The position numbers were made by a program, and so were the translations under genes. The notes below the pieces were generated by a model. It was not told where the DNA came from. It did not search any database and saw only the letters and a list, made by a program, of their open reading frames with translations. A stretch of DNA of 30,438 bases, taken from the NCBI RefSeq assembly GCF_025526975.1, contig NW_026515674.1:992001-1022438 (forward strand). The letters run 5' to 3'. This stretch comes from Fimicolochytrium jonesii. Its lineage: Eukaryota. Of the stretch, positions 1 to 30,438 are shown one piece after another. The stretch's first letter is position 1; every line of letters starts with the position of its first letter.

Positions 1-50
1 AGCGTTCCCTTGGCATGCTGTCATTTACACCCTTGCGTTTTTGTGGCTAG

Positions 51-1175
51 CTTGTCCTTCCTAGTGGCGTGATCATAAACGTCACCAATGCTTCCCGCCC
101 GGATCTTTTCTTTGCGCTACGTGGCGGAGGAAACAAATTTGGAATCGTCACAAAGTAAGAGCAAGGAAATCGTGGCTGCACAGAATCGCCTTTGTCCTTC
201 TCATGCCCCTTCTCGCTATAGCTTCATTTTGAAAACGCACCGGCAACCTTTAGTCAATTACGGCATCGTGCAGTTCTTGCCTGGGACGGAGGCCGCGTTT
301 GCTGAGGCTATCACTGGTAATTGCGGCCACATTGCCTGCTTTCGTAAGATTCATGCGCTAAGTTGGATTTTCTACAGATTTCTTGCTCAACTCTAAAGAC
401 CCCAAGGCTGCTATCATCCCGAATTTGATCGCGGATCCAAATGCGGTAAATAGATGCTTCTCGATTGCTAGCAGGAATCATCACATCCCAGATCTCTTCC
501 ATTGACAACTTGACTCCTCGGCCGTAGACGTATCCGCTTTGCCAGTTCTGGTACGACGGTCCCGTTGCTCCCACAGGAATCTGGGACAGGTTCCTGGCCA
601 TCCCGCACAACGATACCCGATTTTTCACGGTCCCTCACTATGTCGCTACTGGAATCATCGGCGATATGACCAACCAGCTCTACGGCACCCGCCAGAATTT
701 CCTCACTACCACTCTTAAGAACATATCGCCAGGATTCCTGACTTCCGTCCTTAACTACACCGCCAAACACTTTGCAGCCGTCAGGGCTCACGCCGGAAGT
801 GCGCTCATTCTCTGTCAGATCGCAATCGAGCCCATCCAAACATCGCTGCTCCGCGTTCACGCGTCCTCGCCTCCGTCGGCCTTCAACCCGCTCACGGAGG
901 GTGTGCAGCCACAGATTGTGTACGAATATTCGTGTGATTGGACGGACCCGAGGCTTGATGCGTACTTCTTCAGAGAGGGAACCACGGCTGTGAGGACTTT
1001 GGAAAGGTTGGTTGGGAGGGAACACGTCTCGAACTGGCTTTATCCCAATTACGTGGGACAAGGGCAGGATGTGGCGAGGGTATTTTCGGGGACTGAGGAG
1101 AGGGCAGCGGCGATTCAACGGAGGGTGGATCCGACAGGCTTGTTCAGGGAGGGGACTGGGGGATTGGCGTTTTAG
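51..1175 (+). CDS. FAD-linked oxidoreductase (berberine-bridge-enzyme/VAO-like), multi-exon, 5' part lies outside the window
   Basis: Exon 51-174 reads LVLPSGVIINVTNASRPDLFFALRGGGNKFGIVTK, the hallmark DLFxALRGGGxxFGIVT, followed by a GTAAGA donor. Later exons give FILKTHRQP and DPKAAII. The C-terminus YPNYVG...RAAAIQRRVDPTGLF...GGLAF* is a BBE-type tail ending at TAG 1173-1175. Confidence 0.9.
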
Positions 1176-1503
1176 TTAGATTGAGGAGACTTTGGCGTAT
1201 GAACTCTTAGGGGTAGCCTGGATCTTTCGCTTTCTTTCGTTGTCTTTACAGTGCATCTTCTGTTTACTGTTCTTCATCTCATTCTCCGTTTCTTGAATAT
1301 TATTCGTCCCTTTGAGGCAAGTATTTCTCAAAAGCCTAGCTGGAAACTTCGCTTTGAAAAGTTCCGCGTGGGCAACTAACGGTAATTCGACAGCGCGAGC
1401 ATGAAGTGGCGCAGGGACTTCCGCTTTCTTCATCTGCCGTCGGAGCATTCCTGCAAACTGGTTTCACCTTCCGTTGCCACACAGCCATCCCAAAACAAAT
1501 AAT

Positions 1504-4500
1504 ATGACAACAACAAAACCATCCGACCAGCCCTCGGGCCAACAACAGCAACAGCAGCCGCCGCCTAGTAAGGCGGTGGCGGATATGCTGGCGCTGGTAG
1601 CGAGCTCGGGGAGTCATGTGGTTAAATTGACATTGGAGGTGAATTACTCATTGGAGAAATGTAGGTGTTCTGAACCATGCCTTTACCCATTCAAAGCGCG
1701 GTCTAATCATTGCGATCCTCTGGTCCCCTTCATTTTCGCTTCATCAAATAGTGGTCGCAGCCCCCACAAGCATATCCTATCAACGCAAGAAACCAGGCAA
1801 CCCGCCCGATGCCGCGGCGGCCAAGAAGCGCAAGAGCGCCCTGGACGACTACCGCAAGTTCTATCTCGCATACTCGATTGGCGGCGTGTATGAGGGGAAG
1901 ACGGAGGTGCTGCTCGCTGATCAGTCGCCGTGGGTCTGGACGCATGATGTTGCTGTTAAGTCGGTGAGTTGGGATCGAGTGGATGCGGGATGTTGTAAGA
2001 GAAGCAATGCTTGTGGGCGGCTGCCATCTAGCGCATTTTGTTAACTGCTTTCCGATGGTGATGCTGCATTCTTCGAAAAAGACCTTTCTGGCAGATCTCT
2101 ACGACAAGCCAACAACAGTGAGCCTTTTCGAGATCGTAACACGAACCATCGACGGCAGCATTGTCCCCAGGCCCGACGACACCGGCGAACTCGCCGCCTC
2201 AATCGCTCTGAATCCCATCACCTCCACCGGAGCTGTTGCAGGGGCACGAGCGGGCAGCGGACGGACGCTCAACGGATCCCGACTGCGTCTTTCCGCATCT
2301 GTGACTACAACGGAGCGGGTCGGTTCACTGTCAGCGCTAGCAAAGCGACAAATCATCCTTGCGAACGCCCACCTCCCCGCGAGGGACCGCCACGCGCTGG
2401 TGCAAAAAGCGGCCCGGTATGGGTTTGGGATCGATGAGGTGGTGCAGGCTGCCGCGGCGGAGGATCGGGCAGCAGGGCAGCGACGGAGCGGGAGCGCGCA
2501 GAAACGGGGGCAGACCAAGTCCGGGTTATCGTCACGGCCGCGTTCGGGTGAAAAGAAAGAGGGTGGAGAAGCCACTATTCCGGCCGACGCGAAAAAAGCA
2601 GATACAGATACCGGAAGAGCTTCAACAAGAGCAACCACAGCCTCCTCCTCCAACAACAACACCCGCACCCGCTCCGTCTCCCGCGGCGGCTCTCCACGCC
2701 GCCGGACCGTCTTCGAAAACCCCGACGGCACGCCAATCCGCGAGGGTCCCCTCCCGCACCACTTTGACCGCCCCGACCGCCACCTCAGCGCGTCCGCAAA
2801 ATCCCGCAGCAAACGCGCATCTCCAGAACCCTCCCAACCCTCAGCCCCCGGCACCGCGGGGGCCGACGATGGAGCGGAGTGGAAGGAGTTTCTGAGCGTC
2901 ATGGATTCTATTCGCAAGGATACGGGAAAAGAGAAGGAGAAAGAGAAAGTTGGAGCGAAAAAGGCGCCTCTGCCGCGTAAACATCCCAAACCGCCACCGG
3001 TAATTGAAAGCAAGGTTCCCATTGAAACCGCTGGCAGCCGCCGCCCGTCCACGACGAAATCGGATGGGAGAGGGAAGGGACGAACGACGGTGGAGATAAA
3101 GGATGAGCTTAGGGGTGTAATTTCGCTGGATTTGTCGGACTTCTTTTGGGGGGATTTGAGCGTGAATGCTGAGTGAGTCGTTGTGGGACGGTATTTTGCG
3201 GTGTGAGTGACGAACGTCATGAACGTGGTGCTGATCTATGGCATCGCCCACGTAGATTGCCACGGACGGACGGGATGAACTTTTTCCGCGTGAAACTGTT
3301 CCTGAACACCCCGCTGCTGTCCAAACAGCAGGAAGAAAGGTATGCATAGTGACATCCGGCAGGGGAAGGGAATTCCAATCTACCGTTGCGTCATTGCCAT
3401 TGAAACGGAAATCCCACTGATGCACCTCAGCCTCAACCCAATATCAATAACCATGCTCGCCGCAAACGACATGCCCGACCGCCCAGTCCCCTTCTCAGAG
3501 CTCAACCGCCTCTGCGAGCCAGTGTAAGTTCCTCGTTCTCCCCCCGCCCTTTTTCAGAAACCCTGGCTAATCATCCCCCTCCGCGTCCGCAGCTTCACCC
3601 GCTTCTCCTTCCCCACCGACCCGCACACCCACCAATCCCTCGCCGCCGCACCGCACGGGCGCCGCATCGCCTTCAACACCCGTCACCTCGTCCTCGGCGG
3701 CTTGCTGGATGAGGATAGATTGAAGGAGGAGCTGTTGGGGAGACGGTTAGAGGTTGAAGTTCATGATCGGGAGGTTAAGGGGATGAGGGAGGGGGCAGGT
3801 TCGATGAGTGGGAATGCGCCACCGCCGACGTCCGGGCCGTTTGGAGTCGCCTCGTTTGGTAAGTCCGATGTTTGTACTCCGCTCTACCCGTGCATCACTC
3901 GTCTCACCTCCATCACATAGCCCTGACCGATCTTACCCGCGGCGCCACAACCCTCACCCTAACCGCGCCCATCCTTCCTGGTCGGTACCGCAAAGGCCGC
4001 TCGGGCGTCAAGCAGCTGCCTGCGGCGTCGTGGGTCGAGTCTGCGGCCACGCTGGCGGTGAAGGTGGAGGCGAGGTATCCGTTGCTCGCGAGTCAGAACG
4101 CCGGGAAGGGGGGTGGGCTGTTTAGGAGAGGGGTGGTTGTCACTAGGTGGGTGTGGGCGTGATTCTGGGAATGCTTCCGTTACGAAGATCCGGTGTCGCA
4201 GGGGGCAGACATCTCACCTCACACCAACCTTTACAGCATAACAGACGACCACACCCCCGCCCTAGTCCAACAACACGTCGAGCGCGCCAACATCCACGCC
4301 CTGCGGATCCGCGCCGACGACGACGAAGACACCGACAACACGGACGCGACACTGCGGAGCGCGTTGGGTATGCATCAGTTGACGAGGGAGGAGATAGCCG
4401 ATCCCGATTTGGTGGGTTTCCTTTGCGCGTGAATCGTGAGGTACGAGGGAGGTGACTGATGGGCATGGCGATTTAGGATGTGATTCTGGGATACCATATC

Positions 4501-6048
4501 TATGACGACCAATACCGGATCTTGATGCTGGAGGGGCTGCCGGAAGGGAGATTGGCGGATCTTTTTGCTGCTATATCTGCGTAAGTCCCCCTCTCTTCCC
4601 TCCCCCGCTTCAAACTCACTTGCACTCACATTCGAACCGCAGCCAACCAACACCGCCCCTCCACACCTACTTCTCCCCCTCAGCAACCTTCAATCGCCGC
4701 CTGTGGACCTCCAGCGCCAGCATCCTGCACACCCAGCTGCGGTTCTCGCTCAAATCTATCACGAGCAAGACGGGAACGTTCCTGAGGCGGCGAACGGGGG
4801 AAAGGTGCTTTGGGGCGCTGAATGCTTTGTTGAAGGTGTGTACATGTTTCTATGTCTGTATGCTGTTGGATGGGGTGACCCGATCGATGATTTCTGACCA
4901 GTCTATGATAATGTTTTAGATGATAGACCCCCGCACCAACGACGCTACAGCCCAACTTGAGATCGAGACTTTCCCGACCTCCGACATGATCCTGGCGTTG
5001 AACGGGATGTGTGCGGAGGCTGTTACGGCTGACGAGGCGCTTTCTGATGAGGCTCTTAGGGCTGCAGGTGGGGATGGTGGTGCAGGTGTGGGATGGGGGG
5101 CTGGGATAGAATGGGGTGGAACTGCAGCGGCGGTGGATGTAGATAAGGGTGCGCATGAGGAGGGTGAGCCGGCGTTGAAGGTAGGCGGGTTCTCGAGGAG
5201 GAGAAAAACATAACACCACACTGTTCTCTGACGAAACCAGCGCCCTTATTCGCCTGATACCCCTCTCTTCTCTGCACCCCCGAAACAGCACTTCACCCAA
5301 CCAACCCATCCCACCTCCAAAGCCCGCCCAACCCTTCGCGGCAGCGGTGGGGCCAAACGCGTAACCTTCTCCCGCGGCACCCTCCCCAGCGCCAAACGCG
5401 TCGACGACCTCAACGTCGATTTCGCAGCCTCATTGGCCGAGCGTGGGTTTCGGAAAGTCAATTTCGTGGCGTATAACTTTCGGGTAGGTACATACTGTAT
5501 CTTCTCAGGTGCATGGTTACGGAGATCGGGATTTGCTAATTTTTGTTTATGTCTCTAATGACAGCAATATGAAGGCATCGCAGCCGAACCGCGCAAGCGC
5601 ACCCGCCAGATCTACGTGCATAACTACTCGATCAATCGGTTCTCGAGCACTGCGGAACATTTGGAGGAGTTAAGGTTCCAGATGGCTCAGGTAAGCAGCC
5701 ATCAACCGATCAAGACGTGCTTGCTTTCGGCATTGACGACTGGATGATTGAATGTAGAATCCGACGACGGTATACTCGTACGGCGGAACGTACCTCTCGC
5801 AACTGATCCCGCGCGTGGACTACGACGAGGAAGTGGAGGAGGAGAGACTGGGGAGCAAGGCGAGACGGCTTCCGCCTGGCGAGTTTATCGTTTCTACGTG
5901 AGTGTGCGGTTTTCCTTAGGTGAAACTTCTTTTCCCTGAAACTTGCTCCATTCTTGGCTGATTTCCTATATACACCATCAGATTTGCCGTCCCGGACAAA
6001 CGCCGGCGGGGCATGGGAGCGACGAACGCAGCGGTAGTGCCAGTGTAG
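1504..6048 (+). CDS. CFAP92: Cilia/flagella-associated protein 92-like (KIAA1257/DUF4550 family), multi-exon; internal exon boundaries approximate
   Basis: Spliced segments LNPISITMLAANDMPDRPVPFSELNRLCEPV, APHGRRIAF...LEVEVHDRE, PFGVASF/LTDLTRG, LPAASWVESAATLAVKVEARYPL and YSYGGTYLSQ match, in order, motifs I recall from CFAP92 (LNPLxI...LERLCxPV, PHG, VEVHDRD, PYGIAxVSFxDL, VxIAVPL). GT-AG introns are visible between them. ATG is at 1504 and the predicted stop TAG at 6046-6048. Confidence 0.75.
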
Positions 6049-7295
6049 GGAGATACAGCATAGGAGATTCTATAGGACGAACATATAGATAGATTGCGAC
6101 AAGGGGGCGTTGTGAAAGCATAGACCAAGACGGTAATGAAAGGGTACGATCAGGACGCGAATGCACTATTCCACACGAATGCCAGTCGGGCAATGGCCGC
6201 AAAAGGCATCTGAAAACAAATCGCCAACCAGTGCTTTACACGTTTAAATCGTGATATCCGACTCGACGACAGGGGATTACCGCCGTTTTTCTCACTATTT
6301 CTCAATCATACTTTCTCTATCAACCTACCATCGACCGTCCAACCATCCAACCATCCCATCACCCATACCCAACAACAAACACGTGGGTGAGGGAGGGGAG
6401 TATCGCCCTTGTCGCTTCGATGCACTCTCGCCGCCACCCTTGCAATCGCACGGTCTTCAGACCGAACCACCATCGCTCGCCGGCGCCTCGCCACATCTCG
6501 CCACATCCTTAGGCCATCCTCTTGAACGAGGAGACGGGAACTCCCTCCCCTCGGTTCCTGTCGGCAAATTCGGGTCCCGTTCCGGTTATTTTTAATGCGG
6601 CGATTGCTAGCTCTGACTGCCTTCGATAGGTCACTGTGAGCATCTCGGATGCCCAAAGGACCGGTCTTTGTAACTCTAACGATTCGTTCGTACTGCTGCT
6701 GGCCTTTGGGGGGGGTCATTGCAGGGTCAATCGGGACCGCTTGCAGTCGAGTTGCCTTCGAAGTTGGAGTGAGGAGTCTTTTTTGCGGGATACATATACA
6801 GTACATAGTAGAGTGCTAAGGAACATCCATCAAGATGGACGACGTGTCATGGAAATCGGGTTACAGAGGATGAAAAGACATCCTGCTCGCTCAAGCTCGC
6901 GACAAGGATGTTAGACTGGTGTGTGATCCGCCATCCGGGGCCTCCGGCCCCGTCTTCAAGCATCCTTGCGCCTCGCTTTCGCTCGGGCTCCAGCGCAATG
7001 ATGCTCGCTGTCGCTCGCGTTCTCCGGTGCCGTCCAAGTCGTCCGGATGGCGTTTTCAAATCCTTTTGGACGGGCAACTCGCTTGACGGGATGTTGAAAT
7101 CACGCGAACTCATCAAAGTGGATCTTGATGGCGGGTAAAGCCATAACGGCCCGCCGGGCAACTTGGCAGGAAAAACACGCCGCATCCGCCTCATCCCCCT
7201 GCACCTCCTACTGTACTTATACTCGCCATTGAGAGCACTTCCATCTCCGCCCGTCTCCGCCTGGTCCACCCACCCACCCCCACCACCCCAACACA

Positions 7296-7838
7296 ATGGG
7301 GTACAAACAGAATTTCACCACGGTGGAAATCCACCAGTCCCCAAACTGCACAGACACCTCCAAAGACGGACCCGTGCCCGGCTATCAATTCATCCGAATA
7401 CCCCACCCAACCAACCCGCCCTCACCAGCAGACCCCGCCCGATGCTACACCACCACCGTCCAATCCGACATCTTGCCCGTCAGACCCTACCCCGTCGCCG
7501 TGAAACTCGTCGAACAGAAGACCCTGATGGTGTGGATGGACTCCAGTTGTAAGGATGCTGCTGGGGCGAATTTCACAGTCACCCAAGCCCGCTAGATCTG
7601 GGATGAGGTTGCAAAGACCTACGTTGAGCCGCGATATGAATCCACTGAGTGTTTTGATATCACCGCGTTGACCGCAACCAAGGGCCTGCCGCCGGCGTCG
7701 ATGAAGCTAAAGTCGGAGGAGGCATTTTTGGATACGCCGTTCCAGTCTTATGAGGCGGGCGCCGGGACGGTGGGCGTGCAGTGGACGGGGATGGTGCTGC
7801 TTGCGACGTTTTGGATGGCAAAGAAGGTTTGGGCTTAG
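7296..7838 (+). pseudogene. ~180-codon ORF for a small Cys-containing protein with a hydrophobic C-terminal tail, interrupted by one in-frame TAG
   Basis: The ORF MGYKQNF...TQAR stops at TAG 7593-7595. The same frame then continues 80 codons (IWDEVAKTYVEPRYESTECFD...GVQWTGMVLLATFWMAKKVWA*) to TAG 7836-7838. It has the same C-rich-to-G-rich profile as neighbouring exons. Confidence 0.55.
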
Positions 7839-8745
7839 ATCCCGTAGATTTTACTGATACGCGGCGTAGACTGGTTTATAGTCGTGGGGTAATAGGGAAG
7901 GGTGATCGACGTTCATGAAGATGGGTAATCGGCGTTGCCTTTGTATGTAAACATTATAACATAGATGCGCCTAGATGATGCTAGCCTACGTAACGCATAT
8001 GGTGACTCTATGTACACCATCAGGGAGCTGTATGTGACAGGGTTCGCTACTGAACGCTGCTGCTATACCGGCATGCACCGCTACGATCGAAGGCTGGTCC
8101 CCGGTCGTCGACGACGAACATAACTAAGGCTTCAATGCAATGCCACATCCATGATCCCAGGTCCATCGCGACACCGGCCGACCGTGCGTACTCTTGCCCT
8201 CGGTCGCGCACGCCTCAGGCACTGGGCGTCTCGACGTCCTTATTATCGTCCTCCTCCTTGTCCTGATCGCTCGGTAGGTAACTCGCATCGATCGAGGGGC
8301 ATAGGCATCGGAAGAGGAAAATCACCACGTGAGGTGTGCGTCCGATTAATCGTCTTTCCAACTCTCAGGAGTCGGCTGGGCAAGAGGTACGTGTTTTTCG
8401 CGATGCAAAAGGCGTCACGATCGCTGGCCTCGGGGATTAACTGGCACGCTGAGCGTTGGCTTTACGCTTGAGTTTGGCTCGTCGGAGCCCCTCTGCCTTG
8501 TCGCGCCACCAACCTTCCAATGCCGGTACGAGGACGGGTATCGGCTTTCGTTGCAAAGAGACCCGCAAGAAATGAGTCGCGATGCGGCGGTCAGCGCAGC
8601 TCGCATCTCCTCCGAAACGAGTTTGGATGCGTGACGGCAGCTTGGATTTGCATGAGGTCAGCAAGCCAACGCGCGCGCAACGCTGAGGAGAAACTTGGAG
8701 AACTTGGAGCAAACATACGGGATAAGTACTGGCACATCGACAGGA

Positions 8746-9964
8746 ATGATGAGGCCCGGACCACTTTCAGGTCGGCCCATTCTAGATCTAGCAAAGTGTG
8801 CGCTCTTGGCTACCCTCGCCATATCCAGTTGCGCCGGCACATCCCCCTACTGCCCCAACCTACCCTCACCACTCCTAAACGTGTGCAGCAGCGAACAGAT
8901 CGACACCTGCCACCTTAGTTTCACCTCCGACCTGGAGGATTTCTACACTTGCACCACCCTCCCTCCCCGTGGGCACCGGCTCTGGACAGACTCACACGCT
9001 TCATTCAGGTTCAGCAACTATTCATACAGATCGGATCTAGACCCGCGTACGGAGATTGTCGCGCAACTCTTGCAAGGGACGACGAGGGGCAGTGTCAGCG
9101 GGCGTCTGGATTTGGACGGGGCGCTCGCACGAGAGCTTTTTCGCGCTGTTGCAGCCATTGAGAAGATTGTCTCTGATAAAGCGATACTTCTCAACGGCGG
9201 GTTGCGTCAACGGACGATGCATTGTATCAACCTAGACGTATGGGCAGCGCTAGCAGTCTTGAACGAAACGTTTGGCGAGAATCCTCCTGTGTACGAGATG
9301 CGGAAACTGTCGATGGAAAACGCATCGGATGAGGACAACATACCCATGCACGTTCCGGATCACGTCAAGGAAGTGCATACCGAGCTTGTTTTCGCGGTTT
9401 CCCCGTTGCTGGACATCTCGGCCGTGGACAACGCTGTTCAGACAATGTTTCCGGACAGCTTCTGCCGGCTCTCTACTCCTGAGTCCACGTCAACACCTGG
9501 GTGAGATATCTATCCTGTTTTCGCACCCATTGGCTTGTATGCTTCTTCTTTCCGCTCGTTGAGTTCCCTTACGCTACCCCGTTGCCCCCAGCCTGAAAAT
9601 CCTCCGACAAGACCCAAACGCATTCACATCCATGAAATCCCTCGCCGAGCTCCGTTCCCATTACCACAGAGACGAGGCACGGCACCAGCCCACCGACAAC
9701 ACCTGGCTTCGGTACGACCCGCAATCGATCCACGCCGAGCTATGGCGGTTCGTAGTCCTCCCGCAAGACTATTCCGAGCTATGTTTTGAGCCGCTTGGGG
9801 TGGACTATGTTTATGAGGTTGTGGAATATAACCGACGGCGGGGGATTGCGAGGGTGGAGAGGACTTGGACGGTGAAGTACTCGTCGTTTGCGATGAGTGA
9901 GGAAGAGATGGATGAGATGTTTTGGAGGGGGACTAGGTTGGTTGGGTGGGATGACGGTCCTTGA
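8746..9964 (+). CDS. Hypothetical, probably secreted protein; 2 exons (8746-9500, 9592-9964)
   Basis: Intron 9501-9591 (GTGAG...CCCCAG) joins the 269-aa and 110-aa ORFs in frame (PG|LKILRQDPNAFTSMKSL). The N-terminal CALLATLAISSCAG looks like a signal peptide. No family recognised. Confidence 0.65.
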
Positions 9965-10419
9965 GGACTGGGGATAGATATCACTCTCGCATTAAACACG
10001 AAGAAGAAGGACATGCGAGCGAGATTCTTTCTTCTCGTTCTCGGTTTCCATTCCAGAAGGAGGTCGTTCAATGCTGGTCCGCAGATCTTCTTTATCCTTG
10101 GTTGGCGAATGCTGTCCTGGCAGCGTTCAGTAACCTCCCAAGTGCCGAAACGGGCGGAACACCGATAGCAACCATATAACGCCGGTGAACAACCAATGCC
10201 GTGACGGTGGTCTTTGTTCGGGAGAAGAGTGGACCTCTTTGTGGGACTAGGCCCTATGCACATGGCCGCAACGACTTGTTTGGTTGATCGTAATGAGACT
10301 TGAAGCTACAAACGACTTGAGAAATAAAGACCTACCAAGTCCGGCCGAAGTGAAGAAATCGACAGCGCGAGTCAGGATTGTGAGTTTGCGCGTTTTCGGA
10401 GTATATACTGTACTCAGGG

Positions 10420-11671
10420 TTAGGTAACAGTGGCCGGGTCTCGAATGTGAAGCTGGCATTTGCGATCGTCAATTTGGATGGATCCACTATACGAGATCGC
10501 GGCGATTTTGCACTTCAGGAATGTGTCACTCATATATGGTTTCGAAGGATCCGTCATGTTCTGATAACGAGCAGAACCCCAGAGAAAGTCGTCATTCCCA
10601 ATGTAGACGTCTTGATTGACAATATCTGTGACGTTGAGAGCATAGGGGTTGAAAGCGTAGCCCGAAACAAAGGGACTTGACCAATACTCATGGCATCTAA
10701 CAATAAGCAATGCAGGTCAGAAACCGAAGGGTGCGAATTATATAGAGAAACGAACCAACCTGAGGCAGTTGCGCGCAACCGAGTTATGTTTTGCCTCGCG
10801 TATAACACATTCATTGCATGCGGTTGTGATGGGCCAGGGTGCACAGGCGGAATAAAAAGCGAATCGATCTGCCCTCAGCCTTAGGCACGGATTCGCCGGT
10901 TGCGGGCAATCGGATTTCGGTTGAGGTGGTGGGCGATCCACCGGTGCTTTAGGCGGTATGGGGGGCAGACAAATGTCACTGCAATAGTTTTTCTGTATGG
11001 TGTAGCTGGCGTTGGACGGTGGGTGTCAGAAGGATACTTGGATAACAGGCGATAAAGTATGGGTTTGATAGCCACCTGCAACCGCCACACTGCCGGTCCT
11101 TGGTCAAGTCGACGTTCGCACCGTTGCGGCTGTCAAAGAAGGGGGCTGAGGTGTCATAAAACGCCGCCGGGAGTGTGGTGATGTCGGAGTAAGGGACCAG
11201 GAGAGGGAATGTCATCCTCACCACCTCCCCATATTTGTCAGGAAACACCGCACGGTATAGGAGCCAGAGGTCCCAGAGCTCTCCAGGCAAGTGTTTGCCC
11301 TGCATTGCAGGCTCAAGCACATGGGGCAAGCGAGTATAGTGTGTGTAACCGTCCGAAGAGATAAAGGGATTCCCATTGTTGCATTTGGTGTTGTTTGCGT
11401 CTGGTATGAAGTACCCAGCAGGGCGCTCTTGGGTCAGGAACGGACTCGTTTCGTTGACGTTAATAGGTCTAACATCATATCTACAGCGTATGGGAACCGG
11501 CGGCGACGCAGGCGTCTGGGAGGGGGAGCTAGTGACTGCTGGCGAGGAGGCAGCGGTCGTCGTCGTCACGTTCTGAGCGGCGGCCAGCGTCGTCAGCGGA
11601 AGGAGGGCGAAGGCGAGGGCGAGGGCGAGGAGCGGTGGAAAGCAAGGGGGAGTCGTGCCGCGAGGGGGCGT
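10420..11671 (-). CDS. Hypothetical secreted Cys-rich protein, about 3 exons; start codon uncertain
   Basis: A signal-peptide-like LLALALAFALLPLTTLAAA is followed by a T/S/P linker. ORFs 10976-11902, 10738-10941 and 10420-10710 can be joined by short GT-AG introns (e.g. TGCAG|GTGGCT...TTGCAG|TGAC). No ATG lies immediately before the signal peptide. Confidence 0.6.
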
Positions 11672-11738
11672 GGTTGTGGGAGTGCCGGCGTAAGTATGTC
11701 TGTGATGAGCTGCTGCCTGTGCAGATGAGCTGCTGTTG

Positions 11739-11742
<4 letters not shown>

Positions 11743-11786
<44 letters not shown>
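11743..11786. repeat. (TC)22 microsatellite
   Basis: Perfect TC dinucleotide run seen directly. Confidence 0.97.
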
Positions 11787-11789
<3 letters not shown>

Positions 11790-12508
11790 CTTAGAGCCTC
11801 TTTCTGCAACCTGCGGCCACTGCATCTGCATAGACTGCATAGACTGCATGCACGCGGAGTCTGGGAGGCTTCTCCAATTGACAGTCGTGGCTGGAAGAGC
11901 ATTACCCGACGGAATGACAGCTTTGCAGAGCTGTCTCGCCGCCCGTAGGATAGACATGAACAAGCGTATGATGATGAGGAACATATAACAGCATTCTGGC
12001 TACGAGGTGCATATGTGTAATAAAGCCAAAAACCCTCAACCTCAAGCTCTGCAGCGGACGTGGCTCTGAGATCTCATTCCACCTCTTCATCCCGTATACG
12101 GTCTCTCATGACGGCAATCCTACTGACAGCTGCGGTAAAGCTTACTTACATGTCAGTGGCTGCAAAGGAGACGGAGCCGTCTGTGTCTCTGCGCCTGCTG
12201 CGGCCGGTGGTAACACTCAATCCGAGCGCCTTTTGCCGGAGAACGAACCGCTTGACCTGCATGGATGTTGTTGTTCCGCCATCGCGGTCGCAAGTGCAAA
12301 CTTTGGGGTACGCAACGAGCACATACAGTATAATCCACGAGCACATACGTATAATCCTAAACCCAGATCCTATTGTATTAGACGCAAATGGCTTCGGCCA
12401 CTCTTTATAGTATGGATTCCTCATCTATACATTGTCCTCACAGAGAATGCAGCTACTTCTTGAGGCGACGCAGACAGTTCGGTTCCTGCAATCCAATCCG
12501 AACCGAAC

Positions 12509-15500
12509 TCAGCGGCGCCTCTTTATTGCCCAAAATACTCCTCCCGCTAGGGCCGCCACACCAGCCACCGACCCCAGGACTGAACCGGCGATAACCCCCT
12601 TTTTATGCGCCGTCATTCCGCCTTCGTCCGTTTGACCGTTCGTAGCTGTGGGAGTCGCCGTCGCAGTGGCTGAAGACGTGGTGGATGTAGCGGTCGGATT
12701 TGCATTGATATCAATTGTCCGAGAAAGCATCGTCACCGAGTAAACTCCTAGGATCGTGCAGTTGCAGGTGACAGTGCCGCTTGACTGACTGATGTAGGGA
12801 TCGCCTCCGGCCACGGTAATGCAGGATGAGGGATCCCAAGCGCTGGTGGCCTGATTCCAAACGTTACATTGAGCGGTGGAAACGGTGCTGGGCGCTCGAG
12901 GCCCCAAGAAACGACCGCGTTTCTTTTTGGCGGTCGCGGTGTATAAAGCAGGGATGGTAATGGTGATTGGAGTTTGAAGGACGTTGTTGAACTGCGTTTC
13001 GTCAATCATGACGTTCAACCCCACGACACCCGCCGTCAGTCTACAGTCACGGGGTGAAATAAGTTAGGAGAATACAATGAGAGGCCATTGATAGACTCGG
13101 GAAGAGGAAAAGCAAACGCCATGCGAGAACGATAAGAGGACTCCCTTACGTATATGATGCGCCGCCAATCCGAGCTGTCAAATTCTGCGCATCGACGGGG
13201 TAAGCACTAGACCCGCTGCAAGTGGATTGAATGACGACTTTTTGGTCCTTTCGTACACCAGCGTTCGTTAACGCAGTCCCTAATGTGCTTCCAAGCCCTA
13301 TGGAGCATGAGGCCGCAGATGCAGTTATTCGTTTCCTGATACGGAGCGTACTGGACACCCTGCTCACAGCTACTGTCGAGGGAACGGTGTCGGGGGTAGT
13401 GGGCGACACAAGGATACGAGTATCACCAGCGGTGAGTTCAGCGGTCTCTCCAGGAGGGAGGTTACCAGCCAGTGCTTGCCCGACCAAATTGAGCGTCTTG
13501 GTCAATTGTTGTGCTCCTGCAGCGCTCGCTAGAGCTGGGACGGAGCTGATGGCTGCGGCTGCGGCCTGCTGTAACACGTCGGGAGTAGCTCCAGTTTTCG
13601 CCAGAACTTGAGCGAGAGAAGAAATAGCCTCAGCCGCTGCGGCCTTTGCCGTCTCAGACACTGCAGTCGCATAAGCGCTGCCCGAGCCGCCGCTCACCAA
13701 CTGAGCAATGATGAGCGTCTTCACAGCCGCGTCCGCTGCGGTTTCGTCCCCTGATACGGTCGATATCATAGAAAGCATGACGGCTTGGTTCGCTGATTGC
13801 CGCAACGTGGGATCCGTGACTGTTGCCAAACTAGCAGTGAAAGCCGACACGGCAGCTGCAGCTTGCGTTGGGTCGGAGGAGGATGAAACCAGATTCGCGA
13901 ACGTCGATCCGACAATGCTAGCGTCCAAAGGGGCCATACTTGCGACGGTCGCGTTCAACACCAGGGGAGTTGACAAGAGTTGCGCAGACCCTTGCCGCAG
14001 TGTGTTCACGACTTGGACAGTGACATTGCCTGCGGGAAGCGTAAATGAAGCCGGATTGCTGATGGGTGTCGAGTACGCGGCGCCGTTAACGGAATAGTAG
14101 AAGGATAAGGTTCCAATGGAAGGTGTTGAGCATCCCTGCACAGCAAAGACCGTAGTGATTTCTTGGCCGGCGTTCCGGGATAAGGAGCAGCCCACCGCCG
14201 CCAGCAATGTATCAATGATTTGGAAGGTTGTGGTACTGCTTGCATTCACGGAGGGATCGTTGAGGGCATAAGCGACCACATTGGCGCTATACGACCCGAC
14301 GCCCAAGCTCGACGCTAGCAACCTAAAAACATTTATGAGATGCGTACTTGTAAGATTCCTTACATAGTATGGTGGAAACCTGAAGAAGCTTACCGTAGGA
14401 GACTTCCAGTTGCTTGTTGAACAATGTCTAAAGGTGTGGATCCAATGTAGCGGGTGACAGTCCAATTGTAACCCAGTATGGCTGGATTACTGACCGCCGC
14501 AGAGTCCACCACGATGGTATTTGCAGGCAAGTAGGTGTTTCCAGTAGCGAACGCAAGCGACGACGACAGCGTGATGAAGGTGGTAGTATTTCGCAGTACG
14601 AGGGACAACGAAGTCGTGGTGCTAGCGCGTCTGCCGTCTCGCTGAATCTGCACATCAAACCAGACTTGCCCTGGTTTCAGCGTAGCCCTGGGAACAGTCA
14701 ATATGGGAGAGGACTGTCTCCAGGTAACGTTCCCGGCGGTCCCGTTGGTAACACAAAAGTTTCCTGTACCGTCACTAGTGGATGGTGTCATGCGGCAGGA
14801 AAACTGGAAGGTCATTGGGGGTACCTTTGAATACGACGCTGCTCCTTTCAACCTATAACATGCTGATAGTGCCGTGGAACTTATTAGGGATGCGACATAA
14901 CAGACGTCTGCGGTATCCAATGACGCTGATGCATCGATGACCAAGTCCGTCGCGATAGAAGCAGTGCCTGGACCTGTGGCAAAAGCCGGTATCAAGGGAT
15001 ACGATTGGGCGTCCACGCTGAACGTAGCAGTAAGTTGCAATGTTGAGAGCAACGTGTCGGTGGAATCTAGAAAGGAGATTGTCAAATCCAATTTATTCTG
15101 TAATCCCAGCGCGGGAAGCGCTGATTGAATGCTAAGGAGGTTGCCATTCGATCCGATTTGCTGGATGCTGTTGATCCGCCACTGATATTTGGTGACGACC
15201 CCCGAGCCAACGGTTGAGTTGAGAACGGCCGTGACTTCAGCCGTTCCATATGGTTTATAAGTGTTCGTGGAGCTATCCGTCAAGGCGTTACCACCAAAGA
15301 CCAGCCGGGCCCCGACTGGGAGAGTAACCGGCGTGGTTGAAGCCGAAGGAGTCGTGGCAATGGTGGTTTTCGTTGAGGATGGGTTCAATGTACCAGACGG
15401 TCCTCGACTCACGGTGGTCGATTGGGTTGTGGGCGATGACGAGACGGTCGAAGAGGTTGCGACGCTTTGCGCACTTGCCGATGTCGTCAATGAGGCAGCG

Positions 15501-18500
15501 GGCACTTGTGTGGGCGATGACGAGACGGTCGAAGAGGTTGCGACGCTTTGCGCACTTGCTGATGTTGTCAATGAGGTAGTGGGCACCTGTGTGGGCGATG
15601 ACGAGACGGTCGAAGAGGTTGCGACGCTTTGCGCACTTGCCGATGTCGTCAATGAGGTAGTTGGCACTTGTGTGGGCGATGACGAGACGGTCGAAGAGGT
15701 TGCGACGCTTTGCGCACTTGCCGATGTCGTCAATGAGGTAGCGGGCACTTGTGTGGGCGATGATGAGACAGTCGAAGAGGTTGCGACGCTTAGCGCACTT
15801 GCCGATGTCGTCAATGAGATAGCGGCACTGGCGGAAGTACTCAACGACGTCGCGGATGCCACTGTGCTCGAAATGGAGAAGGTAGAGGGGATTGTTGCAT
15901 TGTTGGCTTCCGTAGAACTATTTCCGAGAGCGAACGCAGTGAGGTGGTTGCATGAGCACCTATAACGGTACCGCTTCGTTTGCCCAGAACCCTTCGTGTC
16001 GATCAGCTGTGGAGCCAAAGTACAGCCTGCCGAGCTCCAGCCACTATTTCGGCCTTCGTTACGACCTTTCCTCGTTGCATCTGCTGATGACGCCACGCAG
16101 ACGGTGCTAGTGTTCGCAAGTGAATCCACCCAAAAGTCGATCTTTACTGGTTGATCTCCTGTATCGGTGACCGGAATGTTATCCCCTGAGGAATTGAAAA
16201 GGGACAAGGCTACAACCTGGGAACCAATGTTCACGGAAGGGTCCTTTATGGGGGCTTCCGCCCACATCTGGACTCTCGTGTCAATGACGCCGTCGGCAGC
16301 ACTTGAATTCGTGGCACTTGCCACCGTCGTTGGTAAGTTAATGTTGACCATGACTTGAAGAAGAAATCGTCAGACTTCCTGAACATCGGTGTACTTCTTG
16401 GAAGCTTTGGCAAAACCACAACCTACCTGGGAACGCCGCGGAGACCGTTACAGGAATGACATTTGCGGACGCCTCAGACATAGACGCTAGGAAAGAAAAG
16501 CAAAGTCAGGCACTTTCGATACATAGGAAAGGTCTTTCACGAAGCTAACCTGAGACGGATTCTGTTGGTGTCACCGTTGTCAAAGAAGTAGTGCTACTTT
16601 CCGTTGTGTCGTTTGCTGTCGCGGTGTCTGCTTCAAAGTTCACGTCCATTATTCCGAAGTCTCTCATTGCAATACCGATGACGTTAGAGCTGCTGATGAC
16701 CAGTGGCTCCTGACCAACTAGGATGCCGCTGCTGACAGCGGACAAGACGTTGCTCACTGCTTCGGCGAGACGGCTGTCGTCCGTGGCAGGCGATAAGACA
16801 TCAGGCAAGCTTAGAGTCGCGTTTTGTGCAGCGTCAATCACGCTGATCAGAAGGCCAGCAGTCTCCGCAGGCATCGGTTCGGCGATAACGGGGTCCGAAA
16901 AGTCTTGTTGCGCATCACTGTCAGCCAGGATACTTGCCGATTCTGTTAGCGTTTGTAGGGAATCCAAGGCTTTATCTACGACATCTGTTGATGGGCCTGC
17001 CGAAGAAGCCGCGGAGGCCTCAAGGCCAGCCCCCAGCAAGTTCGCAACGCTGGCAACCGACTCATGACTTACGACATTGTCGGTTAGATTGGTTGCCAGA
17101 TCGATCGCTGCGGTCGCGATAGCTCCAGCGATTGTGTCGATATCTTCTTGTTGCAGCCCAACATCTGGAGAACTGATAGTGTTACTCAAGGAAAGCAGAA
17201 GCGACGCAGCCACGATAGGGCTTTGTACAGTGTCTGCAAGGTCATTGGCTACACTGTCCGGATCGAGTTCCTCCAGTTGGACGGCAACATCTGCAGCAAG
17301 CCTGTTGATGAATCCAAACGAATTTCGAACATCACACCAAATACTGATGGGGGAATCCTCGGAAGCCGCCGGAAGATAAGCGGAAAAAATGTTATCACCG
17401 GAAAACCCCTGACTGAGTTGAACGGTAGATCCATTCGCATTGTCATAGCCAAACGAATACTCCAAGCCACCGATGAAATCAATGACCTCCAGGACACGAA
17501 ATTGGAACAAGGTGCTGATCATTCCGCTGTCCGGTGTGACTTGTACGCGGCCATTGTACGGCGGAGAAACCACAAAGATTGTCATAGCCGATGAGCCCAC
17601 AAGCCGCTGAGAGTTCGTGTCTTGAGTGACGTTGATGGTGATCCTGTTATTGGAAGAGAAGGGATCAATGTCATGATAGGGGACGAGTTATGGTGAAGTG
17701 CGCATACGTATAAAATGTGCCCGCGGATAGAGCATCTACCGGTATCTGCAACGACGGCTGACTAAGTCCCGTTGTAGATGATGCTGAGATATTTGCCATC
17801 AGAGAGTCATCACTGCGGCTGGTGGTAATATTCCATTGGTAGGTGTAATCAGGTCCAAACGGATAAGCTTGAAGCGTGATATTGGAGAGGCTCACTGTTA
17901 CGTAGGGCACACCGACGGAAGAAGGTATAAAGCGGCCAGGCAGTGGCGACAATAAATCCATTCGGGTTTCTGGAAGTAAAGTGGAGTCTGCAGTCATCGT
18001 CGTTGCCGCGCTTCCGACAGCCGACCTATCTCCTTTTACCCAAAACACCTTGAAGTTGTACAGCCCAGGACCAAACGACGGATCCGGCCGAGGTATGAGC
18101 ACTGTGAATTTCTGACGGAAGTTGTCCAACGACACGCCATCGTCAGAAGCCGAAACCGCTATGTCACTCAAGGCTCCGCTGCATGGTTGGAAGGTGGAAC
18201 CAGCATCAACGCTCATCTGACACTGAACGACGAATGCCCCCGCTTCGGGGTCGCCTTCGGGGTCGAAAGCTACGAAGGAAAGGCCGAAGTCATGGAACGC
18301 GCTTAATATTGCCCCATCCTGATCAATCAAAAGTTGAAGGGGCTGCGTCTGCGGGTAGATCCACAGGGCCGCTTGTCCAGGGGCAAAAGTTCCGTTCTGA
18401 TCCTGGACAGTCAGATTGACCCATGCGCCTGCAAGCCGATTGTTCGGTGGACCAAAAGCACTTGATCCAACAACCAAAGAAGATCCGCTCGGGGTGATTG

Positions 18501-21500
18501 ACTCGGATATCAAAGTACTATCCCAAGTCCATTGATATGCGTAAGAAGGACGAACACTGCCGCACGACGGAGCGTTTGCGGCTGCGTAAATGGTAGCAGG
18601 ATTTCGAGACATAATTGGAAGCGCTGGCTGACCTTGGATGCTAACCATGAGCGCCGTACCAGGGAGAACGGTAATATCCGCGCTCGATGGTGAGCAGATT
18701 CCGAAGCCGTTGTAAAGTCGCAATTCAAAGCGTAGAGTCGTTGCCAGCCCGCTATTCATTGAGGTAACGGAATGCAAAGACTTGGAGCTAACGGTGAAGG
18801 TGAGATCGCCGGCGGTCATGTCGTAAAGCACACTATCAGGGCACGCGCCTATGCCGGGCAGACTGCACGACCAGATAGGAACTAATGTTCCACTGATGTC
18901 AGCGGACGCTGCAGCATCGACCGTCAACGAGTCACAGCTTGAGATGCTTTGTGGCGCCCTGATCTTTGCTTCGGGACGTTGCAGCACAGCCGGGGGGTCG
19001 ATTGCGAATATCTGATCGGAATTCAATATAGTTGAGTCGTTCGCGGAAGCAATTGCTGATTTTTTGAGTTGAAGCTTATCGGCAAATGGGCGAAAATCAC
19101 CGGACCCTTGAACGTGGATCAACCAGTTCAGTTATCGATAATGCATGCAGTTGACAAAAAAGCAACATACCGATTTGGATGACCAGATTGCGGTCTGATT
19201 GGAAGAAACAGAAGGTCCCTTTGCCGAGCAACTGGGTTGTGACGAACGACAGTACCCAGACGCAATCAAAAGTGCTACCGAAACTTTCGAAAGGTAAGGT
19301 AGAGGCTCCTTGATCCGTCGCCGATCTGAACAAGACGTTGATGGTCGAAAAAGATGACATCGTGGCGGTTGAAACAATCACAGAGTTATCGTTGCCACAT
19401 TTTCCTGCGTCCGTAGACACAAGTTCACACGTCGCGTTCGATTGCGTTGCGTCTATGCAACTGCTGTTGGAGATGCACCATGCGTACGTCGGCACAGCCA
19501 AACAGGCATTGCAGTCGTTGCTAATAGCAGCGGCGGGTGTTACACATCGAGACCCAACCAGAATTCCGGTGCAAATGTCGCACTTGTCACCGCTCCAATT
19601 GGCAAGACAATCGCAACCCGAAAAAGCGTTTCTAATACCGTGTCCCGAGCAAGTCGTCGGAAGACACAGAGGAGGACTCACACATGAGTCCACCGGAGAA
19701 CCCTCCACTGGAAACCATCGCACCCCCAGGTTGAGTGTGATACGCCCTTGTATGTCCTTGTTAGTCCGATGATCGCTGAAGCTTGCAGCGGCTTGTCCCG
19801 CATCTTCAATTCCAAACCAGTTTTGTGACAAATCGAGTGTAATCGGGCTCCGGTGGTTCACGTTGAGCTTGTTGCCGCACAAATTGTTTCCCGTGAAGGT
19901 GAACTGATAATTGCTTTCCACCTGTAACCCAACTTCATTCCCAACGATGGTGTTCCCGCTATAGGTCGCAATGACATCGCCCGACTGGACTCCTATCGTG
20001 TTGTTGAGGATTATGTTGTTTGTGATGCTCCCGTGAACTGAACGAAGGTGCGGAATGAGATTCAAAGACTTTCTTTGTGAACTTTAGAGGTCCGCGGTCC
20101 CGCTTACCTCCATAGAGCCCAATATTGTTTTGCGAAAACGTGGAGTCGGAGACAGTAGCATACTGCATGCTGTAAAGCGCTTGGTTGTTGTTTGTAAACG
20201 TCGTATTTGTGATAACGATGTTCTTTCCCTCCACTCCTTTAGTAAAACCTAGCCACCGGTTCAATTCAGGAGTTCAGCAAATGCCGGTGAGTTCTGGAGT
20301 CCTGATCTTTGTGATGATCAATTGAATATCTTACCATCGATCAGGCTGCTATCCAGACTGCATTTACCGCAAGCTCCGTTTATTGCTTCAGACCCATTTC
20401 GGAACTCGACATTACTCAACGCCATTTGCGAGCCCCCTACTACCGTGATAGGAGTTACAGAGCCATTGAAACTCGCGAAGTCCATAGTGAGCATAGCGGG
20501 AGTAGAAAGATGCAAGTCTCCGCATTGCACAGGTTGCAAGGCATTGCCCTCAAATACGACACGCGCGTCCGCTGTTCCATTTACGACCAGTGTTCCGCGG
20601 TTGACAAGTTGGAAGTCTAGCCCCATCTGGTAGGAATGGAAGGGGTGAGTAAAGCTACATGGACTGGTTTCATCGTTCCGAAACCCACTGCCCGCACCTG
20701 GACCGTGACTCCGGCTTGAATGATGAGCGTGACACCAGGATACACTACTAGCACCGAGTTGACCACCCATGGGCTCTGGTCAACTCCGATAATGCGATCC
20801 TCAAGAATGGATGGAGTGTTGGCAGGATCAACACCGCGATCATCCGGCGGAGCACAGTACGGGTACATATCCGCTCCAAAAGTTGCCATAGGAGCGTCCA
20901 GTACGGGGTCAAGCTAACGGGGTGGAAAAACAATAGGGGTTAGGGCTGGCCATATTTGCTTAGAGGGCTCGCTTGGGATATTATCTAACCTTTGCAATGC
21001 CAGGACCTGCTGCCTGGTATGCGTCGTACACTGTATTTCTAATCAGCGTCAAGTTGTTGCTTCCCCAGTAATTCCCTGGTATGGTCACATCGGTCGAAGT
21101 TGAGAGTCGAACATTCCATTCCTTTGTGCCACATATGGAGCAGCCGGACATTTGCAAGCCAGTCTCGGACCCAACCAAGAATAAATTTGCATTCTCTACA
21201 AAGAGACTGTTGGTGAAAGAACTCGGCGAATTCTTGCTGACCTGATCGTTGCCCACAAACAGACAGTCGGTGAAACGCATAAGGCCGGTGTCTGCGACCA
21301 AAGAGTTGTTGAAGAAAGTCGACTGGGCGAATGACGACCCAGTCAACTGGTACGTGAAGGCGTTTAGCCCATACGTGACGACGTCATTCTGGACGAAGGT
21401 ACTGTTCGTTACTGTGATACGATCTCCAATAACTGCGTGCCCGTTGCTCGTAAAGTTGCACCGTGTGACGATCGATCCAGAGACCTGGATGCCGACATCG

Positions 21501-23555
21501 TTATCAAGGAAGGTACAGTCCTCAAATATATAGGGATGTGATCCTGCCGAATTTTTGTAGTCGAAGACCTTGGCAAAGCCGGCGAATGTCACGAAGGAGG
21601 CGTAAACGGTTCCTCCATCGGTGACGATTCCAATGCGTAAGCGTTCATCAGCATACCACCCTTGCCAGATAATCGGATCATCCGCCGTCCCGTTAGCTTG
21701 AAGAGACTAGATGATGACCAGCAAGTTCGTGAGTGCTCACGTTGACGGTTTTCGTATGTAGCCCACAAGGAACTGGTTGTACGTACTCCCCGGACCACCA
21801 GAGCGCCTGCGCCGTTAACAGTGATATTGACGCCAGGTTCAATGGTGAGTGTCGCGGTTGCAAAAATTACTAACCGCTCGGAGATCACATATGGGCTGTC
21901 TGCCACCGTAATGTTTGTGTCTTCATAAACGCCTCCCGTCGTGAGACGGGTGAAATTCTTATCAGCTGGTGGATCACAATAGTAGATATCAATTCCATAA
22001 ACGCTTGCTGGCATAGCCGTGAGGAAGGGGACAACCTATTACGAAGAAGTCAAGAATGAGTCGACCAACACCTTTCATGTTGAAATTTCAGATGAACCTG
22101 ACCGAAACGAAACCCAGGTTTGAGTCCCAATATGCATCGTTGAGATATCCCCTCACAATCGCCCCGTCCGACGTTCCCCAGTAGTTCCCCGTTGCGTCGA
22201 AGTCGGCGTCCGTTCCCATTTGCACATGCCAGGTAGGGCTTCCGCAGAAAGCATTTCCGTGCACCACAGGGGGATTCGCGCCACTCACAGAAATATCCAC
22301 CGAGTTGTTCGAGAACTAAATTATAGGCGCCGAAGCGGTTAAAGACCATCAAATAGAAGTTGTAACAAGAGCTGTGACCGGTCTTACATACCAAGTTGTT
22401 GGAGAGCGTTAAGCCATCTGGGTTCGAGTGAGAGACTGAAACAGCTACCAGGCTGAATGGAGTGGGGACGAATTGAGGACTCTCTCGCACCTGAAGGACA
22501 GATTAGGGGATGCGGGCTTACTTGTTAACAAACACATTTCCATCACACTGGCCCTGAACATCTGACAGGGCCGCGACGGTGTTTCCGTCGAATATGTTGT
22601 TAGTCAGATACATATTATCGTAAAATAGGGATTCCACTCCGATTTGATTCGAGACAAATGTGCAGTTATCAACGTGGCCACTAATATACCACAATCGTGG
22701 AAGCATGATTGAGTAACTCCACTACTCAAGGCATAGAAAGCAAGGCCCTTACTGGTCGCCGGATGCGGCGTGAGCGTTATCTGTAAGTGGGGACAACCGG
22801 AACCGCGTTAGGTGAAGCCACTCATGTGAGCGCCGAAGAAACAAGCTGTTCTGACGCACTTTGGAAAACAGTCGTCGAAATCAAGTGTTCAGTCCAACTC
22901 GATACCCCTTTGAGGTTGTTGGTGAAATTTGACTGCGTAATTTGCATGCTGCCTCGATTCTCGATAGCAAATTCAAAGTTGGAGATATCAACGTAATTCA
23001 ATGTAATGACAGGTAACGCATGATCCTGAAAGGTGGTTATGCCAGCTTGAGCCCCAGTCATGCTCGTAGGTGCGGCGGAAGCACCTATGAAGGAAATCCG
23101 GGAGCCGCTTGTTCCGCTGGCGTAAAGATTTCCGTGGACTTGGATCGAGTGTCCATTGTGACGGACCACTACTCCGGGCTTTGCCGTTTGCATATGGTAG
23201 AATTAGATGAACACTGTTTAGCAAGTGGAGAACATTGAGCAACCGTACCTCCAGCGTCAAAGTCACGCCGTCAGCAATGCTGATATCGCTGATCAGATCA
23301 AACGGCGAAAGTCCGAGATACAGGGTAGAGTCAAGTGGTCGCCAAAGCACATCGAAACACCCACAGCAGCAGAAGCCCCGATAGCCGCCTGACATCTCGC
23401 TGCCACGGCAGACGCCTGTCCATTGCGAAGGAAGGGATTTTTTAGTCAAACACCAGCTACAAAGGTCAAGTACCAACTCTCAGTCTTTGGTAGGACGAGA
23501 CATAGGGACGTCTGATAAAGAGCCACACATTTATAGCCATGAAGTCTTCCTCCAT
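12509..23555 (-). CDS. Giant type I membrane protein, polycystin-1/REJ-like: 3x right-handed beta-helix modules, EGF, PSI, REJ, GAIN/GPS, Ser/Thr repeat, second REJ, second GAIN/GPS, TM; 5' end uncertain
   Basis: A chain of minus-strand ORFs is linked by short introns; in-frame joins were checked at 13041-13149 and 14323-14393. Motifs include SP(F/Y/W)...GVTL...V.G...A.GT and N(Y/W)WG/NWFG three times, EGF CSGHG...CDCLANWSGDKC and PSI CNACL...AWC. REJ-type motifs are LTVDAAAS, PPYNGRVQVTP.SG and LVIDASASLD. GPS motifs are WSSAGC...CSCNHLTAFAL and CNVW...WDPSSC...CNCTILGVYSV. The TM GVIAGSVLGSVAGVAALAGGVFWAI is followed by KRRR*. Confidence 0.8.
15428..15818 (-). repeat. Coding minisatellite, 81-bp unit x ~4.8 (SLTTSASAQSVATSSTVSSSPTQVPxx)
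   Basis: TGTGGGCGATGA recurs every 81 bp. The near-identical 27-aa units are visible in ORF 14390-16351. Confidence 0.95.
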
Positions 23556-24273
23556 TTCAGGGACTCGCCGGGCCCACTAAGGGCCGCATACTAGAGCGCT
23601 TCGGGCCAGTATGAGATGCACCCGTCAATCTACGTCGTTCAGGCGACAGGTTTGAAGGCTGTTCTAAGAACAAGATTGCATGAAGCGACACCAACAGGGC
23701 TAACCGCCACTGCGGAGTCTGCGTTTGAAGGCATGTTAAAGAATAAATAATATGAAAAGAAAAAAGTATGCTCTTTCGCGGGCTTCATTGCCTAACCGTC
23801 CCCTTTCAGTCTTCTCGCGCAATGGTCTGTGATGTACTATGTACGTTTTCCAACGAGCTGACAGCGTGAGTTTTGAGAAGCGGTTTGGTGTAGTGCCGTG
23901 TGTGAGTCGGTGTTGAGCAGAAGGTGAGGTCGGTCTTGCTCAGGGATTGCTCGTAGTTCCAGCCGGCGAACCTCATCACGGAAGGAAGCTTGGGGGACGG
24001 AAATCAAAGGGATCGACGTGACCGGAGGTGCCGGAGGTTTCTACGTATGAAATGCGATATACGCCCGCGCCTGAGGGCTTTAGACAGTTTATACAAGTCG
24101 TTGTGGACGGTGGCGGGAACGATTAGTGGCAACCCGACAATTTGGTGCGGGCCCAGCAATCTGGTAGAACGAGTAGCCCCTTCCGTGCCAACGAGTAGCA
24201 GTTCCATTACTCGTTGCCTTCCAACAAGTTCCCCATTTCACCAACATTTCCACCAGCATTTCGACATTTCGAC

Positions 24274-24523
24274 ATGGACGACCGTAGAAACCTCCTTCTC
24301 CTATATCACCATCATCTCAGGCATCGCCAGACTGCTCTCCACGACCCTCCCCACCACCGTTTGCGCTGGGAAACCATGGATGAGGAGCAGTTTTGACGTT
24401 TTTTCCGCTTCCACCGTTCAGAATTCCTCATGCTGGTTGAGGTCCTGCAGCTTCCAGCGGTGATCCACAGTCCTTATTCTCGCTTCTCTGCTGGAAAAAC
24501 TGAGGCCCTGCTGCTTGTATTAC
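24274..24523 (+). pseudogene. N-terminal fragment of a PIF/Harbinger (HARBI1-like) transposase with an in-frame stop, interrupted by an LTR
   Basis: Translation from ATG 24274 gives MDDRRNLLL...WETMDEEQF*RFFRFHRSEFLMLVEVLQLPAVIHSPYSRFSAGKTEALLLVL. This fits the FRFx(R/K)xxxxxLxxxLxLP...EALxxxL motif upstream of the DDE domain in Harbinger nucleases. The TGA is at 24394-24396 and the sequence stops exactly at the LTR edge. Confidence 0.7.
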
Positions 24524-25066
24524 TGTTATGATCTCGACGACGGGGGCGGAAGCGAAGTAGAGAAGACAGGGCGAGTGTGATAGGCGACAAGAGATTGTAT
24601 TGGCGAAACAAGAAACAAGGGCTAGAACAGGAGATGAGAAGAACTGGTGTTGATCTGCTGGGGGATCAGGAAGTGGGGAGCTCAGGGGAGGCGGCTATTT
24701 ATGCTTTTCTGGGAAGGCTGGGGAAGCGTGGGGAAGCAGAAGGGTACGGAATGAGAGGGAAGCCAAGAGAAGCGCCAAGGGTGGGGGAAGCATAGAAACA
24801 GAAGACTGGGGATGGGGTGGCTACGCTGAGGCTGTGGGCGGGTACGTGGGGAAGTATGGAGAAGGGTTTGTAAGCGCCGAGTGTTGGGAGGTGTGGCTAC
24901 GTGCGGCTGCGTGGAGAAATGAAGGCAGTGGCAGGTGTGGGGTAGCGCGGCTGCGTGCGGCTGCGAGGTTTGGCAGATGTCAGGTTTTGACAGGGAAATG
25001 ACATTGACTGACTGTTGGGATGCTGTCATGAGGTAAGCGCATGGTATGGACGCGTCGTCCATAACA
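24524..25066 (-). repeat. 3' LTR, 543 bp
   Basis: Perfect 7-bp inverted termini TGTTATG (24524) and CATAACA (25066), lying 3 nt downstream of the polypurine tract. Confidence 0.9.
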
Positions 25067-25584
25067 TCACCCCCTCCTTTAGCCACGGCTCCGGATGTTG
25101 TTTTGATGTTGGCAGGCTTTGGTTGGGGTTTGTCGGGGTACTTTTGGTGGAACTGGGCAACAAGCTCTTGACAGCGGGCAAGGTGTTCCACTGGCTCCCA
25201 TGTGTTCTCCGAGCTTGGCCAACCCTGCCACTTGATGAGGTACTGAAGGTGCGTGCGTCGAATACGGGAGTCAAGAATGTCTTCCACAATCCATTCCTCC
25301 TGTCCTTTGACTTCTTCTGGTGGGGTGGGTTCTGGCTCAGTTCGCTCCGGAATGGTGAAACATGGTTCAAGAAGGGAGACATGGAAGACGTTGTGAATTT
25401 TGTAGGATGGGGGAAGCTTGAGGCGATATGTGACCGAGTTGATCTTCTCCGTGATTGTGAAGGGGCCAATCTTACGGTGATCAAGTTTCTGGGAAGGTCG
25501 GAGAGTCTTGAGATTCCGCTGTAAGAGCCAGACACTGTCCCCGGGTTTCATGTCTGGGCCAGGTGCCCTCTTGGCATCGGCAAA
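24524..25584 (-). mobile_element. 3' remnant of a Ty3/gypsy chromovirus retrotransposon (integrase C-terminus, chromodomain, PPT, 3' LTR), truncated by telomere repeats
   Basis: The frame reads FADAKRAPGPDMKPGDSVWL...KLDHRKIGPF...YRLKLP...IHNVFHVSLLEP (GPY/F domain), then EWIVEDILDSR...QYLIKWQGW...NTWEP (chromodomain). The PPT AAAGGAGGGGG is at 25070-25080 on the minus strand. Confidence 0.95.
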
Positions 25585-25681
25585 GGGTTAGGGTTAGGGT
25601 TAGGGGTTAGGGTTAGGGTTAGGGTTAGGGTTAGGGTTAGGGTTAGGGTTAGGGTTAGGGTTAGGGTTAGGGTTAGGGTTA
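25584..25681 (+). repeat. Interstitial telomeric array 1, (TTAGGG)~16
   Basis: Seen directly. It has one TTAGGGG variant and is fused to integrase coding sequence at CAA|AGGGTTA. Confidence 0.98.
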
Positions 25682-26256
25682 CAAGACCCCCTGGGTTGGG
25701 TTTTATTATTGGGTTGCCTGGAACCCTAGGGACTTAGAAATTTTCGAGTTTTCTGGCTTTTGGGTGTGTTCTACAGTTCGAATTTTTGACTCTGAGGGAG
25801 GTAGTGGCGGGGGGTATTGCGCACCTAGGCAAGTCGGGGAGGACTAGGTGTGCAAGGGCAAGTGATGGGTCATATGGGCGGTGGTGCGGGTACGGGGGGG
25901 GGGGGTTGATATAAAGGGGACATATATGTTATATATACGTTATAGGACTTGTGCAAATTGGGATTTTTCTAGTGCCGATCCGGAGTTGGCGTCCTAATTG
26001 AAAAGTTGGCCCCATATCATATTCTCTAATTGAAGTACTCTCGGATTGGCAATCCGTGCGGAAACGGCTTCAGAAACTTAGAAAAACGAAATTTTCACGC
26101 GACGGGGGGTAAAAAGTTGGAAAATGTGGTGATATCTCAACATCTGGCTGACTATCCAGTGTAGGGCACTTAATGAAAGTTGATTGTAGCCTATGGTTTG
26201 CATAGCTGATGTGGTAGCAAATCTTGTGTAACCTTGCTTTTGGCTGAAGAACAGGG
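25682..26256. mobile_element. Element A' (575 bp): truncated copy of the proximal end of element A
   Basis: Matches 26795-27369 with one substitution noticed (C25954 vs G27067). It ends at GAACAGGG, where telomere repeats replace the continuation CCCCTTTTC. Confidence 0.85.
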
Positions 26257-26290
26257 TTAGGGTTAGGGGTTAGGGTTAGGGTTAGGGTTA
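26253..26290 (+). repeat. Interstitial telomeric array 2 (~6 units)
   Basis: Seen directly, with one TTAGGGG variant. Confidence 0.98.
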
Positions 26291-26543
26291 CAGGACTGTT
26301 CCCGGTTATGGGTTATTTTTGGCCATCCAAAAAGTGTCAAATAAAGTTGCTAGCAATGTTCAGGGGCATCTTACTGTAATGTGCTTCAAATCTTGGGGCA
26401 TGTTTTCCACTCAATGCCCCGGGAAAATCTGTTTTTCCGATTTTTTACTATGAAAATATTGCCAAAATGCATTTTCTGAAACTCTGAGTGGATGGATTTC
26501 GCTTAAAGTGAGATATGTCTCAGAAAACATCCCCAAAAACATC
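26291..26543. repeat. Element B copy 1 (253 bp, non-coding, AT-rich)
   Basis: Appears identical to 29872-30124 (CAGGACTGTTCCC...CCCCAAAAACATC) and is flanked on both sides by TTAGGG. Confidence 0.92.
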
Positions 26544-26699
26544 TTAGGGTTAGGGTTAGGTTAGGGTTAGGGTTAGGGTTAGGGTTAGGGTTAGGGTTAG
26601 GGTTAGGGTTAGGGTTAGGGGTTAGGGTTAGGGTTAGGGTTAGGGTTAGGGTTAGGGTTAGGGTTAGGGTTAGGGTTAGGGTTAGGGTTAGGGTTAGGG

Positions 26700-26759
<60 letters not shown>

Positions 26760-26794
26760 GGTTAGGGTTAGGGTTAGGGTTAGGGTTAGGGTTA
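26544..26794 (+). repeat. Interstitial telomeric array 3 (~42 units)
   Basis: Seen directly, with variants TTAGG, TTAGGGG and two TTTAGGG. Confidence 0.98.
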
Positions 26795-27807
26795 CAAGAC
26801 CCCCTGGGTTGGGTTTTATTATTGGGTTGCCTGGAACCCTAGGGACTTAGAAATTTTCGAGTTTTCTGGCTTTTGGGTGTGTTCTACAGTTCGAATTTTT
26901 GACTCTGAGGGAGGTAGTGGCGGGGGGTATTGCGCACCTAGGCAAGTCGGGGAGGACTAGGTGTGCAAGGGCAAGTGATGGGTCATATGGGCGGTGGTGC
27001 GGGTACGGGGGGGGGGGGTTGATATAAAGGGGACATATATGTTATATATACGTTATAGGACTTGTGGAAATTGGGATTTTTCTAGTGCCGATCCGGAGTT
27101 GGCGTCCTAATTGAAAAGTTGGCCCCATATCATATTCTCTAATTGAAGTACTCTCGGATTGGCAATCCGTGCGGAAACGGCTTCAGAAACTTAGAAAAAC
27201 GAAATTTTCACGCGACGGGGGGTAAAAAGTTGGAAAATGTGGTGATATCTCAACATCTGGCTGACTATCCAGTGTAGGGCACTTAATGAAAGTTGATTGT
27301 AGCCTATGGTTTGCATAGCTGATGTGGTAGCAAATCTTGTGTAACCTTGCTTTTGGCTGAAGAACAGGGCCCCTTTTCAATTCTCAAGTCGTGATCCCCA
27401 AGACCTCCTAACAAAAGACACGAGTACGCATGTGCAGGCAAAGGGGTTTGGCCGTGTTCTCCAGTAAACATTTTGTGAATTCCGCTGTGCATCGTAGACT
27501 GTTTGTAGGACCCTTGCGGTCTGTTATTTACCAAAACTGTTGAACATTTTCCGGTTAAAGCAGTGTTCTACAGTTTGTCCATGCAGGTTAGAGCACGTGA
27601 CCTGGGCTTGCTTGCAGGGTACGCAGAGTGAGAGGGTTGGGGTTAGAGATTTCCCAGATCACTTATTAAATTCAGCCAAACTGTCTCTGTCATGGAACAT
27701 TTAAAATGGTGGAAAGTAGTATTGCATTTATTGATTTAGAGTACATTGGAAAAGCGCACATTCAGAAAAGGGTTTTGGTGTAAAGTTCTCAACGACATTC
27801 AACAGTA

Positions 27808-29376
27808 CTAAAGGACTTCCGCAAGCATGTCACGGACTTGGTTCTGTCCAAAAGCCGTACAGCACTCAGGGTACCTGGCGCAGCGGAGACGGAAACGATG
27901 CTGACCGCCAATGCTATGAAAAGCTGAGCCTCCACAGTTGGGACATTGAAGCTGATCACGATGCTGATGGAAGAGTTCACGGATATTGCCAATGGGAGCA
28001 GCATCAGGCACTTCCCCATCCCCATGACCCCACCAAGCACGAGCAGGATCAATGACGGGTGCAATGCCTTTGAACCATCCGGGATTGAAACCAAAAGAGT
28101 TGAGAACATCTCGGAAGCGCTGACAGTCTGTCACAGTAGTCTGTCTATTGCGATCTCCTCTGAATAGAACTCTGGTGGCAGCGTCCATGATGCCATTGAT
28201 GAGACTGTAGTACTCTTCCACCGGCACAAGCTTCAAGGAGTTTGCGCCCATGTGCTGGAAAATGGTCTCGATCTGGTCCAAATGGAGATTCAAAACCATC
28301 TGTTCCGCTGATTCCAACCTGGCGCACTGAACTCGCACTTCAACTCGCATGCCAGTAATGTGGAGCGGGTGACTGTTGAGCCATTGACGTAAACCTCTCA
28401 GTGTCTCACTGCGATCCCCAAGGCTGGACTTGGTTTGGGGCATTCGCGAAGACAAAGTCGAAGAGTAGGCTTTGAGCGCATGAACAAGCTTTGGGTAGCA
28501 AGTAACCCAAACATTGGCGTGACCCGCAATGTCAAAGCGGGTGGACCCAAATCCCTCACCAAGGATGGTGAGCATGGGAAAGGTGGCTCCAACTCCACGT
28601 CCATTGTAGCGAACCAAAGGAATGACCCCATGAGTGTTCAACGTCTGACCAATGTCCCATGTGTTCAGTGCAGCATCGGGATGGTTGCTCACTTCCTGAT
28701 CAAAGGAGTAGGCTGGCAAAGTCTGAATGCGTTGCTTCATTCCATACTGCACAATGCGTACAGAGGGTGACACAGCACCAATGATGTCCTGGAACCCAGA
28801 CATCAACAGATTTTGCCGCCCAGCAATCAATCGTGAGTGATCCGTGCTTTCCCTCACGATGATCGAATGTTCATTGTGAAGTAACTCAAGAATCCTTGCC
28901 TTTGACTCTGGATTGAATGGAATGCTAATGACACAAGGTCTGCTAGCGATCCGCATCCAACCGGCGAAAGCTTCACTGTCCTTGATATGCTGCATCACTC
29001 CAGACAGTTCAACCAAGGTGAAGGCACCAAAGAGGGTGGTCAGCTTTGTGGTAGGGAGCGTAAAGGCCATCCAGTCCACATCAAAGTAGCCAGTACTGCG
29101 AAAGACCCCAAACTGCTCATCCTGAGGGGCAGGAGAGTGATGGTGTTCCTCATCTGAAGAGCTTGAGCGAGAAGTTGGCAACTCGCTGTCCTCACGCCCC
29201 TCATCACTATGATGATGAAAGTTGGAGCCGTTTGAACCAGAAATGGACAACTCCACATCCAAACTGCCGATGCTGGATGAGGTCTGGGAGATTTCGACCT
29301 GAAGGCTGGTGTTCGACATGGATGAGGTAAGGCTCGACGGCGAAAGGGTGTTGTTGGTGAATGCGGTGAAAGGCAT
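27808..29376 (-). CDS. Intronless 522-aa protein; putative Rep_trans-like tyrosine nickase with a C-terminal topoisomerase-type C4 zinc ribbon
   Basis: Uninterrupted ORF with a Ser-rich disordered N-terminus. Motifs are VDWMAFTLP (D101), WDIG (D241), CYPK (Y294), GMRVEVRV (E346) and CPNCGG-x15-CARYPECC (from C478). The ORF itself is well supported; the function is inferred. Confidence 0.6.
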   Translation of the reverse strand: MPFTAFTNNTLSPSSLTSSMSNTSLQVEISQTSSSIGSLDVELSISGSNGSNFHHHSDEGREDSELPTSRSSSSDEEHHHSPAPQDEQFGVFRSTGYFDVDWMAFTLPTTKLTTLFGAFTLVELSGVMQHIKDSEAFAGWMRIASRPCVISIPFNPESKARILELLHNEHSIIVRESTDHSRLIAGRQNLLMSGFQDIIGAVSPSVRIVQYGMKQRIQTLPAYSFDQEVSNHPDAALNTWDIGQTLNTHGVIPLVRYNGRGVGATFPMLTILGEGFGSTRFDIAGHANVWVTCYPKLVHALKAYSSTLSSRMPQTKSSLGDRSETLRGLRQWLNSHPLHITGMRVEVRVQCARLESAEQMVLNLHLDQIETIFQHMGANSLKLVPVEEYYSLINGIMDAATRVLFRGDRNRQTTVTDCQRFRDVLNSFGFNPGWFKGIAPVIDPARAWWGHGDGEVPDAAPIGNIRELFHQHRDQLQCPNCGGSAFHSIGGQHRFRLRCARYPECCTAFGQNQVRDMLAEVL

Positions 29377-29485
29377 GGTGTTGGCCCTGGTGTTGGCGAT
29401 GGTATTGGTGTCGGTATTGGCGTAGGTGCTGAAACGTGGTGGTGGTGCGTGCTTTTGGAGGGAGGGAATCTGAACAGCCCTCTCC

Positions 29486-29495
29486 TTTTATAAAA
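29486..29495 (-). promoter_or_regulatory. Putative TATA box for the 522-aa ORF
   Basis: The palindromic TTTTATAAAA lies ~110 bp upstream of ATG 29376, just downstream of a long poly(dA:dT) tract. Confidence 0.5.
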
Positions 29496-29529
29496 GTCTG
29501 GCCAAAGGCAACCTGGAGCTGTTCTTCAG

Positions 29530-29828
29530 TTTTTTTCTGCAACCCTACCTTTTTTTTTCCTAACTTTTTTTTCTTCCTTTTTTTTTTCACTAATCCTTTT
29601 TTTTCTCGACTTTTTTTTTTCACTAATCCTTGTTTTTTTCCTGACTTTTTTTTTTCCACTAATCCATTTTTTTTCGACTTTTTTTTTTCACTAAAGTTTT
29701 TTTTTTTTGACTTTTTTTTTTTCACTAATCTTTGTTTTCTTCCTGACTTTTTTTTCCACTAATCCTTTTTTTTTCGACTTTTTTTTTTCACTAAAGTTTT
29801 TTTTTTTTGACTTTTTTTTTTTTCACTA
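29530..29828. repeat. Punctuated poly(dT) tract with recurring GAC(T)n and (T)nCACTAA motifs and a ~100-bp higher-order duplication
   Basis: The block CTGAC(T)nCCACTAATCC(T)nCGAC(T)nCACTAAAG(T)nGAC(T)nCACTAA occurs at ~29641-29728 and again at ~29743-29829. Confidence 0.9.
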
Positions 29829-29871
29829 AGGGTTAGGGTTAGGGTTAGGGTTAGGGTTAGGGTTAGGGTTA
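29829..29871 (+). repeat. Interstitial telomeric array 4 (~7 units)
   Basis: Seen directly; perfect repeats. Confidence 0.98.
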
Positions 29872-30124
29872 CAGGACTGTTCCCGGTTATGGGTTATTTT
29901 TGGCCATCCAAAAAGTGTCAAATAAAGTTGCTAGCAATGTTCAGGGGCATCTTACTGTAATGTGCTTCAAATCTTGGGGCATGTTTTCCACTCAATGCCC
30001 CGGGAAAATCTGTTTTTCCGATTTTTTACTATGAAAATATTGCCAAAATGCATTTTCTGAAACTCTGAGTGGATGGATTTCGCTTAAAGTGAGATATGTC
30101 TCAGAAAACATCCCCAAAAACATC
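29872..30124. repeat. Element B copy 2 (253 bp)
   Basis: Appears identical to 26291-26543. Confidence 0.92.
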
Positions 30125-30438
30125 TTAGGGTTAGGGTTAGGTTAGGGTTAGGGTTAGGGTTAGGGTTAGGGTTAGGGTTAGGGTTAGGGTTAGGGTTAGG
30201 GGTTAGGGTTAGGGTTAGGGTTAGGGTTAGGGTTAGGGTTAGGGTTAGGGTTAGGGTTAGGGTTAGGGTTAGGGTTAGGGTTAGGGTTAGGGTTAGGGTT
30301 AGGGTTAGGGTTAGGGTTAGGGTTAGGGTTAGGGTTAGGGTTAGGGTTAGGGTTAGGGTTAGGGTTAGGGTTAGGGTTAGGGTTAGGGTTAGGGTTAGGG
30401 TTAGGGTTAGGGTTAGGGTTAGGGTTAGGGTTAGGGTT
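30125..30438 (+). repeat. Terminal telomere (TTAGGG)n, right chromosome end
   Basis: 314 bp of TTAGGG run to the end of the window, with the G-rich strand reading 5'->3' toward the end. Confidence 0.95.

Follow-up and report, generated by a model that had tools for sequence, protein, structure and literature searches.

In yeast, the Y′ elements form tandem units that are embedded in telomere repeats and encode a helicase. In the accessible parts of the literature compared here, the known telomere-attached elements use a reverse transcriptase (RT), and the eukaryotic rolling-circle transposons use HUH enzymes. MoTeR1 and MoTeR2 of Magnaporthe oryzae are arranged as head-to-tail copies between TTAGGG tracts, with ORF-bearing and ORF-less types that have common ends (PMC7367193, accessible part). 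Terminons and Athena Penelope-like elements join G-rich overhangs and form truncated head-to-tail chains, as set out in the accessible part of PMC6431247.

According to the accessible part of PMC13107129 (2026), HUH enzymes are found in all three domains of life, and the Rep_trans family appeared restricted to bacteria, its sister family Rep-Arvir being archaeal. For initiators with the TBP fold, the accessible text of PMC13595969 describes bacterial and archaeal cases only. Five motifs of the Rep family are set out in PMC5714925 (in part). In RepDE, residues D46, D142 and E214 bind the metal, Y191 is the nucleophile, these residues lie on beta-strands and a 5′ adduct is formed (PMC4797284, in part). 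The Rep transposons of eukaryotes are the Helitrons and the Replitrons, both with HUH enzymes, in the available text of PMC10288648. For IS91, the available text of PMC13181058 describes an origin at the right end, a bottom-strand substrate and frequent one-ended events.

Inserts in a telomeric array

The window, i.e., the whole stretch of 30,438 nucleotides that was analysed, ends in an array of telomere repeats and inserts with the following features, where a slash marks a junction:

25584..25681, plus strand: innermost telomere tract, 98 bp, which begins at AGGG within a Ty3/chromovirus integrase remnant
25682..26256, no strand assigned: A′, truncated copy with the fixed left end, from its alignment to 26795-27369
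26253..26290, plus strand: interstitial telomere tract between A′ and B, 38 bp
26291..26543, no strand assigned: Unit B copy 1, 253 bp, starts GGGTTA/CAGGAC, no long ORF
26544..26794, plus strand: interstitial telomere tract between B and A, 251 bp
26795..29828, minus strand: Unit A, longest copy seen, TTAGGG tracts on both sides; left end GGGTTA/CAAGAC, right end CACTAA/GGGTTA within a tandem repeat
29829..29871, plus strand: interstitial telomere tract between A and B, 43 bp
29872..30124, no strand assigned: Unit B copy 2, 253 bp, 100% identical to copy 1
30125..30438, plus strand: outermost telomere tract, 314 bp, which reaches the window end

From the chromosome outwards, the order is therefore Ty3 remnant, 98 bp of repeats, A′, 38 bp, B, 251 bp, A, 43 bp, B and 314 bp. 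The Ty3 integrase remnant consists of SH3 and chromo domains and is cut by the innermost telomere repeats. The window also carries GPS/REJ-domain genes. A preliminary description of this DNA had placed a 3-kb unit between TTAGGG arrays, and its coordinates proved exact, with tracts at 26544-26794 (251 bp) and 29829-29871 (43 bp). A′, the two B copies and the common left-end motif are array features additional to that description.

All four inserts start with 5′-GGGTTA/CARGAC-3′ and lie in one orientation; they represent two independent junction types (A and B), not four. The junction register is common to A and B, as are five of the six next bases, for which hand arithmetic on two junction types gives a chance of ~1 in 1,000. 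Otherwise, A and B are unrelated, except for their GGTT-rich first 60 nt; in the non-coding arm of A, GGTT words occur three times in the first 60 nt versus 0.25 times per 60 nt in the remainder. The fixed left end lies downstream of the gene, where the G-rich strand of the element has its 5′ terminus, and the copies combine this one fixed end with variable right ends. A′ differs from the first 575 nt of A (26795-27369) by one mismatch (99.8% identity) and stops at an AGGG of the element, from which telomere repeats run on. No target-site duplication was observed at the inserts, which lie within a repeat array where a duplication could hide. The tracts 3′ of both B copies carry two variant telomere repeats at the same positions, indicating that B was copied together with at least ~80 bp of telomere tract; the tracts that precede the two B copies differ. 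Unit B is a candidate non-autonomous partner of A, or else the stub of a sister element.

Two non-coding parts of Unit A flank the gene:

26795..27807, minus strand: non-coding arm, 1 kb, 3′ of the ORF, with the fixed left end (candidate origin) at its terminus
29550..29828, minus strand: A-tract repeat, ~8 copies of 32-34 bp, each beginning with TTAGTG, upstream of the promoter

The hexamer AATAAA occurs on the minus strand at 27732 and 26820, the latter 25 nt from the fixed end. Because the right end of A lies inside the 32-34 bp A-tract repeat, A may itself be truncated. A comparison of the fixed ends gave no strong hairpin in common. The observed/expected CpG ratio is 0.60 in the ORF, 0.65 in the arm and 0.41 in B, compared with 0.66 in the Ty3 remnant and 1.02 in the host region; the depletion in A and B, as in the Ty3 remnant, would fit a methylated repeat.

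A telomere-resident mobile element at this chromosome end is, in our assessment, very probably real. Its layout is that of a telomeric retroelement, with head-to-tail copies in telomere repeats, a fixed 3′ end and 5′ truncations, and an alternative origin is that A is a 3′-terminal fragment or a non-autonomous member of a Terminon/Athena- or MoTeR-like family. An RT supplied in trans or encoded upstream would then prime on the G-overhang, and the Rep-like ORF would be accessory cargo. MoTeR arrays match the locus in polarity, 5′ truncation, ORF-less partners, ends common to the types and healing from short seeds (PMC7367193, accessible part), and Terminons, mostly 5′-truncated, bear accessory Rep ORFs (PMC6431247, accessible part). 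The AATAAA close to the fixed end and the possible incompleteness of A point the same way. Nevertheless, we consider this origin unlikely, as the ORF list, Pfam and a motif search revealed no RT ORF in the array within the window, whereas the MoTeR1 product is an RT that bears a REL endonuclease. Additionally, Rfam gave no match at E <= 5 over 25500-30438, hammerhead included, in a search that a divergent ribozyme could escape; neither the RT nor the hammerhead ribozymes by which Terminons and Athena are defined were found. The MoTeR types also share hundreds of terminal bases, whereas A and B share only a few.

The encoded protein and its predicted catalytic residues

The coding part of Unit A comprises the following features:

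27808..29376, minus strand: ORF P0001, 522 aa, start 29376, end 27808
28261..29082, minus strand: putative catalytic core, aa 99-372 (D101, D241, Y294, R344, E346), from homolog conservation and register with Rep_trans/Phage_CRI
27859..27945, minus strand: C4 zinc-ribbon-like motif (C478, C481, C499, C505/506), Cys in all three proteins
29486..29492, minus strand: putative TATA-like box TATAAAA, 116 nt 5′ of the ATG

P0001 consists of a Ser-rich N-terminus of ~90 aa, the putative Rep_trans/gpII-like core, a helical region and a putative C4 zinc ribbon. The longest ORF in 300 shuffles of Unit A was 232 aa, as against 522 aa. From 7,989 scored candidates, only two homologs emerged, P0002 of Fimicolochytrium jonesii (E 3e-86) and P0003 on a JGI contig of 4,850 nt, with identities to P0001 of 44% and 37%. 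The host is a eukaryote whose telomeres consist of TTAGGG, and P0002, from the one homolog with a species name, makes a chytrid fungus likely. A repeat of the homolog search with an alignment returned the same two proteins and added none, and a search among shorter proteins gave no homolog. P0002 corresponds to two consecutively numbered F. jonesii gene models of identical sequence, which suggests a tandem pair; from the consecutive numbers we infer that no gene model lies in between, a further point against the retroelement origin. P0001 is collinear with both homologs in one tblastn segment, so that no intron is needed, in agreement with the single intact, intronless ORF first described, and the TATA-like box reported with it is present as TATAAAA at 29492-29486 on the minus strand. 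Beyond the P0001 stop codon, the sequence holds no trace of the C-terminal domain that the homologs have.

Also as described before, P0001 shows no RT ([YF]xDD), Walker A or HUH/HUQ motif, and the lack of a Walker A distinguishes it from the helicase of yeast Y′. The HUH/HUQ motif gave no match in any of the three proteins, and P0002 has a single FKDD, outside any RT context. For the proposed zinc ribbon, the cysteines are conserved in all three proteins, but the Pfam matches are all sub-threshold (PF12760, E 0.036; PF13408, E 0.094; PF01396, E 0.015).

The preliminary description had tentatively assigned P0001 to a Rep_trans-like nickase on the basis of D101, D241, Y294, R344 and E346, and these residues do occur in that order. 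All three proteins have D241, Y294, R344, E346 and the cysteines of the ribbon without change, and D101 is invariant in the two that cover it, since P0003 lacks the N-terminus. A predicted metal triad (D, D, E) and a predicted catalytic Tyr are thus conserved, ordered and at family spacing: the D/D/Y/E intervals are 140/53/52 in P0001, 140/54/48 in Ff (M13) gpII and 96/49/23 in RepC, closer to the inovirus gpII (Phage_CRI) than to pT181 RepC. Y304 is a second invariant Tyr.

For the comparison, we used Phage_CRI (PF05144) and Rep_trans (PF02486) proteins as references, 23 in the MAFFT alignments and 20 in the hhalign profile. A five-motif chain derived from the references only, applied to the columns of the three proteins, picked D101, D241, F276, Y294 and E346, with a score reached by 4 of 5000 column shuffles (4996 of 5000 beaten). 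On single proteins the chain was weaker, its score being reached by 8 and 26 of 3000 shuffles, and one anchor moved in each. P0001 scored 22, above the best unrelated ORF (18) and below the reference members (56-101). In untrimmed MAFFT alignments with the 23 references, all five residues fell in catalytic columns in both modes, and R344-x-E346, the RxE of motif IV, was present in all three proteins and aligned with that of all 23 references. In shuffles of the trimmed set, D and Y were both in register in 0 of 100 cases, and each alone in 12 of 100. Against the 20-sequence profile, hhalign aligned Y294 and RxE of the core, with D101 in a second segment; the score of 22.5 exceeded those of 230 of 230 shuffles, and the probability was 3%, true members being equally low in the same set-up (RepC versus Ff gpII, 0.1%). 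As these three tests have their data in common, they count as one line of evidence.

The assignment to the family did not hold for the Pfam score or for RxDxAxD. Pfam gave no Rep_trans or Phage_CRI match for P0001 at E <= 1, or for P0002, P0003 and the P0001 core at E <= 10, while four of four reference proteins were matched. The RxDxAxD of motif I is absent, its place being taken by TWDIGQT, TFDIG and TFDVG in the three proteins; the Arg of this motif is also missing in some gpII proteins (WID, ALD, HLD). The YxKxxE region of motif III is degenerate (YPKLVH in P0001, YPRIVH in both homologs), and aligning the full length against seven gpII proteins gave no match. For Rep-Arvir, there was no Pfam row for DUF7845 (PF25227) or a MarR-like wHTH, in a search with no archaeal references and with a Pfam copy in which PF25227 was unconfirmed. 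P0001 resembles gpII/Phage_CRI and pT181 RepC/RepD/Rep_trans in the order and register of D, D, Y and RxE and in the absence of HUH, and differs from them in its lack of a Pfam match, its degenerate RxDxAxD and YxKxxE and its extra C4 zinc ribbon. Unit A lies on a eukaryotic chromosome end, unlike their plasmids or phages.

Structure and feature searches were less informative. The models of P0001 had a low-confidence pLDDT of 35.6 when unguided and of 52 when seeded with Rep sequences; fold searches with the former were uninformative, and Foldseek with the latter gave no match at E <= 0.001. A structure search of the ESM Atlas with a low-confidence model of P0002 remained below TM 0.5 throughout, and PDB sequence searches were blank or returned chance matches. 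Among ESM Atlas features, the top match of P0002 was a Bacteroidota cluster automatically named G2P N-terminal domain, with a score of 0.82, a lead only, since scores below 0.9 are matched by a shuffled protein in a third of cases. For P0001, two Bacteroidota clusters of the same sizes recurred, and a cluster with 12% Rep_trans members ranked 30th; both are likewise leads only.

The blank profile and PDB sequence searches, the uninformative fold searches and the Atlas scores within the range of shuffled proteins would all be expected if P0001 were unrelated to Rep_trans, i.e., another nuclease, a recombinase or a host-derived zinc-ribbon protein in which the motif order arose by chance; the reference family was, moreover, chosen after Rep_trans had been proposed. 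The shuffle controls of the motif chain, MAFFT and hhalign, a spacing nearly identical to that of gpII and an Atlas search that was unsteered towards Rep proteins argue against such a coincidence, which we regard as quite improbable. Judged from its residues, P0001 probably works like a Rep_trans/gpII nickase.

A possible route onto chromosome ends

The array, the fixed GGGTTA/CARGAC end, the variable right ends and the residue conservation are direct observations, from which we infer all the catalytic steps that follow. D101, D241 and E346 would bind metal, and Y294 would cleave the G-rich strand at GGGTTA^CARGAC, remaining joined to the 5′ end of the element. Host replication and a helicase would displace the nicked strand towards the chromosome end, where a telomeric 3′-OH ending in TTA, provided by the G-overhang or by a second nick, would attack the phosphotyrosine and receive the strand. 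With no strict terminator, transfer could stop early, as in A′, or run on into the downstream tract, which would account for B and its variant repeats; from short seeds at the new end, telomerase would then restore the telomere. B would be moved in trans, because the end motif is common to A and B. Such one-ended rolling-circle transfer, in which telomeric TTA ends receive the G-strand of the element, is the reading we favour over its rivals, tentatively and with chances a little short of even.

The proposed route has its closest parallels in IS91, Helitrons and Replitrons, which likewise combine a fixed with a variable end, lack a target duplication and have a non-autonomous partner. The origin at the right end and the one-ended events of IS91 match the geometry proposed for Unit A (PMC13181058, available text), the IS91 enzyme being an unrelated HUH protein, and the absence of a helicase is common to Unit A, Replitrons and IS91 (PMC10288648, available text). 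All three of these groups use HUH enzymes, whereas P0001 has no HUH motif. Telomere repeats are not named as their target in the available text of PMC13181058 and PMC10288648, the word 'telomer' having no occurrence in the latter.

The nickase could also be real and yet only provoke recombination or replicate intermediates, the unit itself spreading in the manner of subtelomeric repeats, through recombination, break-induced replication or circles that re-enter by recombination at TTAGGG tracts. All of the protein evidence for a nickase applies equally to this explanation. The duplication of B together with its following tract, the two variant repeats intact, is in its favour, and D-loop/BIR expansion of telomeric arrays has been documented for MoTeRs (PMC7367193, accessible part). 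Recombination alone, however, leaves the shared junction register and the CARGAC of the otherwise unrelated A and B unexplained, and the tracts that lead into the B copies are not the same; we hold this explanation to be unlikely. The circles of yeast Y′, which recombine back via telomere tracts, provide a model for it.

Under one-ended transfer, the element could, with chances likewise a little short of even, found a new order of DNA transposons in eukaryotes, in which a TBP-fold, non-HUH rolling-circle transposase of the Rep_trans/gpII type cuts the telomeric G-strand and adds the element and its partner to chromosome ends. This would place a branch of the TBP-fold initiator superfamily in eukaryotes, with a transposase chemistry new to them, and would represent a DNA-only addition of sequence to chromosome ends, i.e., telomere parasitism without an RT. 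If the reading is true, a nickase-ligase with site specificity for single-stranded TTAGGG DNA would also be a useful tool. Should the enzyme assignment fail, the array would still represent an undescribed family of telomere-resident elements.

Occurrence beyond the array

In the literature searched, in which subscription journals were thinly covered, neither a eukaryotic Rep_trans-type enzyme or element nor a chytrid telomere element of this kind was described. No relatives were found in viral, metagenome or prokaryote contigs, and three weak matches in phage and plasmid records (E 0.01-1) were judged to be chance. A scan of metagenomes for the junction pattern returned 15 matches; no homolog accompanied any of them, and only one lay close to a telomere-like run.

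On account of its homologs and of matches in a soil metagenome, the ORF was judged not to be an assembly artefact; the array order is that of one assembly. The soil metagenome contains two pieces of 151 nt that differ from the ORF at 0 and 3 positions, neither bridging a junction, and a further soil metagenome record gave a partial match of 38 nt. Based on these matches, the sequence also exists outside this assembly.

Protein termini and a second tyrosine

A Trp-rich domain is common to the C-terminal ends of the two homologs of P0001 (the 522-aa putative Rep_trans/gpII-like nickase of unit A), spanning aa 470-523 in P0002 and aa 445-520 in P0003. P0001 lacks this domain and instead carries a Ser-rich N-terminus of 90 aa; no remnant of the Trp-rich domain was found in the window 3′ of the P0001 stop codon. 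Besides the candidate catalytic Y294, the ORF contains a second invariant Tyr:

28465-28467: codon 304, second invariant Tyr, within LKAY

The surrounding LKAY is similar to the motif III sequence LKAYLK in one of the gpII homologs; this residue is a candidate alternative or second catalytic Tyr.

At three Bacteroidota loci (L096, L117 and L118), a Rep_trans gene adjoins similar-looking ORFs of 220-240 aa. These loci may be small prophages, and they may also correspond to the clusters placed first by the ESM Atlas.

Fixed ends and upstream repeats

Along the ORF strand, the sequence of the fixed end is GTCTTG in unit A (26795-26800) and GTCCTG in unit B (29872-29877), and within these two ends occur CTTG and GTCC, which PMC13181058 gives as the tetranucleotides of IS91 and IS1294b. 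Because the enzymes of these elements are of the HUH type, the match is probably a coincidence. Upstream of the ORF lies a repeat array:

29550-29828: A-tract repeats, ~8 copies of 32-34 bp, between promoter and telomere tract

Every repeat begins with TTAGTG (minus strand), an inverted near-telomere word, and the array is possibly an insulator or binding array.

Sequences adjoining the telomere

12509-23400, minus strand: large gene or genes with many introns, REJ and GPS domains
24682-25583: remnant of a Ty3/chromovirus integrase, with SH3_Tf2-1 and chromo domains

The minus-strand gene or genes, which also contain a Ser/Thr repeat (five copies of 81 bp), would encode a polycystin/adhesion-GPCR-like surface protein. 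Telomere repeats, beginning at an AGGG, stand in place of the upstream part of the integrase remnant, a junction resembling the product of de novo healing at a broken chromosome end.
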